Part shown: positions 1 through 64,000 of the stretch, piece after piece | Layout: every line of letters starts with the position of its first letter | Position numbering within the stretch: the first letter of the stretch is position 1 | DNA from: an uncultured candidate division WWE3 bacterium | Lineage (GTDB): Bacteria > Patescibacteriota > WWE3 > UBA101185 > UBA10185 | Direction: 5' to 3' | Assembly: GCA_963765125.1 (NCBI GenBank) | Contig: CAVXUZ010000005.1 | Span: forward strand, 97,596-161,595 | DNA length: 64,000 bases | The notes under the pieces: model-generated | Told to the model about the DNA's origin: nothing | What the model saw: the letters and a program-made list of their open reading frames with translations, nothing else | Databases searched by the model: none | Position numbers and translations under genes: made by a program

Positions 1-1542
1 ATTCCCAAAGAAAGCATTACTGACGCAAAGATTGATTTTATATATTTCGCGCAACTATAAGAATCAAGTTCTGAGTTTTTATAAAAAACCTCAAGCGCCC
101 TATTCTCTCTATAAGAATTATGTTTTTCATTAGAACCAATCACCTCGTATGTTCTACCAATTTCAAATAGCCTTACTTCAGGTATTCTAGCTTTTGAGTA
201 AGTTTGAAACACGTCTTTTAAAGTTGTTCTAATGCTAGTTCTCATGGCGCTTTTATCTGGAGAAAGTGCATTTGTTAAAATTACCTGATTCGTGGCTTTT
301 TCATCGATTTTAATTATTGGGTTGGTGATGTGTTCGTGAAAACCTAACCCAACCAAAGTGTCTCTGATGTAATCTTCGAAAACGTATAGTTTAGGTGTAA
401 TTTCTTTTGGAGGAGCAGCATTGATTTGGACCACAGGAATATTTTTATAATCATAGATTCTATAAATATCTGAAACAATATCGTCTTCAACAATTACGTC
501 AGTTCTAAAATATGGAATTTCCACTTCAAAACCTGTTACTTTTTCATCTACGATTTTATATTCTAGAGCCTCAAGTATTTCTTTAACTTTTGATTTATCA
601 AAATCTACACCACCAATCTTTTTAATTCTTTCATATCTTAATTCCATCTTTTGCGTTTTTGTTGGATTCGGATACCAATCATCATTTTCAAAGTATTCTC
701 CACCGGCAAGTTCTAAAATTAGATACGTTGCGCGTTCGATTGCTTTTTGAGTAAGTTCTGGGTGTAAAAATTTATCGCTTCTTAAAACTGTTTCATTTTG
801 TATTTTTAATGCCCTAGATGCTTTTCTAATTGCAACCTGATTATAGTTTCCTGCGTCGAGAATAATTTCTGTTGTGGTATCGGTAACTCCTGTTGAAGCA
901 CCACCCACGATTCCTCCCACAACAGTCGCCTCCCCTGCCTGTGTTAAAACAAAATTATCTTTTGTTAAAACAGCAATTTCTCCTAGAAGTGTAATTACTT
1001 TTTCTTCTGGTTTTGCACGTCTAATAACTATTTCTCTCGCTTTCATTTTTGACAAATCTTGTGCGTGAAGTGGCTGGCCATATTCGACCATCACATAATT
1101 AGTTATATCAACAATATTATTTATTGAAGGAATTCCATACGCTTCTAATCTACCTTTAAGCCAATCAGGTGATTTTTTAACTTTGATATTCTTAAATACT
1201 CTCGTATTAAATCTGTTCACAAGTTCAGGGCAATGTACTTCAATTTTTACTTTGTCTTTAGTTTCAAGACTTTTACCTTTTTCATTATGTATTTTTGGAT
1301 ATTTTAACTTCGCTCCTTCATAAGCAGCCAAATCTCTTGCGCATCCTAGTATGCTCAGCCAGTCCGATCGATCCATTCTGTGTTCAAGATCAAGTATGTC
1401 TGTTTTGTAGCCACCATTTTTATATTCCTGTACTGGCTTTATCTAGCATAAGACCAATTGCTGTAAAAGACGCCGCAGTTTTTTTAACTGGCGCATTTTT
1501 TAAATCAACATATTCTTTTAGCCACTCTAATGGTATTCTCAT
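1..1542 (-). CDS. pheT: Phenylalanine-tRNA ligase beta subunit (partial, runs off window); disrupted by a +1 frameshift near 1417-1445
   Basis: Reverse-strand translation from ATG at 1542 gives MRIPLEWLKEYVDLK... (PheT N-terminus), with ATGA overlap onto the pheS stop. After ~35 aa the frame stops; the +1 frame continues ...KPVQEYKNGGYKTDILDL... with B3/B4 and B5-like sequence to the window edge. Confidence 0.8.
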
Positions 1543-2546
1543 CTGTAGATCATTCCTCCGTAAAGCTTTCTAATATCATCAATACCAAATCTTTGCATAA
1601 CTAGGCGGTCGAGTCCCATTCCAAATGCAAAGCCAGTATATTTTTCAGGGTCGATTCCGCACATTTTTAAGGTGTTGTAATGAATCATCCCGCTGCCTAA
1701 AACCTCAATAAAACCTCTTTGTTTACAGACTGCACAGCCATCCCCGTTGCAGAATCTGCATTTCATATCCACACCCATCCCCGGAGAGACCTCTGGATAA
1801 TATTTATATCGGTATCGTAATTCCACGTCTTCGCCGAATAAAAATTTATGAAACGCTTCAAGCGTACCTTTGAGATGTTCCATTGTAATTCCTTCATCAA
1901 CGACAACTCCCTGATACTGGTGAAAAAATGCAGCGTTTGTATTATTTAAAGTTTCATTTCTAAAACATTTTCCAGGAAATGCAGCTCTAATAGGAGGTTT
2001 CTGCTCAGTTAGTATTCTAGCTTCAATGGATGAGGTATGTGACGACAATAAAACATCACCACCAATAAAAAGTGTATCTTGAAGATCTGTTGCAGGATGA
2101 CCTTCGGGTAAATTCAATTTTCTAAAATTAAACTCCTCGGTTTCGATTTCCGGCCCTTCAACTATCGAGTATCCGTAATATCTAAAAAAATCATTCATTT
2201 CTCTAATTACTTGCGTTGTTGGATGAAGCATTCCTGCTGAGGCGGGTCGTTCCGGGTAAGTTAAATCAATTAACGGGTCTGTAAGTGTGAGTTCTTGAAC
2301 TTCTACTTTTCTTTTTTCGACGTCTGCCTTAAGTTCATTTTGTAAAGTATTTATAATAGGGCCAAATTCTTTTTTTCCTTCTATTGGGAGCTCAGCCAAC
2401 ATTTTCATTATTTCAGTCACTTGGCCATGTTTTTTAGAGAAGAGCCCAAGGTAAACAGCGTCAAGCTCTGCTATAGACGTAGATTTATCAATTTTTTCTT
2501 TTGTGGATTTATTAACTTCGTTAATCTTTGCTTCAATCGGGTTCAT
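1539..2546 (-). CDS. pheS: Phenylalanine-tRNA ligase alpha subunit
   Basis: 335-aa ORF with class II aaRS motifs (FPGKCFRNE, GFAFGMGLDRL); conserved position upstream of pheT. Confidence 0.95.
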   Translation of the reverse strand: MNPIEAKINEVNKSTKEKIDKSTSIAELDAVYLGLFSKKHGQVTEIMKMLAELPIEGKKEFGPIINTLQNELKADVEKRKVEVQELTLTDPLIDLTYPERPASAGMLHPTTQVIREMNDFFRYYGYSIVEGPEIETEEFNFRKLNLPEGHPATDLQDTLFIGGDVLLSSHTSSIEARILTEQKPPIRAAFPGKCFRNETLNNTNAAFFHQYQGVVVDEGITMEHLKGTLEAFHKFLFGEDVELRYRYKYYPEVSPGMGVDMKCRFCNGDGCAVCKQRGFIEVLGSGMIHYNTLKMCGIDPEKYTGFAFGMGLDRLVMQRFGIDDIRKLYGGMIYR

Positions 2547-2585
2547 ATGGAACAGGCCTTATACTTTATTATACCTAAGAAAAGA

Positions 2586-2945
2586 TTACTTATTAAAGGT
2601 TTCTTTTACTTTAAGTACTACCTGTTCAAATGCGCTGGGTTGGGTTACAGCCAAATCTGATAGTGATTTTCTGTCTAATTCAATTTTTGCTGTTTTTAAA
2701 CCTTTAATAAATGTACTGTAGTTTACTTCAAAAGGTTTCAATGCAGCGTTTATTCTTACAATCCAAAGTCTTCTCAACGCTCTTCGTCTTATTTTTCTTC
2801 CACCAAATGCGCGCTCGCCTGATCTAAGAACAGCCTCATGAGCTCTAGCAAAAAGCTTGCTTCTTGTTCCTCTATAACCCTTAGCAAGTTTTACAATTTT
2901 TGCATGTTTTGCGTGTTTTCTTTGTCCGTTTTTAACTCTAGGCAT
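2586..2945 (-). CDS. rplT: 50S ribosomal protein L20
   Basis: 119-aa basic protein [26 protein letters not shown]...; sits in the infC-rpmI-rplT operon. Confidence 0.95.
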
Positions 2946-3141
2946 GATTTCCTAACATCTTTCTTAATTTTTTAATATGACCTTTATTGCCTACAGATAC
3001 TTTTCTTAGTTTTCTAAATCTTTTACTGGTGCTCCATTTAACTTTAAGGTGGCCGGTATTTATTTGGCCATGAACAAGTTTTCCTGTTTTTGTAACTCTA
3101 AATCTTTTTAGTAATGTTTTTCTTGTTTTTAGTTTTCCCAT
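2938..3141 (-). CDS. rpmI: 50S ribosomal protein L35
   Basis: 67-aa Lys/Arg-rich [24 protein letters not shown]... between infC and rplT. Confidence 0.9.
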
Positions 3142-3145
3142 ATTT

Positions 3146-3691
3146 TTATATTTTCACGAACGTTGCCGTAATTAAATTACCTTTTAGCTTTATATCGCGC
3201 TCTTCTACCTTTGCTACGTCCCTTAACTCATTAATTACGTGCTCAATCTTTTTCATGCCGATATCTGGGTAGATCATTTCTCGGCCTTTGAACTTGACGC
3301 TAATTTTAACCTTATTTCCCTCTAAAAGAAACTCCCTAGTTCTTGCGATTCTGACTTGAAGGTCTCCTTCGCCAATTGTGGGTCCAAAGATAAACTCTTT
3401 AATCTCACTTTTATGCGATTTTGCCTTAACAGCCGACATCTTTTTACGTTCTTCGTATAAAAATTTGCTGTATTCAAGTATTTTCGCAACGGGAGGATTA
3501 GCTTTTTCAGAGATTAAGACTAAATCCAATTCCTCATTTCTTGCTCTTCTCAAAGCATCTTGAGTACTAACAACACCGATGTTTTCGCCTTTGCTACCAA
3601 TCAATCTTACTTCAGGCGCCCTGATTCTCTCATTGACGAAGTGTTTTTCTCGCTTAAAGTAACGGTTTGCCTGTTTAAAAATAAATGCCAT
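3146..3691 (-). CDS. infC: Translation initiation factor IF-3
   Basis: 181 aa with IRAPEVRLIGSKGENIGVVS... typical of IF3 N/C domains; lies immediately after thrS. Confidence 0.9.
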   Translation of the reverse strand: MAFIFKQANRYFKREKHFVNERIRAPEVRLIGSKGENIGVVSTQDALRRARNEELDLVLISEKANPPVAKILEYSKFLYEERKKMSAVKAKSHKSEIKEFIFGPTIGEGDLQVRIARTREFLLEGNKVKISVKFKGREMIYPDIGMKKIEHVINELRDVAKVEERDIKLKGNLITATFVKI

Positions 3692-3706
3692 ATTCGCTTA
3701 TGATTT

Positions 3707-5503
3707 TTACCACAGCTTGAGGCTTCTGGTCAAATAGATATTTTTAATTGTCTCAATTACCTCATCTATTTGAAGGTCGTTTTTCTGCTCTCCAGTTCTT
3801 AACCTGATACTCAATTTATTACTTTGGGCTTCCTTGTCACCTAAAACGATCATATACGGTATTTTTTGGTTTTGAGCGTCTCTGATCTTTGCTCCCATAG
3901 ATTCACTTTTATCATTCAGTTCAACTCTTAACCCTGCCTCGATTAACTTACTTTTCACAGTTTTTGCGTATTCTACGTGCTTATCGCTGATCGTAATAAT
4001 TTCTATTTGGATTGGTGATAGCCAAACTGGGAAATTACCACCGTAATGTTCGATTAAAAAGCCGACAAATCTTTCATGACTGCCGAGTGGAGCACGGTGA
4101 ATTACTGCACAAAGTTTCTTTTCACCATTCTGGTCGGCGTACTCGAGACCGAATCTGGTAGGCATATATAAATCGAGTTGATTTGTCGATATTGAAAATT
4201 CTCTACCGATTGATGAAATAATATTAAAATCTATTTTAGGTCCATAAAACGCTGCGCCACCGATGTCTTCAACTGTTTTAATTCCTGATTTTTCTATTGC
4301 GCTTCTCATAATCTTTTCTGCGAGGGCCCAGGTTTTCTTATCGCCGTGATATTTATCCCACTTTTCTGGATCAGGAAGACCTATGACAATGTAGTAATCG
4401 TCTCTGCTCAAACCTAAAATCTCATAATAATATTCATGTAGTTTAATTACGTCCAAAAACTCCTTTTCAGCGTCTTCCATCGTGCAGTAAACATGTGCAT
4501 CGTTTTGTGCAATCGACCTTACTCTCATAAGGCCAAAAAGTGTTCCAGATTGTTCAAACCTGTAAACTGTGCCGTATTCAGCATATCGTAGGGGTAAATC
4601 GCGGTATGATTTGGGCGAAGACTTAAATATTTCATGATGATGAGGGCAGTTCATGCCCTTAAGGTAATAGTCTTCGTCGTCAATGGTCATGGGGCTGTAC
4701 ATATCATCTTTGTAATATGGAAGGTGCCCTGAAATCTCATAAAGTTTACCTTTTGCAATATGCGGTGTAGCAACTCTGACATACCCCCACTCCTTTTCGG
4801 TTTCTTTTGCCCATCTCTCAAGCTCTTCCCTAATTACAGTTCCTTTAGGGGTCCACAAAGGAAGACCTGGGCCAACGTTATCTGAAAAAGTAAACAAATC
4901 TAACTCTTTGCCTAATTTTCTATGATCACGTTTTTTTGCCTCTTCTAGTCTGTTTAGGTAATCATCGAGTTTTTCTTTAGTCTCAAATGCGGTAGCATAA
5001 ATTCTTTGTAGCATTTTATTTTTTTCACTGCCTTTGTAGTAAGCTCCTGCTACGCTTAAAAGTTTAAACGCCTTTACGTCACCGGTTTTTTTCGTGTGGT
5101 GGCCCATACACAAATCCACGTCTCGTGGTTTTTCTTTATCTCCCATTACGCAGATAGTAATGTCCTCACCTCTTTTAACGATTTCATCTAGATTGTTCAG
5201 TTTATATTCATTTCCTTTAAATAACGCTTTAGCTTCTTTTTCGGTTACCTTCTCCATTTTTAACGGTAAATCAGCGTCGATAATCTCCTGCATTCTTTTT
5301 TCTATGGTTGGAAAGTCTTCGGGGCTAATAATTGTATCCAAATCAAAATCAAAGTAAAAACCATGCTCAATTGGCGGCCCCATAACAAGCTTAATATCAG
5401 GGTAAAGCTCACGCATTGCCGTATGAAGAACATGTTCAGCTGAATGCCTTAGTGGCATTAATGGATCATCTTTTAACTTTTCGATTACTTTTTCTTTTGA
5501 CAT
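3707..5503 (-). CDS. thrS: Threonine-tRNA ligase
   Basis: 598 aa with class II core motifs (YRFEQSGTLFGLMRVRS, GGAAFYGPKIDF) and the anticodon-binding C-terminus. Confidence 0.95.
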   Translation of the reverse strand: MSKEKVIEKLKDDPLMPLRHSAEHVLHTAMRELYPDIKLVMGPPIEHGFYFDFDLDTIISPEDFPTIEKRMQEIIDADLPLKMEKVTEKEAKALFKGNEYKLNNLDEIVKRGEDITICVMGDKEKPRDVDLCMGHHTKKTGDVKAFKLLSVAGAYYKGSEKNKMLQRIYATAFETKEKLDDYLNRLEEAKKRDHRKLGKELDLFTFSDNVGPGLPLWTPKGTVIREELERWAKETEKEWGYVRVATPHIAKGKLYEISGHLPYYKDDMYSPMTIDDEDYYLKGMNCPHHHEIFKSSPKSYRDLPLRYAEYGTVYRFEQSGTLFGLMRVRSIAQNDAHVYCTMEDAEKEFLDVIKLHEYYYEILGLSRDDYYIVIGLPDPEKWDKYHGDKKTWALAEKIMRSAIEKSGIKTVEDIGGAAFYGPKIDFNIISSIGREFSISTNQLDLYMPTRFGLEYADQNGEKKLCAVIHRAPLGSHERFVGFLIEHYGGNFPVWLSPIQIEIITISDKHVEYAKTVKSKLIEAGLRVELNDKSESMGAKIRDAQNQKIPYMIVLGDKEAQSNKLSIRLRTGEQKNDLQIDEVIETIKNIYLTRSLKLW

Positions 5504-5599
5504 AGCAATTTCGTTTCTATGATAACCTTTTTTTGAGTTTCAATAAATACTTATTTTTATTGTAGAACGCTAGTTTGGCTATTCTGGTATAAATATAGT

Positions 5600-6298
5600 G
5601 TGATAATTAACGTATACAAAGAAAAAAATTGGACAAGTTTTGATGTAGTTGCAAAGGTCAGGGGTTACCTAAGAGCAATTACTAGTGATAAAAAAATAAA
5701 AGTTGGGCACGCAGGCACTTTAGACCCGCTGGCAGAAGGTGTTCTGTTAGTACTAACTGGTGAAGATACAAAAAACCAAGATAGATTTATGGAATTTGAA
5801 AAAGAATACGATGCAGTGATAGGATTTGGTGTTGCATCTCCGACTTACGATCTCGAAGGACCATTAAAAATTACCAAACCAGTCAAAGACATAGATCTAA
5901 AAAATACTCTTGAAGAGAAGTTAACTAAGTATCTTGGAGAATTTGAACAAAAAGTACCTCCCTACTCTGCCGTAAAGGTAAGTGGCAAACCTTTATATAA
6001 AAGTGCACGCAAGGGCGACTTGTCTGAAAACATGCTTCCAGTGAAAAAAGTAAAAATATATGATATTAAAATTCTTGATTACGGAGTTAGAGAAAACATA
6101 GCTGGGGTAAGTATTCCCACGGTGAGAATTCTTGTAAGGTGTGCTAAGGGAACTTACATAAGATCTCTCGCGCACGATCTCGGTGAAGACCTCGGTGTTG
6201 GCGCAATTTTGCTAGATTTAATAAGAACAGGTGTTGGTGATTATCGTATCGAGAATTCTATAAAAATAAGTGAATTACCAAACAAATTAAAAATGTAG
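5600..6298 (+). CDS. truB: tRNA pseudouridine(55) synthase
   Basis: GTG start; GHAGTLDPLAEGVLLV catalytic motif. Confidence 0.9.
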   Translation: MIINVYKEKNWTSFDVVAKVRGYLRAITSDKKIKVGHAGTLDPLAEGVLLVLTGEDTKNQDRFMEFEKEYDAVIGFGVASPTYDLEGPLKITKPVKDIDLKNTLEEKLTKYLGEFEQKVPPYSAVKVSGKPLYKSARKGDLSENMLPVKKVKIYDIKILDYGVRENIAGVSIPTVRILVRCAKGTYIRSLAHDLGEDLGVGAILLDLIRTGVGDYRIENSIKISELPNKLKM

Positions 6299-7216
6299 AG
6301 TTTCTTTTTCCACCATTACCTTACTGATTTTGAGAAAGCCTGTCTTTTTAGCAACATAAAAAACAACGTTGATCATGATTGTATAAATCAGAAAGGTAAA
6401 GAACCCGATAAATTGCATCAACCCAAACATCAAAATAGCCATAACTGGGTTTAGAAACCTCTTGTAAGGTTCAATAATGTTATTTACTTCACTTTCTACC
6501 GTCGACCTAATTGACATCTTTGGCAAGTCAATATTTTTAAAATTAGGAAAAGCGTTTAATAGGGTAGAACTTTCTGAGTACTCAAGTTTCGCTGGATCCA
6601 GCCCCAATGCTGTAAGTCTATTTAATTGATCGGCAGGCAGCCCCTCATTTACTTGTTGAACCATTTCCTGATTAATTTTTGGTGCAATATACTTTTCCGC
6701 GAGATCAGCAGCTTTTGAGCCAAGGTTGAGTTCAGGTTGGCTGCCTGTTGAAATTAAAACGAGAATGGTTGCAGTGATACTGTATGCAAGAATAATTCCT
6801 TTTGAAGAGTACCTTAAGATAATATTAGGATTAAATTTAATCATTTGGTTACGTAAAAGACTCGCCAAAAAATTATCATAAATAATTAGCCAGATAACGA
6901 TAAAAGAGATGATAATGGCGTACGCAGAATTTATAGGGAAGATTACTAAAAATATACCTGCAGCTACTGATAAGGGTGCAAAAACAAACTGTTCCCATTT
7001 GTACCATGAACCAGAGCCAAGTGCGTTTGTTATTAGGATTAAAGTTAAAAACAGAACCGACAATCCCAAAAACTTAAAGTCGGGCGTGAAGTAGTTTTGT
7101 TTTTCAATAAACTGCGCGATAAGCTTTGTGAGTAAAAATGATTCACCAACAATAAATAAAGAAATCACAGTGGTTTTAATGTAATAAGAGAGTGTTTTTT
7201 TAACTGATTCATCCAC
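6287..7216 (-). CDS. Hypothetical polytopic membrane protein
   Basis: 309-aa ORF with multiple hydrophobic segments; no recognisable motif. Confidence 0.55.
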   Translation of the reverse strand: MDESVKKTLSYYIKTTVISLFIVGESFLLTKLIAQFIEKQNYFTPDFKFLGLSVLFLTLILITNALGSGSWYKWEQFVFAPLSVAAGIFLVIFPINSAYAIIISFIVIWLIIYDNFLASLLRNQMIKFNPNIILRYSSKGIILAYSITATILVLISTGSQPELNLGSKAADLAEKYIAPKINQEMVQQVNEGLPADQLNRLTALGLDPAKLEYSESSTLLNAFPNFKNIDLPKMSIRSTVESEVNNIIEPYKRFLNPVMAILMFGLMQFIGFFTFLIYTIMINVVFYVAKKTGFLKISKVMVEKETLHF

Positions 7217-7249
7217 CTATTTATGATAGCAGATATTTTGTAAAGAAAT

Positions 7250-7283
7250 AAAAAAAGGGCTGAAAGTAAATTAATTTCAGCCC
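7250..7283 (-). terminator. Rho-independent terminator (GGGCTGAAA...TTTCAGCCC hairpin plus U-run on the minus strand)
   Basis: Perfect 9-bp stem at 7257-7283 preceded on the + strand by an A7 run; directly downstream of the 7290 gene. Confidence 0.7.
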
Positions 7284-7289
7284 TAACTG

Positions 7290-7856
7290 TTATTGCGGAA
7301 TAAACTTCATACCCAGATCGTTTGTAATCGTTACCAGAAGTTCGAGTGTTTCTTGCGGACTAAGCGCTGATATACATTGATCGAGCACTTCAGCAAGCAT
7401 TATCATATCCTTTGTTTCTAAAGAGTGTGCGAGCGCCGCCTGTGAGACTACTTTGTTAATAGGCACCGACTGCGTAGGTTGGCTAGTGTTTTCTATGTAC
7501 CGCTGCTTAGCTTCTTGAAAAGCAACGTGAGGGCTAAAAAACATCGACCCAATGTACTGACGACCGATATAAAGCTCTTCCCAGGAGTATGAGGCGACCT
7601 TTATTGCCTCATCAACCCCGATCCCTGCTGCGAGATCCTTTAGTACGCACCTGAACTGCATGCGATCATTATTTCTAAAGGCTGCTTCTAAAACAAGAAA
7701 ACGTGAAAATACCCACTTTGCTTTATTTTGCTGGTAAAGCTTTAGCCCAGCCTCATCGACATCCCCCGGCACAAACATTTTCAACGTTGAAAATAATTCA
7801 TTCGGATCAAATTTTTCTTTTGTTACCGTATTGGAAACATCAAGTTGGTCACTCAT
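7290..7856 (-). CDS. Hypothetical protein (start moved to the internal ATG at 7856)
   Basis: The ORF-track N-terminal extension (7857-8087) runs into the tRNA-Val trailer repeats; the ATG at 7856 has an AGGGAGAT RBS. Confidence 0.5.
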   Translation of the reverse strand: MSDQLDVSNTVTKEKFDPNELFSTLKMFVPGDVDEAGLKLYQQNKAKWVFSRFLVLEAAFRNNDRMQFRCVLKDLAAGIGVDEAIKVASYSWEELYIGRQYIGSMFFSPHVAFQEAKQRYIENTSQPTQSVPINKVVSQAALAHSLETKDMIMLAEVLDQCISALSPQETLELLVTITNDLGMKFIPQ

Positions 7857-7983
7857 ATATATCTCCCTTCTCTGATAGTTGTGTGAAATTATAGCAGATT
7901 TATATAATTTTGGATAAAAGCGAACAGGTTTTTTGTGTGCACAAAAAAATACGTCCGCAAAAAATGCGGACTTAATTTTTATG

Positions 7984-8119
7984 GTGGCAAATCGTCGCTT
8001 TGCTCCTATTGCACGCCAACTCACTAAGCTCGAGTACGAGCAAGCGATTTGGTGGCAAATCGTCGCTTTGCTCCTATTGCACGCCAACTCACTAAGCTCA
8101 CTACGTTCGCTAAGTGATT
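7984..8119 (-). repeat. Two tandem ~67-nt copies of a tRNA 3'-trailer repeat abutting the tRNA-Val CCA end
   Basis: ggtggcaaatcgtcgctttgctcctattgcacgccaactcactaagctc appears twice (7984-8050, 8051-8119). The same motif family follows tRNA-Leu(TAG) at 17108-17137 and the tRNA-Trp 3' duplicate at 41268-41335. Confidence 0.8.
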
Positions 8120-8196
8120 TGGTGAGCCCACCTGGACTCGAACCAGGGACCTCTACGATGTCAACGTAGCGCTCTAACCAGCTGAGCTATGAGCTC
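8120..8196 (-). tRNA. tRNA-Val (anticodon GAC), CCA encoded
   Basis: Manual fold: acceptor GAGCUCA/UGGGCUC, anticodon stem CUACG/CGUAG with loop UUGACAU, T-loop UUCGAGU, terminal ACCA. Confidence 0.85.
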
Positions 8197-8322
8197 TCAC
8201 CTAAAAGCAATTACCAAACAACGAACTACAAAACGCAAGAAACAATATCTAAAGCATTGAGATTTTATCTGTAAAAACAATCAAAATCAATAGCAACAAT
8301 TACACATGCTTTATCAAAAAGA

Positions 8323-8940
8323 TTACTTCTTTCTAGGAGTCAAAACCTTATCAATTATTCCATACTCAATTGTTTCTTTTGTGTCCATCCATTTATCGCG
8401 TTCAATATCGTCTAAAACTTTTTTAAATTCTTGTCCAGTATTTTCAGCAATTAATTGTGCATAGACTTCTTTGCTTTTTACCATTTCTTTTGCTTCGATC
8501 TCGATGTCGGTAGCAGTTCCTTCAAGTCCACCTCCCATAATTCTTGTTTGGTGAATCATCGATTTTGCATGTGGAAGAGCAAATCTTTTACCTTTTGTTC
8601 CTGCGCAAAGTAGTAAAGCAGCGGCAGACGCAGCGAGTCCAACATTAATTGTGCTGACCTCATTTTTTACGTGCTTTATCGTGTCGTACATTGCTTTTCC
8701 AGCGTAGGTTACTCCACCCTCTGAGTTGATGTAGACGTTGATGTCCCTCTCAGGATCAGTGCTTTCTAAGAACAGCATTTGGGCAATAAATGTGTTAGCA
8801 ACACCCATATCGATTGGTCCAGTTACAAACACAATAAAGTCTTTTAACAATCTTGAATAAATATCGTACGATCTTTCCATTCCACTTGGGTCTTTTTCAA
8901 CTACGATGGGTACTAAAGTGTTATCTCTTTTATTTATCAT
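8323..8940 (-). CDS. clpP: ATP-dependent Clp protease proteolytic subunit
   Basis: 205 aa; INSEGGVTYAGKAMYD / GLAASAAALLLCAG active-site region. Confidence 0.9.
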   Translation of the reverse strand: MINKRDNTLVPIVVEKDPSGMERSYDIYSRLLKDFIVFVTGPIDMGVANTFIAQMLFLESTDPERDINVYINSEGGVTYAGKAMYDTIKHVKNEVSTINVGLAASAAALLLCAGTKGKRFALPHAKSMIHQTRIMGGGLEGTATDIEIEAKEMVKSKEVYAQLIAENTGQEFKKVLDDIERDKWMDTKETIEYGIIDKVLTPRKK

Positions 8941-9829
8941 GATGGTTTTCTCCTTCAGTTTCTTTAATTAAACTTTCTATAATTTTATTCTTTTCCAAAA
9001 TTGCTCTAATGTAAAGTCTTTGCATCGGGTCTTTTAGCTGTTCTTTTGTTGCTTCTTCTTCAACGCCTTCAAAAGCCTTATCAATTTCTTCATCTTTAAC
9101 TTCAACTTTTTCTTCTTTAATTACTTCGCTTAGAACAAGTTCTCCTCTAATGTTTTGTTCTGCGATTTTTGTGTAGCTCTCTTTTAGCTGTTCCATCGTA
9201 ATGCCTTGCGCTTTTAAGTAGTCTTCAGTTTTCATTCCTGCTGCTAAAACTTGATCAACCATTCTTGCGATTAGTCTGTTTAATTCTTCTTCGATTAAAA
9301 TATCTGGTACATCAAATGTTGAGCTATTTATCAAAACCTCTACAACATCAGATGGATGTAAATGTGCATGTGAGTGAGAAATATCCTCGCCCTTTTTCAA
9401 CTTTTCTGCAATTTCTTTTTTCACTTCCTTGTTTTTATTTTCGTAATATTTTTTGAGCTCACTTCTATAATCTTTTAATTTTATTTCGGGCTTCATTGCA
9501 ACTGTAGCGACAAATTCAAAGTCTTTTTCCATCTCAAACTCTTTAATTTCCACTTTTGGGTTGGAGATTGGCATAATATGGTGCTCCTTCAATGCTTGTG
9601 GATAATAAAGCTGCAAAAGTTGATTAATTACATCACCATAAAGTGCTGATACACCGAGCTTTTGTTCTACTTTTTCCTTTGGTGCTTGGCCTTTTCTAAA
9701 GCCTGGAACCTCTGTTTCTTTTACAGCCTGGTCCAATACCCTATTATAAGTATCTTTCACGTACTGATTTTCAACAGTAACAGTGATATTTAGTTGTGAA
9801 TTCTTGATTTTTTCGACGTTTACTTTCAT
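8930..9829 (-). CDS. tig: Trigger factor (short form)
   Basis: 299 aa; N-terminal PGFRKGQAPKEKV ribosome-binding motif; directly upstream of clpP as in the conserved tig-clpP arrangement. Confidence 0.8.
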   Translation of the reverse strand: MKVNVEKIKNSQLNITVTVENQYVKDTYNRVLDQAVKETEVPGFRKGQAPKEKVEQKLGVSALYGDVINQLLQLYYPQALKEHHIMPISNPKVEIKEFEMEKDFEFVATVAMKPEIKLKDYRSELKKYYENKNKEVKKEIAEKLKKGEDISHSHAHLHPSDVVEVLINSSTFDVPDILIEEELNRLIARMVDQVLAAGMKTEDYLKAQGITMEQLKESYTKIAEQNIRGELVLSEVIKEEKVEVKDEEIDKAFEGVEEEATKEQLKDPMQRLYIRAILEKNKIIESLIKETEGENHHDK

Positions 9830-9909
9830 AGTAGCGAATATTTTAGCACACTTTGGTGTAAATTGATAAGAATTTACATCACAACCCTACTATTTGCTGT
9901 ATCTACGGT

Positions 9910-11146
9910 CTATTTCTGAAGCATTTTCAGTACTGGTAGCTCTTTTCCTGACAAAAACTCCAAAGAAGCCCCACCAGCAAGGCTTAAATGCGTTAGTTTT
10001 GATGTATCTGCGAACTTAAGGGCCGCTTCTACAGTATCTCCACCGCAAACGATGGTTGTTGCTTGTGAGGTTGTTTCCATAGCCTTTGCAACGCCTGCTG
10101 TGCCCTGTGAGAAGCCTTTTTCCTCAAACATACCCATTGGCCCATTCCAAAACACCATTTTTGAGGAGTTGATGACTTTTGTGTACAGTTCCACTGTTTT
10201 TGGGCCGATATCAAGGGCTTTTAGACCCATTTGGTACAAATTCGTACTTGTCAGTTACCTCATGGAGTGTTATTTCACCTGGATTTTTACCGTCTGAAGC
10301 GACGAATGCGTCTATTGGTGTAATTACTTTGCCGGGATTGTTCTGCATTATCTCCTTCGCGTATTCAACCCAGTCCTTCTTTTCTTTACGATTAGCATCG
10401 ACAAACTTATCTTCCATAAACGAAGCGCCCATCTCTTTACCGAGAGCTTTTAAAAACACGTTAGCTGTACCTCCACCAACTAGAATATGGTCAGTCTTTG
10501 AGATTAAATTATTTATTGCGTCGACTTTATCTGAAACCTTTGCTCCTCCGATGATTAGTGTAAAGGGATGTTCAGGATTCTCAATTAACTTTCCAAGTTC
10601 AGCAACTTCTTTTTCCATATATAAACCCGCTACTGCTGGTAAATGTCTAAGAATTCCTGTCGTTGATGCGTGTGCTCTATGCGCTTGAGGAAAACCATCA
10701 AATACTACTACTTCGCCATTTTTTGCTAGCTCCTGTGCAAAATTATCATCATCTAAATCCTCTTCAGGATGAAACCTCGTGTTTTCTAGCATTAGTATTT
10801 CTTTAGGATTTAATGTGGAAATTTTATTTCTTACCTCCTCGCCCACGCACTCATCAATCTTGATTACCTCTTGCCCTAAGAGCTCAGAAAGTTTTTTTGC
10901 ATGAGGTGTAGTTCTATATTTCTCTACAATTTTTCCTTCAGGCCTTTCTACATAAGTTAAAACAACAATTTTACAATTTTTATCTTGTAAATATTTAATT
11001 GTAGGGATTGTGGCTCGTATCCTTGAGTCGTCTTTTACAGCGTAAACCCCGTTTCCAAGGTCTTTTACCCCTATATCATAAGGCGATCTGTAAAGAACTG
11101 TTTTACCTGTTACATCAATGTCTTTAAGTGTTTTTAGATTAATCAT
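9910..11146 (-). CDS. pgk: Phosphoglycerate kinase, split by a +1 frameshift near 10211-10240
   Basis: ORF 10211-11146 is the PGK N-domain and ORF 9910-10239 is the PGK C-domain (DIGPKT..., GGGDT...). The frames overlap at ...EFVPNG / YQMGLKALDIGPKT. Confidence 0.85.
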
Positions 11147-11224
11147 TTTTTAAGTATATATTAATACCGTCTAAAAAAACCACGTTGATTTTACTATAAG
11201 TCTCATAAGTGCTAGAATGCGCGT

Positions 11225-13318
11225 ATGCGCGCGACAATATTCGACAATGGTCTAATAACTGACGAACAATTAAAAAAGATTGCGTATCTTTCGTATTCCC
11301 ACGAGAACAGAGAAATAAACGCGATGTTGGCAAGGGTTTCAAAGAAACTGAAATATTATATAAAATTATCGTTCGTGTTAGAGCTAATTAGCTCATTGTC
11401 GCTGTTTTTAACATTAGTATTTATCAGCTATCTTTTTTATTTGAATAACAGGCAGTTACTCACTTTTCTTATTTTATTTTTAGTGTTTCAACTCTTTGTA
11501 CTGCTGGTGAGATACAGAAAATTAAAATATCTATTCAGATACAAAAATGTCGTGAGAGATCTATCAGACAATTTACTCAGTTCAATTTTTGATGATTATA
11601 AACTTTCTCTCGGAGAAATTTTACCAAGTCATCCACAGGTGAAAAAAATTACAAAAGATATTGCGTTTGCCGCAGAGTCTCTTGTAGAACAATTAAGTTT
11701 TGCTAAAGAACTTATTGCGTTAATAGTTGGAACGATAATTCTCATATGCACTGCGTGGATTTCCCATAATGGTATATTTGCTTATCTTAGTGCAGTAGTG
11801 ATTGCAATTGTTATTTTCTACATTATTTACGCTGCTATTGAGGGTGCGTACTACGTTTACGAAGACTCTTATAAAAAATCAAGCGAAAATTACGACGCAT
11901 CGTTTATTAACTCACAGCCTTTGTTAACAAGAACTTTGATTGGTTTTGAAGAAAATCATTATCTAGAAAAAGTTAGATCGTTATCGAATCTACATACAAA
12001 CAAGAATGTAGTTGAGGCAATTGTAAAGTATATGATACCCATTGTGCTTTTAGTCATGCCTTTTGCGTTTAAAATATCTGCTGACTTTCTAATATTTCCA
12101 CTTGTGGGAATATTTATTTCAAATAGGTTATTTCACACCTCAAACCCAATTAAGAATAACTTTAATCTTGTAGCAGGAATCAAAAAGATAGGTACAGTAA
12201 ATGGGTACTTGGAAGATATTATTAATTTTGGAACCGAGATCACACCAAATATTTATAAAAAAATTAAACATGAGTACTTAGAAAAAAATAATAACGCAGA
12301 AATATCAGACCACCTTGTCTGGGGAGATTTAAAAATTAAAAATCTAAACTACACGTCTGGTAAAAATGATAAAGCAAAGCAAGTCCTCGCAGATAATCTA
12401 ATTCTTCCTTATGGAAAAATATCAATCTTAGTAGGGCAAAAAAGTATAGGAAAATCAATTTTTGGAAGAATATTAACTCTACGCTATTCAGACTTTGAGG
12501 CTGATAAATTACTTATTGGTGATAAAGATATAAGAACATTCTCAAGTTTAGACACGGGATTACGTTTGTTACATTATAGTGAGCTGCGTGACGTATCGTC
12601 ATCTTATAGAAACATACTAAGTATGTATCTTAAGCAAGATATATCAGCTAACTCTTTTGTAAGGTCTGTGTTTAGGTTCAAACAAGATATCAGTTGTGTT
12701 GAATCTTTTCTCGCTGAAAATAAAGACTATTACAAAAGTTTGATTGCGAGGTTTACACCATTAATCAAAGATAATGCGATTACGCTTCTTCAGGATGACT
12801 CTGAAAATGGACTTCCACAGCTAGTTTCAGAAATATTTCAAAAAGTAGTTATTAATGAAAACTTTGATGAATATATTGATGAGATGGAACGTAAAATAGG
12901 TAAAGAGCTTGTTAGTAAAGCACTTATATACACAGCCATAGCAGAATATATTTCATTTTCTCATTTAAAGAAATACGTGACTGAGGCTTCAGTTCACTTT
13001 ATGGATGCAAGGCTAGATGAAGCACCTATCTCAAAAGAAATGAAACTAAGGTTTCTCTATGCAATCGATGTTTTTATTGAGGGGTTGGTCTTTGTTGTAG
13101 ACGAGCCGTTCACCAATTTATCAACAAACAATACTATAAAAATATTTAGTGATTTTATTGACTACGCAAAAACGTACAACGCTGTTGTTCTAATACTAGA
13201 TGAAAATATTAATAGCGAAGTAATTGAGGTATATAAAAACAAAAATGTTTTAGGAAAGCTTCTAAGATTTGAAGAAGACGATTACGCGATGAAGATAAAA
13301 TCTAACGATTTTGAATAA
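11225..13318 (+). CDS. Hypothetical membrane-anchored P-loop NTPase (ABC-like)
   Basis: 697 aa; N-terminal TM helices, Walker A GQKSIGKS and Walker B-like VVLILDE, with an unusually long A-to-B spacing. Confidence 0.45.
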   Translation: MRATIFDNGLITDEQLKKIAYLSYSHENREINAMLARVSKKLKYYIKLSFVLELISSLSLFLTLVFISYLFYLNNRQLLTFLILFLVFQLFVLLVRYRKLKYLFRYKNVVRDLSDNLLSSIFDDYKLSLGEILPSHPQVKKITKDIAFAAESLVEQLSFAKELIALIVGTIILICTAWISHNGIFAYLSAVVIAIVIFYIIYAAIEGAYYVYEDSYKKSSENYDASFINSQPLLTRTLIGFEENHYLEKVRSLSNLHTNKNVVEAIVKYMIPIVLLVMPFAFKISADFLIFPLVGIFISNRLFHTSNPIKNNFNLVAGIKKIGTVNGYLEDIINFGTEITPNIYKKIKHEYLEKNNNAEISDHLVWGDLKIKNLNYTSGKNDKAKQVLADNLILPYGKISILVGQKSIGKSIFGRILTLRYSDFEADKLLIGDKDIRTFSSLDTGLRLLHYSELRDVSSSYRNILSMYLKQDISANSFVRSVFRFKQDISCVESFLAENKDYYKSLIARFTPLIKDNAITLLQDDSENGLPQLVSEIFQKVVINENFDEYIDEMERKIGKELVSKALIYTAIAEYISFSHLKKYVTEASVHFMDARLDEAPISKEMKLRFLYAIDVFIEGLVFVVDEPFTNLSTNNTIKIFSDFIDYAKTYNAVVLILDENINSEVIEVYKNKNVLGKLLRFEEDDYAMKIKSNDFE

Positions 13319-13664
13319 ACTCAAGCCTACTTCCGTCGAGGTCAGATATTGCAAAACAACTTCCATTTTCTGTTTGTGAAAGGCTAGAGAGAAGTGGTGC
13401 GCCAAGTAATTTATATTTTTCAAACAATCCGCCTACATTATCAACATAAAAAGAACAAGCCTGCTTACCTGGTATGCACCTACCGTTGTCTGATTCAGCT
13501 ACTGTAATAAATACCCCATCCTCGATTGTTTTAATTCTCGCTTGTTTGCCGATGTTTTCTGAAACCTTAAAGCCGAGTTTTTGGTAAAACTCTAACGACG
13601 CATTTAAATTTTTGACGTAAAAAATTACATTTCCTAATTTCATATTTAAATAATCATGGGGCAA
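13302..13664 (-). CDS. VOC/glyoxalase-family protein
   Basis: 120 aa; NVIFYVKNLNASLEFYQKLGF typical of the vicinal-oxygen-chelate fold. Confidence 0.6.
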   Translation of the reverse strand: MPHDYLNMKLGNVIFYVKNLNASLEFYQKLGFKVSENIGKQARIKTIEDGVFITVAESDNGRCIPGKQACSFYVDNVGGLFEKYKLLGAPLLSSLSQTENGSCFAISDLDGSRLEFIQNR

Positions 13665-13665
13665 A

Positions 13666-14538
13666 CTATTCCTCTAAGAAGAGAATAACTTCTTGAGCTA
13701 GTTCATGTTCTTTATTTTTAAATCTGCTACCCGATTCTGCGATTACCTTCTGAACGCAATCTTTAATGTTCAGCTTCATGATGTCCACGGCCTCTTGTAC
13801 GCTGTCGTCCTTTTTACTGAGTGGATTAATATACTCATCATTTTTGCCAACAACCACTTTAACGGGAATGTCGAGTTTATTCAAGACCATAAAATTATTC
13901 TCTTTGTCGGCAAAATTAAACATTTTTCCAAAATGATCCATAGTTAACCACGAAAGTAGCGTTTGGTATGAAATACGTAATTCAAATAATTCAGAGTCGA
14001 TAATACCCTCACCAAACCCATTCTCCTCTTTATCCTTAGCTATTTTAAGATAGTCTTTATACTTACCGTTAGACATGATGTGTGCAACTGAGTGAACATC
14101 AAACGGTGAAAGTAGAATAATCTTTTTAATGTATTTAATGTGGCTGCCTTCTGCCATGTACCTAACTGCTTTAACCGTACCGATAGAATGTCCCTGCAAA
14201 ACAATATTGTGATAGCCATTTTCTATCAAAAATTCAACCCAGGCGTCGATATCAAGATACGCTTGTTTTAAAACCTCATAATGTGACCCAAGCATTGCCG
14301 AACTACCGTCAGTTTTATCAAACTCCTTTTCACTCGCTGTACCTCTAGTTTCAACACTGAGAAAAGTATGTCCATTTTCTTTTAACGCCTCTGCAATTAC
14401 TGGTACAAAACCATTAGAATAAAAATCTTCTTCGTAGCCATGAACATTTAACACAGCGTACTTATCTTTATCTCCCCTGCTAAACAGCCCGTGTAGATAA
14501 ATTCCGTCTTTTGTAGAAGTTTTAACTAATTCAAACAT
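13666..14538 (-). CDS. Alpha/beta hydrolase
   Basis: 290 aa with a GHSIG nucleophile elbow. Confidence 0.7.
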   Translation of the reverse strand: MFELVKTSTKDGIYLHGLFSRGDKDKYAVLNVHGYEEDFYSNGFVPVIAEALKENGHTFLSVETRGTASEKEFDKTDGSSAMLGSHYEVLKQAYLDIDAWVEFLIENGYHNIVLQGHSIGTVKAVRYMAEGSHIKYIKKIILLSPFDVHSVAHIMSNGKYKDYLKIAKDKEENGFGEGIIDSELFELRISYQTLLSWLTMDHFGKMFNFADKENNFMVLNKLDIPVKVVVGKNDEYINPLSKKDDSVQEAVDIMKLNIKDCVQKVIAESGSRFKNKEHELAQEVILFLEE

Positions 14539-14642
14539 AAATTAATCATACTATTTTTTGTGTAAAGTGTTGAGAGACATTTTTCAAAGCGTTATAAAAG
14601 CGCAGCAGACAACAAGCTCATTTATGATGCTAAGATATAAAA

Positions 14643-15146
14643 ATGAAAGAAGTTGTTGTAAACGACATTATGCAAAAGAATTATATTTACGACTTAGTAT
14701 GTCCTATGGGAAAGCAATTTGACCCAGAATTTAAACCAGAACTTACACCAAAAGAAATGCTAAAACTTGGGGTATTTGGTGGAAAATACATGACGGATTG
14801 TAAAAACGAATTTCCTAAAGATTGGTATAAAGATGCAAAGCTTTGCCCAGAAAAACACGATTCGCAGCAAAATTATTTTAAAGTTAACGCAAGTCAACCG
14901 CTGTCTGTATGGAGAAAAAAAGGTTGGATTTACCACGAAGACCCGAGAGGATGGTTTCAATGGTATTGCAGATATTATATGGGTAGAAGAATATTCGATG
15001 AGGATGCGAGGCAAATAAAGAGATGGAAGGCAATGAAAAGGCACCTTATGCAATTGGTAAAAAACTGCAAAAAGGGCGATTTTACATGTCGTCCTGTGCA
15101 GCGTCAGGCTTTGCTTCATTGGGCGTACGACACTCGCAAATACTGA
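14643..15146 (+). CDS. Hypothetical protein
   Basis: 167-aa ORF, Trp/Cys-containing; no motif recognised. Confidence 0.4.
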   Translation: MKEVVVNDIMQKNYIYDLVCPMGKQFDPEFKPELTPKEMLKLGVFGGKYMTDCKNEFPKDWYKDAKLCPEKHDSQQNYFKVNASQPLSVWRKKGWIYHEDPRGWFQWYCRYYMGRRIFDEDARQIKRWKAMKRHLMQLVKNCKKGDFTCRPVQRQALLHWAYDTRKY

Positions 15147-15160
15147 TGTATACTTAAAAT

Positions 15161-15550
15161 ATGCAATTTATAAAATACTTTTCTTTTTCGTTGGTGATAT
15201 TTTTAGTTATTGATGGAATATGGCTTGGATTGATCGCCAAAAATTTATACGCTCAAAAGATTGGACATCTACTTGCGGATAAACCAAATCTAATCGCAGC
15301 ATTAATTTTTTACATATTTTTTATTGCAGTATTAACTTTAATGGTAACCATGCCTGCAATAAAAATAGGCTCACTCTCAAATGTTATTTTGTTTAGTTTG
15401 CTATTTGGTGCGGTGACATACGCGACATACGATCTGACTAATCTCGCCACGTTAAAAGATTGGCCTATAATGGTTACAGTCATAGATATTATATGGGGCG
15501 CGTTTGTTACAGGGGTTGTATCAACTCTAACCTTCATAGTTTTTAAATAA
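15161..15550 (+). CDS. Hypothetical small membrane protein
   Basis: 129 aa with 3-4 predicted TM segments. Confidence 0.5.
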   Translation: MQFIKYFSFSLVIFLVIDGIWLGLIAKNLYAQKIGHLLADKPNLIAALIFYIFFIAVLTLMVTMPAIKIGSLSNVILFSLLFGAVTYATYDLTNLATLKDWPIMVTVIDIIWGAFVTGVVSTLTFIVFK

Positions 15551-15583
15551 AAAAAAGACACCATTTTTTGTATGATGTCTTTA
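15548..15583. terminator. Bidirectional hairpin terminator between convergent genes
   Basis: GACACCAT-tttttgt-ATGATGTC hairpin with an A-run upstream and a T-run downstream. Confidence 0.5.
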
Positions 15584-15590
15584 GGCTGTA

Positions 15591-15836
15591 TTAGGCAGTA
15601 AAAGAGTTTAATAAAACAAAATTACTACCCACTTTTTTTAATGTAACTACTCTATAGCTTGTTGGAACAAAAAACATTAAACATTTCTTAAAAACGTTCT
15701 CAGTAGTAATGTATACTACAACAAGCCAAAGTCCTTTCCCTGAAATTAACGGCTTCTTTACTACTGCACCAGGAATTTCTGTATTAACTTCGAGTCTGTA
15801 GAAGAAGCCCTCCCTAATCTTAACTGATTGTGCCAT
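15591..15836 (-). CDS. Hypothetical protein
   Basis: 81-aa ORF; no homology recognised. Confidence 0.3.
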   Translation of the reverse strand: MAQSVKIREGFFYRLEVNTEIPGAVVKKPLISGKGLWLVVVYITTENVFKKCLMFFVPTSYRVVTLKKVGSNFVLLNSFTA

Positions 15837-15901
15837 TATTAAACCTCCGGTTTGATTTACGTAGCATTATACACAAATCAGCCCCAAAGCACAACTATGG
15901 G

Positions 15902-16846
15902 TTATATTAATGAGAGGGTATGAAGGTAGAAAATCATCAAACCAAGAAACGCAATACCTAAAAGAAAAGGAATAACTTTACCTTTATAAATCTTAATTAC
16001 TAAGAAAAGCAACGTTGCAGTACCTAAAAACCAAATCCAGTCTTTGCCAGGAATTGCTATGTGTTCTCCAAAATATAATGAAATGCCTCCGATAATTGCA
16101 AGATTGTAGGTGTTACTCCCGATTATGTTACCTAGTGTTAGTTTTTCGTCTTTTTCCTTAAGACTAAACAGCATTGTAAGCATTTCTGGCATTGAAGTAG
16201 AAACAGCAGTTAAAGAAAGTCCAAGAACCGTAGTGCTGTAGCCCAGTAATAAAGACAGATGTTCTGTAGAATTTACAACGAGAAGACCGCCTAAAAATAT
16301 TCCGACAAGACTTAGCAACAGCAATAATGCAGTAATCTTTGTAAATTTAACTTTTTTATGAAAGAGACTGAGTCTTTTTAAATCCTCAAGCTTACTCCCC
16401 TGCTTACCCCATCTGTATTCCATAAACGTTACAAATATTCCTACAGTAATTAAAAGTAAACCAGAAGTTAGATGCGAAATTTTAAAATAATTTAATGCAA
16501 AAAATAGAAAACTTAAAATAAGAACGATTAGACCAGCTTTTTGTGTCTTAGTAGTACCAATTCTCAACCCACCAAAAAGTATTCCTACACCTAAAATAAA
16601 AATCACGTTAACAATATTTGATCCCATCACGTTGCCTATAGCTAAGCCGTAGTCTCCATTAAAAACAGCTATCCCAGATACTGCAAATTCAGGTAACGTT
16701 GTACCAAAAGAAAGAAGCACGATACCAACAACCAAAGGTGATATTTTAAACTTATACGCAAGTTTTTCTGAAGTGTTAACGAGATAGCTAGTGCTGAGTA
16801 GTAAAGTTACAAGTCCTAATAAAAACAAAAGTATCTGAAGGGGCAT
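15902..16846 (-). CDS. Ca2+/Na+ antiporter (CaCA family, YrbG-like)
   Basis: 314 aa with two GxxLPEFAVS/alpha-repeat-like regions and about 10 TM segments. Confidence 0.7.
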   Translation of the reverse strand: MPLQILLFLLGLVTLLLSTSYLVNTSEKLAYKFKISPLVVGIVLLSFGTTLPEFAVSGIAVFNGDYGLAIGNVMGSNIVNVIFILGVGILFGGLRIGTTKTQKAGLIVLILSFLFFALNYFKISHLTSGLLLITVGIFVTFMEYRWGKQGSKLEDLKRLSLFHKKVKFTKITALLLLLSLVGIFLGGLLVVNSTEHLSLLLGYSTTVLGLSLTAVSTSMPEMLTMLFSLKEKDEKLTLGNIIGSNTYNLAIIGGISLYFGEHIAIPGKDWIWFLGTATLLFLVIKIYKGKVIPFLLGIAFLGLMIFYLHTLSLI

Positions 16847-16873
16847 AAATTAATTATACATATTTTGAAAATA

Positions 16874-17095
16874 TTATGGTTTGGTGATTTCTTTGCTTTG
16901 TTTCGAATACTTATCTATGAGTAGATAAATAATTGGTAGTATACCTACCGAGTTAATTACTAAAAGTGGAATAAACCAATATTTTTGTCCTCTTTGTGCT
17001 GATTTCCACAGAGCTATCCCTCTCCACACAGCATCCCAAGCAAGTGTAATAATAAAAACCAGCTTATTTTCAAATGTAAAATTAAAGTTGTTCAT
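16874..17095 (-). CDS. Small membrane protein (start moved to the ATG at 17095)
   Basis: The ORF-track extension overlaps tRNA-Leu; the internal start MNNFNFTFENK is followed by two TM helices. Confidence 0.45.
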   Translation of the reverse strand: MNNFNFTFENKLVFIITLAWDAVWRGIALWKSAQRGQKYWFIPLLVINSVGILPIIYLLIDKYSKQSKEITKP

Positions 17096-17137
17096 ATTGC
17101 ACTCCAACCCACTAAGCTCGAGTACGAGCAAGTGATT

Positions 17138-17222
17138 TGGTGGGCGGGGAGGGACTCGAACCCTCAATCCTTTCGGAACACGGTTCTAAGCCGTGCGCGT
17201 ATACCAATTCCGCCACTCGCCC
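17138..17222 (-). tRNA. tRNA-Leu (anticodon TAG), long variable arm, CCA encoded
   Basis: Manual fold: anticodon loop CUUAGAA, T-loop UUCGAGU, 3' CCCGCCCACCA. Immediately followed (17108-17137) by the conserved trailer motif actaagctcgagtacgagcaagtgattt. Confidence 0.8.
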
Positions 17223-17277
17223 ATTTCAATGGCTGGTTCATTATACAAAAGAAGAACGTGTTTGTTTAGGGAAAGTA

Positions 17278-17823
17278 TTAAATTTGGTCGGCGATCTCGT
17301 CCATTTGGTTCATGAAGAAGCTTACACCGCTTAACCAATGGTTTGCTCTTGGAGGTGTATATACAGGCGCCATTTTCGCAGGTGTGTTAAGACCTTTTTT
17401 TGCGTATCCTTCGTAAATACCTTTACCAACGGTTTCAATGCCCTCATCGAAGTTTTTGAAGTATATTGTTTGGTTACCGTAAATACCCCAACCCCATGCG
17501 TTATGGCTGTTTACTATTAAATGTTTACCGCAGGTTGATTCCATACAGCTAATTGCAGGTAAAAGCCTGTAATCAAGACCATATTTATCAGCAACCTCAA
17601 TAAAGGTGTCGACGTTGTCTTTTAAGGGAGAGTTGTATTTTGCTAAAAATCTAGCTAAAACCTCTCTTCTATCAAGTTTTACTGAGTTTATCTCAAATGA
17701 GACTTTGGCGTCGGTATCTTCTTTCTTTTCCTTTGCAACAACAACACCACTCAATGAAGAGGCTGTCACTAAAATAGCCAAAAAAGGCACAAATATTGAG
17801 ATGTATATCTTTAGTTTAGTCAT
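17278..17823 (-). CDS. Secreted protein, paralog A (possible cell-wall hydrolase)
   Basis: Signal peptide; shares ES(T/S)CGK, NAWGW..YG and F.NWxEGIE motifs with 17963-18754. Confidence 0.5.
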   Translation of the reverse strand: MTKLKIYISIFVPFLAILVTASSLSGVVVAKEKKEDTDAKVSFEINSVKLDRREVLARFLAKYNSPLKDNVDTFIEVADKYGLDYRLLPAISCMESTCGKHLIVNSHNAWGWGIYGNQTIYFKNFDEGIETVGKGIYEGYAKKGLNTPAKMAPVYTPPRANHWLSGVSFFMNQMDEIADQI

Positions 17824-17962
17824 ATTTAAGCTTTCAATTAGGATTATTTTAAGGCAGTAGTGTATTCATAAAATACCGTAATATCTACTATTACGAGGGT
17901 AAATTCTACCATACATTATAGGTTATGGCAAACTGTCAAAACATTGTGGTTACAACGTAAAA

Positions 17963-18754
17963 CTACTCTGTGGGTGTCTTATAATTGAGTATAAAGTCTC
18001 TGAAGTACCCCACTCCCCTGCACCAACTCCCGTTTGATGGCGGTGTGTAGGTCTTCATAATCTCGCAAAGGTCGGTAATATCGCGTGAAAAGAACCTTTT
18101 TGACATGTACTTTGAGACTACCTCGATGCCCTCGTTCCAGTCTTTGAAGCCAAATACCTGATCTCCGTAGGTTGCCCATCCCCAAGCATTGTAAGATTCA
18201 GCGCCGTCAATTGAGGGTGTATTTTTACCGCAACTAGACTCTTGGAATGCAATAGACACTACTAACCAATATGGAAGGTCGTTTTTATCAGCCTCTTCCA
18301 CAAACTTAGAACCGTATCCGTAAAGCGGGCAATTAAATGTTTTAAAAACGCTATCAACCTTTGCTGCGCGAGAGTCTTTGTAAGAAAGATTTTGATTTAC
18401 ATCGTCTAAAGTTAATGGGGTGGCTGAAAATAATGCGTATCTATCTGGAGCCTTAGCTGATACTTTTAAAAGTGGTGTATTAAAAACTGAAGCTAGCAAG
18501 AAAAGCGAAACTGCAACAGCCGATACTCCTATACCGCTATACGCTTTGAAAAACTCTAGTGAGAAAACATTTTTTGCGCCAGACCTAAAGTCCATAAACT
18601 TACCAAACAAAACTTCTTTTTTAGTTGGAACAACATTTGAAAGGGTTGAGATTGCTTCTCTTGGTATATAAGTTGGTTGGATAAAATCAACGTCAGCTGT
18701 ACTTAATGGTTTACCATCTTTAACAAAAAACTTCTTCGTATAATTTCTCGGCAC
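17963..18754 (-). CDS. Secreted protein, paralog B
   Basis: 263 aa with the same conserved C-terminal module as 17278-17823. Confidence 0.5.
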   Translation of the reverse strand: MPRNYTKKFFVKDGKPLSTADVDFIQPTYIPREAISTLSNVVPTKKEVLFGKFMDFRSGAKNVFSLEFFKAYSGIGVSAVAVSLFLLASVFNTPLLKVSAKAPDRYALFSATPLTLDDVNQNLSYKDSRAAKVDSVFKTFNCPLYGYGSKFVEEADKNDLPYWLVVSIAFQESSCGKNTPSIDGAESYNAWGWATYGDQVFGFKDWNEGIEVVSKYMSKRFFSRDITDLCEIMKTYTPPSNGSWCRGVGYFRDFILNYKTPTE

Positions 18755-18793
18755 AAAACAAAGATAACAGAATATTGGTGAGAGAGGAAGATG

Positions 18794-19267
18794 CTAAATG
18801 CTGAAAAAGTGTGCGACGAGGTAACCAAGTAGTGCTGCACACCCCGCGACTAATACCACTCTGAAGCCAGATCGTAGTTTTCTCGTTGGCAGATAGCCTA
18901 ATATATATAGCGAAATCAACGTGAAAGCAATCGAAAACAACTTAGCAGGCAGTGTGTCAAAAAATATATATGGTGCTAATGGAATAAACCCCGCAAAAAA
19001 ATATGCAAAAAACATAATCACGCCATCAATTGCAGGATCAAGCTTACTTCTATGGTCGACCTCATTTATTTCTGACTCAGTAAGAAATGAACCGGCGCCC
19101 ATCGAAGCTGCCTCTACGACTATAGTAATTAATCCAGTGACTATTATTTGCTCTTGGGGAAAGTTAGAAACTGATGCGACTCCGAAAACAACACCAAAAG
19201 TTGAAACTAAACTGTCTTCAATACCAAAAATTAAATTTCTGAGATTATTGGGGGTAAATTTTCTCAC
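18794..19267 (-). CDS. VIT1/CCC1-family membrane protein (short)
   Basis: FGIEDSLVSTFGVVFGVAS matches the VIT1 signature (fG..DGlvS.f.lv.Gv). Confidence 0.5.
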   Translation of the reverse strand: MRKFTPNNLRNLIFGIEDSLVSTFGVVFGVASVSNFPQEQIIVTGLITIVVEAASMGAGSFLTESEINEVDHRSKLDPAIDGVIMFFAYFFAGFIPLAPYIFFDTLPAKLFSIAFTLISLYILGYLPTRKLRSGFRVVLVAGCAALLGYLVAHFFSI

Positions 19268-19318
19268 AACGTAATGTTACTTGATTTTATTTGGTGATGG
19301 AAGAAGCGTTTGAGAAAT

Positions 19319-19352
19319 AAAAAAAGCTGAAGAGTGTTTTATTTTCTTCAGC
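19319..19352 (-). terminator. Rho-independent terminator
   Basis: GCTGAAGA-gtgttttatttt-TCTTCAGC hairpin with a U7 run on the minus strand, downstream of 19366 gene. Confidence 0.7.
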
Positions 19353-19365
19353 TTAGAGATTGCCC

Positions 19366-19707
19366 CTACCAGTGAATTAGCCTAATGAGAAAATACATTA
19401 ATTTCTCGAGTAAATTTACCAGTAGAACTACCAAGAGTGGAACTGTAACTACGAATAAGATTCCCAAGATGGATACATCTGTATTAGTGAGTACCCAAAA
19501 AAAGCCTCTTTTCTTAACCATGCGGCAACGTTCAAGCTCCTTAGATATGTCGTACAGCCACTGGTCATCCTCGTCGATCTCTCCTAGTATTGGTTTAGTT
19601 TTCATCCAGTTATCATAAAAAGTCTGCCAATCCTGTGGCCAGTATCCTATGACATGTCTAGCATTCCATAACTCTTGGTTTGACGATAGACTAACCTTTC
19701 GTAGCAT
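19366..19707 (-). CDS. Hypothetical small protein with C-terminal TM (paralog of 19840-20139)
   Basis: 113 aa; shares the W.QDWQTFYDNW / KEWQAFYDHQ motif with its neighbour. Confidence 0.45.
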   Translation of the reverse strand: MLRKVSLSSNQELWNARHVIGYWPQDWQTFYDNWMKTKPILGEIDEDDQWLYDISKELERCRMVKKRGFFWVLTNTDVSILGILFVVTVPLLVVLLVNLLEKLMYFLIRLIHW

Positions 19708-19776
19708 AACTACCTCCTCTCTTTTCTGTATTTATGCGATTGTATTATAAAGTGAAAATTTAAGCAAAGTTGCTAT

Positions 19777-19814
19777 AAAAAAAGCTGAAGAGTGTTTTTA
19801 TAATACCCCTCAGC
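19777..19814 (-). terminator. Rho-independent terminator
   Basis: Near-identical aaaaaaagctgaagagtgttttt hairpin plus U-run, as at 19319. Confidence 0.6.
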
Positions 19815-19839
19815 TTGTTTGTTGTTACCGGACTAGTCC

Positions 19840-20139
19840 CTATAAAAGCAACAAAAGAAAAAACAATAAGAATGGAACAGCAGTTAACAACGATACGTTA
19901 AGATAAAAAAGAAACTGCTTGTGTTGATAAATTATTGCTGCTGTTTTTTCTTTGACCAATCCTGCTAACAATAGCTGCTGAGCAAGGTGATACATGTAAC
20001 CGAGGTCATCATCCTCACTAAAGTTTTCAGCGGTAAGAATTTGGTGATCGTAAAATGCCTGCCACTCCTTTGGCTTTTCACCAATTATTAAAGTTACATT
20101 CTGCAGTTCTACAGGTAGTGCCGCTGTGCTGTTTTCCAT
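19840..20139 (-). CDS. Hypothetical small protein with C-terminal TM (paralog)
   Basis: 99 aa; see 19366-19707. Confidence 0.45.
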   Translation of the reverse strand: MENSTAALPVELQNVTLIIGEKPKEWQAFYDHQILTAENFSEDDDLGYMYHLAQQLLLAGLVKEKTAAIIYQHKQFLFYLNVSLLTAVPFLLFFLLLLL

Positions 20140-20200
20140 AATAGCCTCCTCTCTCGATTTGTTAGCAGAATTTTAGCAGAATATAGCCATATTTTCAAAA

Positions 20201-21700
20201 CTACTGGTTGATGATTTTTAGTGCCTCTATAGATGGTTCGTGTCTAGGATTAATTTCTAAAGCTTTATTAAAATACTCGCGTGCTTTTTCGATATTTCCA
20301 AGCGCTTGCTCTATCGTGCCAAGCTTGTATAAAGTCAAATAATTATTTGGCGTTATTCTATAGACGGCTTCGATATATTTTTTTGCTTCTGCGTAGTTGC
20401 CAACTTCTGCGTAAAGTGAGCCAATATTATGTACTGCCTCATATGAATTTGGATTTAATCTCAAAGCTGTTTGATAACTTTCTAAGGATTTTTCTAAATT
20501 TCCTGTTTGGTGATACAAAACCCCGAGGTTAACGTAACCCTTGTAGTTATTTTTTGAAGTTCTTGTTGTGGCTAAAAGAAGACTTTCGTCACCTTTCCAA
20601 TCAAAAGTCCTTATAAAAGTACGAGTTGCAAAAATAAAGAATATAAAAATAAAAAGCGGAATGAGTAGATTTTGTTTTTTAAATTTTTCTTCTAACTTTA
20701 TAAAAGTCAAAATAAAAAAGAGAGACATAAACGCTGATGATAAATAAAAATATCTTTCAGAAGCGTCGGCGCCTACATCAAATGGGAGTAATAGCGGTAA
20801 GACACTGAGATACGCGCAGAGAAAAAGCGTGAATAATTTCTTTTCGTGTTTGTAGAGAAAGTAAAAAAGAAAAAGTAGTGTAGCTATCGCAATCGTTATT
20901 AAAAAGTAAGTTGCAGTATTTAGAATGATTGGGTTAGGAAAGATGTATAGATTAAAAGGAAAGAATGAAAGGTTTAGCGAGCGCTGAATTATCATACCCT
21001 TAAGTACAAAGAAACTTGGTCTGACGATACTAGACGCCATACCCTCAAGAGCCTCAGCTCTAGACCGCATTATGATTGGAATAATTGTGAGTGCAAAAAT
21101 AACAAAAGGAAGTAAATAAAGACTATATATTTTTATACTCTTAAGATTTATACGATTTTTAAAATAAAATAAATCAATAGCGATAACGATGAGTAATGTG
21201 GTAACTGCCCATGGTGTTTGCACAAATGCCAGATAGAGAACGAATGTAATTACAGAAAACACGAGCCATTTTTTATATTTACTTTGCCTGTAATTAATAA
21301 ATAAATAAATTGTGAGTAAAGAAAAAAATCCATAAAGAAGATACAAAGAACCGGAAATCCATGAAACTGTTTCTGTGGTCACTGGATGCACTGCAAAAAG
21401 AACTGCGGACATAATTGCATACTTATTATCAATTAGTTTCTTCGCTATTAAATACAGAATAAAAGAATTTAATGCGTGAAAAAGTAGAGAAAAGATATGA
21501 AAGATTTGGTTGCTCATACCAAAGAATTTAAAAACCAATGCTTTATAAATTGTGAAAAGATTTAGAGTTGCTAAAGACGCGCTTAGATTTTTTACTTGCG
21601 AGTCATTTATAAAACCTTCTAGATCATCATAAAAGAGAAAATCACCATTTAAGCTATTTCCAAAGATTAGAAAGATCGTAAATAAATAAGAATGAAGCAA
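20201..21700 (-). CDS. Polytopic membrane protein with C-terminal TPR repeats (glycosyltransferase-39/ArnT-like architecture)
   Basis: 499 aa; about 11 TM segments, then TPR-like repeats (YKGYVNLGVLYHQTGNLEKSLESYQTALRLNPN...). Confidence 0.5.
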   Translation of the reverse strand: MLHSYLFTIFLIFGNSLNGDFLFYDDLEGFINDSQVKNLSASLATLNLFTIYKALVFKFFGMSNQIFHIFSLLFHALNSFILYLIAKKLIDNKYAIMSAVLFAVHPVTTETVSWISGSLYLLYGFFSLLTIYLFINYRQSKYKKWLVFSVITFVLYLAFVQTPWAVTTLLIVIAIDLFYFKNRINLKSIKIYSLYLLPFVIFALTIIPIIMRSRAEALEGMASSIVRPSFFVLKGMIIQRSLNLSFFPFNLYIFPNPIILNTATYFLITIAIATLLFLFYFLYKHEKKLFTLFLCAYLSVLPLLLPFDVGADASERYFYLSSAFMSLFFILTFIKLEEKFKKQNLLIPLFIFIFFIFATRTFIRTFDWKGDESLLLATTRTSKNNYKGYVNLGVLYHQTGNLEKSLESYQTALRLNPNSYEAVHNIGSLYAEVGNYAEAKKYIEAVYRITPNNYLTLYKLGTIEQALGNIEKAREYFNKALEINPRHEPSIEALKIINQ

Positions 21701-21785
21701 GAATATTGTGTTGGATTAACTTTTTTAGAACCATTCTATTTTCTATTATTGCACACTAATAAGTTGAAAAATTACTATACTTACA

Positions 21786-22145
21786 TGCAACGTGGGAAGA
21801 CCTATACCCTGGCAGTATTTGACACCCAGACGCAGGTACTGGGGTTTCCTCAGATTCTTTTAGGTGAAGGATATTGCACTCCCCTTGGAGAACTAAAAAA
21901 AGATATAAAAAGTGCAATAAAAGGGAAATTTGCTTTAGAGGAACAATACCATTCATACCAAGCAGCTTGTTGATCATGCGTGGCAAGGTTCTGGATTGGG
22001 CAATCAGAATGCATACAGAGCACCAGCTCAGGCAGTTGAATGCTTTTGGACAACTTGTGTAAAAGTTGGAAATGGCGAGCTGACGGCTGAGGAAGGTTTT
22101 GCGTTTTTTGTTGAAATGTGGAATAGGTATTGGGTTGCCCCATAA
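21786..22145 (+). pseudogene. Hypothetical ~120-aa protein interrupted by a +1 frameshift near 21970
   Basis: The frame of ORF 21692-21973 (MQRGKTYTLAVFD...) continues in the +1 frame as ...HAWQGSGLGNQNAYRAPAQAVECFWTTCVKVGNGELTAEEGFAFFVEMWNRYWVAP*, with no start codon of its own. Confidence 0.35.
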
Positions 22146-22159
22146 TATCCACAAAGTAA

Positions 22160-22619
22160 ACGGAGCTAAATAAGTTAGATTATCTAACCGCTCCTGAAGA
22201 ATATACGCAAGACTTCATAAAATTCTTATGCGTAAAATGATTTCTCATAGGAGGTATTTGTTGACAATATTGTCGCAGATGCCTCCTGTTTTTTTGTAGG
22301 GTATTTATAGAAGGCTTTATTTATAACTATTTTTTCTTCAAATAAATTTCAATAATTAACGGTCTTCATCAATCTTGATATTTAAAATACCCTATGTTAA
22401 GGTTGCCTCAGAGCTACTCGCATGAATCGGTGTTGGGAACAAGAGAAAATATACATTGCAGAGGTCCAATAGACCGATCGGTTGTCAGAATTCTGATGAC
22501 TTGAGTTTTGGTGAAAATGTGCGCCACTTTCTGAAGAACAATAGGAGAAGCTCACTGGGGCTATCAAGTGATAACACCGCTTGGTAGCCCTGAACTTTAA
22601 AAATCTAAGGAGAAGGAGA
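22160..22619 (+). ncRNA. Candidate structured non-coding region upstream of the RT (possible retron msr/msd)
   Basis: Non-coding and dense in perfect palindromes/hairpins: GGAGC..GTTAGATtATCTAAC..GCTCC (22172-22205), AGGAGG..GACAATATTGTC..CCTCCT (22250-22288), ACCGATCGGT and TCAGAATTCTGA (22462-22498). Same strand as the RT and immediately upstream of it. Confidence 0.35.
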
Positions 22620-23572
22620 ATGAGTAGAGGAGAAAAACGAGTTATTGAGACTTGGGAATACGCAAGTTTGGCGTGGTTATCAAAAGAGGCCAAAATTAAT
22701 GTTTGGACGTTGAGCGCAGTACTAACTAAATGTCGAACGGAGTCTTTAATTGATCGTCTCTATCGTACGGTAGAAGTACCAAAACACGGTGGTGGTAAGC
22801 GCGTAATATCTGTTCCTGACCCAGACTTACTCAAAGTGCAAAAGGCTATTAATGATCGCATTTTGAAAGAACTGCCTAGACCATCCATGCGCGTTTGGTT
22901 TTTCCGGAGGTAGCATTATTGAAGCTATTAGACCGCACTTGAAAAACAAAGTGTTGTATTCCTTTGATGTAGTAAATGCATTCGGGCAAATAGAACGTCA
23001 ATATCTTCGGTATGCACTTCGTGGACATTCTTTCAAAGATAATTGAAGAAGTACTTTTTGATCTTGCCTTTTGGAAAGGAAATCTTCCACAAGGGTCGGC
23101 AATGAGCCCAAGACTATTTGACCAGGCTTTTTATAAAACTGACACGCGAATTGCACGGCTAGCTAAGAAACTTGGAGGTGTTTACACACGCTACGCAGAC
23201 AACATCTTTTTTTCTTTACCAAGGAACCACTTTCCAGCAAAATTGCAGAGTGCTGCTCTTCGTCGAGTGCGGGCATTGGATGGGTATTTTTTCGATTGCC
23301 ACGAATTTTCAATTCGTAGATTGGACAAAGGCGCGGTTAGAATTTTGGGACTAAACATAATAAACGGAGAGCTAAGCGCTACCCGTGATTATAAGCGCAA
23401 CCTTCGCCTTGCTGTGCATCACGTAAATTACTTGGTTGACAACGAGCTTCCTTATTTCATTGAATGGTCGCGTCTCCAAGGACAAATGGCTTTTGGTGTT
23501 TTAGGTTTCTTACCAAATTCATTAATAGAAGCTTATTCATCATTAGAAGAAAGAATTAGTAACACAAAATAA
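22620..23572 (+). pseudogene. Retron-type reverse transcriptase, degenerate (two +1 frameshifts; YADD replaced by YADN)
   Basis: Frame A 22620-22913 has RT domain 1 (GGGKRVISVPDPDLLKVQKAIN). The +1 frame 22868-23045 has domain 2 (AFGFSGGSII...LYSFDVVNAFGQI). The next +1 frame 23012-23572 has domains 3-7 (LPQGSAMSPRLFD, YTRYADNIFFS, RILGLNI). AAGGAGAAGGAG RBS before the ATG at 22620. Confidence 0.75.
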
Positions 23573-23673
23573 TAACGTCTAGATTTCCCACAAAGGAACC
23601 TGGACGTTTTTTTTTGCAATGTTTCATCGAAATGAATAGTGAGATTGTTTAGTAGCTCTAAAAAACGTATATT

Positions 23674-23708
23674 TAAAAAAACACCCAGAAGTTTTTAAGG
23701 TTTCTGGG
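23674..23708 (-). terminator. Rho-independent terminator for the 23720-24289 gene
   Basis: CCCAGAA-gtttttaagg-TTTCTGGG hairpin plus U7 run on the minus strand. Confidence 0.65.
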
Positions 23709-23719
23709 TGTTCAATGCT

Positions 23720-24289
23720 TCAGACTTCATTTGAAAGTTCAAAATTTCTTTCGAAGTAATCTGCAGGCAACCGATTTTTGAGTATTTCTCCCCGTTCTTG
23801 AAGTGAGAGTTTATACCAATCTGGTACATCAGTTAAATGCCCAATTATACAAATCCACTCCAATCTGTCTTTTTTGTCCAGTGTGCTTGATCCAAATGTG
23901 GTGATTTTGCGAAAAAGGTTGTAAGAACCACCACCTATAGTTTGAAACTCAGGCCAACCTAGCGATGCACCTCCACCATCGGTTATTTGGGGCATGAATT
24001 CGTAGCTAACATCCAGAAGAGTCTGTGCTGGTTTTCCTCCTTTTAGCCACCATTTAATATCCTCTCTTATCTTTTCTTCTTTTTCTGCTCTCTGTTTCTG
24101 TTTTAGTTTCTGTCTCTGTTTTAAATTTAAATAGAGTTTAAAACCTAAAATGAAGACAGCAAAAACAAAAGCGGGTATTAACGAAAAAAGAAAGGAATTT
24201 TCTTTGTATGACGAGTACCCAATTAACACGCAAACTGCGTAAAACAAAGCAACTTCCCAAATGGGACTAAATTCTCTGAGCTTTTTCAT
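23720..24289 (-). CDS. Hypothetical membrane-anchored protein
   Basis: 189 aa with two N-terminal TM helices; convergent with the RT. Confidence 0.45.
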   Translation of the reverse strand: MKKLREFSPIWEVALFYAVCVLIGYSSYKENSFLFSLIPAFVFAVFILGFKLYLNLKQRQKLKQKQRAEKEEKIREDIKWWLKGGKPAQTLLDVSYEFMPQITDGGGASLGWPEFQTIGGGSYNLFRKITTFGSSTLDKKDRLEWICIIGHLTDVPDWYKLSLQERGEILKNRLPADYFERNFELSNEV

Positions 24290-24492
24290 CTCCGACTCCT
24301 CGTGTAGTTTTTGTTTTAACTGTAAGTAAAATTAGGGTTATTATATCAGTAATATTGCTATAAGTCTAATTAACGGTCTGAACCCTTGTAGTTCTAACGG
24401 CAGAGAACGCGCAAATACAATTCTTTCGCTACCGATTGCTTTATAGTAATTCGTACTGTAGTGTCAAATGTTGTTCCAATCAACTACGTTAA

Positions 24493-25017
24493 TTGTTTCG
24501 ATCTAAGTCACATTTAAAAAAACTTGAAAATTCTATAAATGAACTAGCAGTAATTATGTTTACGCACATTGTAAATACTATTGACAAGAGCTATGGAAGC
24601 TCTAATAATAATATTACTATGTTTAATAATGAAAGTTCTTCACAAATACCAGATAGCGCAGATGAGGCTATACATGAGGAAAAAAGTCTAGAAAATAATC
24701 CCGAATCTTTGCAGTTAATTTGTGAAGCTGCAAAAAAATCAGGCAAAGACCTACCTTTATTTTTGCTTGACGTTGGCGCGCAAATGATAAGATACCGAAA
24801 TGATTACGATGAATCTGTAAAAAAAGAAAGAGATCTAGGCGTTGAAAGATACAGACCGGATCCTTCTATTGATCCTAAATTTCAGCAAGAGTTGTTAAGG
24901 AATTCCATAATGACTGTGGAAACTGGCGTGGTTGGACCTAATGATAGCCTCATTGATACATGGGTTGCTTCGATTAAAAAGCTACGCGATGAGGGTAAAC
25001 TGCAGGATAAGCATTAA
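24493..25017 (+). CDS. Hypothetical protein
   Basis: 174 aa; shares a DP.FQ..L.RN.I motif with 25596-26186. Confidence 0.4.
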   Translation: MFRSKSHLKKLENSINELAVIMFTHIVNTIDKSYGSSNNNITMFNNESSSQIPDSADEAIHEEKSLENNPESLQLICEAAKKSGKDLPLFLLDVGAQMIRYRNDYDESVKKERDLGVERYRPDPSIDPKFQQELLRNSIMTVETGVVGPNDSLIDTWVASIKKLRDEGKLQDKH

Positions 25018-25490
25018 GCAAAGCCTTATAACAAGTAAGTAAGTAATTTCTCAGTACTATTTATTAAGTTAACGATTTAACTTGTGTTAGACGCGTGTGG
25101 ATGTTATCCGTGCTTTTTTTCTATTTTTTTGTTATCCAAGTGGATTACTATTTAATTAGTTTGATTACATTTAATAAAACCCTTATAGATTGGCTTTGAC
25201 TTGAAAGTATTAAGATATTCTAAATTGAATAATCATGCTCCATTGCTTCTGTTGTCATAAGTAAATCTGGTAATGTTTCTTCCAATGCCTTTGTGATGGT
25301 AATCCAACCCTTTACTATCCAGTTAACATTGTTTCTAGCGCTATGTAGCAGCAGATTAGGTTATGTCAGTCATTTATTAAACCATCTCAAAGTAATGCAT
25401 CTTTCACAATGCTACCTCTTATTACCTTTAATCGAAGAAGGACCTTACTACTATTTAGTGTTAGTACTTTTGAAATGAGATTTGCTAAAC

Positions 25491-25512
25491 TTGGTTGTGG
25501 TGACAGGACTTG
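25491..25512 (-). repeat. Partial duplicate of the tRNA-Pro 3' end (T-loop to CCA), att-scar-like
   Basis: Minus-sense CAAGTCCTGTCACCacaACCA versus the genuine CAAGTCCTGTCACCccgACCA, 18/21 identical; 700 bp from tRNA-Pro, same orientation. Confidence 0.6.
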
Positions 25513-25595
25513 GTCAAGAGTTTAAGGCCCGTTAATTCACGTTGTTCATAAGTGTAAGTAAGCTCGTGCTCCCTTTTTTTTCGCTGGGTTCAGCC

Positions 25596-26186
25596 CTAAT
25601 TATTTAAGTCTTGTAACAAACAAAAAAGTGTGTTGTCCAAGTTCCGCATTTTACAACAAAATATACTAACTTGATTTTTTAAAGTTTCAAAATAGTCATT
25701 AGACTTTGGGTCCTCGTATTTGTCGTAAGCTTCTTGAATAAGCATTGTCAACTCATGCAACCATGATTCATAGAGTCTAGTATCCATGCTCTTCATAGTA
25801 GGTGAAAGCGCGTTATCTTCAATTTCAGCACTAATTGGTAGGGGAAAACTTTTTGGGTACTTTTGTGATAGATACACGAAAAAATTATCTGCTATGGAAA
25901 GTCTCTCGTCGAGTTTAGGCATTTCGGGCGCGTCTTGAATGGGTACAGGAAAACCCGCACTTTTAAATTCCGATACCTCAATCATATTTCTGGCTAGTTG
26001 TTTTTGAAACTCAGGATCTAATATACTCTGGGTCTCAGTGTTATAGCCGCTCTTTTTAATTTCTTCAGCCCAGTAGCTATTTTGTAGTAATCCCCCATCG
26101 AGCTTCTTGTCCAAGTAATCATAATTTATGGGTTTTTCATTTTCGGTGTGGGTGTCTTCTTGATTATAAGTCTCAAAGTTAAGCAT
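25596..26186 (-). CDS. Hypothetical protein (single gene enclosed between tRNA-Pro and its 3'-end duplicate)
   Basis: 196-aa ORF. Confidence 0.45.
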   Translation of the reverse strand: MLNFETYNQEDTHTENEKPINYDYLDKKLDGGLLQNSYWAEEIKKSGYNTETQSILDPEFQKQLARNMIEVSEFKSAGFPVPIQDAPEMPKLDERLSIADNFFVYLSQKYPKSFPLPISAEIEDNALSPTMKSMDTRLYESWLHELTMLIQEAYDKYEDPKSNDYFETLKNQVSIFCCKMRNLDNTLFCLLQDLNN

Positions 26187-26213
26187 AAAGTGTTTTCTTT
26201 CTACTAATTATTT

Positions 26214-26291
26214 CTGGTCGGGGTGACAGGACTTGAACCTGCGACCTCGCGGTCCCAAACCGCGCGCTCTAGCCAACTGAGCTACACCCCG
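26214..26291 (-). tRNA. tRNA-Pro (anticodon TGG), CCA encoded
   Basis: Manual fold: anticodon stem CGCGG/CCGCG with loop UUUGGGA, T-loop UUCAAGU, acceptor CGGGGUG/CACCCCG. Confidence 0.85.
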
Positions 26292-26336
26292 TAAATTTAA
26301 CAATAAAGTCTACGCCATTTTAGCACAAGAAATGTT

Positions 26337-26633
26337 TTATTTGTTGGTTGGGTTGTACATGTTTTTTCTCGTGATTGCACCTATGCAGATGGTTTGTAGT
26401 TCACCTGTGTTTGTTGTATTTTTGATTTTTATTTCAAGACCACTACATTTGCAGATTTGGTATACCCCGTTTCTAATGGTTGTTTTTTCACAATTTAGTA
26501 TTCCAGACATAATTACTACAAAACTGATGACAACAATCGTTAATACTGTTCCACCAAAAATTATTAACCAATGGTCTTTTAGATATTCTTTTTGGTCTTC
26601 TGTTAAATTAAAGTTGATGCTTCGTATGTTCAT
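26337..26633 (-). CDS. Hypothetical small membrane protein
   Basis: 98 aa; ATGA overlap with the upstream gene. Confidence 0.4.
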   Translation of the reverse strand: MNIRSINFNLTEDQKEYLKDHWLIIFGGTVLTIVVISFVVIMSGILNCEKTTIRNGVYQICKCSGLEIKIKNTTNTGELQTICIGAITRKNMYNPTNK

Positions 26634-27328
26634 AGTTCAGGTATTAACTCACTTAGTATAACGCTAAAAGGTTTTGATTCGTAGACTAATCTCTTGTTAT
26701 TAACTAAATCTACAAGATGAATTTTAATTGTGTATTCGCATTCTTTATCAATACTACACTGTGCAAAATCAACTGCGTCTTCATCAAGATTTCGCGAAAA
26801 CTCTGAAACAACAAAAACGTCATTGTTAAGAAAGTAACCTCTATCGAAATAACAATTAAAGGATGTATTACAATCAACAACTCTAGCATTTATGATTTTA
26901 TCGTCGCGGACTCCATAAAAATGCACTTGGTTTGGTTTGTACCCATCTCTTTCAATGTTTCTATAATCTAAAAATAGTCTTTCGCTTGGTGAAAATACAA
27001 CCTTCTTTAAATTTTTGTGCGCTTCGATATTTTTTAAAAACTCCTCTTCCCTCCCCGGCTCTTCATAAGAAAGAACTGTCATCCACTTTGTATTATAAAT
27101 TTCGTTTTCTTCTTTTAATTCAAAATCGTCTGCGTTAATTTCAGTTAAATCGTTATTTTTTAAGTTTGTAATCCATCTTTGAAAACTGTTATGTTCTTCA
27201 ACTTTTGAGGGGAGTTTTGATCTGTCGATAGAAAATTGTTGGTAGAAATTTATTGCAACGCCGCAAATCACCAAACCAAATAATAAACCAACAATGAGAT
27301 TATCAATTTTAACTTTTTTCATAGGCAA
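26630..27328 (-). CDS. Hypothetical protein with N-terminal TM anchor
   Basis: 232-aa ORF. Confidence 0.45.
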   Translation of the reverse strand: MPMKKVKIDNLIVGLLFGLVICGVAINFYQQFSIDRSKLPSKVEEHNSFQRWITNLKNNDLTEINADDFELKEENEIYNTKWMTVLSYEEPGREEEFLKNIEAHKNLKKVVFSPSERLFLDYRNIERDGYKPNQVHFYGVRDDKIINARVVDCNTSFNCYFDRGYFLNNDVFVVSEFSRNLDEDAVDFAQCSIDKECEYTIKIHLVDLVNNKRLVYESKPFSVILSELIPEL

Positions 27329-27467
27329 TCTTTATTATACAGCGAAGGTTTTATATCTTACTAGCAAGAATAATGCGTGGCGACCAAAACAGGCAATATG
27401 AGCATTTTAGGTTGCTTTTGGACTGAAAGTTCTATATTATGGGCTAACCCCCCGAAAGGAGATACAT

Positions 27468-28103
27468 ATGAAAAGACAAATCGACGAAGGATTTTGCGGT
27501 CCTGCGGTGCTACAGCATTTTCTCAACATTTACGGGCATTCCGTGTCACAGAACAACATTGCCGATATACTAGGCGGGTATAGCAATGTTAAAACGCATG
27601 GTGTAACCACAAATGAGATGGCCGTAGCCTTGAATAGTATCAACCCAGATCTTGTTATTTGGGAGAAAGAAAATTCAACTTGGCGCGACGCTGCAATACT
27701 ACTTAATAAATACAGCGATGAACCAGCCGGAAACGGTGTTGTTATAAATATTCAAGGAATCTACGTTGATGCAGATATGCTAGTACCTGGAGCAGCGGAA
27801 CAGATAAAAATCGTGTCTGACTCGTCTGTGGGTAATGAGCCGGTAAGTGACGCCGATATTATTAAAAGGGCGTTAGAAGAAGATAACGGCCATTTCATCG
27901 TTGTTACAAATATTTATGATAACGGTCAGGTAAGATTTTTAGATCCTTCTTTTAGCTACCCAAGAATTTTAGGTAGAAACACATTAAGTAGACGCTGGTG
28001 GGAGGTTTTTGAGACGCAAATACTTAAAAACGTTATGCTTGTGTTAGTGAAAAAGGGAGATAATTTTCCATCTGAGTTGGGGTTCGTAGAGGTCATCGCC
28101 TAG
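27468..28103 (+). CDS. Hypothetical protein, possible papain-like (C39-like) cysteine peptidase
   Basis: The N-terminal EGFCGPAVLQHFLNIYG resembles the Cys-box of C39/peptidase_C39_2 domains; AAAGGAG RBS. Confidence 0.35.
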   Translation: MKRQIDEGFCGPAVLQHFLNIYGHSVSQNNIADILGGYSNVKTHGVTTNEMAVALNSINPDLVIWEKENSTWRDAAILLNKYSDEPAGNGVVINIQGIYVDADMLVPGAAEQIKIVSDSSVGNEPVSDADIIKRALEEDNGHFIVVTNIYDNGQVRFLDPSFSYPRILGRNTLSRRWWEVFETQILKNVMLVLVKKGDNFPSELGFVEVIA

Positions 28104-28135
28104 GCTGTTACCATCCGCTAAATAGCAGCCTATTT

Positions 28136-29143
28136 TTAGATCGAAACACTTTTAATCATATTTTGCCACTTTTCGTAGGAATTTTTCATTTCATTGATAA
28201 ATCTTTCTTCTTCACCATATTTATTATCAAATCTTTTTAAAAGATCAAGATAAAACAAAATAGATTTCCACTTTGCAATTGTGTAATAGAATAAAAGTGC
28301 AAAATCTACCGTCTTAGGATTTATATTTTTAAACCACTCCGCCTTAATACTTTCGTTAAAAAGTTTTCGATACTCCCCTGCTTTTTCAAATGGTAGAAAA
28401 TCATAAAAAATCGAAACTGCGTCGCTCACATCTTTTAATGGATTTCCATATTTCACATGATCCCAATCTATTAATGAAATAACATTTCTTGATTTATGGT
28501 CGATCAAAATGTTTCTCGGGTTAATATCGTTGTGAATAATTGAGCGAATGTCTAATTTATTAAGCGTACTCTCGTAACCTGTTTTTAAAGATTTATAAAG
28601 ATCTAAAATATCGCTAATTTCTAATATACTATTTTTCTCAAGTAATTCTTTTTCTGTTATCAACTGGTCTAATGTATCTACACCGTTTTTTTGAGTGGTT
28701 TGGCATAGATCAAGATTTTTTAAACTCTCATTAGAAAGTGACGCAGATACATATTCATTTATATGCTCAGCCAAAGTGCTAACAGTGCTTTTTTCGTATT
28801 CGTTTACGTGTGACTGCGCGCCTGAAATATACGTCATTAGGTTCCAGTAATAACCACACTGTTGATGAAAGATTTCTCCTGATTTTGTAAGAATTGGACG
28901 TCGTGCCTCTATACCATTTGCGATTAGAGCGTTACAGACTTTTACCTCATTATCATACCCAGAAATCTGCTCAGGAGTTTTAGCCTTTAAAATATAATTA
29001 TCATCAGCGCATACTAAAAGATAAAGATAGGCAGAACTCCACCCTTGATATTTATCCATATCAATAATTTCATATTCAACAATGTTTGAATTAAAATTAC
29101 TTATTACTGATTCTAGATCTGATTCTGAAATTGGATTGGGCAT
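28136..29143 (-). CDS. APH/choline-kinase-family phosphotransferase
   Basis: HNDINPRNILID (Brenner HxDxxxxN) and IDWDH (D.D) motifs. Confidence 0.65.
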   Translation of the reverse strand: MPNPISESDLESVISNFNSNIVEYEIIDMDKYQGWSSAYLYLLVCADDNYILKAKTPEQISGYDNEVKVCNALIANGIEARRPILTKSGEIFHQQCGYYWNLMTYISGAQSHVNEYEKSTVSTLAEHINEYVSASLSNESLKNLDLCQTTQKNGVDTLDQLITEKELLEKNSILEISDILDLYKSLKTGYESTLNKLDIRSIIHNDINPRNILIDHKSRNVISLIDWDHVKYGNPLKDVSDAVSIFYDFLPFEKAGEYRKLFNESIKAEWFKNINPKTVDFALLFYYTIAKWKSILFYLDLLKRFDNKYGEEERFINEMKNSYEKWQNMIKSVSI

Positions 29144-29180
29144 TATAACTATTATAGACCTTGAAGAAGAAGAAAAAAGA

Positions 29181-29804
29181 CTAATTTAATAATATTTCAA
29201 TGTTTTTGTAAAGTTCATCAACGTAATTACGCACTTTAGGTATATTTTCTATATTTTTTATTTCACGGAATGTTTCTTCCAAGTTATATTTTGGTACACC
29301 GATAGCTTGTAAAAATAAAGATACACTTTCAGTGTCTGGAGTTTTTAACAAATATTTTTTCAGAGTGCTGTGCCATTTAAGAATAATGTTAGGGTCTATA
29401 CCCGACTCTAATTCTTCTTTTACGGGGTCTCCAAAAATATTTATAAAAAAAGTCCAATCGTTAATTTTGTCGTAAAACGAAATATCTTCGAATAGCTTAA
29501 CAGTCTGAAACGCATTGTTACCCTGTTCTAGATATTGATAAATATTATGAGAAAAAAGAAAATCTTCCCTAATGTTGTCAATCAACGCATGCAATTTTAC
29601 ACCTGTAGTAAACGCATTACAATTTGCTAGATCTTCAATGCTGTTCACTTCTGGGTGAGTTTCCTGTCTTCCTATTGGTGCTATGTATCTAATGTCAGGA
29701 AAACTAGTTCCTAAGAAAAAGCATGCTTTGTCCAAGTGACTGAACAGTTTATCGTAAATTTTATTTGCCAAAACTATATGCGTAATTGGTGCCGCCATAA
29801 TCAA
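29181..29804 (-). CDS. Hypothetical protein
   Basis: 207-aa ORF immediately upstream of the kinase. Confidence 0.4.
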   Translation of the reverse strand: MIMAAPITHIVLANKIYDKLFSHLDKACFFLGTSFPDIRYIAPIGRQETHPEVNSIEDLANCNAFTTGVKLHALIDNIREDFLFSHNIYQYLEQGNNAFQTVKLFEDISFYDKINDWTFFINIFGDPVKEELESGIDPNIILKWHSTLKKYLLKTPDTESVSLFLQAIGVPKYNLEETFREIKNIENIPKVRNYVDELYKNIEILLN

Positions 29805-29908
29805 ATTGTAGTAAATCTATCTTAAAAAAAACAGTACTTCGCAAACGTCAATTTTAGAGGCTTTTAGTGCCTTAGAAAAAGCAAATGTGCATACTGTATA
29901 ATTAACAC

Positions 29909-30229
29909 ATGAAATTTAATTTAAGATTTGTATATTTGTATTTAGTCTCATTTATTGGTTTAGTAGTATGCGTTGTTGCGTTGGTTAGCCTTGTTGATTT
30001 GGGTATTAAATCTACATTGTTTAAAGACGCAGATAAGTATGAGTATTACAACCCAGGTGTTGAAGACATCAAATATGACGAAGAATTGGCAAAAAGATCA
30101 GCGGAAGTAGAACAAGCACGATCTAGACAACGCACAGTTTCAAACTCTGTAGCTATGTTATTAGTTGGTGCACCTCTCTATTTATACCACTGGAGAGTAA
30201 TTCAGAGGGAGTTTAAAAAGATTAGTTAG
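29909..30229 (+). CDS. Hypothetical two-TM protein
   Basis: 106-aa ORF. Confidence 0.4.
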   Translation: MKFNLRFVYLYLVSFIGLVVCVVALVSLVDLGIKSTLFKDADKYEYYNPGVEDIKYDEELAKRSAEVEQARSRQRTVSNSVAMLLVGAPLYLYHWRVIQREFKKIS

Positions 30230-30288
30230 TATTTTTATTTGGTGGACTAGAAGCGACGACGTGTTAACTATTTAGGAATTTTAGTACT

Positions 30289-31875
30289 TCAGAACGAATC
30301 CATATCTGTTTGATAGTGATTTATTTTAAGATCTATGTTTGTTTCATAAAGTTTTTCTAATATTCTTTTTTCCTCAAGTATGCTCGTTTTATCTAATACT
30401 ACATTTGACGGTATAGAAATTGTTACATCGCAAGTAATGGTTAGGTTGTCTAGTTGATCGGCTGCGTCTATCGCGTCAATACTGCTAATTGAAATTGATT
30501 TTAATTCACCCTCTGGAACTACCCTAGATATCATTTCCGCAAGATCGTTTTTTATTTTTGATAACTTATCATCCTGGGTCCCTCTTAGGCTAATAATAGG
30601 CACTAACGTAATATCTAAATTTATTTTTATCCCCGTGTCCTTCTCTACATCAGCCTGCAGGGTGTCTTTATCTTTGCTAGAAAAACCATTTGTTGGGTTA
30701 ATTCGTAATACCGTAGCTACATTCCATATATCGGACACTTTAGCTATTTCGACAGTACTTATCTGTATAGAGGAATCCTTGTTAAAAATATATTTTTTAA
30801 GTGAGTCAATAATTTTAACTTTAATGCTATCATTTTGTTCTTTTTCTGCGCTGACTATTGAGAGTGCTCTCTGAATACTAAACGAAACATCTACCTTGCT
30901 GTTTAGTGTTGTTTCGAGTTTGGAAATAATTGAATTTTGTTGTTGATAATCAATAATTACATCTTCTGGTACTATAACGTCCGCTGCAATGTACACAGTA
31001 TTTCCATCAGGAGAGTATTTTATATCTGTTTGTATATTTTGAACCACGACCTTTTTTGATATTTGTTTTAATGACTCTTCGATTATGTTTTTACTCTTAT
31101 CATAAACACTGTTTTGAAATGAATAATCTTTTAGATAAAGCAAAAGAGGGAGCGCGGTAATTACGAGTATGGCAGTTATTGTAATAAATCCTTTTATCCG
31201 TATTTTTGTACCGTCTCTGCTGTTTATACCTGTCAAGCTAAACACAATAGTCGAAATAAAAATAATCGATATTATGTTAGCAAAAAAAAGCATAAATCCG
31301 CCGGTGGATACCTCATAGTTTTGGAGCGCCAGACCAATTCCAGAGACACACAGTGGTGGCATAAGCGCGGTGGCAATAGCTACACCTGCTAAACTATCCG
31401 AAATCTTCTTTTGTACAATTGACAGCGCAGCAATCATTCCGGCAGCTAGCGCGATGATGATGTCTAGTAATGTCGGTGATGCCCTAGCCAAAATCTCTTT
31501 GCTTAAAAGCTTTATCGGAGAAAAGTAGGTTATCGCGTAAGCGCTTAAAATTGCTATAAACATTGAAAAAATTAAGAGCTTCATAGCTTGAAATAATTGA
31601 TTTTTATTATCCGACGCAACCCCCAACGATATTTTCATAAGTGGCCACATTAGAGGAGATATAAGCATTCCTCCAATTATTACCGGAGGTGAATTTAATA
31701 TTAACCCTAAGGAACACACTGTCGTTGCTGATATCAATAAAATAAAAAAGCTTATTGATGCTTGTGAGTAAATACTAACTTTTTGTACCACTGCATTCCT
31801 GTCAATATTTTTTAGGTCATTTACGAGCTTCATTTTTTGCTCAAGAAAGTCAAAAAGCGCGAGTAATATATTCAT
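30289..31875 (-). CDS. DUF389-family membrane protein
   Basis: GGMLISPLM...LAGVAIATALMPPLC conserved DUF389 block, followed by a large extracytoplasmic C-terminal domain. Confidence 0.55.
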   Translation of the reverse strand: MNILLALFDFLEQKMKLVNDLKNIDRNAVVQKVSIYSQASISFFILLISATTVCSLGLILNSPPVIIGGMLISPLMWPLMKISLGVASDNKNQLFQAMKLLIFSMFIAILSAYAITYFSPIKLLSKEILARASPTLLDIIIALAAGMIAALSIVQKKISDSLAGVAIATALMPPLCVSGIGLALQNYEVSTGGFMLFFANIISIIFISTIVFSLTGINSRDGTKIRIKGFITITAILVITALPLLLYLKDYSFQNSVYDKSKNIIEESLKQISKKVVVQNIQTDIKYSPDGNTVYIAADVIVPEDVIIDYQQQNSIISKLETTLNSKVDVSFSIQRALSIVSAEKEQNDSIKVKIIDSLKKYIFNKDSSIQISTVEIAKVSDIWNVATVLRINPTNGFSSKDKDTLQADVEKDTGIKINLDITLVPIISLRGTQDDKLSKIKNDLAEMISRVVPEGELKSISISSIDAIDAADQLDNLTITCDVTISIPSNVVLDKTSILEEKRILEKLYETNIDLKINHYQTDMDSF

Positions 31876-31965
31876 GTGAAAACTATATCAGTTAAGCCAT
31901 TTAAGTTAAAGCTAAGCACAAATGTTTTTGCAGAAAATAAAGCTGATACAACAGCTAAATATTTA

Positions 31966-31980
31966 TGGTGGGCGAAGAGG
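31966..31980 (-). repeat. 15-nt duplicate of the tRNA-Leu(UAA) 3' end (tggtgggcgaagagg)
   Basis: Identical to the 3' end of the tRNA-Leu at 36750-36835, 4.8 kb away. Confidence 0.55.
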
Positions 31981-32084
31981 TATCTTTCACTTCGTTAAAG
32001 TTGCATCCACAACGACTAAACTCGCCTCGCTCGTTAAGTCTTGTGTAGGAGTCAAAGACATCCCTACTGCTCCATCAAAACAAA

Positions 32085-32148
32085 AAATCCAACCACAAGG
32101 GTTGGTTTTTCTTTTGTTTGGTGGGCCATCTGTCAGGATGTGCGAACT
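32085..32148 (+). repeat. Hairpin-plus-T-run, then 30-nt repeat tggtgggccatctgtcaggatgtgcgaact (copy 1)
   Basis: CCAACC-acaag-GGTTGG stem and T-run at 32085-32117; the 30-mer at 32119-32148 is identical to 33888-33917. Confidence 0.6.
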
Positions 32149-32192
32149 ATTTATATAGAAATTGTCGTCGGGCTATAAAGCTTGGCTGAACT

Positions 32193-32753
32193 TTATTGCA
32201 TTAGTGGAAAATCCCTGCTCTCCGTAATTTGGGTGAAGGTATCATTTAGTATTGCGAATGTTATGGTGTTCAAGTTAAAGGTAAAGTCAAAGTTTAAGTT
32301 CTTAGCTTCTTCTAAAGCCTGTTTATATAACGGTTCATCTAAGGGTACTTTTGTCGGATTTTTCAGATCGTATTGAGCGTTCTTATCTACAAACTGGCCT
32401 AGTCCAACATGTGGTATAAATTCAATATCTTTTCTTAAGAATTGTTCAAGCATCCCTGTATATAAGATATCGTGCAATTTAATTATTTCCTCCCTTCCTT
32501 CTTCTAAGGTTAAAAATAAGAAGTTATCCCAGGATTTAGTTAGACCTTTAATGTGTGCGTTAAAGCTTTTAAAACTCTTCAACCTATCTCACACATGTTC
32601 TAAAAGTAAATCCTCAGAGATCGATTTAGCTGAGATTGGAAATACTATAGTTACATGTGGCCTAATAAGATTGAACTGTGTGTCGTACTTTTTTCTGAAA
32701 CCATCTATCTTATCCAATTCAGATTTTACATACGCTACTAAAACAAAATACAT
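32193..32753 (-). pseudogene. 2H-phosphoesterase (LigT/CPDase-like) gene with an in-frame TGA at 32589-32591
   Basis: The upstream segment MYFVLVAYVKSELDK...RPHVTIVFP (H-x-T-x motif 1) is in the same frame as ORF 32193-32582 (..FIPHVGLGQF, motif 2), separated by a single TGA. Confidence 0.5.
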
Positions 32754-32782
32754 ATTTGCAATTCTATATTAAAATCTCCAAA

Positions 32783-32802
32783 AGTTCGACTCCCTCATGG
32801 GT
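32783..32802 (+). repeat. 20-nt direct repeat agttcgactccctcatgggt (inverted partial copy of the tRNA-Leu T-loop/acceptor)
   Basis: Matches agttcgactccctcttgggt at 36550-36569, one mismatch, same orientation, 3.77 kb apart. Confidence 0.55.
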
Positions 32803-32869
32803 TTGTCGAAAAAGAGGTTGATATGACAACTATAAGTCTATGGTGAGCCATCGTAGAGGATGTTTGGAA

Positions 32870-33487
32870 CTATTGCATTGCTGAAGTACCACTTAGATGA
32901 GATGTATCGTCAAATACAACTGGTGTAATTGTATTTTCCTCAAAGTCAAAGATTGAGATTGAAGCATTCTTTGGATCGTACTTGAATGATTCTTTTTTAG
33001 GTACTGACAATAAATAAGGCATTAGTGCTCTAATAGATCCTCCGTGAGTTACTATTCCAATTACAGCATTACTATTATCAGTATTTACTTGTTTAATATT
33101 ACTTATAAGTCGATGTTCGAAGTCTTTCCATGACTCACCTTTAGGCGGTACGAAGTCATAACGCTGTTCAAGAGATAACGGATCAAGAACAGTTTTTATT
33201 TCAGACCAGGGTTTTCCTGAATAATCTCCCCAGTTCCTTTCTTCCATGCCTGTAAGCGGTATAACTGGTATATTGCAAATCTTACTGATTATTTCAGCAC
33301 TTTGTAGTGCCCGAAATTCATTAGATGCATATAAAACATTGCAATTCAGTTCTTTCAACTTTTCACTTGTCTGTTGTATTTGTCTTATACCATTTTCAGT
33401 TAAATTATCAGGATCACCAAACTTATGTAACACATTTTTAACATTTGTTGCAGTTTCACCGTGTCTTACTAAAATTAATCTATTCAT
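32870..33487 (-). CDS. Histidine phosphatase-family protein (phosphoglycerate-mutase-like)
   Basis: N-terminal LVRHGETATN catalytic RHG motif; 205 aa. Confidence 0.7.
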   Translation of the reverse strand: MNRLILVRHGETATNVKNVLHKFGDPDNLTENGIRQIQQTSEKLKELNCNVLYASNEFRALQSAEIISKICNIPVIPLTGMEERNWGDYSGKPWSEIKTVLDPLSLEQRYDFVPPKGESWKDFEHRLISNIKQVNTDNSNAVIGIVTHGGSIRALMPYLLSVPKKESFKYDPKNASISIFDFEENTITPVVFDDTSHLSGTSAMQ

Positions 33488-33564
33488 TAGGATATTTTAA
33501 CAGAAAGTTCTAAATTCTCTCTTGGGTATATAAAAATAATGTTGTTGTGACAGTGTAAATTCTT

Positions 33565-33917
33565 TGGTGGGCGAGGAGGGAGTCGGTCACATGTTTTTCA
33601 TCTCTAGCTCATTACACTCGCAAGATCTGAAAGCATTCGATCCCGCCTCCTTCACTTCGTTCAGTCCGGTATTCGCCTCCTACTTTTACCAACAAAAAAG
33701 TGTCCATCAAACCTTTAGGTCTGCTGTACACTTTTCTGGTGGGCGAAGAGGGAGTCGGTCACCTGTTCTCGCCTGCTGGCTCGCCAGTCGACCCCGGCTC
33801 GGCACCGTCGTGCCTGCGCCTTTCGCCTCCCTTACTAGTCATAAGAAAAAAATATCCGGCATTGTAGCCGGCTATCTTTTTCTGGTGGGCCATCTGTCAG
33901 GATGTGCGAACTGCTTT
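33565..33917. repeat. Tandem att-scar-like array: two 26-nt tRNA-Leu(UAA) 3'-end duplicates, each followed by a core element, then hairpin plus 30-nt repeat copy 2
   Basis: tggtgggcgaGgagggagtcggtcac at 33565-33590 and tggtgggcgaagagggagtcggtcac at 33737-33762. Each is followed by a core related to 36599-36715. CCGGC-attgta-GCCGG hairpin plus T-run at 33856-33885, then the 30-mer at 33888-33917. Confidence 0.65.
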
Positions 33918-33955
33918 AGTTACTATTAACTACTAAAAAGTCTTAAAATAGATAT

Positions 33956-34798
33956 ATGTTGTATCATAGTGTCATGGAATTAAAAACAGCTAAGTTACAA
34001 AAACATTTCTACATGTACTGCGCGATGTTTTACGCAGATAATCGTACTATCGGTCATAAAGATTGGGTCTCAGAACTTAAAGATAAAGTTATTACTGCAC
34101 TTGAGAAATCAAACACACCAAAACTAGATATGCCCATGCATAGCTACCATTACCTTATGGGAATATTTAATCCAGAAGGTTACGAGGACCATGGGAGATT
34201 AATGATTCCTCCTAAAGAAGTTTTAGATTATGTTGAGCGAGTATCCGCACTCCCGGAATTACAAGAAATATGGAAACAATACGAGCCTGATTTTGATACT
34301 AGACTTAAGGATTTTGAGGAGCGTTTTATTGATATAGAAAACCTTTTTAAAAACCATTTTGATTATGAGCCTGATATTAAAACCTTTTATTTAACAAGAA
34401 ATTGGGATACATCGGGAAAATGTATTATAACTAAAGATGGTTACTACATTTTAGTTGGGTGGAAAAAAGAGGGCATAAATTTAAACCAAATACTACATGA
34501 ATTAACTCACAGTTATTTAGATAAATGTACATTAACCATTCCGAGGGACGTAAACGATTACCTTAAAAAAATGCCAGAGGAAGTTTTAGGATCTTATGCG
34601 AATCCCCATGCTTATATAGAAGAATCCATAATCCGGGCACTTGTATTGTATTTAAGTCATTCGGAAGAAAATATACAAAACTATTCTTTAGTAGGAACCG
34701 ACTTGGATATGATATTACCTGCAAAGTACTTAGATGTTTTGGAAAAAGATAAGCCCGAAAAGTTAACTATAGAATATCTCAATAAACTAGCCTATTAA
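33956..34798 (+). CDS. Hypothetical HExxH protein (putative zinc metallopeptidase)
   Basis: 280 aa with QILHELTHSY; adjacent to the Cys-rich peptide/rSAM pair. Confidence 0.45.
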   Translation: MLYHSVMELKTAKLQKHFYMYCAMFYADNRTIGHKDWVSELKDKVITALEKSNTPKLDMPMHSYHYLMGIFNPEGYEDHGRLMIPPKEVLDYVERVSALPELQEIWKQYEPDFDTRLKDFEERFIDIENLFKNHFDYEPDIKTFYLTRNWDTSGKCIITKDGYYILVGWKKEGINLNQILHELTHSYLDKCTLTIPRDVNDYLKKMPEEVLGSYANPHAYIEESIIRALVLYLSHSEENIQNYSLVGTDLDMILPAKYLDVLEKDKPEKLTIEYLNKLAY

Positions 34799-34888
34799 TA
34801 AACATTATTTTTGCTAAGAAAAGGTAAAGGGACTACTTCCAAGTGTATAAGAAGTAATCCCTTTTTTGGTGACGCTTGCCGGTAGTCT

Positions 34889-35050
34889 TTAGTCTTTTGG
34901 ACAGGACTGATCGTGCGGGCACGGGTCGTTGGTATTGCCACTGCAGGAATGCCCAGAACAATCTGACGAACACTTGCCGTCGGAAGGGCAATCAGCAAAG
35001 GCAGCTAACTGAGGTTGCCAGCGAACAACTTGCGTGAAATCGGTACCCAT
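34889..35050 (-). CDS. 53-aa six-cysteine RiPP-precursor-like peptide (SCIFF-like), not in the ORF track
   Basis: AAGGAG RBS 8 nt upstream of the ATG at 35050, 19 nt after the rSAM stop. Product MGTDFTQVVRWQPQLAAFADCPSDGKCSSDCSGHSCSGNTNDPCPHDQSCPKD. About 50% GC in a ~33% GC genome. Confidence 0.6.
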   Translation of the reverse strand: MGTDFTQVVRWQPQLAAFADCPSDGKCSSDCSGHSCSGNTNDPCPHDQSCPKD

Positions 35051-35069
35051 TGTCGTTTTCTCCTTTCTT

Positions 35070-36401
35070 TTAGAATTCGGACAACATGTCTTGTAGAAGC
35101 AGTAGCTTCACAATTATACAAGACTCTTGAAAAGTGTTCTCGCCTAAGTATCTAGAAATCGGACAGAAACCTTGGCAATTCCACCTTGCAAAACAATTTG
35201 AACACAGGTTTTTAGGTAATCCTCCATGTACCACAATGCGTGCGTGAGCATCGGGATTCATTACAGGTACCTGTGTGGTAGACCCAAAACTTCCATAGAA
35301 GAACAGTTCAGAGCCTGGATGCTGCTTCTTTGTGATACGCGAGCATCCGGAGACTGAACCATCGGGGCATACGCAAAACATTGTGCCTGTACTTGCTCCA
35401 CAGAATTGTAATTTATCTCTGCGGAATGTATCCAAAGTGCAAACAACGCGTAAACCTAGTTCCACTCCTATCCTACGAGCTTCTGTGTAGTATTTTACAA
35501 AAAGCCCCGGATCAACATCTAAATCAGTGGCGCCACTTGCTTTACCACAAAGTGATAGCGGCTCAAAGTGCACGAGTCCGTTCACTCCGTTTAACGCTTC
35601 TTTAGCAAGGAACCTTACAAAATTCGGCATTTCCTCCACACTCTTACTTGTTACTGTGGCACGAATAGAAAATGCTAGGCCAGCAGCCTTCAGATTTGCA
35701 ACCCCTTTCATGGCTGCTTTGAAAGAACCTTTGCCACCTACCATAGGGCGTTGCAGGTCTTGCACTGTTGCGACACCATCCAATGAGATTGTGATGTTAT
35801 CAACATTGTGTGACTTCAGCCATTCTGCAAACTTTGTAGTAATCAGTGTGGCGTTAGTCACTATGCTCACATGCAGTGTTATATCAAGCTTCTCGGCCAC
35901 TTGTAAGGCGTATAGGACGCATACCTTGAGCAGATTCTTTCGCTTCAGAGATTCCCCACCACCATGAAATGTTAGGGTGAAGTGTTTTCTGCCGCGGGAC
36001 TGTGCTAAACGCAATGCATAACTTATTGCGTTCTTTGCTACATCTTCAGGGATAGTTGTAGAATCACAACCCGCCTTTGCGTAGCAGTAGATACACCGAA
36101 GATTGCAGTCGTTGGTTAAAGATAAAGTAATTCCTTGCTCCCCAGGTAACGATTGAGTCGGTAAAGACCAATGTTCCGGAAGTGCGAGTAACCCGTTATC
36201 TGAAAGAAACTTAACCATAACTGGGTTGAATCCGTCTGCAGTACTGCCTTCTGAAACTGCAGAAATTAGCGTCTGAAGTTGTTCTGCTCCGCCTTGTGAT
36301 AACTTGGTTACCAAGCCATGCAATGGGGCATACAACAAGAAAGACGGTTCGTTCGGATACAGAATAAGAAAAAGCCAATCTTTAGGCTTTAGTGTGTCCA
36401 T
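35070..36401 (-). CDS. Radical SAM / SPASM-domain peptide-modifying enzyme
   Basis: CNLRCIYCYA (CxxxCxxC) and a C-terminal Cys cluster (CGASTGTMFCVCPDGSVSGC...CSNCFARWNCQGFCP) typical of SPASM. Start moved to MDTLKPKD (GAGAGGAG RBS). GC-richer than the surrounding sequence. Confidence 0.8.
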   Translation of the reverse strand: MDTLKPKDWLFLILYPNEPSFLLYAPLHGLVTKLSQGGAEQLQTLISAVSEGSTADGFNPVMVKFLSDNGLLALPEHWSLPTQSLPGEQGITLSLTNDCNLRCIYCYAKAGCDSTTIPEDVAKNAISYALRLAQSRGRKHFTLTFHGGGESLKRKNLLKVCVLYALQVAEKLDITLHVSIVTNATLITTKFAEWLKSHNVDNITISLDGVATVQDLQRPMVGGKGSFKAAMKGVANLKAAGLAFSIRATVTSKSVEEMPNFVRFLAKEALNGVNGLVHFEPLSLCGKASGATDLDVDPGLFVKYYTEARRIGVELGLRVVCTLDTFRRDKLQFCGASTGTMFCVCPDGSVSGCSRITKKQHPGSELFFYGSFGSTTQVPVMNPDAHARIVVHGGLPKNLCSNCFARWNCQGFCPISRYLGENTFQESCIIVKLLLLQDMLSEF

Positions 36402-36549
36402 CGCATCTTTTCTCCTCTCGATGATTATTTGATTTGTTGGCGTATTTATAGCATGAAAATGGCAATACCTCAATTTAAGATCTATTAACATGAGGCTATC
36501 TTTTTTTAAATGTGGGAAAATATAATTAAGTTTATGCCGTAAACACAAG

Positions 36550-36598
36550 AGTTCGACTCCCTCTTGGGTATTTGGTGGGCGAAGAGGGAGTCGGTCAC
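36550..36598. repeat. Inverted-repeat hairpin built from the tRNA-Leu 3' end: 20-nt repeat (36550-36569) plus 26-nt 3'-end duplicate (36573-36598)
   Basis: GTTCGACTCCCTCTT-gggtatttggtgggcg-AAGAGGGAGTCG, a perfect 12-bp inverted repeat. Confidence 0.65.
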
Positions 36599-36715
36599 AT
36601 GTCTTTCAACTCTAAATTCGCTCAAGCTCATTAAGATTTGAAAGCATTCGACCCCGCCTCCTTCACTCACTTCGTTCGCTCAGTCCGGCATTCTCGTCTC
36701 TCCTCAAAATGAAAA
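36599..36715 (-). repeat. Conserved ~115-nt non-coding core element (tRNA-3'-end-associated mini-element, copy B)
   Basis: gtcacatgtctttcaactctaaattcgc(tc)aagctcattaagatttgaaagcattcgacccc... is about 90% identical to 41362-41470 next to tRNA-Trp, with diverged copies at 33591-33700 and 33763-33850. Confidence 0.7.
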
Positions 36716-36748
36716 AGCTGAAAGTATTAAAACACTTCCAGCTTTTCC
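36706..36748 (-). terminator. Rho-independent terminator of tRNA-Leu(UAA)
   Basis: AAAAGCTG...CAGCTTTT 8-bp stem directly 3' of the tRNA, with a U-run on the minus strand. Confidence 0.55.
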
Positions 36749-36749
36749 A

Positions 36750-36835
36750 TGGTGGGCGAAGAGGGAGTCGAACCCTCACGTCCTAATGGACAAGAGATTT
36801 TAAGTCTCTCGTGTCTGCCATTCCACCACTCGCCC
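36750..36835 (-). tRNA. tRNA-Leu (anticodon TAA), long variable arm, CCA encoded
   Basis: Manual fold: anticodon loop CUUAAAA, T-loop UUCGACU, 3' CUCUUCGCCCACCA. Confidence 0.85.
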
Positions 36836-36892
36836 ATAAAATTCTTCGTAGCAAGGCATATTATACATATTACATCGAGGGATTTGTAGTGG

Positions 36893-37285
36893 TTACCGCT
36901 CGTTAATTAAATCAGCCAATTCCTTAAGTTCGTCCATTGTTGTTTTGTATGTCGGTTGCGCTCCGAACTTTCCTTTATAAATAGGAATTAGTTTAGCGTG
37001 AAGGTGTGGCACGTCTAGTCCTTCAAAAATGACGGATGTTCTTAAAATTTCTGGCAACTTTTGGTCTAAGATTTTTGCAACTTCTTTAACCGCGTCCATC
37101 AGTGGTGTAAGTTCGGTTGTTTCAACGTTAACCAAATAACTATCTTCATGTTTTTTTGGGATGACAAGGGTCATACCGCGTTCATACGGATTTATGTCTA
37201 AGAACGCAATAAACTTTTTATTCTCCCAAATTTTATAAGATGGAATTTCACCACGCGCGATTTTACAAAATAAACAGTCTTCCAT
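36893..37285 (-). CDS. HIT-family (histidine triad) hydrolase
   Basis: 130 aa; HLHAKLIP HxHxH motif. Confidence 0.8.
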   Translation of the reverse strand: MEDCLFCKIARGEIPSYKIWENKKFIAFLDINPYERGMTLVIPKKHEDSYLVNVETTELTPLMDAVKEVAKILDQKLPEILRTSVIFEGLDVPHLHAKLIPIYKGKFGAQPTYKTTMDELKELADLINER

Positions 37286-37292
37286 AATTGCT

Positions 37293-37368
37293 TGGCGCCC
37301 CCGGCGGGAGTCGAACCCACGACCTCTTCCTTAGAAGGGAATTGCTCTATCCTCTGAGCTACGAGGGC
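37293..37368 (-). tRNA. tRNA-Arg (anticodon TCT), CCA encoded
   Basis: Manual fold: acceptor GCCCUCG/CGGGGGC, anticodon loop CUUCUAA (U33, A37), T-loop UUCGACU. Confidence 0.75.
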
Positions 37369-37534
37369 TTAAAAATAAGCCAAATTCAAGCATTTTGTAT
37401 TTTACACGATTGAGGGCAAAGAATAAACCTAGATTATGTAGTTTTTGTAAAATTGTTTCTCAGTAGGTAGGGGTGTATAATCCTGAAAAATAGTGCTTAA
37501 AAAGGTTAATATCATAGTGTTGAGGAGGCATATT

Positions 37535-38578
37535 ATGGAAGGGTTAGGTATTTACGGAGGTTGGTTGACGGTAAACCGCTTTTGTAATTTTAGATGCGGC
37601 TGGTGTTACGCTAAGGGGACAAAATTTAAATCAGAAGATAGTATGTCTGTTGAGCTTGCTAAGAATCTGATTAATTTGATGCACACAATTGGAGTTCATA
37701 ACGTAATACTTATCGGCGGAGAAACTTTGTTTTGGCCCCACTTGTTTTCTATCGCGACGTACATTAAGTCTCTAGGTATGACGAGTGCGGTTGTTACAAA
37801 TGGCTGGTTGTTGGGATTTGAAAAGTTTCGAAAAAAAGTAGAGACCTCAGATATTACTTCTCTCAGTATTTCACTAAAAGCAGGTAACAGGCACCAATAT
37901 GAGAAGCTAACTGGCTTTGATGGATTCGAAAAGGTAGTTGATGGTCTTCGCGAAGTTTCCAAGTGGAAAAACATAAGGGTGGAAACCACAACCGTTGTGA
38001 ACACAGAAGTACTAAGGAATATTGATGAGATAGCAAAGTTGGCGTTTGATAACGGGGCAGAATCTTTCAACATCTCAATGTGTGGTCCAGTGATTAGCGA
38101 TGGTGTATTTGACAACCGATTTGTTCCAGAACCAAAAGATGTTGTGAATACATTTTTGAGTAAATACGAATTACTTCATTCGCTAAGTAAAGGAAAATTT
38201 TCTATCGAGGCAGCACTTCCTACCTGTCTTTGGCCAAAGGAGTTTTTACATAAGCTGGAAGAAAACGATCAGATATCTTATGGGTGTCACTTTAAAACGA
38301 GAAGTGGGGTCATCTTTGACAGATTAGGTAGAATTATACCGTGCAATCAGCTTTTCGATTACCCTATGGGGCAATATGGCGAAGACTTTACAGATCTAGC
38401 TAGCTTTTCCGAAGTTTGGAATAGCCCCCAGCTAAATGCATTTTATGATAAAATGCTTGAGTACCCAGCAATAGCCTGCGTTAAATGCGGCGAATTTGAT
38501 AAGTGTGGCGGTGGTTGCCCACTAAACTGGTTTGTTAGGGATCCAGAGACAGTAATAGAAAAAGGAGAGCGCGTATGA
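37535..38578 (+). CDS. Radical SAM / SPASM-domain enzyme (second copy), translationally coupled to a Cys-rich peptide
   Basis: CNFRCGWCYAKG CxxxCxxC and C-terminal CVKCGEFDKCGGGCP SPASM-like cluster. Start moved to the ATG at 37535 (GAGGAGG RBS). The stop TGA overlaps the peptide ATG (ATGA). Confidence 0.8.
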   Translation: MEGLGIYGGWLTVNRFCNFRCGWCYAKGTKFKSEDSMSVELAKNLINLMHTIGVHNVILIGGETLFWPHLFSIATYIKSLGMTSAVVTNGWLLGFEKFRKKVETSDITSLSISLKAGNRHQYEKLTGFDGFEKVVDGLREVSKWKNIRVETTTVVNTEVLRNIDEIAKLAFDNGAESFNISMCGPVISDGVFDNRFVPEPKDVVNTFLSKYELLHSLSKGKFSIEAALPTCLWPKEFLHKLEENDQISYGCHFKTRSGVIFDRLGRIIPCNQLFDYPMGQYGEDFTDLASFSEVWNSPQLNAFYDKMLEYPAIACVKCGEFDKCGGGCPLNWFVRDPETVIEKGERV

Positions 38579-38745
38579 ACGCAAATCTAATGGATTTGGC
38601 TGCACAAAGAAAGAGCACCGGTGTAGTTCTAGACAAGCGTCCTTCAGGTAATCAAACTAAGACGATTATTATGGGGCATTGTCAGTGCAGATGCGCAAAT
38701 TGCAAATGTAATTGCTTTTGTGCGCAATGCAAAGCTAGTTTGTAA
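38575..38745 (+). CDS. 56-aa Cys-rich RiPP-precursor-like peptide (8 Cys in the last 20 residues), not in the ORF track
   Basis: AAGGAG 7 nt upstream. Product MNANLMDLAAQRKSTGVVLDKRPSGNQTKTIIMGHCQCRCANCKCNCFCAQCKASL; ATGA overlap with the rSAM stop. Confidence 0.65.
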   Translation: MNANLMDLAAQRKSTGVVLDKRPSGNQTKTIIMGHCQCRCANCKCNCFCAQCKASL

Positions 38746-38757
38746 CTGCTCAAATTT

Positions 38758-38798
38758 GGGGGATATTTAAGGTACCTAACTACTTTTAGATATCCCCC
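38758..38798 (+). promoter_or_regulatory. Perfect 9-bp stem hairpin (GGGGGATAT...ATATCCCCC) between the peptide and the HExxH gene
   Basis: 23-nt loop containing the palindrome AGGTACCT; no U-run, so possibly an attenuator or processing site rather than a terminator. Confidence 0.4.
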
Positions 38799-38833
38799 TT
38801 ATCCATGAGGCATTTAATTTAGATACTTGATGG

Positions 38834-39226
38834 ATGATCACATATAAATATATTGAAAACTACTTCAAAGATGACTCAGATTCGGAAGAGTTTTGTAAAA
38901 AACACAACATTGTGTACTTCAAGCCCACCCGAGAAAGAAAAGCTTGGTTAAAAAAGTGGCTTAAGGACGTAAAATTACCAAAAATTGAGTGCAAACGCGA
39001 CATAACGTGCTATTGGCGAGATTTTGGAACATGGGGAATGTACCACCCAGAAGATAATTCTATATCAATATGTCCTTATGAGATTGAGCGAGCTGGAGGA
39101 CTAGAGCAAGTTATACTTCATGAAATTGTGCATTTAGAGCACCCCGAACTTGATAAGTTACCACACAACCAAAAAGAAGATAAAATAAATGGACTAGGTA
39201 ATAAACCTAAAAAAGATAAAGCGTAG
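38834..39226 (+). CDS. YgjP/DUF45-like zinc metallopeptidase (HExxH)
   Basis: DFGTWGMY...ICPYEI...VILHEIVHLEH matches the WGSC / HELxH architecture of the YgjP (WLM-like) family. Confidence 0.5.
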   Translation: MITYKYIENYFKDDSDSEEFCKKHNIVYFKPTRERKAWLKKWLKDVKLPKIECKRDITCYWRDFGTWGMYHPEDNSISICPYEIERAGGLEQVILHEIVHLEHPELDKLPHNQKEDKINGLGNKPKKDKA

Positions 39227-39256
39227 ACTTTTTTGTAATCTACGCTTTTATTTCAG

Positions 39257-39643
39257 TTACCGCTGGTTGTTGTTCGCCTTGTTGATGTACAGATCGAGAG
39301 GATCTGCGGGTCCAAATTTGTCGATCATAAGCATGTTTAAAACCACATAGTTGACGTACAAACCCACGGCCAGTACTCCAGCGTAGCCAATTATGAGCCA
39401 TATTCCTTTTAAACTAAAAATATCGAGTAACAGGGTGAGTATTAGAAATACTAGTATGGTAAAAACAACGTAAAGACCCACACCGGTTTTCACTATAATG
39501 AAAGCCTTTTCGAACCAACTTAACGGTTTGTTTTCCATTTCAGCCTCCTCCGAGTTTAGTTGTCCTATAGTATACAAGATGGTTTGGTGATAGGCAACAT
39601 CTTCATAGGCAATAAAAAAGTGCAAATTTTGATGGATTTGCAC
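39257..39643 (-). CDS. Hypothetical small membrane protein
   Basis: 128 aa with 3 TM segments. Confidence 0.4.
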   Translation of the reverse strand: MQIHQNLHFFIAYEDVAYHQTILYTIGQLNSEEAEMENKPLSWFEKAFIIVKTGVGLYVVFTILVFLILTLLLDIFSLKGIWLIIGYAGVLAVGLYVNYVVLNMLMIDKFGPADPLDLYINKANNNQR

Positions 39644-39662
39644 TTTGATTTAACAGCCAGTA

Positions 39663-39911
39663 CTAAACTTTGTGACCATACTTCAATAAACCAATGTTTA
39701 TTGCCTCATGCACCAGGGCAATGAAATTTACCAAAGCGACTAGGCCAAAAATTACCAAAAGCACCCTAATATTCATCCCGTTGTCAATCCGATGGATAAT
39801 GTAGGCAAATGTAGCTATCCCGCATATGAGAACGTTTACTACAAGGTTCGCTTTAAAGACCTTCACAAATGCTTTTTTCGAACAATAAAAAATAGCATTA
39901 AGTTTTTTCAT
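39663..39911 (-). CDS. Hypothetical small membrane protein
   Basis: 82 aa with 2 TM segments. Confidence 0.4.
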   Translation of the reverse strand: MKKLNAIFYCSKKAFVKVFKANLVVNVLICGIATFAYIIHRIDNGMNIRVLLVIFGLVALVNFIALVHEAINIGLLKYGHKV

Positions 39912-39980
39912 GCCATCCTCTCCTCTTATTTTGTCGATTGGCTGTAATATACGCTAGTTTTAAAATTTAAACAATTTTTA

Positions 39981-40715
39981 CTATTTATGATCACCAAACC
40001 TATGTACTATCTTATTTTGTAATTTCTTATAATTACGTTTGGATAAAATTAAATATAATTCGCTTTTTAACATTTTTTTATAAAAATTTAGTCTTCCTTC
40101 TTCATCTAACCTTCTTACTGAAAAATGAATTCCTGGAGAACGAAGAATCTTAGTGTTATATCCTGCTTGATGTAGCTTGCTGCTCAAATCAAAATCCTCA
40201 GCAAGCGATAGGCTTGTATCAAATTCACCAACTTTTTTAAACGCATCTTTCTTTACAAATATGAACGTACCCACAGACCCGTGTGTCCATTTTCTAAAAA
40301 TATCTAAGTAAAGAATATTAAAAGCACTGCTCGTTAAGTGATCGTCGAGTCTGTGGCTCATTGGTATATTCCAAGCAGTTACCGAGTCGGCCCTGCCCGA
40401 CGAAACGAGTCCGTCTAATGTTTTAAGAAAGTTTTTAGAAGGCTTAACGTCGGCATCGAAGAAAATTAAATTATTTGTTTTAGCTTTAGACGCAGCATAA
40501 TTTCTTTGAAATGACTGCCCCTTTTGTGGAGAAATAAAAGTTGTTATTTTAAGTGAAGATTTAAATTCATCAGCTTTCTCTATCGTTTTATCTTTAGATT
40601 TTGCATCAGCCACGATTACTTCAAAATCCTTGTGCGTTTGCTCTTTTAGAGCGTTTAACAGGATGGGGAGATATTCCTCTTCATTAAGTGTTGGTATGCA
40701 GATGCTAAATTTCAT
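39981..40715 (-). CDS. Family-2 glycosyltransferase
   Basis: SICIPTLNEEEYL...VIVADAKSKDKT GT-A N-terminus; 244 aa. Confidence 0.7.
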   Translation of the reverse strand: MKFSICIPTLNEEEYLPILLNALKEQTHKDFEVIVADAKSKDKTIEKADEFKSSLKITTFISPQKGQSFQRNYAASKAKTNNLIFFDADVKPSKNFLKTLDGLVSSGRADSVTAWNIPMSHRLDDHLTSSAFNILYLDIFRKWTHGSVGTFIFVKKDAFKKVGEFDTSLSLAEDFDLSSKLHQAGYNTKILRSPGIHFSVRRLDEEGRLNFYKKMLKSELYLILSKRNYKKLQNKIVHRFGDHK

Positions 40716-40756
40716 TTGAGTTTATCGGCAGATTAAATCGAAGTTGTAAGAGCTGG

Positions 40757-41245
40757 CTAATTCCTAGTCCATTCAGCTTTTACACCCTTGACTTTTCTAT
40801 CCGCTAAAACCAACTCATCATATATGCCGTCTATTAAATCGTAGTTCTTTCCTTCATCTATTGTTACCCATGCATATTTATCAGTCTCATCTTTTTGTAA
40901 TGTAATATTTCCAGATTCGTAATCAGCTTTGCATGAAATAACCAACGAAGGATTACCGTCTGAGTGTATTGTCGCTAAACTTGTTACATACTCAATGTTG
41001 TTTATCTCTAGTCCTACTTCTTCTTTTACTTCTCTGCGTAAAACTTTCTCTAAAACGTTGTACCAATAAAATTCAGTATCTTTTGGTAGCGATACATAAT
41101 CTTCTGTTTCTAACTTACCTCCAGGTACAGTCCATTTACCAGGAAATCTCTTTTTATCTTTTGAACGTCTGGTTATAAGGTATTTACCGTTTTTGACGAT
41201 TATTGCGGTGATAACAATTTCGTGTAGTAATTTATCTTTTTCCAT
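40757..41245 (-). CDS. NUDIX hydrolase
   Basis: Nudix box GGKLE...REVKEEVGLEI. Confidence 0.8.
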   Translation of the reverse strand: MEKDKLLHEIVITAIIVKNGKYLITRRSKDKKRFPGKWTVPGGKLETEDYVSLPKDTEFYWYNVLEKVLRREVKEEVGLEINNIEYVTSLATIHSDGNPSLVISCKADYESGNITLQKDETDKYAWVTIDEGKNYDLIDGIYDELVLADRKVKGVKAEWTRN

Positions 41246-41267
41246 ACTTTTTTAGTATAAATCTGGA

Positions 41268-41505
41268 GGCAAATCGTCGCTAACGCTCCTATTGCATCTC
41301 AGAGTTCTAAAGCTCACTTTGTTCGCTAAGTGCTTTGGAGCGGAAAACGGGATTCGGTCACATGTCTTTCAACTCTAAATTCGCAAGCTCATTAAGATAT
41401 GAAAGCATTCGACCCCACCTCAGTCGCTTACGCTCCTTCCGGCATTCTCGTCCCCTATTCCCCATGAATAAGCCCACTAACCCTTTGGGTTACTGCGCAT
41501 CTTCA
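41268..41505 (-). repeat. tRNA-Trp-associated mini-element: core copy C (41362-41505), 26-nt duplicate of the tRNA-Trp 3' end (41336-41361), then trailer-repeat copy (41268-41335)
   Basis: tggagcggaaaacgggattcggtcac duplicates the T-loop-to-CCA segment of the adjacent tRNA-Trp. The core is about 90% identical to 36599-36715. The trailer aaagcacttagcgaacaaagtgagc...gcgacgatttgcc resembles the trailers after tRNA-Val and tRNA-Leu(TAG). Confidence 0.7.
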
Positions 41506-41582
41506 TGGAGCGGGAAACGGGATTCGAACCCGCGACCTCCTCCTTGGAAGGGAGGCGCTCTAGCCAGCTGAGCTATTCCCGC
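41506..41582 (-). tRNA. tRNA-Trp (anticodon CCA), CCA end encoded
   Basis: Manual fold: acceptor GCGGGAA/UUCCCGC, anticodon stem CCUCC/GGAGG with loop CUUCCAA, T-loop UUCGAAU. Confidence 0.85.
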
Positions 41583-41626
41583 ACAAACACTAACTGCGTT
41601 TTATGCGCAGAGCATATTGTACCCAT

Positions 41627-42076
41627 TTAATAATGTTTTTTCAAAAGGTTTTTCTTCCTTTTCTCGTACTCATGCTCTGAGATTTTTCCGTTGTTTTTAA
41701 GTTCTGCCAGCCTCTTCATGGATAATTCAAAGTCTTTTATGACAAGACTTCCCTCTTTCTCACCCATCAAATGCTTATGTGATTGGTACATTTTCTCGTC
41801 GATGATTTTTTTCATCTTAACAGCAGATTTTTTATCAATCCATCTAATTCTTATGTATTGGTGGCCAGTTGAAAGAATATCAATATGTGCAAATTTTACA
41901 ATATATTTTTGTAAGTCAACCTGTGCGATGTGATTATATCCAACAGTGACCTCTTCGTGTGTCATCAAGTGCCTTTTTTTGTAAACAATTTTATCGTCAT
42001 AAAGATATAAATGAGGTCTAAAAAGTGTGAGATTGTACAGTCTATTTCCAGCAACGTGAATTAGAAGAGTTGACAT
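41627..42076 (-). CDS. Hypothetical protein with C-terminal SHOCT-like motif
   Basis: The C-terminal ...LAELKNNGKISEHEYEKRKKNLL resembles the SHOCT short C-terminal domain. Confidence 0.4.
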   Translation of the reverse strand: MSTLLIHVAGNRLYNLTLFRPHLYLYDDKIVYKKRHLMTHEEVTVGYNHIAQVDLQKYIVKFAHIDILSTGHQYIRIRWIDKKSAVKMKKIIDEKMYQSHKHLMGEKEGSLVIKDFELSMKRLAELKNNGKISEHEYEKRKKNLLKKHY

Positions 42077-42135
42077 ACTTACATCTTACCATTAGTTACA
42101 AATAGATAAAAACGCGCTTTAATAACAAAAAAAGC

Positions 42136-43093
<958 letters not shown>

Positions 43094-43095
43094 AG

Positions 43096-44562
43096 ATGTT
43101 AAAAAAGTATTTTAATCAGAAAAATATTTATCACCTTATATTTATTTTAATATTTGTAATCGGAATCTATCTTAGGTTTTCTGATTTAGGTTATTCAAGT
43201 TTTTATGGTGATGAAACAAAAACATTTTATTTAGACAAAACAGTCTCCGCTTCAAAATATTTTTTCGATCAGCGAAAAGGCCCTGTACAATTTTTGGTTG
43301 TTTGGTTAAGTGAAAAAATAGTCGGTGGGCATGATGAATTACTAACCAGAATACCTTTTGCTCTTGCAGGTTCGCTGTCTATCATAGGTTTTTACTTAGT
43401 GGTGAAAAAAATGTTTAGTGAAAAGGTTGCGCTTGTTGCAACTGCGCTATTTGCGCTGAACGGCTTTTATATAGCATTTTCACGTACAATCCAATATCAA
43501 AGTTTTTTGCTACTGTTTGGATTTTTTTCAATCTATTTGTGTCTAAAATATTTAGAAAATAAAAAAATAATTTACGCAATTATTTCAAGTGTGTTACTCG
43601 GTTTGGCGTACCTCAGTCATTACGATGCAGTATTTTTTAATGTTGTGATTGCATTTTATGTTTTAAAAAATATTCTTGAAAAGAAAGTAAGCCTAAAAGA
43701 GATTACAAAATATTATTTGCTCCCGTTAACCTTAGTCGTTGGTGCATTTTATTTACCATACATAGTAAATGGGTTCATGAGCGAAAACACAGTCAATTAC
43801 CTAAGTAGACGTCTTTCAGGTTTTGAATATGGTACGAATTCGAGTTGGTATACATTTTGGGTATACAATCCTTCTTACATATGGATATTTGCCAGTTTAT
43901 TCGCAATCCCCTACTTTTTTAAAAAGGATTGGAAAAGTAACATAATTTTATTCTGGTTCCTAATTCCATTTATTATCTTTGAGTTTGGCTTTTCAAATCC
44001 AGGTACTCACATTCACAACTACTTCATCCCGTTATTTATAATTATTGCTTTAGGAATAGACTATATCGTCAGCTTTGTACGCGAAAAGAAGCAAATACTT
44101 GTCTATTTTGCAATCTTGGCTTTTATTGTTGCACCGGCGTTATTGGCTAATGCTTATGTCTATTTACCTGTTTTAAACAACGGATTTCCATGGAAAGACT
44201 CAAAACTTGCCTTTATGCCACGAGAAAAGGTAGACAAAAGATATCATCTATTTCTATACGGATTTCCATACGAGCGTGGTTGGCGAGAGATTTCAGAATA
44301 CATAAACAAAAAAGGTGGCGTAAGACAAATATTTACAAACGATAACGATACAGCTGCCCAGTATTATTTACGTGGTATAGCGTACACAATCCCAGGACCT
44401 AATTTTTTGCCTCAATACTATCTAGAAGTGTTTGACGGTCAGGAGTTCATGACGACAGAACAAGTACTAATAGATAACTCGATTTCTAAATATACTGTAG
44501 AAAGAGAATTTTTTGTTGGTGATGTAAAGACAGCTGTCTTATATAAATTAAACTCGAAATAA
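43096..44562 (+). CDS. Polytopic membrane protein, glycosyltransferase-39/ArnT-like
   Basis: 488 aa with about 12 TM helices; YGDETKTFY..DE-like loop near the N-terminus. Confidence 0.45.
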   Translation: MLKKYFNQKNIYHLIFILIFVIGIYLRFSDLGYSSFYGDETKTFYLDKTVSASKYFFDQRKGPVQFLVVWLSEKIVGGHDELLTRIPFALAGSLSIIGFYLVVKKMFSEKVALVATALFALNGFYIAFSRTIQYQSFLLLFGFFSIYLCLKYLENKKIIYAIISSVLLGLAYLSHYDAVFFNVVIAFYVLKNILEKKVSLKEITKYYLLPLTLVVGAFYLPYIVNGFMSENTVNYLSRRLSGFEYGTNSSWYTFWVYNPSYIWIFASLFAIPYFFKKDWKSNIILFWFLIPFIIFEFGFSNPGTHIHNYFIPLFIIIALGIDYIVSFVREKKQILVYFAILAFIVAPALLANAYVYLPVLNNGFPWKDSKLAFMPREKVDKRYHLFLYGFPYERGWREISEYINKKGGVRQIFTNDNDTAAQYYLRGIAYTIPGPNFLPQYYLEVFDGQEFMTTEQVLIDNSISKYTVEREFFVGDVKTAVLYKLNSK

Positions 44563-44594
44563 AAAAAGACCCTGATGTTTTTATTATCAGGGTC
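44561..44594. terminator. Hairpin terminator (GACCCTGAT...ATCAGGGTC) between convergent genes
   Basis: 9-bp perfect stem with an A7 run on the + side (U-run on the minus strand). Confidence 0.55.
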
Positions 44595-44859
44595 TATCTG
44601 AGTAATGCGGTTGCACGATATCTTTATTGAGATTCGCAATCTCCAATAAAATCTTATTGCCGTCAGGGATGTAAACACCTCTGCGTACTTTTTTGCAGAG
44701 CTTAATTACGTATTTAATAACCGTTGTTTCGGTTACTCCCTTAGGCCCTTGAGTATAAAAGAAAAGCTTATTATATACTCTTACCGGATTTCCTCCATAT
44801 ACCCACGATGTCTGTAAAAAATTGATGACCCTTTTTTTTTGTTGCACAGTCAGCGCCAT
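44587..44859 (-). CDS. Hypothetical protein
   Basis: 90-aa ORF. Confidence 0.35.
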   Translation of the reverse strand: MALTVQQKKRVINFLQTSWVYGGNPVRVYNKLFFYTQGPKGVTETTVIKYVIKLCKKVRRGVYIPDGNKILLEIANLNKDIVQPHYSDRP

Positions 44860-44916
44860 CTCAACCTCCTCATTTATTTAAGATGCTAGTATTATACCAC
44901 AGTACTATAGGTTTTG

Positions 44917-45831
44917 CTATTTCTTTATTCTACGTTTGATTAAGACAAATATTAACCAAGCAACAAGGATGAATGGCACATAGACGACAATCCAGATGGC
45001 CCCATTACCTATCTTGATTAGATCCATTAGCATAGCTCTTGAAGCTTCTTTAAAGATTGCTTCTGGTCTCCACGCCTGTGCAGGTGTGTAAGGTAGACCG
45101 AGCTCATCTGTGGCAAGGTTAATACTAATTAGCGATGTATCAGAAGAATTTTTCAAATATTCTATTTGACCTTTGTAGTAGTCGATTTGGTCTTGTACTG
45201 CAAATATTTGCATTTGTACATTTAAAATGTCTTCGATTGATACTGCTCTGTTATAGATTTCTTCAAATCGTGTTTTAGTTGCTTCTAGTTTTGTTAATCT
45301 TTCTTGAATGTCCGTGTATTGATCTGTGATATCCGAGCCAGAAGTGTTTTCTGATACGACTTTGATGGAGATTGTTCTAAATCTTTTCATTGCCTCATCT
45401 AACTGGTTTGTGGGCACTCTTACTGTGATGTATCCACTTTCTCCAAGTTCTGGAGTGTTTATATTAGAATCAACAACATATCCTCCTAGTTCTTTTACAC
45501 TTGATTTGATGATTTCTAAAGTATCTCTAACGTTTTTCACTTGTAGTGACATACTGGCGTTTGTGATTACTCTTCTGTCTGTGATATCTGGTCTTGGAGC
45601 AATATTGTCCATAGGAACTGGCATAGATTTTGTTGATACAGCCATGTCTTCTGCATAAGGGGCACTACCCATCATGATTTCAGATTGGTTGCCAACAAAC
45701 CCCGCGCCTCTGCCATAAGGGCGAACTGTGTTTGGGCTGCTAGATCCTAGAATTAAAATGATGATAATTAAAACAGAGACTAGTTTGTGGGTTTTAATCC
45801 ACGTGATTATTTTTTGTATTGTTTCTTTCAT
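44917..45831 (-). CDS. Hypothetical protein with N- and C-terminal TM anchors (DUF4349-like architecture)
   Basis: Start moved to ATG 45831 (MKETIQKIITW...) to remove the overlap with sodA. Confidence 0.45.
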   Translation of the reverse strand: MKETIQKIITWIKTHKLVSVLIIIILILGSSSPNTVRPYGRGAGFVGNQSEIMMGSAPYAEDMAVSTKSMPVPMDNIAPRPDITDRRVITNASMSLQVKNVRDTLEIIKSSVKELGGYVVDSNINTPELGESGYITVRVPTNQLDEAMKRFRTISIKVVSENTSGSDITDQYTDIQERLTKLEATKTRFEEIYNRAVSIEDILNVQMQIFAVQDQIDYYKGQIEYLKNSSDTSLISINLATDELGLPYTPAQAWRPEAIFKEASRAMLMDLIKIGNGAIWIVVYVPFILVAWLIFVLIKRRIKK

Positions 45832-45865
45832 ATACGTTAAATTCTCGCACCGTGCCTGCGCCTTG

Positions 45866-46474
45866 TCAAAGTTTGTTATATTTTTCTGATACGATTGTCC
45901 AGTTAATAAGCTCCATCCAATTTTCAACGTATTCTGCTCGCCTATTTTGGTAGTTTAAATAGTAAGCGTGTTCCCATACATCGAGTGCAATTAAAGGTAT
46001 TTTATTTTCAGACAGAGGTGAATTTTGATTTGGTGTCGAGTAGATCTCTAATTTACTATCTGAGTTAACTACTAGCCACGCCCATCCGCTTCCGAATCTC
46101 GAGAGCGCGGCTTTTGCAAGTAAGCTTTTCATATTTTGAAGTGATTCAAATGTTCTTTCGATTTCTGTAGCAAGTTTTCCTGTGGGAGCTTTTTCTCCTC
46201 CAGGCGTCATTATTTCCCAATAAATGTTGTGATTATAGTAGCCTCCTCCGTTGTTTAAGACGCTTGTTCTTATTTCTTCTGGGATGCTATTAATTTCTCT
46301 AAGTATTTTTTCTATCCCCCATTGTTGTATGGTTTGGTGATTTTCTAGTGCTGTATTGAGGTTCGCCGTGTAGGTGGCATGGTGCTTAGAATGGTGTAGT
46401 TCCATTGTTTTTGTGTCAATTACTGGTTCTAGCGCTGTGTAAGAGTAACTTAGTTTTGGCAGTTCAAATGGCAT
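45866..46474 (-). CDS. sodA: Fe/Mn superoxide dismutase
   Basis: ELHHSKHHATY and DVWEHAYYL metal-ligand motifs; 202 aa. Confidence 0.9.
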   Translation of the reverse strand: MPFELPKLSYSYTALEPVIDTKTMELHHSKHHATYTANLNTALENHQTIQQWGIEKILREINSIPEEIRTSVLNNGGGYYNHNIYWEIMTPGGEKAPTGKLATEIERTFESLQNMKSLLAKAALSRFGSGWAWLVVNSDSKLEIYSTPNQNSPLSENKIPLIALDVWEHAYYLNYQNRRAEYVENWMELINWTIVSEKYNKL

Positions 46475-46539
46475 TTTTATTTTCCTTTCAGGAACATATT
46501 TATAACTATCAATATATTATCACCTTCGTGCATGCTTTT

Positions 46540-48066
46540 TCAATAATCAGTATTTACCTTGTAGATATAGTTTAATTCCAATCCTTTTCTGCTGATAATC
46601 TCATACGGCTCTATACCAAAAACCTCTTCTTTACACATAAGAATGTGCGCGTTTTCTGGGCTTTCAACGACCGAAAATTTGTTTTGTGAGTAATATTCAA
46701 CTATATTTTTTTGTCCACATACGTAAACATCTGTATTTACCTCAAAAGTCTTTTTTACAAAATCACTCGCTTCTTTATAACTTAGATCAAGATAATCACC
46801 ACCAAATAATTTCTCCCCCAAATTACGCCCTCCTGAAATCTCATTATAATAAGTGTATTGATAGGGATGTAACTCAATAATATCTTTTACAACGTTTATC
46901 ATGGACGCAAAGACTATGAGGACAAAAATACTTTGCAATGATTCATCTTTTGCATCGAGAACAATTTCAATAAATATAATTGCAGCTACTATACCTATTA
47001 CAGGTAGTAGAAAAAGAACACTTTCAATTCCCTGTGCGTATTTAATATCAAAAATCCAAAATATAACTGCAAATAAAATAAGTGTCGAACTAAATAAAAA
47101 GAAGAGATCATCACGGAGCTTTTTAAAAAAGTAATAAACGCCAAGAGTTAGAAGAATAAGTAAAGGTACTGGTATTGTGTGAAGCGCAAGTGCGGCGTGA
47201 TAAGTTAAAGTAGGTACGGTTTGGTTAATGCCAAGAAATAGTATTGGCTGTAAATCACCAACCCAGATATTAAACAAAGAGATAACACGAGGAATGGGAT
47301 TAACTGCAATATAAGGCCATGTACCGAGCATTATTAGATGTGCAATACCCGCGACTAAAAGAAACTCAAGCAAAAAGTTTAGAATGCTACTTACTTTTTT
47401 AGTTGGTTTAAAAATGAAGCTATGGAAAAAATTAATGAATACTATTATGTATAGCGCGTAACCTAAGATATTAATACTTTGTGTTATTCCAAATAGAACC
47501 CCAAGAGTGATTACTTTGATTGAAGCTAGATGTGATGTTCTACTTTGAAGTTTTGAAAATATGTACAGACCGCTCAGAGATAAAAAGAAAAATATTGAAA
47601 AAGAAATGTTTTGCGGAGTATTAAAAATATGTCCAATTAAACGTGGTTGAATGAGAATAAAAAAAGGACCGAGTGCTGCGAGTAACGGGTTTTTATACTT
47701 TTTGTAAATAAGTAGATAAGAAATAAATATAATAGACGAAAATAGAATTGCGTTAATAAGATGAAACACATCAAAGTTTTTAAAAACGTTAAAAATAATT
47801 AAAACCGATGAATATAGTGGATAGTTATAATTTTGAAGCTGATCAATGCTATTTATGGTTTCCTGATTAAATAGCTTGTAGGAATCAACAGAAAACACAG
47901 TGTTTATAACGTGGTTTATGAATGATACGCCGTTTTCATAGAATGCTATTTCATTTTGATTGACACCAATTTTATTAAAGTACGAAAGACTAAAGAGAAT
48001 ATAGGCAATGATGATTAAAGCGAAGGGCCAATGTTTTAATATTTTATTAATGCGATAGAGAAACAT
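46540..48066 (-). CDS. Hypothetical polytopic membrane protein (possible glycosyltransferase)
   Basis: 508 aa with many TM segments. Confidence 0.45.
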   Translation of the reverse strand: MFLYRINKILKHWPFALIIIAYILFSLSYFNKIGVNQNEIAFYENGVSFINHVINTVFSVDSYKLFNQETINSIDQLQNYNYPLYSSVLIIFNVFKNFDVFHLINAILFSSIIFISYLLIYKKYKNPLLAALGPFFILIQPRLIGHIFNTPQNISFSIFFFLSLSGLYIFSKLQSRTSHLASIKVITLGVLFGITQSINILGYALYIIVFINFFHSFIFKPTKKVSSILNFLLEFLLVAGIAHLIMLGTWPYIAVNPIPRVISLFNIWVGDLQPILFLGINQTVPTLTYHAALALHTIPVPLLILLTLGVYYFFKKLRDDLFFLFSSTLILFAVIFWIFDIKYAQGIESVLFLLPVIGIVAAIIFIEIVLDAKDESLQSIFVLIVFASMINVVKDIIELHPYQYTYYNEISGGRNLGEKLFGGDYLDLSYKEASDFVKKTFEVNTDVYVCGQKNIVEYYSQNKFSVVESPENAHILMCKEEVFGIEPYEIISRKGLELNYIYKVNTDY

Positions 48067-48108
48067 TTTATATACATAGAGAATACCAAATTTAGTCTGT
48101 AAGAAATA

Positions 48109-49380
48109 TTACGTAGTAACTAATGCTCTATTATAGATATTTTTTATATCGACTGTTGCGTTACCGATAATTGTGATTTTTGGCATCTGTGTAGATAAAT
48201 AACGAAATATATCAAAAAGACTTTCTGGTGACGTATTTCTTAGTATGTCAATTTCATTTATATGTGAGAAAACGGTACTTTGATATAAAAATAGTTCTGA
48301 GTAGTGATCAGCTCTCAATGAAGTCTTCTCAAGACTAAAAATAAAATCATTAATTATCCTTAATTTTATTTGTTCCAGCTCGTATGCATTAACTTTTTGT
48401 TCACTTAAAAAGTTGAGCGTGTAAAAAAATATATTTAAAAATTCTTTTAAAGAGATATCTGGAATTTCAGTGTAAAGACCGAGTAATCCATATGAAAAAG
48501 ATGAGAAAGACGCGATGTCCAATATGTAAGGCGCTGTTTGCGTGTATTTTCCTAGGTTATATAAAAGCATTTCTTTTAATACAGCTGCTCCTATAATCGC
48601 GTTGTAGTGGGCTAGACTAGATGATGGGTAGCCGTGATAATCAATTTTTAAGTGACATAGCTTAGAGTTTGCTCTTTTCTCAAATTGTGTAGCAAAATCT
48701 TTATTTTGCTTGTGCGTTAGGATAGTTATCGGTGTAGCTTGAATATCAACTTGTTTTTGAAAATATAACTTAGTCAGTGATTTGATGTTTGAGGTTTTAA
48801 CGTTGCCACAGATTGTTAATACAAAATTGTTTGGTGAATAAAGTCGTTTCTTAAAATTTACCAACTTCTCTATAGTAATATTATCTACGTCACTAACATC
48901 TCCGGTATTGTATTTACTAAATCTTTGGTTTGGATAAAGAATTTTGTATGCTATTCGCCCAATATGTTTTCTTACGTCTTCCCTATTTTGATCGATTTCA
49001 CACTTAATTATTTTCTTTAACCTATCAAGAGAATTTGCATCAAAATTCAGGTTATAAAATAGTTCAGAGAGAAATTCTAACCCAATTTCAACATTATTTT
49101 TTAAAACTTTAACAAAAAAAGCTACGTCGTCTCGACTTGTTGTGCCGGTAATTTTTCCACCGACTTTGGTTACTAGGTGTTTTAGTTCATCATTTGGGTA
49201 TTTTTGTGAGCCACAAAAAGATATGTGCTCAAGCATATGAGCGACTCCTACTTCGTTATCACTCTCGTAGTTGCTTCCTGCAAGGCCTCTTAGGCAAATA
49301 GTAGCTGATTCTAGGCAATTACTGACTACTATTACACGCAGGCCATTAGGGAGCCTAAAAGTTGAAACATCACCCATCAA
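48109..49380 (-). CDS. M16-family (pitrilysin-like) zinc peptidase
   Basis: HMLEHISFCGS inverted zincin HxxEH motif. Confidence 0.8.
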   Translation of the reverse strand: MMGDVSTFRLPNGLRVIVVSNCLESATICLRGLAGSNYESDNEVGVAHMLEHISFCGSQKYPNDELKHLVTKVGGKITGTTSRDDVAFFVKVLKNNVEIGLEFLSELFYNLNFDANSLDRLKKIIKCEIDQNREDVRKHIGRIAYKILYPNQRFSKYNTGDVSDVDNITIEKLVNFKKRLYSPNNFVLTICGNVKTSNIKSLTKLYFQKQVDIQATPITILTHKQNKDFATQFEKRANSKLCHLKIDYHGYPSSSLAHYNAIIGAAVLKEMLLYNLGKYTQTAPYILDIASFSSFSYGLLGLYTEIPDISLKEFLNIFFYTLNFLSEQKVNAYELEQIKLRIINDFIFSLEKTSLRADHYSELFLYQSTVFSHINEIDILRNTSPESLFDIFRYLSTQMPKITIIGNATVDIKNIYNRALVTT

Positions 49381-49416
49381 AAAATACTAAAAAAAGATTG
49401 TTAAATATGAATTAAA

Positions 49417-49980
49417 TTGTGTTATTATTATTTTATGATTCAGTCCTGCCATTTAAAAAGATTTCTAACGTTTGCAGTATTGTTGGTGATGTTATCACCT
49501 TTTGTTCTAGCAGCCGACCTCTCACTTACTAAAATTGGTAGTCTTTCTACAAATGGAGCAGCATACTCTGAATGGTGGTATACAGGCACTAACCCGGTCA
49601 TTTCTGGTACTGCAGAAGCTGGTGAGGACGTAGAAATTACTGTTGGCAGTGAAAAAGATACTGTAACAGCCGATTCTGCAGGAAATTGGACATACAGCCT
49701 AACAGGTACAGGAGACGTTAAGGTTTCATTAGTATCCGGTGGTGATTCTTACAGCTTCACAATTCATTTAGGTCAAAGCGTACCAACAGGCACCACAAAG
49801 CAAACAACTCCTTCAAAAGAAACAACTACACCAGTTCCAGGAACAGGTTCAACTCAATTGTTTGGTTTAACTGCAGGCCTTTCGATGGTATTGATAGGTT
49901 TGTTTGTCTACATTAGAGCAAAAAAGAACACGAAAGAAGCATACGCAAAAGAAGTGTTAAAAACTGTAGATAAGCTTTAA
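49417..49980 (+). CDS. Secreted Thr/Gly-rich surface protein with C-terminal TM anchor
   Basis: Signal peptide, T/S/G-rich low-complexity region, C-terminal hydrophobic segment plus KKNTKE. Confidence 0.5.
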   Translation: MCYYYFMIQSCHLKRFLTFAVLLVMLSPFVLAADLSLTKIGSLSTNGAAYSEWWYTGTNPVISGTAEAGEDVEITVGSEKDTVTADSAGNWTYSLTGTGDVKVSLVSGGDSYSFTIHLGQSVPTGTTKQTTPSKETTTPVPGTGSTQLFGLTAGLSMVLIGLFVYIRAKKNTKEAYAKEVLKTVDKL

Positions 49981-49991
49981 TTTCACACTAA

Positions 49992-50384
49992 TTAATATTT
50001 TTTTGATATCTCACTAAGGGATTTAATAACGTATGTTTCATTGGCAAGTTTTTCAACTATGCTAGGTTTTACACCGATGTGATCAAATAGATATATTCTT
50101 TTGTTTAGTAATCGTGCGATAAGAAGTTCCATGATCATGCCTCTACTTAAAGCTGCAGAGTCAACGTAGACGTACACCACGTGGCATTCTTTCATATTCA
50201 TATATATTACCGGCAGCATTTTGATTGCACCAAAGTGAATGTGTCGCCACTGTTTGATATCACGCCCTAATACAAATGTTTTATCGCCCCAACTTTCAAC
50301 TATGGCAGATATCTCGCCAAGTTTTTGTTTGAGCTCCTCTTTGTTGCTGTGATTCGTGTATTTATATGAAATAAACACTTTCAT
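49992..50384 (-). CDS. Hypothetical protein, nucleoside-2-deoxyribosyltransferase-like (flavodoxin-like fold)
   Basis: MKVFISY...VYVDSAALSRGMIMELLIARLLNKRIYLF resembles the NDT/Rcl-family C-terminal motif; weak. Confidence 0.3.
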   Translation of the reverse strand: MKVFISYKYTNHSNKEELKQKLGEISAIVESWGDKTFVLGRDIKQWRHIHFGAIKMLPVIYMNMKECHVVYVYVDSAALSRGMIMELLIARLLNKRIYLFDHIGVKPSIVEKLANETYVIKSLSEISKKY

Positions 50385-50433
50385 ATGGATTTAATTAGTA
50401 TTTTACCTGATTTTATTGTGATATCATAATTTC

Positions 50434-50871
50434 GTGAGAGAATTCAGGGGTTTACTTCTTATATTGTTTTCCATTATTGCAGCGCGTTTAATTAGCGAAA
50501 CTTCGTCCTGCAGTCCTGGCGCTGACCAATTTTGCGAAATCGGGTTACTTATTATCGTTCCTTTTATACTCTCTGGCTACTTTGTAGATTCACTTTTTGA
50601 AGAATTAATCTCTTCTGACAGCAAAAAAAATAAAATTATGCATTTAGTTTTTGGGTTACCTTATGTTGCGGTTATGACGTTTTTCGTAATACGTTTTGTA
50701 AGCACCATTACCATAGTAACTGTTGAATACATTGTTTCCGTAAACTTGCTTCTAGCATTTCTAATATTTTTGGTTGTTTACTGGCTTAATACCCACGTTT
50801 TAATTAGAAAACTTAACAAGATCTTTATGATCACTTTCCTTGTTTCGCTGTTAATCTTCCAATTTATATAA
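50434..50871 (+). CDS. Hypothetical membrane protein
   Basis: 145 aa with 4 TM segments. Confidence 0.45.
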   Translation: MREFRGLLLILFSIIAARLISETSSCSPGADQFCEIGLLIIVPFILSGYFVDSLFEELISSDSKKNKIMHLVFGLPYVAVMTFFVIRFVSTITIVTVEYIVSVNLLLAFLIFLVVYWLNTHVLIRKLNKIFMITFLVSLLIFQFI

Positions 50872-50911
50872 AAAGAAAAGCCACGTGGTTAAACGAGGCT
50901 TTTTATAGAAA

Positions 50912-51178
50912 CTAAAGCTTTTTTACAGCTTCTATTGCATTTGTGATTGAGGTGCGGTCTACTTTGACTGATAACTCTTTTGCTTCTGCAAAGGCCTTAT
51001 CTACATCTTTTCTGAGTTCCGCGTAAGGGCACATTTTGTTGAACTGGCTTCTAGACATAGTTTCGCTACCTTGATTTGGGTCCCTTGTTGGCACAGCGAG
51101 CCATCTACCGTCGTTCTGGAGGGCAACAAGCACCCACTTTTTCTTACCTTTTCTCTTTTGGTAAACAATATAAGGCAT
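50912..51178 (-). CDS. Hypothetical protein
   Basis: 88-aa ORF. Confidence 0.35.
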   Translation of the reverse strand: MPYIVYQKRKGKKKWVLVALQNDGRWLAVPTRDPNQGSETMSRSQFNKMCPYAELRKDVDKAFAEAKELSVKVDRTSITNAIEAVKKL

Positions 51179-51304
51179 GTCGGCTCCTTTCTTATTAGTT
51201 TGTTAGTAATATACCAAGAAACTAATCCTATAGCTAGGGCAGCCGACACGATTTTCTGGAAAAATTAGTGGTAACCTATTTTTACAAGCTACCACTAAAT
51301 AAAA

Positions 51305-51433
51305 TTACTTTTTTGATTTTTTAGCTTTTTTTACAGTTTTTCTTTTAGCTGGTTTTTTTGCAACTTTTTTCTTAACGATTTTCTTTGCAACTTTTTTTAC
51401 AGCTTTTTTAACTTTTTTAACTTTCTTTACCAT
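51305..51433 (-). CDS. 42-aa lysine-rich (KKVxKK repeat) histone-H1-like peptide, not in the ORF track
   Basis: AGGAGG RBS 9 nt upstream of the ATG at 51433. Product MVKKVKKVKKAVKKVAKKIVKKKVAKKPAKRKTVKKAKKSKK. Confidence 0.5.
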   Translation of the reverse strand: MVKKVKKVKKAVKKVAKKIVKKKVAKKPAKRKTVKKAKKSKK

Positions 51434-51462
51434 TGACAATCACCTCCTAAAAAATTTATAAA

Positions 51463-51699
51463 TTAATACTCGGGTTCTTCATCCCAATCATCACCAAAAT
51501 CACCGCTTAGATTATCTAGCTCATCAAGTTCGTCATCGTCTAATGTTTCGTCTTTCTTACCACTTGTGTTCGTTGAATCATCTTCAAATTCTTCTTTTAC
51601 TTCTTCATATAGTACCCATTCGTCGTCAGTTACTTCATCCTTTGGTTCCCATGCCGGATCTATCTTTAATTGTTTGATGATTTCATCTCTAGTAAGCAC
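51463..51699 (-). CDS. Highly acidic 78-aa protein
   Basis: The C-terminal half is dominated by D/E (DDELDELDNLSGDFGDDWDEEPEY). Confidence 0.45.
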   Translation of the reverse strand: MLTRDEIIKQLKIDPAWEPKDEVTDDEWVLYEEVKEEFEDDSTNTSGKKDETLDDDELDELDNLSGDFGDDWDEEPEY

Positions 51700-51938
51700 T
51701 CCTATAACACCTCCTCAAAAATATTTAATTTTATAATTTGGAATCTGCACAAAAGTCTACTTACTTCTAAGTAATGAGCAGAAAATATTTTCAAATAAAT
51801 ATAATTAATATATTTCACAATTATTCACTGAAAAAATATGTAATATTTGTGAATAAAATAATTTTCTTACAAATATATTTTAAGTCAATAGTGAATTTAT
51901 TTTTTATTATTATGTAAATTATTGTTAATATTAGAGAG

Positions 51939-54041
51939 ATGCTAAGGCTTATAAAAAGTAAATACAAAATTGCACTAGTTAGTTTTGCAATTCTCTTCGG
52001 AGAGTTGTTATTAATTAGGCTACTTGGTACTGAAGTAAGAATATTTGCGTACGTGCCAAACCTTATACTACTGGCAATATTCGTAGGTTCTGGTATAGGT
52101 ATGATGATTAAAAAGACAATACCTTTGTATCTTACTAACATTGCGTTGGTAATAATCTTAGCGTGTGTATTTTCTGGTTATTTCAAATTAATAACCGACG
52201 TACTCGCTCCAATAAGCGATAGTTTTATATGGTTTACATCATCTCCAAAAACATCAGTAAATATCATATTGGGGTTATTAATGATGATATTTCTATATTT
52301 TATAGTTCTATTTTCTTTTATTCCTCTTGGACAATATCTTGGAAATATATTTAAAGGTACAAATAATACGATACTAGATTATTCTGTTAACGTTCTATTC
52401 TCTCTATTTGGAACATTAGCATTCTCGTTATATTCTTTTTATACAATATCACCGTATGTATCAATACTAGTATTTATGGTGCTAGTCGCGCTGTTAACAG
52501 AAAAAAAATATTTACTTTACGCTATATTACCTATTCTCGTCATCTCTCCAATAATATTAATTAATCAAATAACTGTTAAAGATACTGTGTGGTCTCAATA
52601 TCAAAAATTATCAATTAAAGAATTACCTAATCTTGAACTGTTTCCTTCAGGAAAAATGTTGTCAGTTAATGACGTTGGTTATATGGGCCTGCTAGATTTA
52701 TCAGAAAATTATCAAAATAATCTTCCTGAGAAACTTACGCGTCTTAATGTACCTTTTGATATTGAAACTCTTAAATATAGTAATCAATACGATATACCAT
52801 ATATTTTAAAACCAAACGTTAAAAGGGTACTTATAATTGGTGCAGGAGGTGGAAATGACGCAGCTGGAGCTTTACGTGCAGGTGTAGAGCATATCGATGC
52901 CGTTGAGATTGATCAGCAGATTATAAACTTTGGAAGAAGTCTTCACCCAGAAAAACCTTATGATGATGCACGTGTAAATATTATTGTTGATGATGGGCGC
53001 GCTTTTTTGAGAAGAACGCAGGATAAATATGATTTAGTCATTATGGGACTTGCAGATTCACACACATTAAATTCAAATCTAACTAATATTCAGCTCGACA
53101 ATTACCTTTACACTAAAGAAAGTATTTCTGAGGTTTACAAAGTACTTAACGATGACGGAATGCTTTTTGTTTCTTTTGACGTTCGCGCTCCGTGGATAGG
53201 AAGAAGAATTAGCAAAAACTTTGAATTAGCATTTGGTCATCCCCCACTAGCCTACACGATGCAGACCGACGCACCGATTTATGGTTGGGGCGGTGTATTT
53301 TTTGTCAATCAGAAAAATCACCAAACATTATTGGATAATATTGAAAGTAACAAGACTCTTGCAAAATATTTAAATCAACGTCGTTTGTTTTTTACTGAAC
53401 CAGAAAGGTTTCTTACTGACGATTGGCCGTACTTATACCTACAAAACGCAAAAATACCTGTAATTCATCTTAACGTTTCAATATTGTTGCTAATAGCTTT
53501 AGCAGTATTTATATATAAGCAAAAATTACAAAAAGAGTTTAACGCCACTGCATTTTTACTCGGAGCTGGATTTTTACTATACGAGTTCCAAAATATTGGT
53601 AAAACGTCGTTGTTATACGGTAATACATGGACCACAAACGTAATTACAATCAGTGCTATTCTCACACTTGTTCTGTTAGCTAACCTTTTTGCAGCAAAAA
53701 TAAAAATAGACCAGAGGATTATTTACATATTATTAATTTTAAGTTTTCTATTACAGCTTGCTATTCCTTTAAGTTTTTATAACCAATTCACAACGCTTTT
53801 TAAATATGCAGTCGTACCATTCATTTTGAATCTTCCATTATTCTTTGGTGGAATAATATTTGTAAACATATTTAATAACAGTGAACAAAAAGATAAGTAT
53901 TTTGCAAGTAATCTTATTGGATCTGCAGTGGGTGGTATATTGTCATTTTTATCGTATGCATTTGGAATTCAATCATTGTTGTACATTAGTCTGGCAATGT
54001 ACTTAATAGTTCTATTTATAAATAGAAAATCGTTTAAGTAA
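51939..54041 (+). CDS. Membrane-bound spermidine-synthase-like aminopropyltransferase/methyltransferase
   Basis: N- and C-terminal polytopic membrane domains flank VLIIGAGGGNDAAGAL...DAVEIDQ, a class I SAM-fold (spermidine synthase family). Confidence 0.65.
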   Translation: MLRLIKSKYKIALVSFAILFGELLLIRLLGTEVRIFAYVPNLILLAIFVGSGIGMMIKKTIPLYLTNIALVIILACVFSGYFKLITDVLAPISDSFIWFTSSPKTSVNIILGLLMMIFLYFIVLFSFIPLGQYLGNIFKGTNNTILDYSVNVLFSLFGTLAFSLYSFYTISPYVSILVFMVLVALLTEKKYLLYAILPILVISPIILINQITVKDTVWSQYQKLSIKELPNLELFPSGKMLSVNDVGYMGLLDLSENYQNNLPEKLTRLNVPFDIETLKYSNQYDIPYILKPNVKRVLIIGAGGGNDAAGALRAGVEHIDAVEIDQQIINFGRSLHPEKPYDDARVNIIVDDGRAFLRRTQDKYDLVIMGLADSHTLNSNLTNIQLDNYLYTKESISEVYKVLNDDGMLFVSFDVRAPWIGRRISKNFELAFGHPPLAYTMQTDAPIYGWGGVFFVNQKNHQTLLDNIESNKTLAKYLNQRRLFFTEPERFLTDDWPYLYLQNAKIPVIHLNVSILLLIALAVFIYKQKLQKEFNATAFLLGAGFLLYEFQNIGKTSLLYGNTWTTNVITISAILTLVLLANLFAAKIKIDQRIIYILLILSFLLQLAIPLSFYNQFTTLFKYAVVPFILNLPLFFGGIIFVNIFNNSEQKDKYFASNLIGSAVGGILSFLSYAFGIQSLLYISLAMYLIVLFINRKSFK

Positions 54042-54693
54042 GCTTTCCGTCTGTTAAGCAAAGTATCTTACTGCCCAGTTTTGCATATTCTTTTTCGTGA
54101 GTAACCATTACTATTGTCTGACCCTTTTTATTCAAATCAATTAATACATTTAATACTTTATCTGCGGTTTCTGAATCGAGATTTGCAGTTGGTTCATCAG
54201 CGAAAATTATTTTGGGTTTATCAGCAATTGCACGTGCGATACTTACTCTTTGTTGCTCTCCTCCTGATAATTGGCTTGGTAAGTTATATCGCTTATCAAA
54301 CAGTCCTACACTATCGAGTGCAGCCGCGGCAATATCGTTAGCCTCATTATTACTGTAACCAACCATTAGCAGTGGCACGTAGACGTTTTCGATCGCATCC
54401 ATTGTTGGTATTAGGGCGTAGTCTTGAAAGACATAACCTAGATTTCTAAGCCTGTAGTCGGTCCTCTGACCGTTTTTGAGCGTAGTGACATCTTTATCAT
54501 CAATTAGCACCTTACCCTCCGTAGGATGATCTAGGAGCCCCAGCTGGTATAAAAGAGTACTTTTACCCGATCCTGAGCGTCCTGTAATCGTCACAAAAGC
54601 ACCACTTTTTATATCAAAGCTTACGTGGTCAAGGGCAACTACACGCTTTGTACCTGTAACATATACTCTTGTTAAATCTATTGCTTTAATCAT
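54034..54693 (-). CDS. ABC transporter ATP-binding protein (MacB/LolD-like)
   Basis: GRSGSGKSTLL Walker A, LSGGEQQRVSIARA signature, IFADEPT Walker B. Confidence 0.9.
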   Translation of the reverse strand: MIKAIDLTRVYVTGTKRVVALDHVSFDIKSGAFVTITGRSGSGKSTLLYQLGLLDHPTEGKVLIDDKDVTTLKNGQRTDYRLRNLGYVFQDYALIPTMDAIENVYVPLLMVGYSNNEANDIAAAALDSVGLFDKRYNLPSQLSGGEQQRVSIARAIADKPKIIFADEPTANLDSETADKVLNVLIDLNKKGQTIVMVTHEKEYAKLGSKILCLTDGKLT

Positions 54694-55949
54694 TATCTTC
54701 CTAAAATTGCATCTAGCGTGTTTTGTTTGACTATGTGACGCGCTGGGAGATAACCCGCTATGCCGGTGGTTACTAACATTAATAAACTTCTAACTACAGT
54801 TTCCGAATATTCTGCAACGATGACCCCATCCGAGAACGGAAAATCTATTGGGTTTTCAATAAAGTATGGTACTAAAACACCATATAATAACGGCAAACTA
54901 ACCATAGCGCCAAAAACTACATAGAATAACGCCTGAATAATGTAAGAGAGCTCAATTGCAAATGGCGAAATTCCGATCCCTTTAAGTATCCCAATTTGCT
55001 TTCGTTGTGTAATTGCGTTTACAAAAATAATGATAAAGATTGTGATTGAAGCAACTGCGAGACTTATTGACCCAATAACGTCACCTAATATTGCAAATGT
55101 ATCAACAATGTCGGTTACGAAGCTCGGTTGATATTGGCTTTTTATTTTGATATCCACGTATTTTTGTAAACCAGAGCGTTGAAGTTCGCGTTGAACAGAT
55201 GCGGGTTGTACACCATCTTTTACCCTGATTGCGATCTCGGATGGCTCAAAACTCTCAATTCCTACAAGATCTCTAAAAAGTTCTTCTGACATAATTACTC
55301 TGCCATCAAGTTCATTCACCTTGGATTCGACGATACCTACAATATTCACCCTTCTAGTAACATCACCAACCGTAATTTCTACGCTATCTCCAATATCTAC
55401 ATTGTCTAGATTTTCTAAACCAATTGCCTCAGCTCTGCCATAAGCTGACGAAAGATCAACTCCTAAAACTACTTCATCGCGGGAGCCTGAATTAAAGAAT
55501 CTGCCTGTTTTTATGTTGTTTGAAATATTGACGACTTTTTGTTCGTTTTGGAGGTTTATTCCTAAAATACGGGTATTAATTTGGTTTGGTGTTTCATCGC
55601 TTGGTACTCTCGCATTATAATCTGCTAATACCGTACTACTTGTTAAATAGCGTACAGAAAATGAATCTGCACCTTTGAGATTTCTAACTGCTTCAAGTAT
55701 TTGAGGAACTCTATCCATGTGTTTTTTATTTGTTGGAACCGAAACAAACACGTCGGCGTAGTACTTCTCCTCGTTCGCTTTTATAGCGCCCTCAGGAAGC
55801 CCTACAAGAATTCCTCTGACTACAAGTAGATTTAAAAAGGTAAGTGTCATTACTAATATTATTAGTAAGTTAGATAGCACACCCGACCTTTTTACTCTTG
55901 TCGTTGCAAGCAACCAAGCTACCTTGTAAGAATTCGGGATCTTAAACAT
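54693..55949 (-). CDS. ABC transporter permease (FtsX/MacB-like)
   Basis: 418 aa: N-terminal TM, periplasmic domain, C-terminal FtsX-like 3-TM bundle. ATGA overlap with the ATPase gene. Confidence 0.8.
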   Translation of the reverse strand: MFKIPNSYKVAWLLATTRVKRSGVLSNLLIILVMTLTFLNLLVVRGILVGLPEGAIKANEEKYYADVFVSVPTNKKHMDRVPQILEAVRNLKGADSFSVRYLTSSTVLADYNARVPSDETPNQINTRILGINLQNEQKVVNISNNIKTGRFFNSGSRDEVVLGVDLSSAYGRAEAIGLENLDNVDIGDSVEITVGDVTRRVNIVGIVESKVNELDGRVIMSEELFRDLVGIESFEPSEIAIRVKDGVQPASVQRELQRSGLQKYVDIKIKSQYQPSFVTDIVDTFAILGDVIGSISLAVASITIFIIIFVNAITQRKQIGILKGIGISPFAIELSYIIQALFYVVFGAMVSLPLLYGVLVPYFIENPIDFPFSDGVIVAEYSETVVRSLLMLVTTGIAGYLPARHIVKQNTLDAILGR

Positions 55950-55976
55950 ACTCGAGTATTATACTTGAATATTCGA

Positions 55977-56228
55977 TTAGAAGTCTTTCTTGGGTCTAGC
56001 TTCGTTTACCTTTAACGCTCTACCTTCGACGTCTTTTCCGTCCATCGCGGCCATAGCTTTATCGGCATCAGCATCTTCGAGCTCTACAAAACCAAATCCT
56101 TTTGATCTGTTTGTTGCTCTATCCATGATAACTACTGCAGACAGTACTTCACCAAAGTCGGCAAATAAGGCTGATAAATCATTATCTCTTACGCCGTATG
56201 GTAAATTACCTACATATAATTTTTTCAT
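55977..56228 (-). CDS. RNA-binding protein (RRM domain)
   Basis: LYVGNLPYGV (RNP2) and KGFGFVE (RNP1). Confidence 0.8.
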   Translation of the reverse strand: MKKLYVGNLPYGVRDNDLSALFADFGEVLSAVVIMDRATNRSKGFGFVELEDADADKAMAAMDGKDVEGRALKVNEARPKKDF

Positions 56229-56361
56229 TTGAATTGAACACCTCCTTCATTAACTGTGTCTAATGAAAGAAGCGAAAAAGAGTCAGTCATTAAATCACAA
56301 AATTTACAAGACGAATTATAGCACTATTTATTGATTTTGTATGGTGAAGTTGCAAATCTTG

Positions 56362-57528
56362 CTAAACCCCAAACATATAGAGTTCTGACTCTGCCCTTGT
56401 TACCGCGGTGTAGAGCCATCTCCTCCATTCGTCGTCTGTCATTTTCTTAAATCTTTCCTCAAAAAGAACTACTCTTTTTGCCTGACTTCCTTGCGCTTTG
56501 TGCACTGTGAGCGCATATCCGTAATCAAAAAGATCTCCCTTTAAAGCTAGAGCACGATCTTGTGTAAAATTAATTCCAATTGGTGCGCCAAACTGTGGTC
56601 CATAAATTAGTCCGCGATATAATGCGTTTGTATCGTCCATTAGTATTTCTGCTTTGTACCAATCTGTCTCTTCAGGTTCTAATGCTTTTATTGTTCCAAG
56701 CATTCCGTTGTAAACTCCCTTCTTATTATTATTTCGTAAACAGATTGCCCTATCCCCTACCTGTGGTTCAGGCAAATCAAAACCAATAGAGTTTCTGATA
56801 AATTGATTTATTTTATTTCTGGTTGAGTTGTACCCGCATAAAATAAGCATTTCTCTGGAATAGTTTTCAAGCAGGTCCGTACTCATATAGGAGAAATCCT
56901 GATCTTCGGAAGAGTATTTAATAATATTTGCCCCGTATGTGTTTGCAGGTATTACACCATCTTCCCGCGCTAAAATCGAAACTTTTATAATGGGGTTATC
57001 TTTGGCTTGACGATGTATTTGCTCAAGTTTGATATGTGGTTTTTCCATAAGATTAAATGAACCTTTTATGGGTGGTAGCTGGCCATGATCACCAACCGCA
57101 AGAATCGGAATATTAAAGGAGAGTAAATCATGCCAGATATTTGCATCAATCATTGACGCCTCGTCCACAATGATTAAGTCGGCTTCAACTAGGTCTTTTT
57201 TAGCCCAACCGATTATTACACCCTGCGCGTTCTCAATTGGGTCATATATCAACCCGTGGATGGTACTCACAGTATCGCGCCACGACAACGCTTTATGTTG
57301 CTCAAGACGATTTTTGAGGTTTTGAGTAGCACGGCCTGTATAACTACAAAATGCCACTTTAAGCTTTTTATCTCTTATATCGTCGATTCTTTGTTTTATG
57401 ATGGAAATTAGAGTTGTTTTACCTGTACCTGCGTAACCTCCTAAAGTAATAAATTGAGTATTTTTATCAAAAAGAAACCACTTCAGTATTTTTTTAGCTG
57501 CGCTTTGCTGATCTTTAGAAAGTTCCAC
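56362..57528 (-). CDS. RecD/Pif1-like SF1 DNA helicase
   Basis: GGYAGTGKTT Walker A, AVGDHGQLPP, C-terminal LTVHKAQGSQ (motif VI). Confidence 0.75.
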   Translation of the reverse strand: MELSKDQQSAAKKILKWFLFDKNTQFITLGGYAGTGKTTLISIIKQRIDDIRDKKLKVAFCSYTGRATQNLKNRLEQHKALSWRDTVSTIHGLIYDPIENAQGVIIGWAKKDLVEADLIIVDEASMIDANIWHDLLSFNIPILAVGDHGQLPPIKGSFNLMEKPHIKLEQIHRQAKDNPIIKVSILAREDGVIPANTYGANIIKYSSEDQDFSYMSTDLLENYSREMLILCGYNSTRNKINQFIRNSIGFDLPEPQVGDRAICLRNNNKKGVYNGMLGTIKALEPEETDWYKAEILMDDTNALYRGLIYGPQFGAPIGINFTQDRALALKGDLFDYGYALTVHKAQGSQAKRVVLFEERFKKMTDDEWRRWLYTAVTRAESELYMFGV

Positions 57529-57550
57529 GTTCTAATTCTATACGATATTT

Positions 57551-57952
57551 TTACTCAGTAGTAATTCCGTCAAACTCTTCATCTGCAGACATTGCTTGTT
57601 CCTTTGTAACATGAACAGTGCCGTCTTTATGATGAGAAGGCGAATAAATCGTGTAAAGTTTTAATGGTTCAATGGCGGATTTGTTTATAATGTTGTGTTG
57701 AGCGCCCGCTGGGACAATAATTGCGTCGCCGTCATGAACATCGTAAGTTGTTTCATTAATTACAACCTCACCCTCGCCGCTTTCAAATCTAAAAAACTGG
57801 TCAGTGTCTTCGTGCACCTCCATACCGATATCTTCATTGGGGTTAAGTGACATTAGTACTAACTGGCTGTAGACGCCTGTGTATAGTACTTTTCTAAAAT
57901 TAGTATTATCTAACGTTGATTTTTCTATATTTTGATTAAATCCTTTTTTCAT
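57551..57952 (-). CDS. Cupin-domain protein
   Basis: 133 aa; cupin motifs G(X)5HXH-like (GMEVHEDTDQ...) and a second His. Confidence 0.55.
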   Translation of the reverse strand: MKKGFNQNIEKSTLDNTNFRKVLYTGVYSQLVLMSLNPNEDIGMEVHEDTDQFFRFESGEGEVVINETTYDVHDGDAIIVPAGAQHNIINKSAIEPLKLYTIYSPSHHKDGTVHVTKEQAMSADEEFDGITTE

Positions 57953-57972
57953 AGCTTTATTCTAACAGAAAT

Positions 57973-58003
57973 AAAAAAAGACCCCAATTTTTTTATTGGG
58001 GTC
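57973..58003 (-). terminator. Rho-independent terminator (GACCCCAAT...ATTGGGGTC)
   Basis: 9-bp perfect stem with a U7 run on the minus strand, downstream of 58032 gene. Confidence 0.7.
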
Positions 58004-58031
58004 TAGTTACTTACTTGATCATTTCAGAAGG

Positions 58032-59792
58032 TTACTGGTTAAAATCCGGGACTTCGATCAAATCGCCGATTTTCGCTGGAATTACATAGTCTGTGTACCA
58101 TTGGTTAATTTTACCAAGGACGCCAGTATTCCAATCGTACCAATTATCGGGCATCGGAGCTTTTCCGGCTTTAACGAGGAACGTAGCGTACGACCACTGA
58201 TCAGTGCCGGGCATTTTCATAATATTGAATTTGCCATCTTTGATCTTAGTCATCGCAAAGCTTAGTGACAGCGAGCAGGGCTCATACTGATAAAATTCAT
58301 CAGGAGCAAGTATCTTGCCGTCAATTACCGGGTAGAGTCTATCGTTGAAGCTCATAAGATTAGGTTGCAGGACACCCTGATTGTCTTTTACAAGACGAGG
58401 CATTCCAACCTCATACATTAAGAGCTGCCAAACGTTTTCATCACCGGCTTCGGTATTTGTTTCAGCTTTGAAGAAAGGACCGTCTGGTGCTCCATCATGG
58501 ATACCTTCAAGACCTTTTTCACCTTCAGCCCAGGCTACTACCCACCACTCTGACTTAGTGCATACCTTTTCGGCTATGCAGTCATTTATTACCCTTGCAA
58601 CTGCAGGTTTGACATCTTCGGTTCCATACAGATTGGGACCTAAGCAGTCAACACCGGAACCGCGTGTATTTTCATACTGACAGACCGGGCATGGGTAAAC
58701 GGGGCATACTGGTTTCCAGTTATCGCCTGTTTCACAAGATACTGCAACTACATGCAAAACGCCGGATCCTTTATAACCTTTTTCAGTATCCCAAGGGAAG
58801 TCATACGCTCCCGGGGCGACAATAAACGAAGTTGTTTCGTTAATCGTACCGCCAGGGGTACCGTACATAATGACGCCCTCTGGTAAGATCAAAGTTAACC
58901 TTATACCTACCGATCCATCTTCTTGGATTACACATTCTAACTTGTAGTCAGGTTCACCTTCGATGTCTGCTGGACAAGCTCCGGGATTAATATCTGGCGC
59001 ATTTTCATCAGGCCATACCCAGATTGTCTCGTCGTTTACGCAGTAGGGTGTTGCATTCTCAGTCTTTATCTCTGTCCTTGTCCCACAGGGATTACCGTCA
59101 GGATCAGCCAGATTGATCACCCTTGTAAAGGTTCTGGTATGTCCGCCATTTGAATAGACCGGATCACCCCAATCTGGTAGCGGAAGTACATCACCAAACA
59201 CCTGACAAGCTGCGCACGGTCCTTCTACAGCACCTGCAGGAACTTCGCCAGGGAAATACCATTCAGTTTTATTGTTATAACAAAACTCTTTGGCTTTCTG
59301 CTCTTCGGTTTCAGTTCTTATTCCACAGCTTTTTTGAGGCCAATCGGCGTCAAATGTTGGTGTGGAGATCGTTCTTGTCCGGGTGTGGCCGTCGGGGCTG
59401 TATACCCAGAGAGAAACAATTGGTGTTCCGTCAATTTTATTGGCACAGTCTGTACAGTAGGCTGGTCTTGATATTTCCCAGTTTTTGTACTCGGTGAATG
59501 TGCCATTTCCGGTTACCCTTTTCCAGATAAACGCGAGTGTTCCCGACGCTTTACCGCTGGCGTTGTACGCTTTGCATTCTCCGTCGCCTGTAACATCGTG
59601 GAGGTAGTACCAATGACTACCACTTTGATAACGTGTACCAATTGCGATTGTTGATTCAGCAGCTGCACACTTACAGTTATTTTCACCCTCTTTCCATCCA
59701 ATTGGCCAGGCAAAAACTGCCACAACCGTAACCAGGGAAAGAGCAACAGCAATCACTAGTGCAAAAGGTATTTTCTTGAATATTGTTTTCAT
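58032..59792 (-). CDS. Large secreted Cys-rich hypothetical protein
   Basis: Signal peptide; 586 aa with about 30 Cys. Confidence 0.5.
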   Translation of the reverse strand: MKTIFKKIPFALVIAVALSLVTVVAVFAWPIGWKEGENNCKCAAAESTIAIGTRYQSGSHWYYLHDVTGDGECKAYNASGKASGTLAFIWKRVTGNGTFTEYKNWEISRPAYCTDCANKIDGTPIVSLWVYSPDGHTRTRTISTPTFDADWPQKSCGIRTETEEQKAKEFCYNNKTEWYFPGEVPAGAVEGPCAACQVFGDVLPLPDWGDPVYSNGGHTRTFTRVINLADPDGNPCGTRTEIKTENATPYCVNDETIWVWPDENAPDINPGACPADIEGEPDYKLECVIQEDGSVGIRLTLILPEGVIMYGTPGGTINETTSFIVAPGAYDFPWDTEKGYKGSGVLHVVAVSCETGDNWKPVCPVYPCPVCQYENTRGSGVDCLGPNLYGTEDVKPAVARVINDCIAEKVCTKSEWWVVAWAEGEKGLEGIHDGAPDGPFFKAETNTEAGDENVWQLLMYEVGMPRLVKDNQGVLQPNLMSFNDRLYPVIDGKILAPDEFYQYEPCSLSLSFAMTKIKDGKFNIMKMPGTDQWSYATFLVKAGKAPMPDNWYDWNTGVLGKINQWYTDYVIPAKIGDLIEVPDFNQ

Positions 59793-60007
59793 TTTTTCTC
59801 CTTTTTAAAGACTTCGTTAATGAAAAAATTCTTGAAATATCTTGTTACAATGCCCTCTCTTTCTTTGTTGTTTATTTCAGGCCGTATTGCATGAGCTGTC
59901 TTTTAAAGACTAAGCTCTAACCTTCTTTTATAAATGTTCATGGATTTTTGTTTCCACGGCGGAATTATAACAAATATATAAAACAATGCAAATTGCTATA
60001 GGTAATG

Positions 60008-60703
60008 TTAGTTTGAGCAGTCTGTGAGCATTTCTTCTGGAAAATCGTAAGATGAGAGCGCGCAGGGTATTTGACCGTTGCCATCGTGTACAATTTGCCA
60101 TGGTCCATTAATGCTGGTTGCTAGAAATATACCGCCTGATTCCCCAATTCCAAAAGAAACACTGCCCCTTGCGTGGGTATCAGTTTCTTGATCGATTTTT
60201 ATTGTTAGTGAATTTTCATATTTTGGGTATTTCTCAATAAACGCGTCTGTTATCTCGTTTTTAATATTCTTTGGTGCTATTAAGCCTGTGCATCTCCAGT
60301 TAATTTCAGTTGTTTTAGTTTCTTCCCAAACTACACATGCTGGATGACAGCCTTCTTTTGTTGCATTTAAATTAGCATCAAACCACCACGTTTTTGTAAA
60401 TGAGTTATACATACCATCTGACAATGATTCGCCGCCTTTAATACACTGCGCCTCAGCAATAGCTTTTGCTTCTTCTTCACTAATTAGTGATGGATCATTG
60501 GTAGGTGTTTCATCAGTAATTTCTGGGCATGGTGAAAATTCACAATCTGGTCCAACTCTACCAACAGATGTTCCATCAGGACATATTTTAGCTTCTGCTG
60601 TGCAGGCGACTGGTTTTGTAGTATTAGATTTATAAATATACACAGCGCCGACTACCAAGAGAACAATTAGAGCAGAAAAAATGAACGTGAATATGTTTTT
60701 CAT
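60008..60703 (-). CDS. Secreted Cys-containing hypothetical protein
   Basis: 231 aa with signal peptide/TM. Confidence 0.45.
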   Translation of the reverse strand: MKNIFTFIFSALIVLLVVGAVYIYKSNTTKPVACTAEAKICPDGTSVGRVGPDCEFSPCPEITDETPTNDPSLISEEEAKAIAEAQCIKGGESLSDGMYNSFTKTWWFDANLNATKEGCHPACVVWEETKTTEINWRCTGLIAPKNIKNEITDAFIEKYPKYENSLTIKIDQETDTHARGSVSFGIGESGGIFLATSINGPWQIVHDGNGQIPCALSSYDFPEEMLTDCSN

Positions 60704-60721
60704 ATACTAATTATAATCCCT

Positions 60722-61174
60722 TTAGAAAAATCTTACAGGAATAATGAGGCTGTCATTAAGTTCTTTTATGTCTGATGGATTAGATTTTTGTAGCTCAAGT
60801 GTTCCATCTTTTGCGTATGGCTCAGGAAATTCTATTGTAACTTCAAAATCTATAAACTCATCTGTCATCCATTCTTTATCGGTAGAAACATAAGTTTCAA
60901 CAAATTCATCTTGGACGCCGTAGTAAAGAACAATTGGAAAATTTGCCTCGAACCACCAACCGCCCCTAGCTTTGCCCTTAACAACGAGCGGACTCGTAAC
61001 AATATCGTTTGGTTGTGGGTAGTCTACAATGATATTTACTTTTTCTGCTACTTTCTCTTGCGGGGTAACATTTACCTGCCCATCACCAAACCTAATACTT
61101 TTATAGTTGAGAATTAGATAAACAATACAAAAACCAACAAATGCAGCGAGAAAAAAGTTGAATATCTTTGACAT
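60722..61174 (-). CDS. Hypothetical protein with N-terminal TM anchor
   Basis: 150-aa ORF. Confidence 0.4.
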   Translation of the reverse strand: MSKIFNFFLAAFVGFCIVYLILNYKSIRFGDGQVNVTPQEKVAEKVNIIVDYPQPNDIVTSPLVVKGKARGGWWFEANFPIVLYYGVQDEFVETYVSTDKEWMTDEFIDFEVTIEFPEPYAKDGTLELQKSNPSDIKELNDSLIIPVRFF

Positions 61175-61205
61175 ATATAAAGTATATCACTAGAAAATAT
61201 GCTAT

Positions 61206-62969
61206 TTAAACAACGCGAAGATTTTTGAAATGAGGAACTGCGCTAAGTTTTTGCTTGAGCTTCTGTTCACTTGATGATTTTATGTTTTCTGCGACAACTC
61301 TTAAATAGAATTGCTCACCTTTCTTACCTCTATTAAAGGTTATCTTTACAATGTTTCCTCCGTATTTCGCAATATTATCAGTTACTATTTTTAGTAAGCC
61401 AGGTTTATCGTTTCCTGTAATTTCTATTGTTGTCCATTTCAATTTGTCTTTTATAAGGCCAATGTCATCTAAGATCGCCTCAAATTTAAAAATGTTTAAA
61501 TAACCTTTTGCTGCTTTGTAATAAATATTTTCTACATTTTCACAACCTAATTCATGCACAATTTTGTTTACGTCGGTATCAATATCTCGAAGATCTAAAA
61601 TGCCACGTTTTATTAGAATTTCTTCTAACAGTAATTTACCATTTGTAATTACTTTGATTTTTTCATCACCAATAATTTTCCTTTCGATTAATAGTTTAGT
61701 TTCTGGTAAACAAACTTTCATTAGCATCTTATCAGAATTTGTTTGCCTTTCGCCCGTAATAATTCTTACTACATCTGTGTTAGAAAGATTAGTTGTTAGT
61801 GCACCTTGCTTTCCGTTAATGATTGCTCCCACAGCGGTATCGCCAAGCCCGGTACTTAGATAGTATGCAAAATCAATTGCTTTAGCTTTTTGTGGCAAAA
61901 ACATTAAATCCTTTTCAGGTGTAAAAACGAGCTTAAGTTTGTATTGGCTGCCATTATTTTTGAGAAGAGTGTCGAGGTAGCCATAATTGTTAAATGATTC
62001 CATTGAGGCTGTTACTACCGCAATCTCGATAGCCCCATGCGTGGTGTTTACAGTAGTTTGAAGGGCTTGATACCCATTTAGCCTTTTATTTGAGCCTATA
62101 AACTCATCGTATCTTTCGTAATCTATGAGATGTTCAAATTCGTTGTGCAGTTTGTAAATTGATTTATAGCAATCTTCCTCCGTATTAACTATTACGCGGT
62201 AGCTAATAATGTCGTTCAAATTTTTAAAACTTCCATGAGACGTTATGCCTTTTAAAGATGATATTTTTAACTTTTGATACGCATGGAAGTAACCACTTGT
62301 AATAATGTTCACTTTTGCTTTAGGTAATGCCTTGCTTATTCTTTTACAAATTAATGCCTTTTCATTTTTTGATAATCTTTTATCGCTATCGATTGCTTTT
62401 TTAACTTGTGCGAACTTTTCGTAGTTTAGATATTTAAATGAAAGATCCTCAATTTCTGTTTTTACTATCCAAAGACCTAGTGACTCGGCTAGCTTTGCAT
62501 ATACTTCGAGGCTTTCCCTCGCTTTACGAATTTGCTTTTCTTTTGGTAAAAACTCAAGTGTTCTTAAATTATGTAGTCTATCTGCAAGTTTCAAAATTGA
62601 TACGCGTTGGTCTAGATATGTGCCTTTTAACAATTTTCTAAGAGTGTTTAAATCAGAAACATCCTTTTTTTCAAGTTTAAATTTTGTAACGCTTTCTACT
62701 AGAAATGCTACATTATTTCCAAAGCGTTTATTTATGGTTGATGATTTTATTGCGCAGTCCTCTATAACATCATGAAGTAGCGCAGAAATAAGCAAGTTCT
62801 CATCTCGAACACCCCAGGATTTTAAAATGTTAAATACCTCAATGCAGTGATTAATGTAGGGCTCGCCTGATTTTCTAAACTGCCCTTTATGATTTTCAGA
62901 CGCAAAAAAATATGCATCTAAAACATTTTTAGTTGGGCATAGTTTTTTTATTTCTTCTGGAATAACCAT
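61206..62969 (-). CDS. rel: Bifunctional (p)ppGpp synthetase/hydrolase (RelA/SpoT homolog)
   Basis: HD hydrolase motif LLHDVIEDC, RelA/SpoT synthetase region, C-terminal TGS/ACT-like regions; 587 aa. Confidence 0.85.
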   Translation of the reverse strand: MVIPEEIKKLCPTKNVLDAYFFASENHKGQFRKSGEPYINHCIEVFNILKSWGVRDENLLISALLHDVIEDCAIKSSTINKRFGNNVAFLVESVTKFKLEKKDVSDLNTLRKLLKGTYLDQRVSILKLADRLHNLRTLEFLPKEKQIRKARESLEVYAKLAESLGLWIVKTEIEDLSFKYLNYEKFAQVKKAIDSDKRLSKNEKALICKRISKALPKAKVNIITSGYFHAYQKLKISSLKGITSHGSFKNLNDIISYRVIVNTEEDCYKSIYKLHNEFEHLIDYERYDEFIGSNKRLNGYQALQTTVNTTHGAIEIAVVTASMESFNNYGYLDTLLKNNGSQYKLKLVFTPEKDLMFLPQKAKAIDFAYYLSTGLGDTAVGAIINGKQGALTTNLSNTDVVRIITGERQTNSDKMLMKVCLPETKLLIERKIIGDEKIKVITNGKLLLEEILIKRGILDLRDIDTDVNKIVHELGCENVENIYYKAAKGYLNIFKFEAILDDIGLIKDKLKWTTIEITGNDKPGLLKIVTDNIAKYGGNIVKITFNRGKKGEQFYLRVVAENIKSSSEQKLKQKLSAVPHFKNLRVV

Positions 62970-63070
62970 AGCTCAGATTCATGTAATAGTATTACCTGAG
63001 CAAGATATTTGCAAATGTTGTTGTTAAAACCTTTGCTTATTCAATATTTAAGTCGCCAACGTAGAAGTTT

Positions 63071-63446
63071 TCAAGAGCCGGTACGTGCTTTATCTGAATG
63101 TGATGTTCCGCTTCCCATAGGTCTTGTATTAAAAAGCTTTGTTGCGTCGATTCCGCAACCTTCGTACACCGCCTCTTTACCAGGGTGTTTAGTTCCAAAA
63201 TTTGATGCGTCGTATATTTTACTATCTATAATTAGCCAGCAGTCTTCTGGAGACGAATGGTTCTGCTACGTCATCAAGCGTGTACTTTACGACTGGTTTT
63301 ACTTCTTGTGCTGTGGATTGTTTTGTTTCTTGAGGTACTACTACTGCGGTGTCAGTTTGTACTTGTTTAGATTGTTTTGTAAAAAATAGAAAACCTACGA
63401 TAGCCAAAAAAATAATTAGAATAGGAATTAGTTGTTTTTTGTTCAT
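63071..63446 (-). CDS. Membrane-anchored cytochrome b5-like heme-binding protein, +1 frameshift near 63250
   Basis: ORF 63222-63446 (N-terminal TM, ...KYTLDDVAE) continues in the +1 frame as HSSPEDCWLIIDSKIYDASNFGTKHPGKEAVYEGCGIDATKLF (cyt-b5 HPGG signature). Confidence 0.55.
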
Positions 63447-63535
63447 ATACCCATTTTAACAGACTTCGGAGTAACATTTCTGCTACAACGGCATCTTAAA
63501 AATGCTTAATCAAATGCTGTAGATTTACGCCCGTA

Positions 63536-63952
63536 TTATTTTATTGGTAATGACTCGCAGGCAACCCCATCTTTATCGCCGTCTAAGCGGTAAAGATCAT
63601 TGCTTACTCTCTCAAAAAATGATTGAGCTTTTGGTTGGGTTGTAAAATCATCGCAATTATAGTCACTTGCTCTCTTACCCTTGCTGAAGTCGGTCGTAAT
63701 ATTTCCGTCGATGTCAAAAAGAACATTGCCGGACGCATCACGAGAAACCTTTGATTCTTCAAAAGATCTTGTTTCCAGAAGCTTTCCTAAATCAAAATCA
63801 TTTTGAGAAATCTCAAGGCCCAACGCTGCAGCTAGGGCGAGAAATGCAATTATGAGTGCTATTCTTGCTTTTTCCCAAAAAATAAATAATACGGCGACAA
63901 TAGCCATAAGTACGATGATTAGCCCTAATCGGACATTTTTGCTTCCTCGCAC
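63536..63952 (-). CDS. Excalibur-domain (Ca-binding) secreted protein
   Basis: C-terminal [10 protein letters not shown] matches the Excalibur DxDxDGxxCE motif. Confidence 0.7.
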
Positions 63953-64000
63953 TTTATTGAATGAAGTACCTTTTTTCTTTGGCGCTTCAGTTTCTGATGG

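Follow-up and report, generated by a model that had tools for sequence, protein, structure and literature searches.

A putative PapB-like radical SAM cassette with a Cys-x-x-Asp precursor peptide in an uncultured WWE3 bacterium

Introduction

What kind of peptide modification is to be expected where the gene of a radical SAM (rSAM) enzyme is directly followed by a very small, Cys-rich open reading frame (ORF)? The question is posed by a locus of an uncultured candidate division WWE3 bacterium, located in a contig segment of 64,000 nucleotides, the whole of which was analysed here and is referred to as the window. A sequence-only reading had described an rSAM/SPASM gene, a gap of 19 nt, an AAGGAG ribosome binding site (RBS) and an ORF of 53 aa with six Cys, all of which are present as described (Table 1). 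It had further likened the system to SCIFF (six cysteines in forty-five), suspected horizontal acquisition, and suggested a link with a second rSAM/peptide pair nearby; these proposals fared less well.

Results

The stop codon TAA of the rSAM gene is followed by 19 nt (AAGAAAGGAGAAAACGACA), which include the AAGGAG, and by the ATG of the 53-aa ORF. The arrangement of an AAGGAG or GGAGG with a gap of 12-19 nt is kept in 5 of 5 relatives checked (L004, L001, L166, L165 and L100, 45-91% identity). A 67-aa ORF that had been reported to run out of frame over the peptide does exist (34795-34998), and was rejected as a rival frame on account of stops in homologues. The search for a coding signature that the sequence-only reading had called for turned out positive: against the 91% identical relative L004, the peptide frame shows a pS of 0.55 and a pN of 0.084. 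As pS exceeds pN by far and the 67-aa frame is broken in homologues, we regard the 53-aa peptide, at the level of sequence, as a true gene under purifying selection. Orthologues are found in L004, L001, L166, L165, P0136, P0138 and P0139, while NCBIfam models at E <= 0.1 recognized the peptide in 0 families.

Downstream of the peptide gene, a hairpin of -22.3 kcal/mol (z = -3.3; 0 of 200 shuffles equally stable) is likely to be a terminator common to this gene and the convergent HExxH gene described below. A scan for terminator-like sites, which missed the long-loop hairpin, returned 4 sites, compared to 2.1 +/- 1.4 in shuffles. Given the 19-nt gap, the peptide's own RBS and the hairpin terminator that follows, the precursor would most likely be co-transcribed with the rSAM gene. 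A promoter candidate upstream of the rSAM gene carries low weight: it is absent from the output of the consensus promoter scan, whose 4 sites are near expectation (6.7 +/- 2.9 in shuffles).

Table 1. Features of the rSAM/peptide locus and its surroundings, in window coordinates
Feature	Position	Strand	Basis
Precursor peptide, 53 aa, six Cys	34889-35050	minus	pS/pN, orthologues, CxxD enrichment
Peptide leader, residues 1-20, motif DFTQVVRWQPQL	34991-35050	minus	
Peptide core, residues 21-53	34892-34990	minus	
AAGGAG RBS for peptide, 9 nt before ATG	35060..35065	minus	
15-bp perfect hairpin and U-rich tract	34825..34865	minus	RNA folding
RRE/radical-SAM/SPASM peptide maturase, 443 aa	35070-36401	minus	Pfam, NCBIfam, fold, AF2 model
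CX3CX2C rSAM cluster motif (C99, C103, C106)	36084..36107	minus	Direct sequence reading
SPASM auxiliary-cluster Cys (C334 ... C400-x2-C403-x5-C409-x3-C413 ... C428)	35118..35402	minus	Sequence and PapB-model alignment
Predicted leader-binding (RRE-like) domain, residues ~8-70	36192..36380	minus	AF2 model
Possible sigma-70-like promoter TTGAGG-17 nt-TATAAA, upstream of rSAM gene	36445..36473	minus	By eye; low weight
274-aa HExxH protein, zincin-like, distantly DUF4932-like, candidate leader peptidase	33974..34798	plus	
tRNA-Leu(UAA), 3' end toward cassette	36750..36835	minus	ARAGORN, Rfam
Exact 24-nt direct repeat GACCGACTCCCTCTTCGCCCACCA, left att-like boundary	36573..36596	minus	
Second exact copy of 24-nt repeat, right att-like boundary	33737..33760	minus	
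SprT/M76-like HExxH protein, 130 aa, beside second rSAM cluster	38834..39226	plus	Weak Pfam matches M76, SprT

The enzyme encoded by the first gene scores 63 bits with the Pfam Radical_SAM model and displays the Cys pattern of SPASM enzymes, CX3CX2C together with a C-terminal CX2CX5CX3C...C. The three Cys of its motif CNLRCIYC (residues 99-106) are invariant in 43 relatives, and the C-terminal SPASM-type Cys (C334, C353, C400, C403, C409, C413 and C428) are invariant or nearly so in the same set. The Pfam SPASM model itself found no match at E <= 0.1; the region is covered by the PapB, CefB and CteB alignments. In the AF2 model (pLDDT 92), the chain begins with an RRE-like region in which beta-strands 11-14, 20-25 and 30-35 precede two helices (36-50 and 60-68), and this N-terminal domain would bind the leader. 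The searches found 136 homologues of the enzyme, with names that are generic at most, e.g. 'radical SAM protein'.

The pairing of maturase and downstream Cys-rich precursor claimed by the sequence-only reading recurs without exception, a Cys/Asp-rich peptide being the neighbour in 12 of 12 non-redundant contexts examined (rSAM identity 39-91%). In the window, the core consists of the segments CPSD, CSSD, CSGHS, CSGNTND, CPHD and a C-terminal CPKD, with Cys at residues 21, 27, 31, 36, 44 and 50 (3-7 residues between them); Asp stands at position +3 after four of the six, where composition-preserving shuffles would give 0.8 (p about 0.001), and C31 of CSGHS is without an acidic residue nearby. 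In the set of peptides compared, Asp or Glu occupies +3 for 89 of 124 core Cys, whereas each of the other offsets from +1 to +6 accounts for 13-18 of the 124 (13 at +4); in two relatives the counts at +3 rise to 17/18 and 17/17. At 44-45% identity the peptides have a Cys at every fourth residue (CxxDCxxD...), with up to 17-19 Cys-x-x-Asp repeats among the relatives, and the acceptor is swapped in some orthologues, to CASN in P0139 and CPNH in L166. A hydrophobic-x-Trp motif marks the leader of all 15 peptides compared.

Among NCBIfam models, the best match of the rSAM enzyme is PapB (NF047865; 124.2 bits over residues 90-415, cut-off 340), which is also the top match of a 45% identical relative (134.6 bits). 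With 124 bits lying far below the 340-bit cut-off, the enzyme is not a member of the PapB family, and it stays just as clearly short of the cut-offs of all other families; the scores of the nif11, CefB, geopeptide and SCIFF maturases are only moderately lower than that of PapB. QhpD (TIGR03906) follows as fourth-best match (third for the 45% relative) at 99.2 bits, with a cut-off of 453. The closest PDB sequence and fold is CteB (5wgg/5why; E 1e-17, TM about 0.7), with Foldseek alignments of 450-471 columns, roughly the whole protein. A maturase of the rSAM/SPASM type adjoining a leader-bearing Cys precursor is one of the features of ranthipeptide systems in the broad sense, and the locus contains it.

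PapB from Paenibacillus polymyxa, the maturase of freyrasin, acts on CX3D/E motifs, where it attaches the sulfur of Cys to the C-beta of Asp or the C-gamma of Glu (PMC9413430). It resembles the window enzyme in being an rSAM/SPASM maturase, over about 325 residues aligned to the PapB model, and its precursor PapA resembles the window peptide in that its core is a run of Cys with Asp/Glu at a fixed short distance. This distance differs, however: the Cys-X3-Asp/Glu of PapA is replaced here by Cys-X2-Asp/Glu. In vitro, PapB takes CXnD with n = 0-6, with completion for n = 1-5; CX2D is among the motifs accepted, and the links that PapB forms include S-C-beta(Asp) (PMC9413430). Further differences are the Trp motif of the window leader, the order of enzyme then peptide, the DUF4932-like HExxH partner, and the hosts, which are AT-rich uncultured bacteria. 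QhpD likewise produces thioethers from Cys to the C-beta of Asp and to the C-gamma of Glu (PMC8326336), but QhpC is an enzyme subunit and not a RiPP with a leader, and we found no qhp or dehydrogenase genes near the cassette. The CxxDCxxD... peptides of the 44-45% relatives are also reminiscent of the CXXX-repeat systems (TIGR04115/TIGR04117); the score of the TIGR04115 maturase model, however, is far below its cut-off for the 45% relative (56 bits, cut-off 350), the model is not in the top 25 of the window enzyme, and TIGR04117 matches the peptide of a 35% relative weakly (E 0.007).

The Cys-x-x-Asp/Glu core motif thus points to Cys-Asp chemistry of the PapB/QhpD type. On balance, we consider it fairly probable that the cassette belongs to a PapB-like clade, so far without a name, whose enzymes close beta-thioether rings between the Cys and Asp of Cys-x-x-Asp motifs and whose leader peptidase is an HExxH protein. 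The leader (residues 1-20), through its hydrophobic-hydrophobic-x-Trp motif (here VVRW), would be bound by the RRE-like domain, and the SPASM auxiliary clusters would aid the joining of Cys sulfur to Asp C-beta. Small in-line thioether rings would be formed between Cys21 and Asp24, Cys27 and Asp30, Cys44 and Asp47, and Cys50 and Asp53, possibly also between Cys36 and Asp42, yielding a ranthipeptide of the PapB/freyrasin type with a Cys-x-x-Asp register in place of Cys-x3-Asp.

The same peptide might instead carry another cross-link, be it alpha-carbon thioethers as in sactipeptides or links that do not involve the Asp at +3, with the Asp residues serving solubility, metal binding or recognition. 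This would agree with the scores of RumMC, StsB, CcpM and CefB, which overlap those of the non-PapB thioether matches of the enzyme, and with the quite different Cys-rich cores paired with relatives at about 30% identity, e.g. CSCNxVCTC...CVPVH. The coupling of Cys to an acidic residue at +3 persists, however, even where the remainder of the core is entirely different, as expected if Cys and Asp react together, which they do in PapA and QhpC; known sactipeptides, in contrast, have distant, nested acceptors. We hold a cross-link of this other kind to be rather unlikely. The sactipeptide maturase models score 79 bits (RumMC, cut-off 720) and 70 bits (StsB, cut-off 625) with the window enzyme, far below their cut-offs.

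Convergent to the peptide gene, in tail-to-tail orientation, lies the gene of an HExxH protein, which had been described as divergent and 280 aa long. Its start is likely the ATG at 33974 and not 33956, giving 274 aa as in all homologues; its proposed association with the cassette holds up, for the data support a real, recurrent partner with what appears to be a zincin-like fold, missing within 3-4 kb in 4 of 12 related cassettes. The family is small, with only about 15 representatives worldwide. Its motifs are HELTH (175-179) and EES (216-218), and an invariant Glu-Glu is located 37-38 residues past the second His. Foldseek against the PDB gave no significant match, a profile search of PDB sequences gave noise only, and Pfam and NCBIfam gave no match at E <= 0.1 except a spurious DUF2779 (E 0.068). 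The latter result sets the protein apart from DUF4932 (PF16286), to which it is otherwise similar in its HExxH motif, apparent zincin-like fold and position beside a maturase of the rSAM type; in a 43% relative, the corresponding position is taken by a true DUF4932 member, which can be aligned with the 274-aa family.

An HExxH partner beside an rSAM maturase is also found in systems with the alpha-ketoglutarate-dependent RiPP enzymes ChlH, BpmH and PflC, and it is conceivable that the 274-aa protein is an Fe(II)/alpha-ketoglutarate tailoring enzyme, e.g. an Asp beta-hydroxylase or oxidative cleaver, and not a peptidase. The lack of any Pfam or NCBIfam match is a difference from these enzymes as well, and the family model of alpha-ketoglutarate-dependent HExxH hydroxylases (IPR026337-type) had no sequence match to the protein. 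Classical zinc peptidases rank above ChlH, and the spacing of the Glu-Glu pair presumably fits the third-ligand pattern of gluzincins. Moreover, hydroxylation at the C-beta of Asp would compete with the thioether, if C-beta is used there. An oxygenase is an unlikely identity for this protein; it is probably the leader peptidase, and within the PapB-like pathway it would most likely remove the leader.

A second rSAM/peptide pair lies 1.1 kb from the first, and the sequence-only reading had suggested that the two may be a duplicated two-peptide system, pointing to a supposedly unusual CxxRCxYCYAK(A/G) motif in both enzymes. The motif is generic, with at least 600 CNLRCxYCY matches in the genome collection (462 among the matches listed are rSAM relatives; in pattern scans of genomes and metagenomes, the matches listed were mostly relatives at 25-33% identity), and it reads CNFRCGWCYAKG in the second enzyme, with W and not Y. 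In both pairs, the enzyme gene is indeed directly followed by that of a Cys-rich peptide, with an HExxH protein in the vicinity. The SprT-like gene of the second cluster adjoins cassettes of the first type in L165 and L001, its homologues lying 0.1 kb and 0.9 kb, respectively, beyond the 274-aa gene, and L168, a 41% relative, also has a second, unrelated rSAM and peptide next door. Against a duplication, the two enzymes are 26% identical over 205 residues, and their domain make-up and length are not the same, the first having 443 aa with the N-terminal RRE-like domain and the second 361 aa without it. The two peptides are unrelated to each other, as are the two HExxH proteins; tRNA-Leu, a HIT gene and tRNA-Arg separate the pairs; and first-cassette loci at or above 45% identity (L001, L004, L100, L165 and L166) lack any relative of the second rSAM. 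The enzymes are thus not recent duplicates, and a cooperating two-peptide system strikes us as highly improbable.

In SCIFF systems, the peptide gene usually comes before the maturase gene, while here the rSAM gene is first in order. That the locus is a true SCIFF system, with a ScfB-type maturase and Cys-to-Thr thioethers, is barely credible and, on model scores, close to refuted: six Cys in 53 residues, thioether formation by rSAM/SPASM enzymes on peptides of about 50 aa, and a SCIFF maturase, CteB, acting on CteA, as the closest solved structure over the full length including the N-terminal domain all recall SCIFF, a term loosely applied to freyrasin in some reviews (PMC8326336), but the highly conserved SCIFF peptide is different and its models find nothing in the 53-aa peptide, the conserved core here is CxxD/E, and the enzyme reaches 85.6 bits with TIGR03974 (residues 91-253 only; cut-off 425), less than with PapB. 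The earlier label therefore applies only loosely, in the sense of a thioether- or ranthipeptide-type system.

The GC excess that had been taken to indicate horizontal transfer is real for the rSAM gene (0.446) and the peptide (0.531), compared to 0.364 +/- 0.034 for 43 other long ORFs of the window. The 274-aa HExxH gene is host-like (0.331), and the excess is also present in 70-91% identical orthologues (L004, L001 and L166), fading in L165 and in relatives at 41-42%. Since it recurs in orthologues and not in the HExxH gene, the GC excess is weak evidence by itself, and we rejected GC alone as a sign of transfer. The direct repeats in Table 1, whose last 21 nt equal the 3' end of tRNA-Leu, point to mobility better than GC does, for they bracket the cassette and thereby suggest integration. 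Rfam found six tRNAs only over the whole window, and no match to the repeats either there (gathering threshold) or in 33450-33960 at E <= 1. No att-like repeats were found in L100 and L165, two loci in which the rSAM gene likewise borders on the 3' end of a tRNA. The order of tRNA-Gly, tRNA-Arg and tRNA-Leu followed by the rSAM gene is shared by a relative whose rSAM is 45% identical, and this conserved synteny counts against recent acquisition. Searches of viral contigs with the HExxH profile and the rSAM found no relatives, hence nothing points to phages as its source.

Discussion

This conserved three-gene cassette appears to belong to an already known class of modified peptides, within which it forms a new branch, rather than to a new kind of system. 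As pairs of rSAM/SPASM enzymes and Cys-rich peptides are numerous and expected, nothing is overturned by it. We infer the bond type from the motif and from distant homology, and the ring pattern, leader binding and peptidase role are likewise inferred. Neither an exporter nor an immunity gene was evident, nor was a biological role of the cassette.

A more far-reaching proposal, which we regard as doubtful in its entirety, is that the peptides with CxxD repeats and Trp leaders form a distinct, undescribed RiPP family restricted to small AT-rich uncultured bacteria, Patescibacteria being among the hosts of distant relatives. Their products would then be ladders of four-residue Cys-Asp thioether rings; the dedicated zincin-fold partner would represent a new family of about 15 members, maybe not simply proteolytic; and the cassette would, in the present genome, be the cargo of a miniature element that lacks an integrase and targets tRNA 3' ends.

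If the proposed chemistry is true, the clade would comprise natural maturases tuned to Cys-x-x-Asp, some of them with substrates of 17-19 consecutive rings, which would be relevant because PapB is already a tool for thioether-stapled peptides. For organisms with very small gene repertoires, the locus adds a well-supported RiPP pathway together with a previously unclassified HExxH partner, and the conservation of a secondary-metabolite cassette within such tiny repertoires calls for a functional explanation.

The cassette and its small ORF

The stop codon of the rSAM gene is followed, after 19 nt that include an AAGGAG ribosome-binding site, by the ATG of a 53-codon ORF, just as the sequence-only reading had it, and a hairpin with a U-rich tail lies 3' of this ORF. 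Comparison with the orthologue in L004, a contig with a 91% identical rSAM, revealed heavily changed synonymous sites (pS 0.55) and largely unchanged non-synonymous ones (pN 0.084). Frame, ribosome-binding site and a gap of 12-19 nt are conserved in L004 and the related loci L001, L166, L165 and L100, down to 45% rSAM identity, and the exact peptide, together with two variants differing by 1-8 residues, exists as called proteins in records. Judged from these comparisons, the 53-aa ORF is a real gene. The out-of-frame 67-aa ORF over the peptide, previously remarked on in the mechanical ORF list, is present there, but stops break it in L004, L001, L166 and L165.

The HExxH gene lies on the opposite strand and therefore converges on the peptide, rather than being divergently oriented as had been stated. 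Its proposed extent of 33956-34798 holds at the end; the start is probably at 33974, because all homologues are about 274 aa long and begin at the equivalent ATG.

Features of the cassette, its surroundings and related loci (window positions unless a locus handle is given)
Feature	Position	Strand	Details
rSAM gene	36401-35070	minus	443 aa; CNLRCIYC at residues 99-106; TAA stop
Peptide ORF	35050-34889	minus	53 codons; MGTDFTQVVRWQPQLAAFADCPSDGKCSSDCSGHSCSGNTNDPCPHDQSCPKD
Hairpin	~34865-34825		perfect 15 bp, U-rich tail; -22.3 kcal/mol, z -3.3
HExxH gene	33974-34798	opposite to peptide	convergent; likely extent
Rejected 67-aa frame	34795-34998
24-nt repeat	36573-36596; 33737-33760		exact copies
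~110-nt element	36571-36715; 33735-33885; 33563-33712; 41336-41470	minus (all)	core GG(A/T)GG(C/T)GGGGTCGAATGCTTTCA...GAATTTAGAGTTGAAAGACATGTGAC
Inverted repeat	36541-36606		25 nt, 80% complementary; T-arm-like arm GTTCGACTCCCTCTTGGG
tRNA-T-arm-like fragment	32779-32802	plus
LigT-like gene	32193-32753	minus	54-aa and 129-aa ORFs, stop between
Second rSAM/SPASM	37493-38578	plus	361 aa; lacks RRE-like N-terminus
Second peptide	38575-38745	plus	56 aa, nine Cys (…GHCQCRCANCKCNCFCAQCKASL); overlaps rSAM stop by 4 nt
SprT/M76-like HExxH protein	38834-39226	plus	130 aa; after 56-aa peptide
HExxH trio	L001 7617-9678		274 aa (HELTH); 226 aa (HELNH, no Pfam match); 126 aa (HELVH, SprT-like)
Serine recombinase	L166 2625-3932		Resolvase + Recombinase + Zn_ribbon_recom
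Additional rSAM	L168 5861-7337 (also L169)		436 aa; own 52-aa peptide, C-terminus CFVCDCDCHCNEKCDCYCD
CxxD-repeat precursors	L173 2689-2913; about 4330-4640		flank rSAM

A maturase outside the curated families

Pfam recognised the radical-SAM core of the enzyme, whose C-terminal Cys set reads C334, C353, C400-x2-C403-x5-C409-x3-C413 and C428. The best NCBIfam model was the PapB-family ranthipeptide maturase, which matched residues 90-415 with 124 bits (cut-off 340). Models for nif11, CefB, QhpD, geopeptide and SCIFF maturases came next, each scoring far less than its cut-off demands; the rSAM of the 45% relative gave the same order (PapB 135 bits). Among solved proteins, CteB, a SCIFF/ranthipeptide maturase, comes closest both in sequence (E 1e-17) and in fold (TM about 0.7, full length). 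In the AF2 model (pLDDT 92), three strands plus helices build an N-terminal unit like those that bind leaders in enzymes of this type, and it would probably do so here. The enzyme is thus a peptide maturase with RRE/rSAM/SPASM architecture that falls into none of the curated families. The earlier label 'SCIFF-like' has to be dropped. Its nearest characterised relatives form thioethers from Cys to non-alpha carbons.

Pairing with Cys-x-x-Asp peptides and HExxH proteins

A search of 5.8 billion protein clusters detected 136 homologues of the rSAM, none with a name more specific than, for example, 'radical SAM protein'. In 12 non-redundant genomic contexts (rSAMs 39-91% identical), a Cys/Asp-rich small ORF always adjoins the rSAM, directly downstream in 11; L173, a 39% relative, has such ORFs on both sides. 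The downstream one contains 19 Cys and is absent from the gene calls of the source record. While the precursor cores vary greatly in length and sequence, with 2 to 19 Cys, Asp or Glu stands exactly at +3 of 89 of the 124 core Cys, as compared to 13-18 for each of the other offsets within +1 to +6. This applies to four of the six Cys of the window peptide (expected 0.8, p about 0.001), and to 17/18 and 17/17 in two relatives at 44-45% identity (p < 1e-4). All 15 peptides share a hydrophobic-hydrophobic-x-Trp-(Gln/Gly/Asn/Asp) leader motif, VVRWQ in the window. Pairing of this rSAM with a CxxD peptide is a family property. Since relatives of about 30% identity are accompanied by Cys-rich peptides of other kinds, or have none downstream (39/126 usable loci), the CxxD rule marks one clade and not the entire superfamily.

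Seven of the 12 contexts, reaching down to 44-45% rSAM identity, have the 274-aa HExxH gene tail-to-tail after the peptide. In an eighth (43% rSAM), the neighbour of the rSAM is a genuine DUF4932 protein (45.5 bits), whose HExxH and EExxxRA motifs are covered by its alignment with the 274-aa family (hhalign probability 84%, E 7.5e-6). The earlier picture, in which an rSAM modifies a Cys-rich peptide and an HExxH protein accompanies the pair, was right in kind. The observation itself is confirmed, and neither outcome named beforehand as refuting it was seen: homologues of the rSAM do have a neighbouring Cys-rich small ORF, and the peptide region does carry conservation and a coding signature. 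Members of the 274-aa family are very few: 11 clusters turned up among 5.8 billion proteins, and 15 representatives among 1.84 billion. Neither Pfam nor NCBIfam assigns the protein to a family, and H175, E176, H179 and E216-E217 are invariant. In L001, three distinct HExxH proteins follow the peptide consecutively, which suggests a recurrent group of small metalloproteins around this cassette.

The second cluster

The second cluster is not a recent duplicate of the first, contrary to the proposed duplicated two-peptide system: the two window rSAMs have unlike architectures and only 26% identity across 205 residues; the CxxRCx(Y/W)CYAK string common to both is generic, and their 274-aa and 130-aa HExxH proteins are unrelated. 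The second set is an unrelated RiPP-like cluster. Its 56-aa peptide and 130-aa protein are singletons in a 15-billion-protein collection. A real link to the first cassette type does exist: in both L165 and L001, a homologue of the 130-aa protein stands a short way past the 274-aa gene. A 41% relative, L168, carries a second rSAM, convergent with the first and with its own peptide; therefore, paired rSAM/peptide modules recur with differing partners.

Composition and mobility

Against a background GC of 0.364 +/- 0.034 (GC3 0.31 +/- 0.05), the rSAM (0.446; GC3 0.40) and the peptide (0.531; GC3 0.52) are indeed GC-richer, and the HExxH gene (0.331) is host-like. GC alone says little for the horizontal acquisition suggested on this ground, because the split recurs in 70-91% orthologues (L004, L001, L166) whose flanks differ; L165 (56%) retains the GC-rich state in the peptide only.

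More telling are repeats of tRNA ends. On both sides of the cassette stands the same exact 24-nt sequence, which in its last 21 nt is identical to the neighbouring tRNA-Leu(UAA) at its 3' end, and each copy terminates a conserved element of roughly 110 nt without Rfam match. Every copy of this element closes with a repeat of the final 20-24 nt of the tRNA gene directly upstream of it, tRNA-Leu in three cases and tRNA-Gly in one. This pattern is the mark of integration at the 3' ends of tRNA genes, and the element resembles a miniature integrase-less element, or the remnant of one, that targets these ends. No integrase lies within the 2.8 kb cassette interval; in L166, a large serine recombinase, followed by a HIT gene, sits directly beside the HExxH gene of the 70% cassette. 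A genome with a rSAM of only 45% identity retains the order PH-like gene, tRNA-Gly, HIT, tRNA-Arg, tRNA-Leu, rSAM, peptide, HExxH, which counts against recent acquisition, and no relatives were found on viral contigs. Nearby, an inverted repeat pairs the tRNA-Leu 3'-end duplicate with an oppositely oriented tRNA-T-arm-like fragment, and a similar fragment occurs elsewhere; both may be scars of further integrations. A 2'-5' RNA ligase gene is apparently split, and may be a pseudogene or reflect a sequencing frameshift.

Discussion

PapB acts on six CX3D/E motifs, in which it bonds the sulfur of Cys to Asp C-beta or Glu C-gamma, and in vitro it tolerates CXnD with n = 0-6 (PMC9413430); QhpD makes the same Cys-to-acid linkage on a protein subunit (PMC8326336). 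We propose Cys-Asp rings for the window peptide as well, because the Cys-acid spacing stays fixed while the rest of the core drifts, as is expected of reaction partners. From this pattern we infer in-line Cys-Asp beta-thioether rings, which would span residues 21-24, 27-30, 44-47 and 50-53, and perhaps also 36-42. Against this reading, C31 is without an acidic partner, the acceptor position is Asn or His in some orthologues, and PapB is a distant homologue. Nothing near the cassette is evident as a transporter or immunity gene, or points to a function. The system is best described as an unnamed new variant among thioether/ranthipeptide-type RiPPs, defined by its Cys-x-x-Asp repeats.

Follow-up and report, generated by a model that had tools for sequence, protein, structure and literature searches.

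The classic signature of elements that integrate into tRNA genes is a pair of direct repeats, each reaching from the T-loop as far as the 3' end of the gene. The tRNA genes of Patescibacteria are also known to harbor group I introns, which lie in the anticodon loop, interrupt the tRNA and match the Rfam group I model (PMC13011429); when the literature was searched for an equivalent of the element analyzed below, the paper describing them was the only one of even loose relevance. This element occurs four times in the window, the whole 64-kb stretch of WWE3 DNA under study, and direct repeats of a tRNA 3' segment are present at both of its ends.

Copies of the unit in the window

Behind the tRNA, the unit is ordered as spacer (often a terminator-like hairpin), 5' arm, two-hairpin core and tRNA-derived tail; it measures roughly 150 bases (range about 100–180 bp) and has no coding content. 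The feature described in the first-pass annotation is present at a level well beyond chance. A covariance model (R1) returned exactly four matches in the window, with E = 2e-25 to 3e-23 (next best E = 0.27 with filters off), and all four copies, together with the Leu and Gly host tRNAs, lie on the minus strand. The parts of the copy behind tRNA-Leu(UAA) are as follows, A2 being the family alignment.

36750–36835, minus strand: host gene tRNA-Leu(UAA), intact, CCA encoded (ARAGORN; Rfam tRNA 55.4 bits)
36710–36749, minus strand: spacer hairpin directly after the tRNA-Leu CCA, terminator-like UGGAAAAGC...GCUUUUUCA, then U-rich (fold)
36696–36705, minus strand: P1 5' arm GAGGAGAGAC, complementary to the tRNA-derived tail (MFE fold)
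36655–36695, minus strand: junction J1/2 (GAGAAU, GAA invariant) and helix P2 (alignment A2)
36594–36653, minus strand: helix P3, base GGUCGAAUG/CAUGUGACC, with a long apical hairpin in the Leu copy (folds)
36573–36593, minus strand: tail CGACUCCCUCUUCGCCCACCA, an exact copy of tRNA-Leu(UAA) nt C56–A76 (21/21, 0 mismatches; sequence match)
36546–36565, minus strand: inverted T-arm-like fragment pairing with the Leu tail over 12 bp, in the Leu copy only

Spacers of like form that start with (A)TGAAAA are found in copies from other genomes, behind other tRNAs as well. In alignment A2 the P2 helix of the Leu copy has the base GCC/GGC, beyond which lies an arm that varies and contains tandem G.A loops, and the conserved base of P3 combines an invariant G.U pair with an A.G mismatch. 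The first part of the Leu tail is the 3' strand of P1. The same tail can pair instead with the inverted fragment; this perfect 12-bp hairpin, described in the first-pass annotation, is real (dG −20.2 kcal/mol) and peculiar to this copy. A riboswitch was rejected as an interpretation, since no copy other than Leu has this alternative hairpin of the tail and the downstream genes differ. The second host gene and the other three copies have these parts.

41506–41582, minus strand: second host gene, tRNA-Gly(UCC) (ARAGORN, Rfam)
41336–41505, minus strand: Gly copy, whole unit (R1 87.7 bits, E = 2.9e-23)
41465–41505, minus strand: Gly copy, spacer hairpin
41450–41463, minus strand: Gly copy, P1 5' arm
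41416–41449, minus strand: Gly copy, J1/2 and P2
41356–41414, minus strand: Gly copy, P3
41336–41356, minus strand: Gly copy, tail, 20/21 to tRNA-Gly
33737–33882, minus strand: copy D, whole unit, short-P3 subtype (R1 90.9 bits)
33834–33882, minus strand: copy D, terminator-like spacer
33827–33833, minus strand: copy D, P1 5' arm
33795–33826, minus strand: copy D, J1/2 and P2
33757–33793, minus strand: copy D, P3
33737–33757, minus strand: copy D, tail, 21/21 to tRNA-Leu(UAA)
33565–33736, minus strand: copy C, whole unit, long-P3 subtype, in tandem with D (R1 87.6 bits)
33677–33683, minus strand: copy C, P1 5' arm
33644–33676, minus strand: copy C, J1/2 and P2
33585–33642, minus strand: copy C, P3
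33565–33585, minus strand: copy C, tail, 20/21 to tRNA-Leu(UAA)

Several claims of the first-pass annotation changed at this point. It had named tRNA-Trp as the second host, which ARAGORN and Rfam identify as tRNA-Gly(UCC). Of its 21–26-nt duplicate, 21 nt (C56–A76) hold; the longer figure does not, the additional 5 nt, which read GTCAC on the plus and GTGAC on the minus strand, being part of the core. The ~90% identity that it reported between the two cores applies only across the 3' hairpin and junction (66/73); the overall identity of the Leu and Gly cores is 80% (99/123). The diverged tandem copies that it placed near 33591–33850 are confirmed as two tandem copies, one at 33562–33695 and the other at 33734–33844. 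Both have Leu-type tails, yet the tRNA-Leu gene is 3 kb away. In the Gly copy, the 5' arm fits the tail and not the tRNA, because an A of the arm faces U68 of the tail where tRNA-Gly itself has C68.

Several further small units with tRNA-like ends were seen in the same 64-kb window, and CCA-ended structured units of other kinds share the same tRNA operons. The window also holds a 0.7-kb insert with a 196-aa ORF, situated between tRNA-Pro and a 19/21 copy of tRNA-Pro nt 56–76.

Fold and host-specific ends

On the tRNA-sense strand, the unit forms a three-way junction of helices P1, P2 and P3 that is backed by covariation, and not the imperfect long hairpin initially described. In P1, the 5' arm is paired with the tRNA-derived copy, starting at nt 59 and continuing along the 3' strand of the T-stem and beyond; in effect, the modeled unit would be a T-arm-like helix whose loop has been replaced by the P2/P3 core. 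The 5' arm that closes P1 by complementing the tail, a feature overlooked in the first reading, changes along with the host tRNA: across the family alignment both sides differ in 7 of 8 P1 pairs, and in L144 arm and tail are perfectly complementary over 16 nt. The base of P2 covaries as GCC/GGC, GGC/GCC and GUC/GAC, and P3 shows A-U/C-G covariation, in 13 versus 10 sequences. Paired cells amount to 85%, and to 32–37% when the partners are slid. Covariation analysis, one of the checks proposed by the first-pass annotation for an RNA structure, gave a score of 0.234 versus 0.107 for shuffled alignments, with 0 of 500 shuffles reaching the observed value. The junction, whose strands are GAGAAU, G(G) and GA in alignment A2, is recovered by single-sequence MFE folds in most copies.

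Wobble cells outside the invariant G.U pair are balanced (15 G.U versus 16 A.C) and therefore do not decide between RNA and folded DNA; the folding energies favor the tRNA-sense strand, which in every one of the 24 copies is more stable than the antisense strand (means of −40.4 and −33.2 kcal/mol, respectively). No sigma-70-like promoter was found ahead of the cores, and a terminator-like hairpin sits between the tRNA and several of them. Co-transcription of the unit with the tRNA is probable, as is a role of the conserved core as a folded RNA. The first 5–16 nt of the tail are paired in P1, and about 11 tail nt are single-stranded in folds of the short-subtype copies. Two known RNA architectures were considered and set aside: as read from alignment A2, the junction appears incompatible with a hammerhead, with a G at the H17 position and CUGANGA missing, and a two-piece tmRNA was rejected on sequence grounds. 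Model R1 aligns weakly (17.9 bits) to a real tRNA-Ser.

Family distribution, occupied and element-free loci

About 30 distinct copies were found beyond the window, in Saccharibacteria, WWE3 and metagenomes, and all matches in named genomes belong either to Saccharibacteria (7 MAGs) or to WWE3 (2). Our first search pattern, TCGAMTG..ACAKGTGACCGA, was too loose, returning 118 hits that were mostly chance matches in GC-rich genomes; an nhmmer screen of these 118 hits left 9 real loci. The hosts comprise at least 17 tRNA isoacceptors, among them Leu(UAA, CAG, CAA), Gly(UCC, CCC, GCC), Ser(GGA, UGA, GCU, CGA), Val, Ala(UGC, GGC), Asp, Arg, Gln and His, and the tail nearly always matches the adjoining tRNA. 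The search for copies elsewhere thus bore out the original proposal of a non-coding family that is common to different tRNAs and ends in a tRNA-specific copy.

The tail reproduces the neighboring tRNA from C56 on and is 18–23 nt long in most copies; in L126 the repeat is a perfect 45 nt that reaches into the tRNA trailer. The tRNA gene stays intact because the segment from C56 to the 3' end occurs twice. Where the tRNA gene lacks an encoded CCA (L140, L132), the tail ends at about nt 73/74, and it must therefore have been copied from the gene and not from the mature tRNA; retro-copying of mature tRNA was rejected for the same reason. The short-subtype copies L119, L121 and L138 start only ~20 nt past the tRNA, with no terminator between. 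In L083 the core directly follows nt 1–53 of a tRNA-Glu copy, and P1 is therefore the T-stem itself. Gly-linked copies from Saccharibacteria and WWE3 have a common P2 hairpin, GCGUAAGCG, and are followed by a family-2 unit, which fits long vertical residence over frequent movement.

At a syntenic tRNA-Asp/LysM/tRNA-Gly(CCC) locus, the element is present in four genomes and absent in seven. Behind tRNA-Gly(CCC), L029, L035 and L157 carry the long subtype and L163 the short one, while no copy was detected after tRNA-Gly in L158 (with 76 nt visible), L160, L161/L162 and L164–L166. The existence of occupied states, in two subtypes, and of free states at one orthologous locus indicates that the unit is discrete and is gained or lost, in keeping with the earlier proposal of a discrete unit at tRNA 3' ends. 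Ten of the first 11 nt past the tail in L157 equal the sequence directly after the tRNA in the element-free L158, a short match (alignment z about 2.6 over 76 nt) in genomes where 'GAT' after CCA is common. The element-free sites could equally be precise losses via recombination between the 21-nt repeats. A D-loop analogue is present in L164/L166.

Further signs of turnover are tandem arrays (copies C and D of the window; three copies in L144) and truncated 3' fragments behind full copies in L144 and L137. The tail is decayed with P1 intact in L013 and L136, and in these two and L084 the part past P1, CCA included, has decayed although the core is intact; a tRNA-like 3' end is therefore not required. 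Other routes to element-free sites gave none: orthologs of the radical-SAM gene adjoining the Leu copy are 56–91% identical and lie in broken synteny with no tRNA-Leu and no element, and the nearest relative of the HIT gene outside the source genome is only 55% identical. Exact-protein look-ups of the window HIT and NUDIX proteins returned no records.

No protein could be associated with the unit. In an all-against-all BLAST of 400 ORFs, no ORF family recurred within 5 kb of the copies, and Pfam models of recombinases, transposases, RT, TnpB and Cas1 had no matches among the 23 window ORFs of 270 aa or more and the smaller ORFs beside the copies. The recombinase or IS110-like gene that the first-pass annotation suggested looking for was accordingly absent within 5 kb of the copies and among these 23 ORFs; this included tyrosine and serine recombinases, searched for near the ~30 copies, and TnpB, IscB, IS110 and Cas genes adjoining any copy. 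The Rfam scan that it had also suggested (Rfam 15; gathering score over the whole window, E ≤ 10 over 33300–42000) yielded no match on the cores (33562–33844, 36570–36714 and 41333–41468), and ARAGORN with Rfam clan CL00001 reported only six real tRNAs in the window, with no tmRNA and no odd tRNA. A two-part core pattern had 0 matches in IMG/VR, and blastn against 50,697 phage records found none. No identity block with inverted core-binding arms spans the crossover: identity begins at C56, and the sequences to its left are asymmetric (GTGAC versus GGGTT). Direct reading of the unit ends revealed no terminal inverted repeats joining them, and the repeat length is not fixed, unlike in MITEs and IS-derived transposons with their short target duplications of constant length.

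Interpretation and comparison with known systems

We favor, at a probability of about 0.55, a structured and non-autonomous element that inserts at the 3' ends of tRNA genes in Saccharibacteria and WWE3, both Patescibacteria, and is moved in trans. Observed directly were a family with a covarying fold, host-specific tails and 5' arms, no protein encoded in the unit or linked to it, and one orthologous tRNA locus both with and without the element. On this proposal, the unit would be inserted at, or precisely lost from, the T-loop/3' end of tRNA genes by machinery supplied in trans, and a functional P1 would re-form only at targets whose T-stem/acceptor 3' strand fits the 5' arm, a requirement that would bind each lineage to its own tRNA. 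The first-pass annotation had envisaged plain target-site duplication and had set aside an integrase with a fixed attB. A complementary 5' arm that varies with the host, however, is not explained by plain target-site duplication, and the repeat ranges from 18 to 45 nt with no fixed length; an integrase-type mechanism with an element-borne tRNA end may still operate.

The unit may instead be a resident, immobile gene for a structured sRNA that is co-transcribed with the tRNA, with local gene conversion or template switching keeping its tail and 5' arm in step with that tRNA, and with the element-free sites being losses. P1 and the NCCA tail would then imitate an acceptor/T-arm minihelix, and the enzymes that mature tRNA ends would hence excise and protect the RNA. 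A fold that covaries and a junction kept invariant in two phyla with very small genomes are what such a gene would show, as are the better folding of the sense strand in all 24 copies, the close and terminator-free position of L119, L121 and L138, the likeness of Gly-linked copies across phyla, the other CCA-ended units in the same tRNA operons and the weak alignment of R1 to tRNA-Ser. We nevertheless think this unlikely, for related genomes have different core subtypes at one and the same tRNA-Gly(CCC) site, orphan, tandem and truncated copies exist, the tail beyond P1 decays with its CCA while the core stays intact, and the perfect 45-nt repeat of L126 points to a recent DNA-level event. If the conserved sequence were only an attP arm, its structure incidental and the copies inert attL/attR scars of ordinary integrase islands, the T-loop-to-3'-end repeats would find a familiar explanation, as would the tRNA-Pro insert and its 19/21 repeat in the same window. 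That is very improbable given three helices maintained by covariation, a host-specific 5' arm ~100 nt away from the crossover, the lack of identity left of C56 and of inverted core-site symmetry, and the recurrence of one compact form behind at least 17 isoacceptors in two phyla with no integrase nearby.

Two RNA-based mechanisms were also weighed. An intron-like or ribozyme element acting on tRNA T-loop RNA would have its core as a small catalytic RNA, cleaving or splicing at U55/C56, with the 5' arm resembling an internal guide for the 3' exon. It draws on the boundary inside a tRNA loop, an arm complementary to the 3' flank (compare P10 or EBS–IBS pairings), the core directly after nt 1–53 of tRNA-Glu in L083, the D-loop analogue in L164/L166 and the abundance of tRNA group I introns in Patescibacteria (PMC13011429). 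It is a very unlikely explanation, however: no Rfam ribozyme or intron model matches even at E ≤ 10, a ~100-nt core is too small for a group I intron, group II introns are reported absent from Patescibacteria (PMC13011429), the hammerhead mapping of the junction fails, the tRNA is usually complete already, which makes splicing needless, and CCA-less tails behind CCA-less genes argue against passage through mature RNA. Slighter still are the chances of a guide RNA for a nuclease or recombinase encoded elsewhere, in the style of TnpB omega-RNA or IS110 bridge RNA, in which the core is the scaffold, the tail the guide and the tRNA gene the target. A scaffold of ~100 nt is indeed followed by a variable 18–21-nt 3' segment that matches a genomic site beside the invariant T-loop GGTT, and ~11 tail nt are single-stranded in short-subtype copies; yet P1 ties up the first 5–16 nt of the putative guide, cores persist in copies whose tails have decayed, no omega-RNA or HEARO-type Rfam model matches, and no TnpB, IscB, IS110 or Cas gene adjoins any copy or appears among the 23 ORFs (≥270 aa) of the window.

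Returning to an insertion element moved in trans, a wider generalization can be offered tentatively: the tRNA genes of candidate-phyla bacteria may be colonized by an unrecognized class of protein-less, structure-guided mini-elements that enter loops (the T-loop, or the D-loop in L164/L166), preserve the tRNA by carrying or duplicating its displaced segment and choose their target by pairing between arm and flank, with the folded core as a recombination or catalytic module. If true, this would be a guided insertion system that differs from CRISPR-like systems as well as from integrases, IS elements and introns. The genomes of Patescibacteria are tiny and leave little DNA to spare, yet four copies lie in 64 kb, and the units are therefore either important RNAs or very successful parasites. 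If they are processed RNAs, they would constitute a new abundant class of small RNA in a phylum with almost no characterized non-coding RNAs. Because they mimic tRNA ends and att sites, they will confuse genome annotation.

Among known systems, CIME-like elements, which are non-autonomous attL/attR remnants of islands driven by integrases, resemble the unit in their position at the tRNA 3' end, T-loop-to-3'-end direct repeats, an intact tRNA, the lack of an encoded recombinase and tandem accretion. The present element differs in its size of ~100–180 bp, in having one core behind at least 17 isoacceptors, an arm complementary to the repeat and a covarying three-way junction, and in lacking identity or core-site symmetry left of C56 and an integrase near the copies. 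Casposons and CRISPR spacer integration likewise generate long target duplications (14–37 bp) and repeat-insert-repeat arrays, and some casposons lie at tRNA 3' ends; in contrast, the element has no Cas1 in the window or near the copies, no terminal inverted repeats and a variable repeat length, and its inserts are homologous structured units and not captured DNA. The group I introns of the same phylum (PMC13011429) are also structured non-coding tRNA-loop inserts, mostly without homing endonuclease genes, but the element is smaller, fits no intron model, RF00028 included, and leaves the tRNA in front of it intact, apart from one case in a T-loop.

A tRNA-like helix with an NCCA end in a tRNA transcription unit recalls the t-elements of plant mitochondria, MALAT1 mascRNA, viral TLS and bacterial YrlA, and by analogy it is plausible that tRNA end-processing enzymes serve as maturation factors of the element RNA. 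Unlike in these RNAs, tRNA-derived sequence is confined to the 3' half of the T-arm and the acceptor strand, and it is identical to the neighbor and not generic; the acceptor 5' strand is usually missing, and no match to the Rfam tRNA clan occurs outside the real tRNAs. Integron attC sites offer an analogy only: they too are structured, strand-specific and non-coding, with a variable middle, arrays and an outer stem completed beyond the recombination point, which a P1 completed by its target would recall. The element has neither the GTTRRRY/RYYYAAC core nor IntI or attI; its target is the tRNA T-loop/3' end, and its repeat is 18–45 nt. The combination of a conserved fold with two host-specific ends, a tRNA 3'-end copy and its complement, is a design held by none of the catalogued families tested and, if pairing sets the position of the element, would provide a protein-less example of guided tRNA-gene targeting.

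Copies in the window and across genomes

All relevant features are on the minus strand. Six tRNA genes were identified in the window by ARAGORN and Rfam, and the second host, called tRNA-Trp in the first-pass annotation, is tRNA-Gly(UCC) by both.

Host tRNA genes and family-1 copies in the window
36750-36835, minus: tRNA-Leu(UAA) (ARAGORN and Rfam)
36749-36710, minus: Leu copy, 40-nt terminator-like hairpin directly downstream of tRNA-Leu
36705-36696, minus: Leu copy, 10-nt purine-rich arm
after the purine-rich arm, minus: Leu copy, conserved stretch starting GAGAAUGCCGG
3' of the GAGAAUGCCGG stretch, minus: Leu copy, long hairpin
between long hairpin and tail, minus: Leu copy, motif CAUGUGAC
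36593-36573, minus: Leu copy, tail, exact 21-nt duplicate of tRNA-Leu C56-A76
41506-41582, minus: tRNA-Gly(UCC) (ARAGORN and Rfam)
41505-41336, minus: Gly copy downstream of tRNA-Gly, parts ordered as in the Leu copy
33882-33565, minus: copies C and D, head to tail, both with Leu-type tails

The duplicated tRNA 3' end is present and tRNA-specific as claimed (21/21 positions for Leu, 20/21 for Gly), its length being 21 nt rather than 21-26 nt. The reported core identity of about 90% holds across the 3' hairpin and junction, whereas the Leu and Gly copies agree at 80% overall. The tandem copies placed at 33591-33850 are indeed two, and despite their Leu-type tails they lie 3 kb from the tRNA-Leu gene. 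Pairing of the Leu tail with an inverted fragment at 36546-36565 into a 12-bp hairpin was confirmed, and was seen in the Leu copy only. The element holds no conserved ORF, in agreement with its description as non-coding, and Rfam 15 gave no match to the element regions at gathering score, nor any at E ≤ 10.

Hits of two pattern scans, screened with nhmmer and covariance models, yielded ~30 distinct family-1 copies; the element is thus not confined to the loci first noted. Matches in named genomes comprised seven Saccharibacteria MAGs, two WWE3 genomes and no others, the remainder being metagenome contigs, and copies were absent from IMG/VR and from 50,697 phage genomes. As far as sampled, the element is confined to Patescibacteria. 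The covariance model R1, built on 24 sequences and searched with filters off, found exactly four copies in the window (E = 2e-25 to 3e-23; next match, E = 0.27).

The hosts are tRNA-Leu (UAA, CAG, CAA), Gly (UCC, CCC, GCC), Ser (GGA, UGA, GCU, CGA), Val(CAC), Ala (UGC, GGC), Asp, Arg(UCG), Gln and His. The tail 3' of GUGAC repeats the adjacent tRNA exactly, starting at C56 and over 18-23 nt, in nearly all copies. The expectation that every copy abuts a tRNA 3' fragment therefore holds for nearly all, the tails being partly decayed in some; in L013, L136 and L084 they are decayed past the first 9-12 nt and the core is intact. In L126 a perfect 45-nt repeat includes 26 nt of tRNA trailer. Where the tRNA genes lack an encoded CCA (L140, L132), the tail ends at about nt 73/74, indicating that the template was the tRNA gene and not the mature tRNA. 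Retro-transposition is unlikely, since the tails are copied from genes and group II introns are reported to be absent from the phylum (PMC13011429).

A three-way junction closed by the tRNA-derived tail

The stretch immediately 5' of the conserved GAGAAU, missed in the first-pass annotation, is the complement of the tail and varies with the host.

Pairing of 5' arm and tail in four copies from other loci
L014: arm AGGGAGUGGGAU, tail segment AUCCCGCUCCCU, 12 bp with one G.U
L035: arm GACGAGGU, tail segment ACCUCGUC, 8 bp
L144, third copy: arm CCAGCGAGAAU, tail segment AUUCUCGCUGG, 11 bp
L144, first copy: arm GUGCUCCCGGAGGGAC, tail segment its perfect complement, 16 nt

A three-helix structure was drawn by hand and scored on the family-1 alignment A2: P1 joins the 5' arm to tail nt 59-66, P2 has the base GCC/GGC, and P3 is GGUCGAMUG/CAKGUGACC. 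Paired cells made up 85%, compared with 32-37% when partners were slid, and the covariation score of 0.234 (0.107 in shuffles) was reached in 0/500 shuffles, in support of the three helices. Seven of the eight P1 pairs change on both sides, the P2 base alternates among GCC/GGC, GGC/GCC and GUC/GAC, and one P3 pair is A-U in 13 sequences and C-G in 10. For most copies, single-sequence MFE folding gave the same junction. The tRNA-sense strand was more stable than its complement in 24/24 copies (means, -40.4 versus -33.2 kcal/mol). With one invariant G.U pair set aside, G.U and A.C cells are balanced (15 and 16), and the element may accordingly be RNA or folded single-stranded DNA.

In the Gly copy of the window, an arm A faces tail U68; the tRNA carries C68 at this position, so the arm is matched to the tail and not to the tRNA. 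For the perfect 16-nt arm of L144, one might speculate that it was templated, for example by quasi-palindrome correction through template switching, rather than built by slow compensation.

Occupied and unoccupied tRNA ends

Eleven genomes provided the syntenic tRNA-Asp / LysM / tRNA-Gly(CCC) locus, collected by way of the LysM-domain gene that lies upstream of the element in L029. The tRNA-Gly(CCC) is followed by a copy with the long-P3 core in L029, L035 and L157 and by a short-P3 copy in L163; no copy was detected in L160, L161/L162, L164-L166 or L158, whose contig extends only 76 nt past the tRNA. The unoccupied end of L158 reads ...CCGCUCCA|GAUGUUUGAAG, and the occupied end of L157 reads ...CCGCUCCA|spacer-core-GUGAC|CGAGUCCCGUCAUCCGCUCCA|GAUAUUUGAAG. 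The flank after the L157 tail matches that after the L158 tRNA at 10 of the first 11 nt (alignment score z ~2.6 over the full 76 nt). The element is a discrete unit, gained or lost at orthologous tRNA 3' ends; unoccupied sites may be either ancestral or left by precise deletion. Two distinct core subtypes at one tRNA-Gly(CCC) site argue for independent arrivals. The spacer hairpin is part of the unit: related spacers recur with different hosts and phyla (window Gly copy and L163; L157 and L024).

Copies stand in tandem in the window (C and D) and in L144 (three copies), and truncated 3' fragments lie behind full copies at L144 and L137. In L083, a Candidatus Saccharimonas MAG, a divergent family-1 core (~2840-3055, minus) directly follows nt 1-53 of a tRNA-Glu copy that has three substitutions in the acceptor 5' strand, an intact tRNA-Glu lying ~60 nt downstream. 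Here P1 is the T-stem itself, and the arrangement looks as if one of two tandem tRNA genes had received an insertion in its T-loop.

Other small structured units are fused to tRNA-end copies in these genomes (among them families 2 to 4, the D8 motif, a tRNA-Pro cassette and a strain-level D-loop insertion). Family 2, without an Rfam match, consists of ~68-72-nt units ending in ...GAUUUGCC-N-CCA, N being the discriminator base of the host tRNA (window 7982-8049, 8050-8119, 17088-17137 and 41264-41335, minus; L035 ~1690-1765). It sits behind tRNA-Val as a tandem pair, tRNA-Leu(UAG) as a partial unit, and the family-1 Gly copy, and by eye is ~80% conserved between a Saccharibacterium and a WWE3 genome. 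The 30-nt motif AGUUCGCACAUCCUGACAGAUGGCCCACCA, resembling a tRNA 3' end with small insertions, occurs at 33883-33912, 32119-32148 and 30240-30269 (minus), immediately past the stop codons of LigT-like and DUF389 ORFs and where the C/D array begins, and in L066 upstream of the family-1 copy. A third unit of ~110 nt (31966-32076, minus), flanked by the DUF389 gene on one side and by the D8 motif and its terminator on the other, has the final 15 nt of the tRNA-Leu tail, CCUCUUCGCCCACCA, at its end. At 25492-26291 (minus), tRNA-Pro is followed by a 196-aa ORF without a Pfam match and a 19/21 copy of tRNA-Pro nt 56-76 after TTGAC; the junction precedes C56 as in family 1, TTGAC is similar to the family-1 GTGAC, and the locus resembles a T-loop insertion of a 0.7-kb cassette. 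L164 (3608-3745) and L166 differ from L165, presumably the same species given identical LysM proteins, by a strain-level 138-nt insertion directly 5' of tRNA-Gly(CCC): a copy of tRNA nt 1-18, a 65-nt insert with two hairpins, a repeated TGG, tRNA nt ~17-29 and a 41-nt spacer before the intact tRNA. This is a D-loop counterpart of the T-loop elements. L135 (2900-3450) carries another core family on tRNA-Cys and tRNA-Phe tails, with junction GAGCAAGMUCUU before A58; the Phe-linked unit has three tandem 51-nt repeats, and the Cys-linked unit is like a T-arm copy split within its loop. A hairpin module containing a triloop and tandem G.A mismatches (GCGAAC-NNN-GUGAGC or GAGC-NNN-GCGA; 36655-36695, 8090-8115, 32020-32045 and related loci) recurs in family 1, where it appears in P2 and P3, and in families 2 to 4, and may be a shared protein-binding motif. 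With so many kinds of unit, small structured units appear generally to invade or decorate tRNA genes in these bacteria.

Mobility, function and closest known systems

The unit is structured, non-coding and host-tagged. We infer a non-autonomous insertion element, probably moved in trans. It may enter either at U55/C56 with its own tRNA 3' end, integrase-like, or past CCA, duplicating nt 56-76. P1 would form again only if the flank derived from the tRNA is matched by the arm that the element carries, which would tie each lineage to a tRNA. The trans-acting recombinase envisaged in the first-pass annotation was not found within the window: its 23 ORFs of at least 270 aa and the smaller ORFs beside copies gave no recombinase, transposase, reverse transcriptase, TnpB or Cas1 hit, and such genes as could be identified have ordinary housekeeping roles in a small chromosome. 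When the 400 ORFs lying no more than 5 kb from copies were compared all against all, no neighbour family recurred. The block at 33956-36401 (radical-SAM gene, small ORF, 275-280-aa ORF) is conserved in L152 (10001-12412; radical-SAM protein 91% identical), where it has a NUDIX gene upstream and no nearby tRNA-Leu or element; the region has been rearranged between close relatives.

The chief alternative is a resident gene for an sRNA that the tRNA machinery matures. This reading and that of an insertion element are compatible, since the conserved junction suggests that the folded core has a function. No sigma-70-like promoter was found upstream of the cores; a terminator-like hairpin precedes some, and short-subtype copies begin ~20 nt past the tRNA without a terminator. 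A T-loop intron or ribozyme, an omega-RNA or bridge-RNA-like guide and an inert att scar each fail at least one tested feature.

The known systems that come nearest are CIME-like remnants of integrases at tRNA genes, long target duplications of the Cas1 type at tRNA ends, tRNA-like elements of 3' processing and, by logic only, integron attC sites, whose outer stem the completion of P1 by the target formally resembles. None of these joins a conserved three-way junction, a host-specific tail and a complementary arm. We rate the element as belonging with tRNA-end-associated non-autonomous elements, with an appreciable chance that it is categorically new.

Follow-up and report, generated by a model that had tools for sequence, protein, structure and literature searches.

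A radical SAM/SPASM enzyme gene coupled to a cysteine-rich peptide gene in a candidate division WWE3 bacterium: a probable undescribed family of enzyme-modified peptides

A radical SAM (rSAM)/SPASM enzyme gene, a gene for a Cys-rich peptide and a zincin-like gene follow one another in the window (the whole 64,000-nucleotide stretch of candidate division WWE3 DNA that was analysed), a layout that very probably represents an undescribed family of enzyme-modified peptides. The module consists of an enzyme of the rSAM/SPASM class, the gene of which is coupled to that of a peptide with leader/core architecture in a pair that is conserved among related loci, together with a hairpin and, frequently, an HExxH partner; it is of the kind in which an rSAM enzyme modifies a Cys-rich peptide, and it differs from the families of this kind already curated. 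From gene context and sequence comparison, the best explanation, to which we attach moderate confidence, is a three-gene operon (37535-39248) that would make a ribosomally synthesised, post-translationally modified peptide (RiPP). The peptide is likely to be the substrate of the rSAM enzyme. Thioether cross-links are suggested by analogy as the most likely chemistry, with a chance approaching even, and the same chance is given to the HExxH protein as the predicted peptidase of the pathway.

Organization of the gene cluster

The sequence features named in a preliminary description of this DNA (the rSAM gene, the ATGA overlap, the AAGGAG site, the eight cysteines, the hairpin and the HEIVH-bearing open reading frame) are all present and correctly placed (Table 1). 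The ATG at 37535 is preferred over the GTG at 37493 as the start of the rSAM gene because GAGGAGG is located 7 nt upstream of it and a length of about 347 aa is shared by the homologues; the -35 hexamer of the promoter-like site further upstream fails the 4-of-6 criterion of a consensus scan. The rSAM stop codon (TGA, 38576-38578) overlaps the peptide start codon (ATG, 38575-38577) to give ATGA. The peptide gene (38575-38745) encodes 56 aa (MNANLMDLAAQRKSTGVVLDKRPSGNQTKTIIMGH / CQCRCANCKCNCFCAQCKASL), with all eight cysteines in the final 21 residues at the spacing CxCxCxxCxCxCxCxxC.

Table 1. Features of the three-gene unit, in positions of the window
Feature	Position	Strand	Basis or remark
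Promoter-like site: TTGTTT, 17-nt spacer, TATAAT with TG directly upstream	37453..37481	+	Predicted, read from sequence
Radical SAM/SPASM enzyme gene	37535..38578	+	347 aa; Pfam, TIGR04085, alignment, AF2 model
Peptide Shine-Dalgarno AAGGAG, within the 3' end of the rSAM gene	38562..38567	+	7 nt upstream of ATG 38575
Leader region, residues 1-35, motif L..L..R.STGV....P.G	38575..38679	+	Leader-only HMM; ATGA overlap
Core region CQCRCANCKCNCFCAQCKASL (8 Cys) and stop codon	38680..38745	+	Cys spacing, codon-position changes
G+C-rich stem-loop directly 3' of the peptide stop	38758..38798	+	RNAfold, shuffles, related loci
Small HExxH protein, 130 aa, minimal zincin fold, putative leader peptidase	38834..39226	+	HEIVH at 39119-39133
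Bidirectional intrinsic-terminator-like hairpin closing the three-gene unit	39218..39248	.	Terminator scan

The stem-loop behind the peptide gene has a perfect stem (GGGGGATAT/ATATCCCCC) that RNAfold extends to about 17 pairs, and a 96-nt segment containing it has a minimum free energy of -31.9 kcal/mol (z = -4.74 versus shuffles). Of 43 related loci, 29 have a similar hairpin 3' of the peptide gene (z < -2; median z of -2.9), in many cases accompanied by a T-run, and this element is a putative leaky terminator or mRNA stabiliser. The HExxH gene that follows has no clear ribosome-binding site at its start codon. The hairpin that closes the unit has a 12-pair stem with T-runs on both strands. 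The genes for two membrane proteins and a GT2 protein just beyond, which had been described as context of the module, are on the opposite strand, past this bidirectional terminator, and are absent from the clusters of conserved neighbours, so that they are rejected as members. Elsewhere in the window, a GC-rich stretch (33500-33950) matches no Rfam family in either gathering or E-value mode.

Conservation of the peptide with its partner enzyme

The closest relatives of the peptide (L001-L003) have an identical Cys spacing. Comparison of the open reading frame with that of L002 gives 36 differences at third codon positions versus 13-17 at first or second positions, with 17 synonymous codon changes; because third-position changes dominate between relatives, the frame is coding, and these patterns indicate purifying selection. 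The peptide had been described as unannotated, which is not strictly so, as public ncbi/ena records, and also a Logan contig, contain a called gene for an identical 56-aa product (P0093). The peptide itself was the sole match in a word-indexed search of 5.8 billion sequences. The suggested comparison with known Cys-rich precursor families gave no curated match: Pfam has nothing for the window peptide, the SCIFF model and other curated Cys-rich precursor models do not match it, and among nine family peptides searched against NCBIfam, the window peptide and six of the other eight have no match at E <= 10, while two have unrelated matches at chance level.

Homologues of the rSAM enzyme were found in 59 genomic loci of species-level genomes, and the neighbours of 56 rSAM copies were examined; no plasmid contains an rSAM match at E <= 1e-20 (tblastn). 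The module had been thought unusual for a CPR-like genome, but Saccharibacteria and other Patescibacteria make up about half of the 59 genomes (the remainder includes Clostridia and Myxococcales), and the family is present in at least 30 CPR species-level genomes. Multiple copies occur in some genomes, such as the three loci of a Myxococcales metagenome-assembled genome. A short Cys-rich open reading frame with its start between about -40 and +70 nt relative to the rSAM stop codon, and usually between -16 and +36 nt, accompanies 35 of the 56 rSAM copies with a strict filter and about 40 with a relaxed one, versus a background of 129 Cys-rich tails in 4882 small open reading frames of related loci (2.6%). 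The proposed co-occurrence of the enzyme with Cys-rich short frames is borne out by these counts, and the small frame is not peculiar to the window.

The family frames share a conserved, amphipathic leader, L..L..R.(S/A)TG(V/I).P...P.G, in which (S/A)T(G/N) and P...P.G are the recurrent motifs, followed by a hypervariable Cys-rich tail. The cores vary in length, in spacing and in number of cysteines (3-21), and Cys abundance is the sole feature common to all of them. An HMM of the leader alone, made from 17 peptides of the family chosen by hand, detects short frames beside the rSAM gene in about 20 loci (E < 1e-3), mostly the seed loci themselves. A conserved leader joined to a variable Cys core across phyla is the signature of a RiPP precursor, and the pairing of an rSAM/SPASM enzyme with a precursor-like peptide, as first described, is upheld by it.

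Affiliation of the rSAM enzyme

The enzyme belongs to the radical SAM superfamily by its match to PF04055 (66.1 bits versus a gathering threshold of 29.5 in Pfam), and residues 217-347 match the SPASM domain model TIGR04085 (32.2 bits versus a cut-off of 27). The CX3CX2C motif is formed by C17, C21 and C24, the auxiliary-cluster cysteines are C231, C251, C270, C315, C318, C324 and C328, and all ten are invariant in an alignment of 42 sequences. From the seven-cysteine SPASM motif (CX9-15GX4C...CX2CX5CX3C...C), which ligates two auxiliary clusters, C251-x13-G265-x4-C270 and C315-x2-C318-x5-C324-x3-C328 are present, with the invariant C231 upstream of them, and the terminal cysteine is missing from the window enzyme and from 41 of 52 family members; because of this missing residue, auxiliary cluster II may be atypical. 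The AF2 model (pLDDT 92) opens directly with core strand beta-1 at residues 8-12, and with CX3CX2C beginning at residue 17, the enzyme contains neither an N-terminal nor a PqqD-like RRE. The related loci have no conserved neighbour genes other than those of the peptide and the HExxH protein, and hence no adjacent RRE.

The closest folds to the AF2 model by TM-score are SuiB and anSME (0.65-0.72); ranking by E-value places BlsE, a small-molecule rSAM enzyme, first, with SuiB and anSME next. When the family profile is compared with PDB sequences, peptide-modifying SPASM/twitch enzymes rank first (SuiB at 2e-20, SkfB, CteB, PqqE). Membership of a non-peptide family, which would have spoken against the first description, is not what the searches return: the enzyme reaches the cut-off of no curated NCBIfam family, whether peptide-modifying or cofactor-making, its best scores being 60-75 bits versus cut-offs of 230-650. 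For cofactor biosynthesis (curated cut-offs 231-650 bits), the scores are 74.5 for archaeal MoaA (cut-off 325), 74.6 for AhbD (500), 72 for NirJ2 (500) and 61 for the W maturase (380), and by bit score the N-terminal half of the enzyme is equally similar to MoaA, AhbD and NirJ. Nor does the HMM search place the enzyme in the peptide-modifying or sulfatase-maturing families to which it had been compared: the PapB-type model NF047865 gives 57.1 bits versus 340, the SCIFF maturase TIGR03974 (cut-off 425) and CcpM TIGR04068 (cut-off 500) are not among its 25 best matches, and anSME TIGR03942 gives 13.7 bits on the SPASM part versus 349 and is not among the top 25 for the full-length protein. The StsB model NF045574 gives 56 bits versus 625.

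Predicted maturation pathway

The rSAM enzyme and the 56-aa precursor would be translated as a coupled pair by means of the ATGA overlap and the peptide's own ribosome-binding site. The enzyme, which has no RRE, would recognise the conserved N-terminal leader (L..L..R.STGV.P...P.G) directly, and 5'-deoxyadenosyl radicals derived from SAM, together with the SPASM auxiliary Fe-S clusters, would modify the CxC-repeat core. The likeliest modification would be the formation of several intramolecular S-C thioethers from Cys sulfurs to carbons of neighbouring residues, of the kind known from sactipeptides and ranthipeptides, and the product would be a compact polycyclic peptide. The hairpin behind the precursor gene may attenuate read-through into the HExxH zincin gene or stabilise the transcript ahead of it, and the zincin would probably remove the leader near ...IIMGH/CQC.... 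No transporter or immunity gene accompanies the module; since no exporter is encoded, the product may act in the cell or exit by a general route.

The HExxH partner

The third gene had been assigned to the DUF45/YgjP peptidases. This assignment is rejected, as PF01863 matches neither the window protein (E <= 0.01) nor six relatives (E <= 1); Pfam gives the protein and its relatives only sub-threshold matches to M76, SprT-like and DUF6782, and NCBIfam gives nothing, the alpha-KG HExxH model TIGR04267 (IPR026337) included. At the level of fold, the HExxH motif is on an active-site helix, the fold is alpha/beta and a third metal ligand is present, and the protein is a rare, uncurated minimal zincin. 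The closest known proteins are other minimal zincins (SprT/Spartan, Wss1/WLM, M76/Atp23, minigluzincins), to which the weak Pfam hints point, and the alpha-KG HExxH oxygenases (ChlH, PflC), and HExxH proteins recur as partners of rSAM RiPP enzymes; the window protein differs from all of these in that no Pfam or NCBIfam model is significant, in its own signature, HExxHxxHPE, and in the tiny size of its family (38 representatives among 1.84 billion at E <= 1e-3).

The complete set of precursor, maturase and protease that had been proposed is uncertain. Three HExxH forms (BLAST clusters), linked by profile-profile comparison at 96.7% and 97.7% probability, occur downstream of the peptide gene, one or another of them at 33 of the 56 rSAM copies in several phyla. 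However, four of five loci looked up for HExxH homologues (44-68% identical) have no rSAM gene within 1.2-2.5 kb on either side (L069-L072), the fifth (L067) being 2.2 kb from a different rSAM gene; in L070 the neighbouring HIT gene is kept, and HNH and deoxyribosyltransferase genes stand where the rSAM and peptide genes would be. These reciprocal look-ups from the HExxH side weakened the idea of a dedicated protease. Because the gene is found without an rSAM gene, the leader-peptidase role is an assignment from context, and the gene may not be dedicated to the pathway.

There is a considerable chance, though less than even, that leader removal is not the task of the HExxH protein and that it is an independent housekeeping zincin, or else a tailoring enzyme without hydrolytic activity, similar to the alpha-ketoglutarate-dependent HExxH oxygenases of other RiPP clusters. 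The rSAM-free homologues favour such a role, as does the hairpin that stands between the HExxH gene and the rSAM-peptide pair, and HExxH enzymes adjacent to rSAM genes are proven oxygenases elsewhere (PMC12636437). Three diverged but homologous clusters in the same position 3' of the peptide gene argue instead for a role in the pathway, and the second rSAM cassette of the window (described below) also has an HExxH partner in six of seven related loci. The oxygenase option is further disfavoured by the lack of a TIGR04267 match and by a length of 130 aa, far below that of a ChlH-type domain (342 aa). Fermentative CPR bacteria are unlikely to use an O2-dependent enzyme.

Comparison with known systems and the chemistry of the core

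The closest known systems include the ranthipeptide/SCIFF systems (PapB/freyrasin; ScfB, CteB, Tte1186), in which the gene of an rSAM/SPASM maturase likewise neighbours that of a short precursor whose Cys-rich core is C-terminal. Only three NCBIfam models, PapB among them, align with the window enzyme along its full length, and CteB is among the top PDB sequence matches of the family. SCIFF systems likewise have no dedicated exporter. They differ in the Cx3D/Cx2-type spacing of their cysteines, where the window peptide has contiguous CxC repeats, and the window system differs from them in having no RRE, no final SPASM cysteine and a small zincin gene downstream, in its enzyme scores far under the cut-offs (57 versus 340 for PapB) and in a peptide that matches no precursor model. 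In StsB/StsA, the alternating cysteines of a CxCxCx4GxGxG core are made into several thioether rings by an rSAM/SPASM enzyme (PMC10288494); the CxCxC core is shared with the window peptide, and some distant members of the window family (for example L023 and L033) have tails rich in Cys, Gly and Asp. The StsB model aligns to the rSAM core only (56 bits versus 625), that core starts about 100 positions into the model, the window enzyme is without such an N-terminal region, and the window core, unlike StsA, is without Gly acceptors. As the study that described StsB/StsA mined only RRE-associated rSAM enzymes, a family like that of the window would have been excluded from it.

It is unlikely, on the present evidence, that enzyme and substrate are correctly paired but that the cysteines or the intervening residues are modified without thioethers, whether by anSME-like oxidation of Cys to formylglycine or thioaldehyde, by C-C or C-N cross-links, by epimerisation or by removal of the Cys beta-carbon. 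A likeness to anSME speaks for such a reading: those enzymes have a comparable size (about 350-370 aa), rSAM and SPASM domains, no RRE and a structural match at TM 0.65-0.68, and they act on a polypeptide Cys. Moreover, the window enzyme falls in no thioether-forming family, by its missing final SPASM cysteine it departs from canonical sacti- and ranthisynthases, and rSAM RiPP enzymes that are near in sequence catalyse very different reactions (PMC10288494). Against this, the anSME models fit poorly, the window enzyme has as its partner a short peptide dedicated to it, with a conserved leader, neither a sulfatase gene nor a C/S-x-P-x-R target motif is found near the module, and no sulfatase open reading frame is found among the window genes scanned (35-43 kb) or among the conserved neighbours of related loci. 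That Cys abundance alone is common to the cores, with other residues free, fits Cys as the reactive donor.

Role of the product

The PQQ and mycofactocin pathways also combine an rSAM/SPASM enzyme, a small precursor and a peptidase without an exporter, and the module might likewise make an intracellular, thiol-rich molecule with a cofactor-like or metal-handling function, serving redox or metal chemistry in the cell, and not a bioactive peptide for secretion. We regard this as quite improbable. It would agree with the lack of a conserved exporter, immunity gene or regulator beside the module in 59 loci, with the retention of the family in very small CPR genomes, with the presence of PqqE and MftC among the sequence matches and with the resemblance of CxC repeats to metallothionein-type metal ligands. 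Those pathways, however, require a separate or fused RRE protein (PqqD, MftB) and further tailoring enzymes, and the PqqA and MftA cores are invariant, whereas the cores of the window family are hypervariable and Cys-based; several copies per genome are more typical of diversifying bioactive peptides, and the distribution across phyla is patchy. It is very improbable that the Cys-rich protein serves the rSAM enzyme as a partner (such as a small electron carrier or cluster donor that binds Fe-S or metal) and that the enzyme acts on a different substrate. In favour of this reading, translational coupling is no less typical of an enzyme and its partner, a Cys-rich tail is able to ligate metals or Fe-S clusters, the top bit scores of the enzyme are to the small-molecule enzymes MoaA, AhbD and NirJ, and in the related rSAM of L067 the C-terminus is itself extended by a fused Cys-rich tail. 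Against it, redox partners hold their Cys spacing fixed, while here the Cys region varies and the Cys-free N-terminus is conserved in a leader/core pattern with no ferredoxin- or rubredoxin-type motif or family match.

Implications for natural products of Patescibacteria

Patescibacteria are usually portrayed as almost devoid of natural-product biosynthesis. One survey found zero biosynthetic clusters in its Patescibacteria metagenome-assembled genomes (PMC11613949). In the literature searched on rSAM/SPASM enzymes with Cys-rich peptides in Patescibacteria or Saccharibacteria, CXC precursors, ranthipeptides in CPR and HExxH proteins with rSAM enzymes, the present family is not described. A more far-reaching reading, which taken as a whole has a rather low probability, is that the module would be the first known member of a RiPP class, so far unrecognised and centred in Patescibacteria (CPR), in which rSAM/SPASM enzymes without an RRE and with an incomplete set of auxiliary-cluster II ligands would bind the leader directly and turn contiguous CxC repeats into a structure unseen in sacti- or ranthipeptides, possibly vicinal thioethers in a ladder or else a thiol- or metal-binding scaffold, with private minimal zincins trimming the product. 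With no exporter, such a product might have its place of action within these ultra-small episymbionts or where they meet the host. A maturase without an RRE and without a match to curated models is outside the sets from which RRE-based mining is built; if this reading were true, RRE-based and HMM-based mining would miss the family, which could explain why few or no biosynthetic clusters have been reported in CPR.

The system comprises three genes in about 1.7 kb and is small enough for direct synthesis and testing, with possible insight into RRE-independent leader recognition, the role of a SPASM domain without its last cysteine and the chemistry of CxC runs. A second, different triad of rSAM, Cys-rich peptide and HExxH genes is located 1 kb upstream; it belongs to another family, is itself conserved and supports the proposed pathway by analogy. 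Its 280-aa HELTH protein is not claimed for the HExxH family described here, as the profiles of the three clusters give it insignificant scores of 2-7 bits. The window, which is part of a contig of about 480 kb, thus contains two different cassettes of an rSAM enzyme with a Cys-rich peptide.

Organization of the three-gene unit

The best-supported interpretation of the three genes is a RiPP module in which enzyme and precursor would be made together through translational coupling, the leader would be recognised by an enzyme without a leader-binding domain (RRE), the Cys-rich core would undergo radical chemistry, and the HExxH protein (zincin) would probably remove the leader. The pairing of a radical SAM (rSAM) enzyme that has a SPASM domain with a Cys-rich precursor is of a well-known kind; the family to which this module belongs is new. 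Neither NCBIfam (June 2026 release) nor Pfam contains it, and full-text literature searches found no description of it. Its distinctive traits are the lack of an RRE, the missing terminal SPASM Cys, contiguous CxC-repeat cores and private minimal zincins, and mining sets based on the RRE would leave it out by design.

Every sequence element named in the preliminary description (the ATGA overlap, the AAGGAG, the eight-Cys peptide, the hairpin and the HEIVH ORF) is present in the ORF map and sequence. The rSAM start at 37535 is preferred over a GTG at 37493 because this ATG has GAGGAGG 7 nt to its 5' side and homologues have a length of about 347 aa. The peptide, MNANLMDLAAQRKSTGVVLDKRPSGNQTKTIIMGH-CQCRCANCKCNCFCAQCKASL, has AAGGAG 7 nt 5' of its ATG and all eight Cys within its C-terminal 21 residues; it had been called unannotated, but an identical product is already a called gene in public records (protein record P0093). 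A tRNA-Arg gene lies immediately 5' of the module. No clear Shine-Dalgarno sequence precedes the HExxH ORF, and a second small hairpin predicted by RNAfold (38801-38835), which spans the region 5' of its start codon and the first bases of that codon, could act as a brake on translation. The two small membrane-protein ORFs and the GT2 gene noted beyond the module are indeed there, but they are ruled out as members by their minus-strand orientation, convergent with the unit and past its terminator, and by their absence from the conserved-neighbour clusters. Among the conserved neighbours in the related loci there is no transporter, immunity gene, regulator or RRE gene.

Coordinates of the features of the window and of HExxH homologues at loci without a nearby rSAM
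Feature	Locus	Position	Strand	Remarks
rSAM gene	window	37535-38578	+	ORF map and sequence; 347 aa
Peptide ORF	window	38575-38745	+	56 codons; ATG overlaps rSAM TGA (ATGA)
Stem-loop	window	38758-38798		3' of peptide gene; MFE -31.9 kcal/mol, z = -4.74 (96-nt segment)
HExxH ORF	window	38834-39226	+	130 codons; HEIVH motif
Bidirectional terminator-like hairpin	window	39218-39248	both	closes three-gene unit
Small membrane-protein ORF 1	window	39257-39643	-	
Small membrane-protein ORF 2	window	39663-39911	-	
GT2 gene	window	39981-40715	-	
HELTH ORF	window	33956-34798	+	280 aa; convergent
Second Cys-peptide ORF, MGTDFTQVVRWQPQLAAFADCPSDGKCSSDCSGHSCSGNTNDPCPHDQSCPKD	window	34889-35050	-	53 aa, 7 Cys; 20 nt downstream of second rSAM
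Second rSAM/SPASM gene	window	35073-36401	-	443 aa; N-terminal extension of ~90 aa
tRNA-Leu(taa)	window	36750-36835		adjacent to repeats
Solo HExxH homologue	L069	2391-2777		
Solo HExxH homologue	L070	2501-2881		
Solo HExxH homologue	L071	2501-2821		
Solo HExxH homologue	L072	2501-2896		

The rSAM/SPASM enzyme

The enzyme matches the Pfam Radical_SAM model (66 bits), and its C-terminal third scores 32.2 bits against TIGR04085, the curated model of the SPASM domain (cut-off 27). No equivalog is approached in the NCBIfam scan: the best scores, to the cofactor-type models MoaA, AhbD and NirJ2, are approximately 72-75 bits against cut-offs of 325-500, and the peptide-maturase models PapB and StsB give 57 bits against 340 and 56 against 625, respectively. 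Thus the rSAM belongs neither to a cofactor clade nor to a known peptide-maturase family; the preliminary description had named the former as a refuting outcome and had proposed a search for the latter. Among 5.8 billion clustered proteins it has 92 relatives, several of them from WWE3, Patescibacteria or Pacebacteria, and nearly all with absent or generic names.

The three rSAM Cys are invariant in an alignment of 42 sequences, and so are C231, C251, C270, C315, C318, C324, C328 and, in the CX13GX4C element, G265. Of 52 family members, 41, the window protein among them, lack the last Cys of the canonical seven-Cys SPASM motif (window residues after C328; 38519-38575); the other 11, mostly distant Saccharibacteria members that end in ...DPxxCHA, keep it. 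In auxiliary cluster II, a ligand site may be open or occupied by something other than Cys. The PDB sequences ranked highest by the family profile are SuiB, SkfB, CteB and PqqE, and in a fold search BlsE came first by E-value, with SuiB and anSME highest by TM-score (0.65-0.72). The AF2 model (pLDDT 92) opens with a core beta-strand right at the N-terminus and so leaves no space for an RRE domain.

The Cys-rich peptide as a conserved partner

Scanning 185,579 species, one genome each, turned up 59 loci with an rSAM relative, labelled as Saccharibacteria (17), other Patescibacteria/CPR (13), Clostridia (10), unclassified (8), Gammaproteobacteria (3), Nitrospirota (2), Rhodospirillales (2) and Opitutia (1), with three more in one Myxococcales MAG; the family is centred in CPR bacteria and patchy in other phyla. 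These last three loci (L009-L011) are separate, and each encodes a longer precursor (94-111 aa) of its own; two neighbouring rSAM genes of the family occur in tandem in L005, L011 and L039. A short ORF with a Cys-rich tail begins at or just 3' of the rSAM stop, typically at -16 to +36 nt. Such an adjacent ORF was found at 35 of 56 rSAM copies with a strict filter and at approximately 40 with a relaxed one, compared with a background of 129 Cys-rich tails in 4882 small ORFs of the related loci (2.6%); the conservation beside homologues on which the preliminary description had depended is thereby borne out. Right 3' of the peptide stop, 29 of 43 loci have a stable hairpin (z < -2; median z -2.9), which in many is followed by a T-run.

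The aligned N-termini share a leader of roughly xxLxxLxxxRx(S/A)T(G/N)(V/I)xPxxxPxG. An HMM of the leader only, seeded with 17 hand-picked family peptides, finds rSAM-adjacent ORFs in approximately 20 loci (E < 1e-3), mostly those that gave the seeds, and is thus a consistency check rather than independent evidence. The cores differ widely in their length, number of Cys (3-21) and Cys spacing (CxC, CDC, CxxC); the window and loci L001-L003, which make up the closest clade, all share CxCxCxxCxCxCxCxxC. Such a combination of conserved leader and variable core characterises RiPP precursors. Comparison of the window and L002 peptide ORFs gives 36 differences at third codon positions and 17 and 13 at the other two, with synonymous change at 17 aligned codons, which indicates that the peptide ORF is under purifying selection.

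The HExxH protein

All-against-all clustering of the neighbouring ORFs of related loci yielded three HExxH clusters, located just 3' of the peptide gene in most loci: proteins of about 131 aa (11 loci, the window among them), 213 aa (12 loci) and 238 aa (16 loci), linked by profile-profile comparison (96.7% and 97.7% probability). H96, E97 and H100 are invariant in 23 homologues, and H103, P104 and E105 are nearly so. The DUF45/YgjP identity first given to the third gene is rejected, with no such match in Pfam or NCBIfam; the clusters have no significant family in either database, and M76, SprT-like and DUF6782 appear only below threshold. When 1.84 billion representatives were searched exhaustively with a profile, just 38 relatives of the 130-aa form were recovered, so the HExxH family is small and private.

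The proposed set of precursor, maturase and protease holds insofar as a protein of one of the three clusters adjoins 33 of 56 rSAM copies, but it is loosened by reverse look-ups from the HExxH side, which weaken the link between zincin and module. Four homologues, 44-68% identical, have no rSAM within the available 1.2-2.5 kb per side (loci L069-L072). At L070 the HIT neighbour is the same as in the window, and HNH and nucleoside deoxyribosyltransferase genes lie 5', at the place of tRNA-Arg, rSAM and peptide; the rSAM-peptide pair thus looks like a variable insertion beside a more stable HExxH gene. Therefore the core module is the rSAM-peptide pair, with the zincin a frequent, not obligate, partner. 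These solo homologues also favour the rival explanation that the HExxH protein is outside the pathway, and its other form, that the protein is an oxygenase, has a precedent in HExxH proteins of some rSAM RiPP clusters (PMC12636437); against the latter, the model of that oxygenase-type family did not match the window protein in the NCBIfam scan. A fifth homologue, in L067, has a different rSAM (346 aa; 6642-7682) at a distance of 2.2 kb; this rSAM carries a many-Cys tail fused to its C-terminus and may be an enzyme-substrate fusion.

Predicted chemistry of the core

By analogy, modification of the core would most likely consist of thioether cross-linking, because Cys is the sole constant feature of the family's cores and, to our knowledge, all characterised rSAM/SPASM enzymes with Cys-rich precursors, including sactisynthases and ranthisynthases, form S-C bridges. 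StsB makes such bridges on a CxCxC core (PMC10288494). The window enzyme, however, belongs to none of these families and its SPASM domain is atypical; a rival explanation is that the Cys are modified by other chemistry, such as an anSME-like reaction, and another is that the product is an intracellular cofactor or metal-handling molecule. A third rival is that the peptide serves the enzyme as a redox or metal partner; a protein that binds a metal or cluster would be expected to show the reverse of the peptide's conserved leader and variable core.

A second cassette and tRNA-Leu repeats

Located 1 kb 5' of the module is another cassette, which belongs to a different family. Its rSAM has PapB as best model (124 bits, under the cut-off of 340). 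Every one of seven metagenomic relatives (L060-L066) has a Cys-rich ORF after the rSAM, and six of them have a convergent HExxH ORF. The G+C content of this second cassette is approximately 45%, compared with approximately 35% nearby, and it is bracketed by direct repeats of approximately 95-130 nt (33563-33656 and 36571-36667; 93-94% identical). The 3'-terminal 23 nt or so of tRNA-Leu(taa), CGACTCCCTCTTCGCCCACCA, recur in three extra copies (33563-33656, 33735-33778 and 36571-36667), two of which extend into the bracketing repeats; this shared 3' end points to acquisition of a small island at a tRNA-type site. Alternatively, the repeats look like unrecognised tRNA-like RNA genes, for which ARAGORN and Rfam made no call. 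The interval 33500-33950 on the minus strand, with no convincing ORF and no Rfam family match even at E <= 1, is G+C-rich and folds much better than shuffled controls (z = -4.87).
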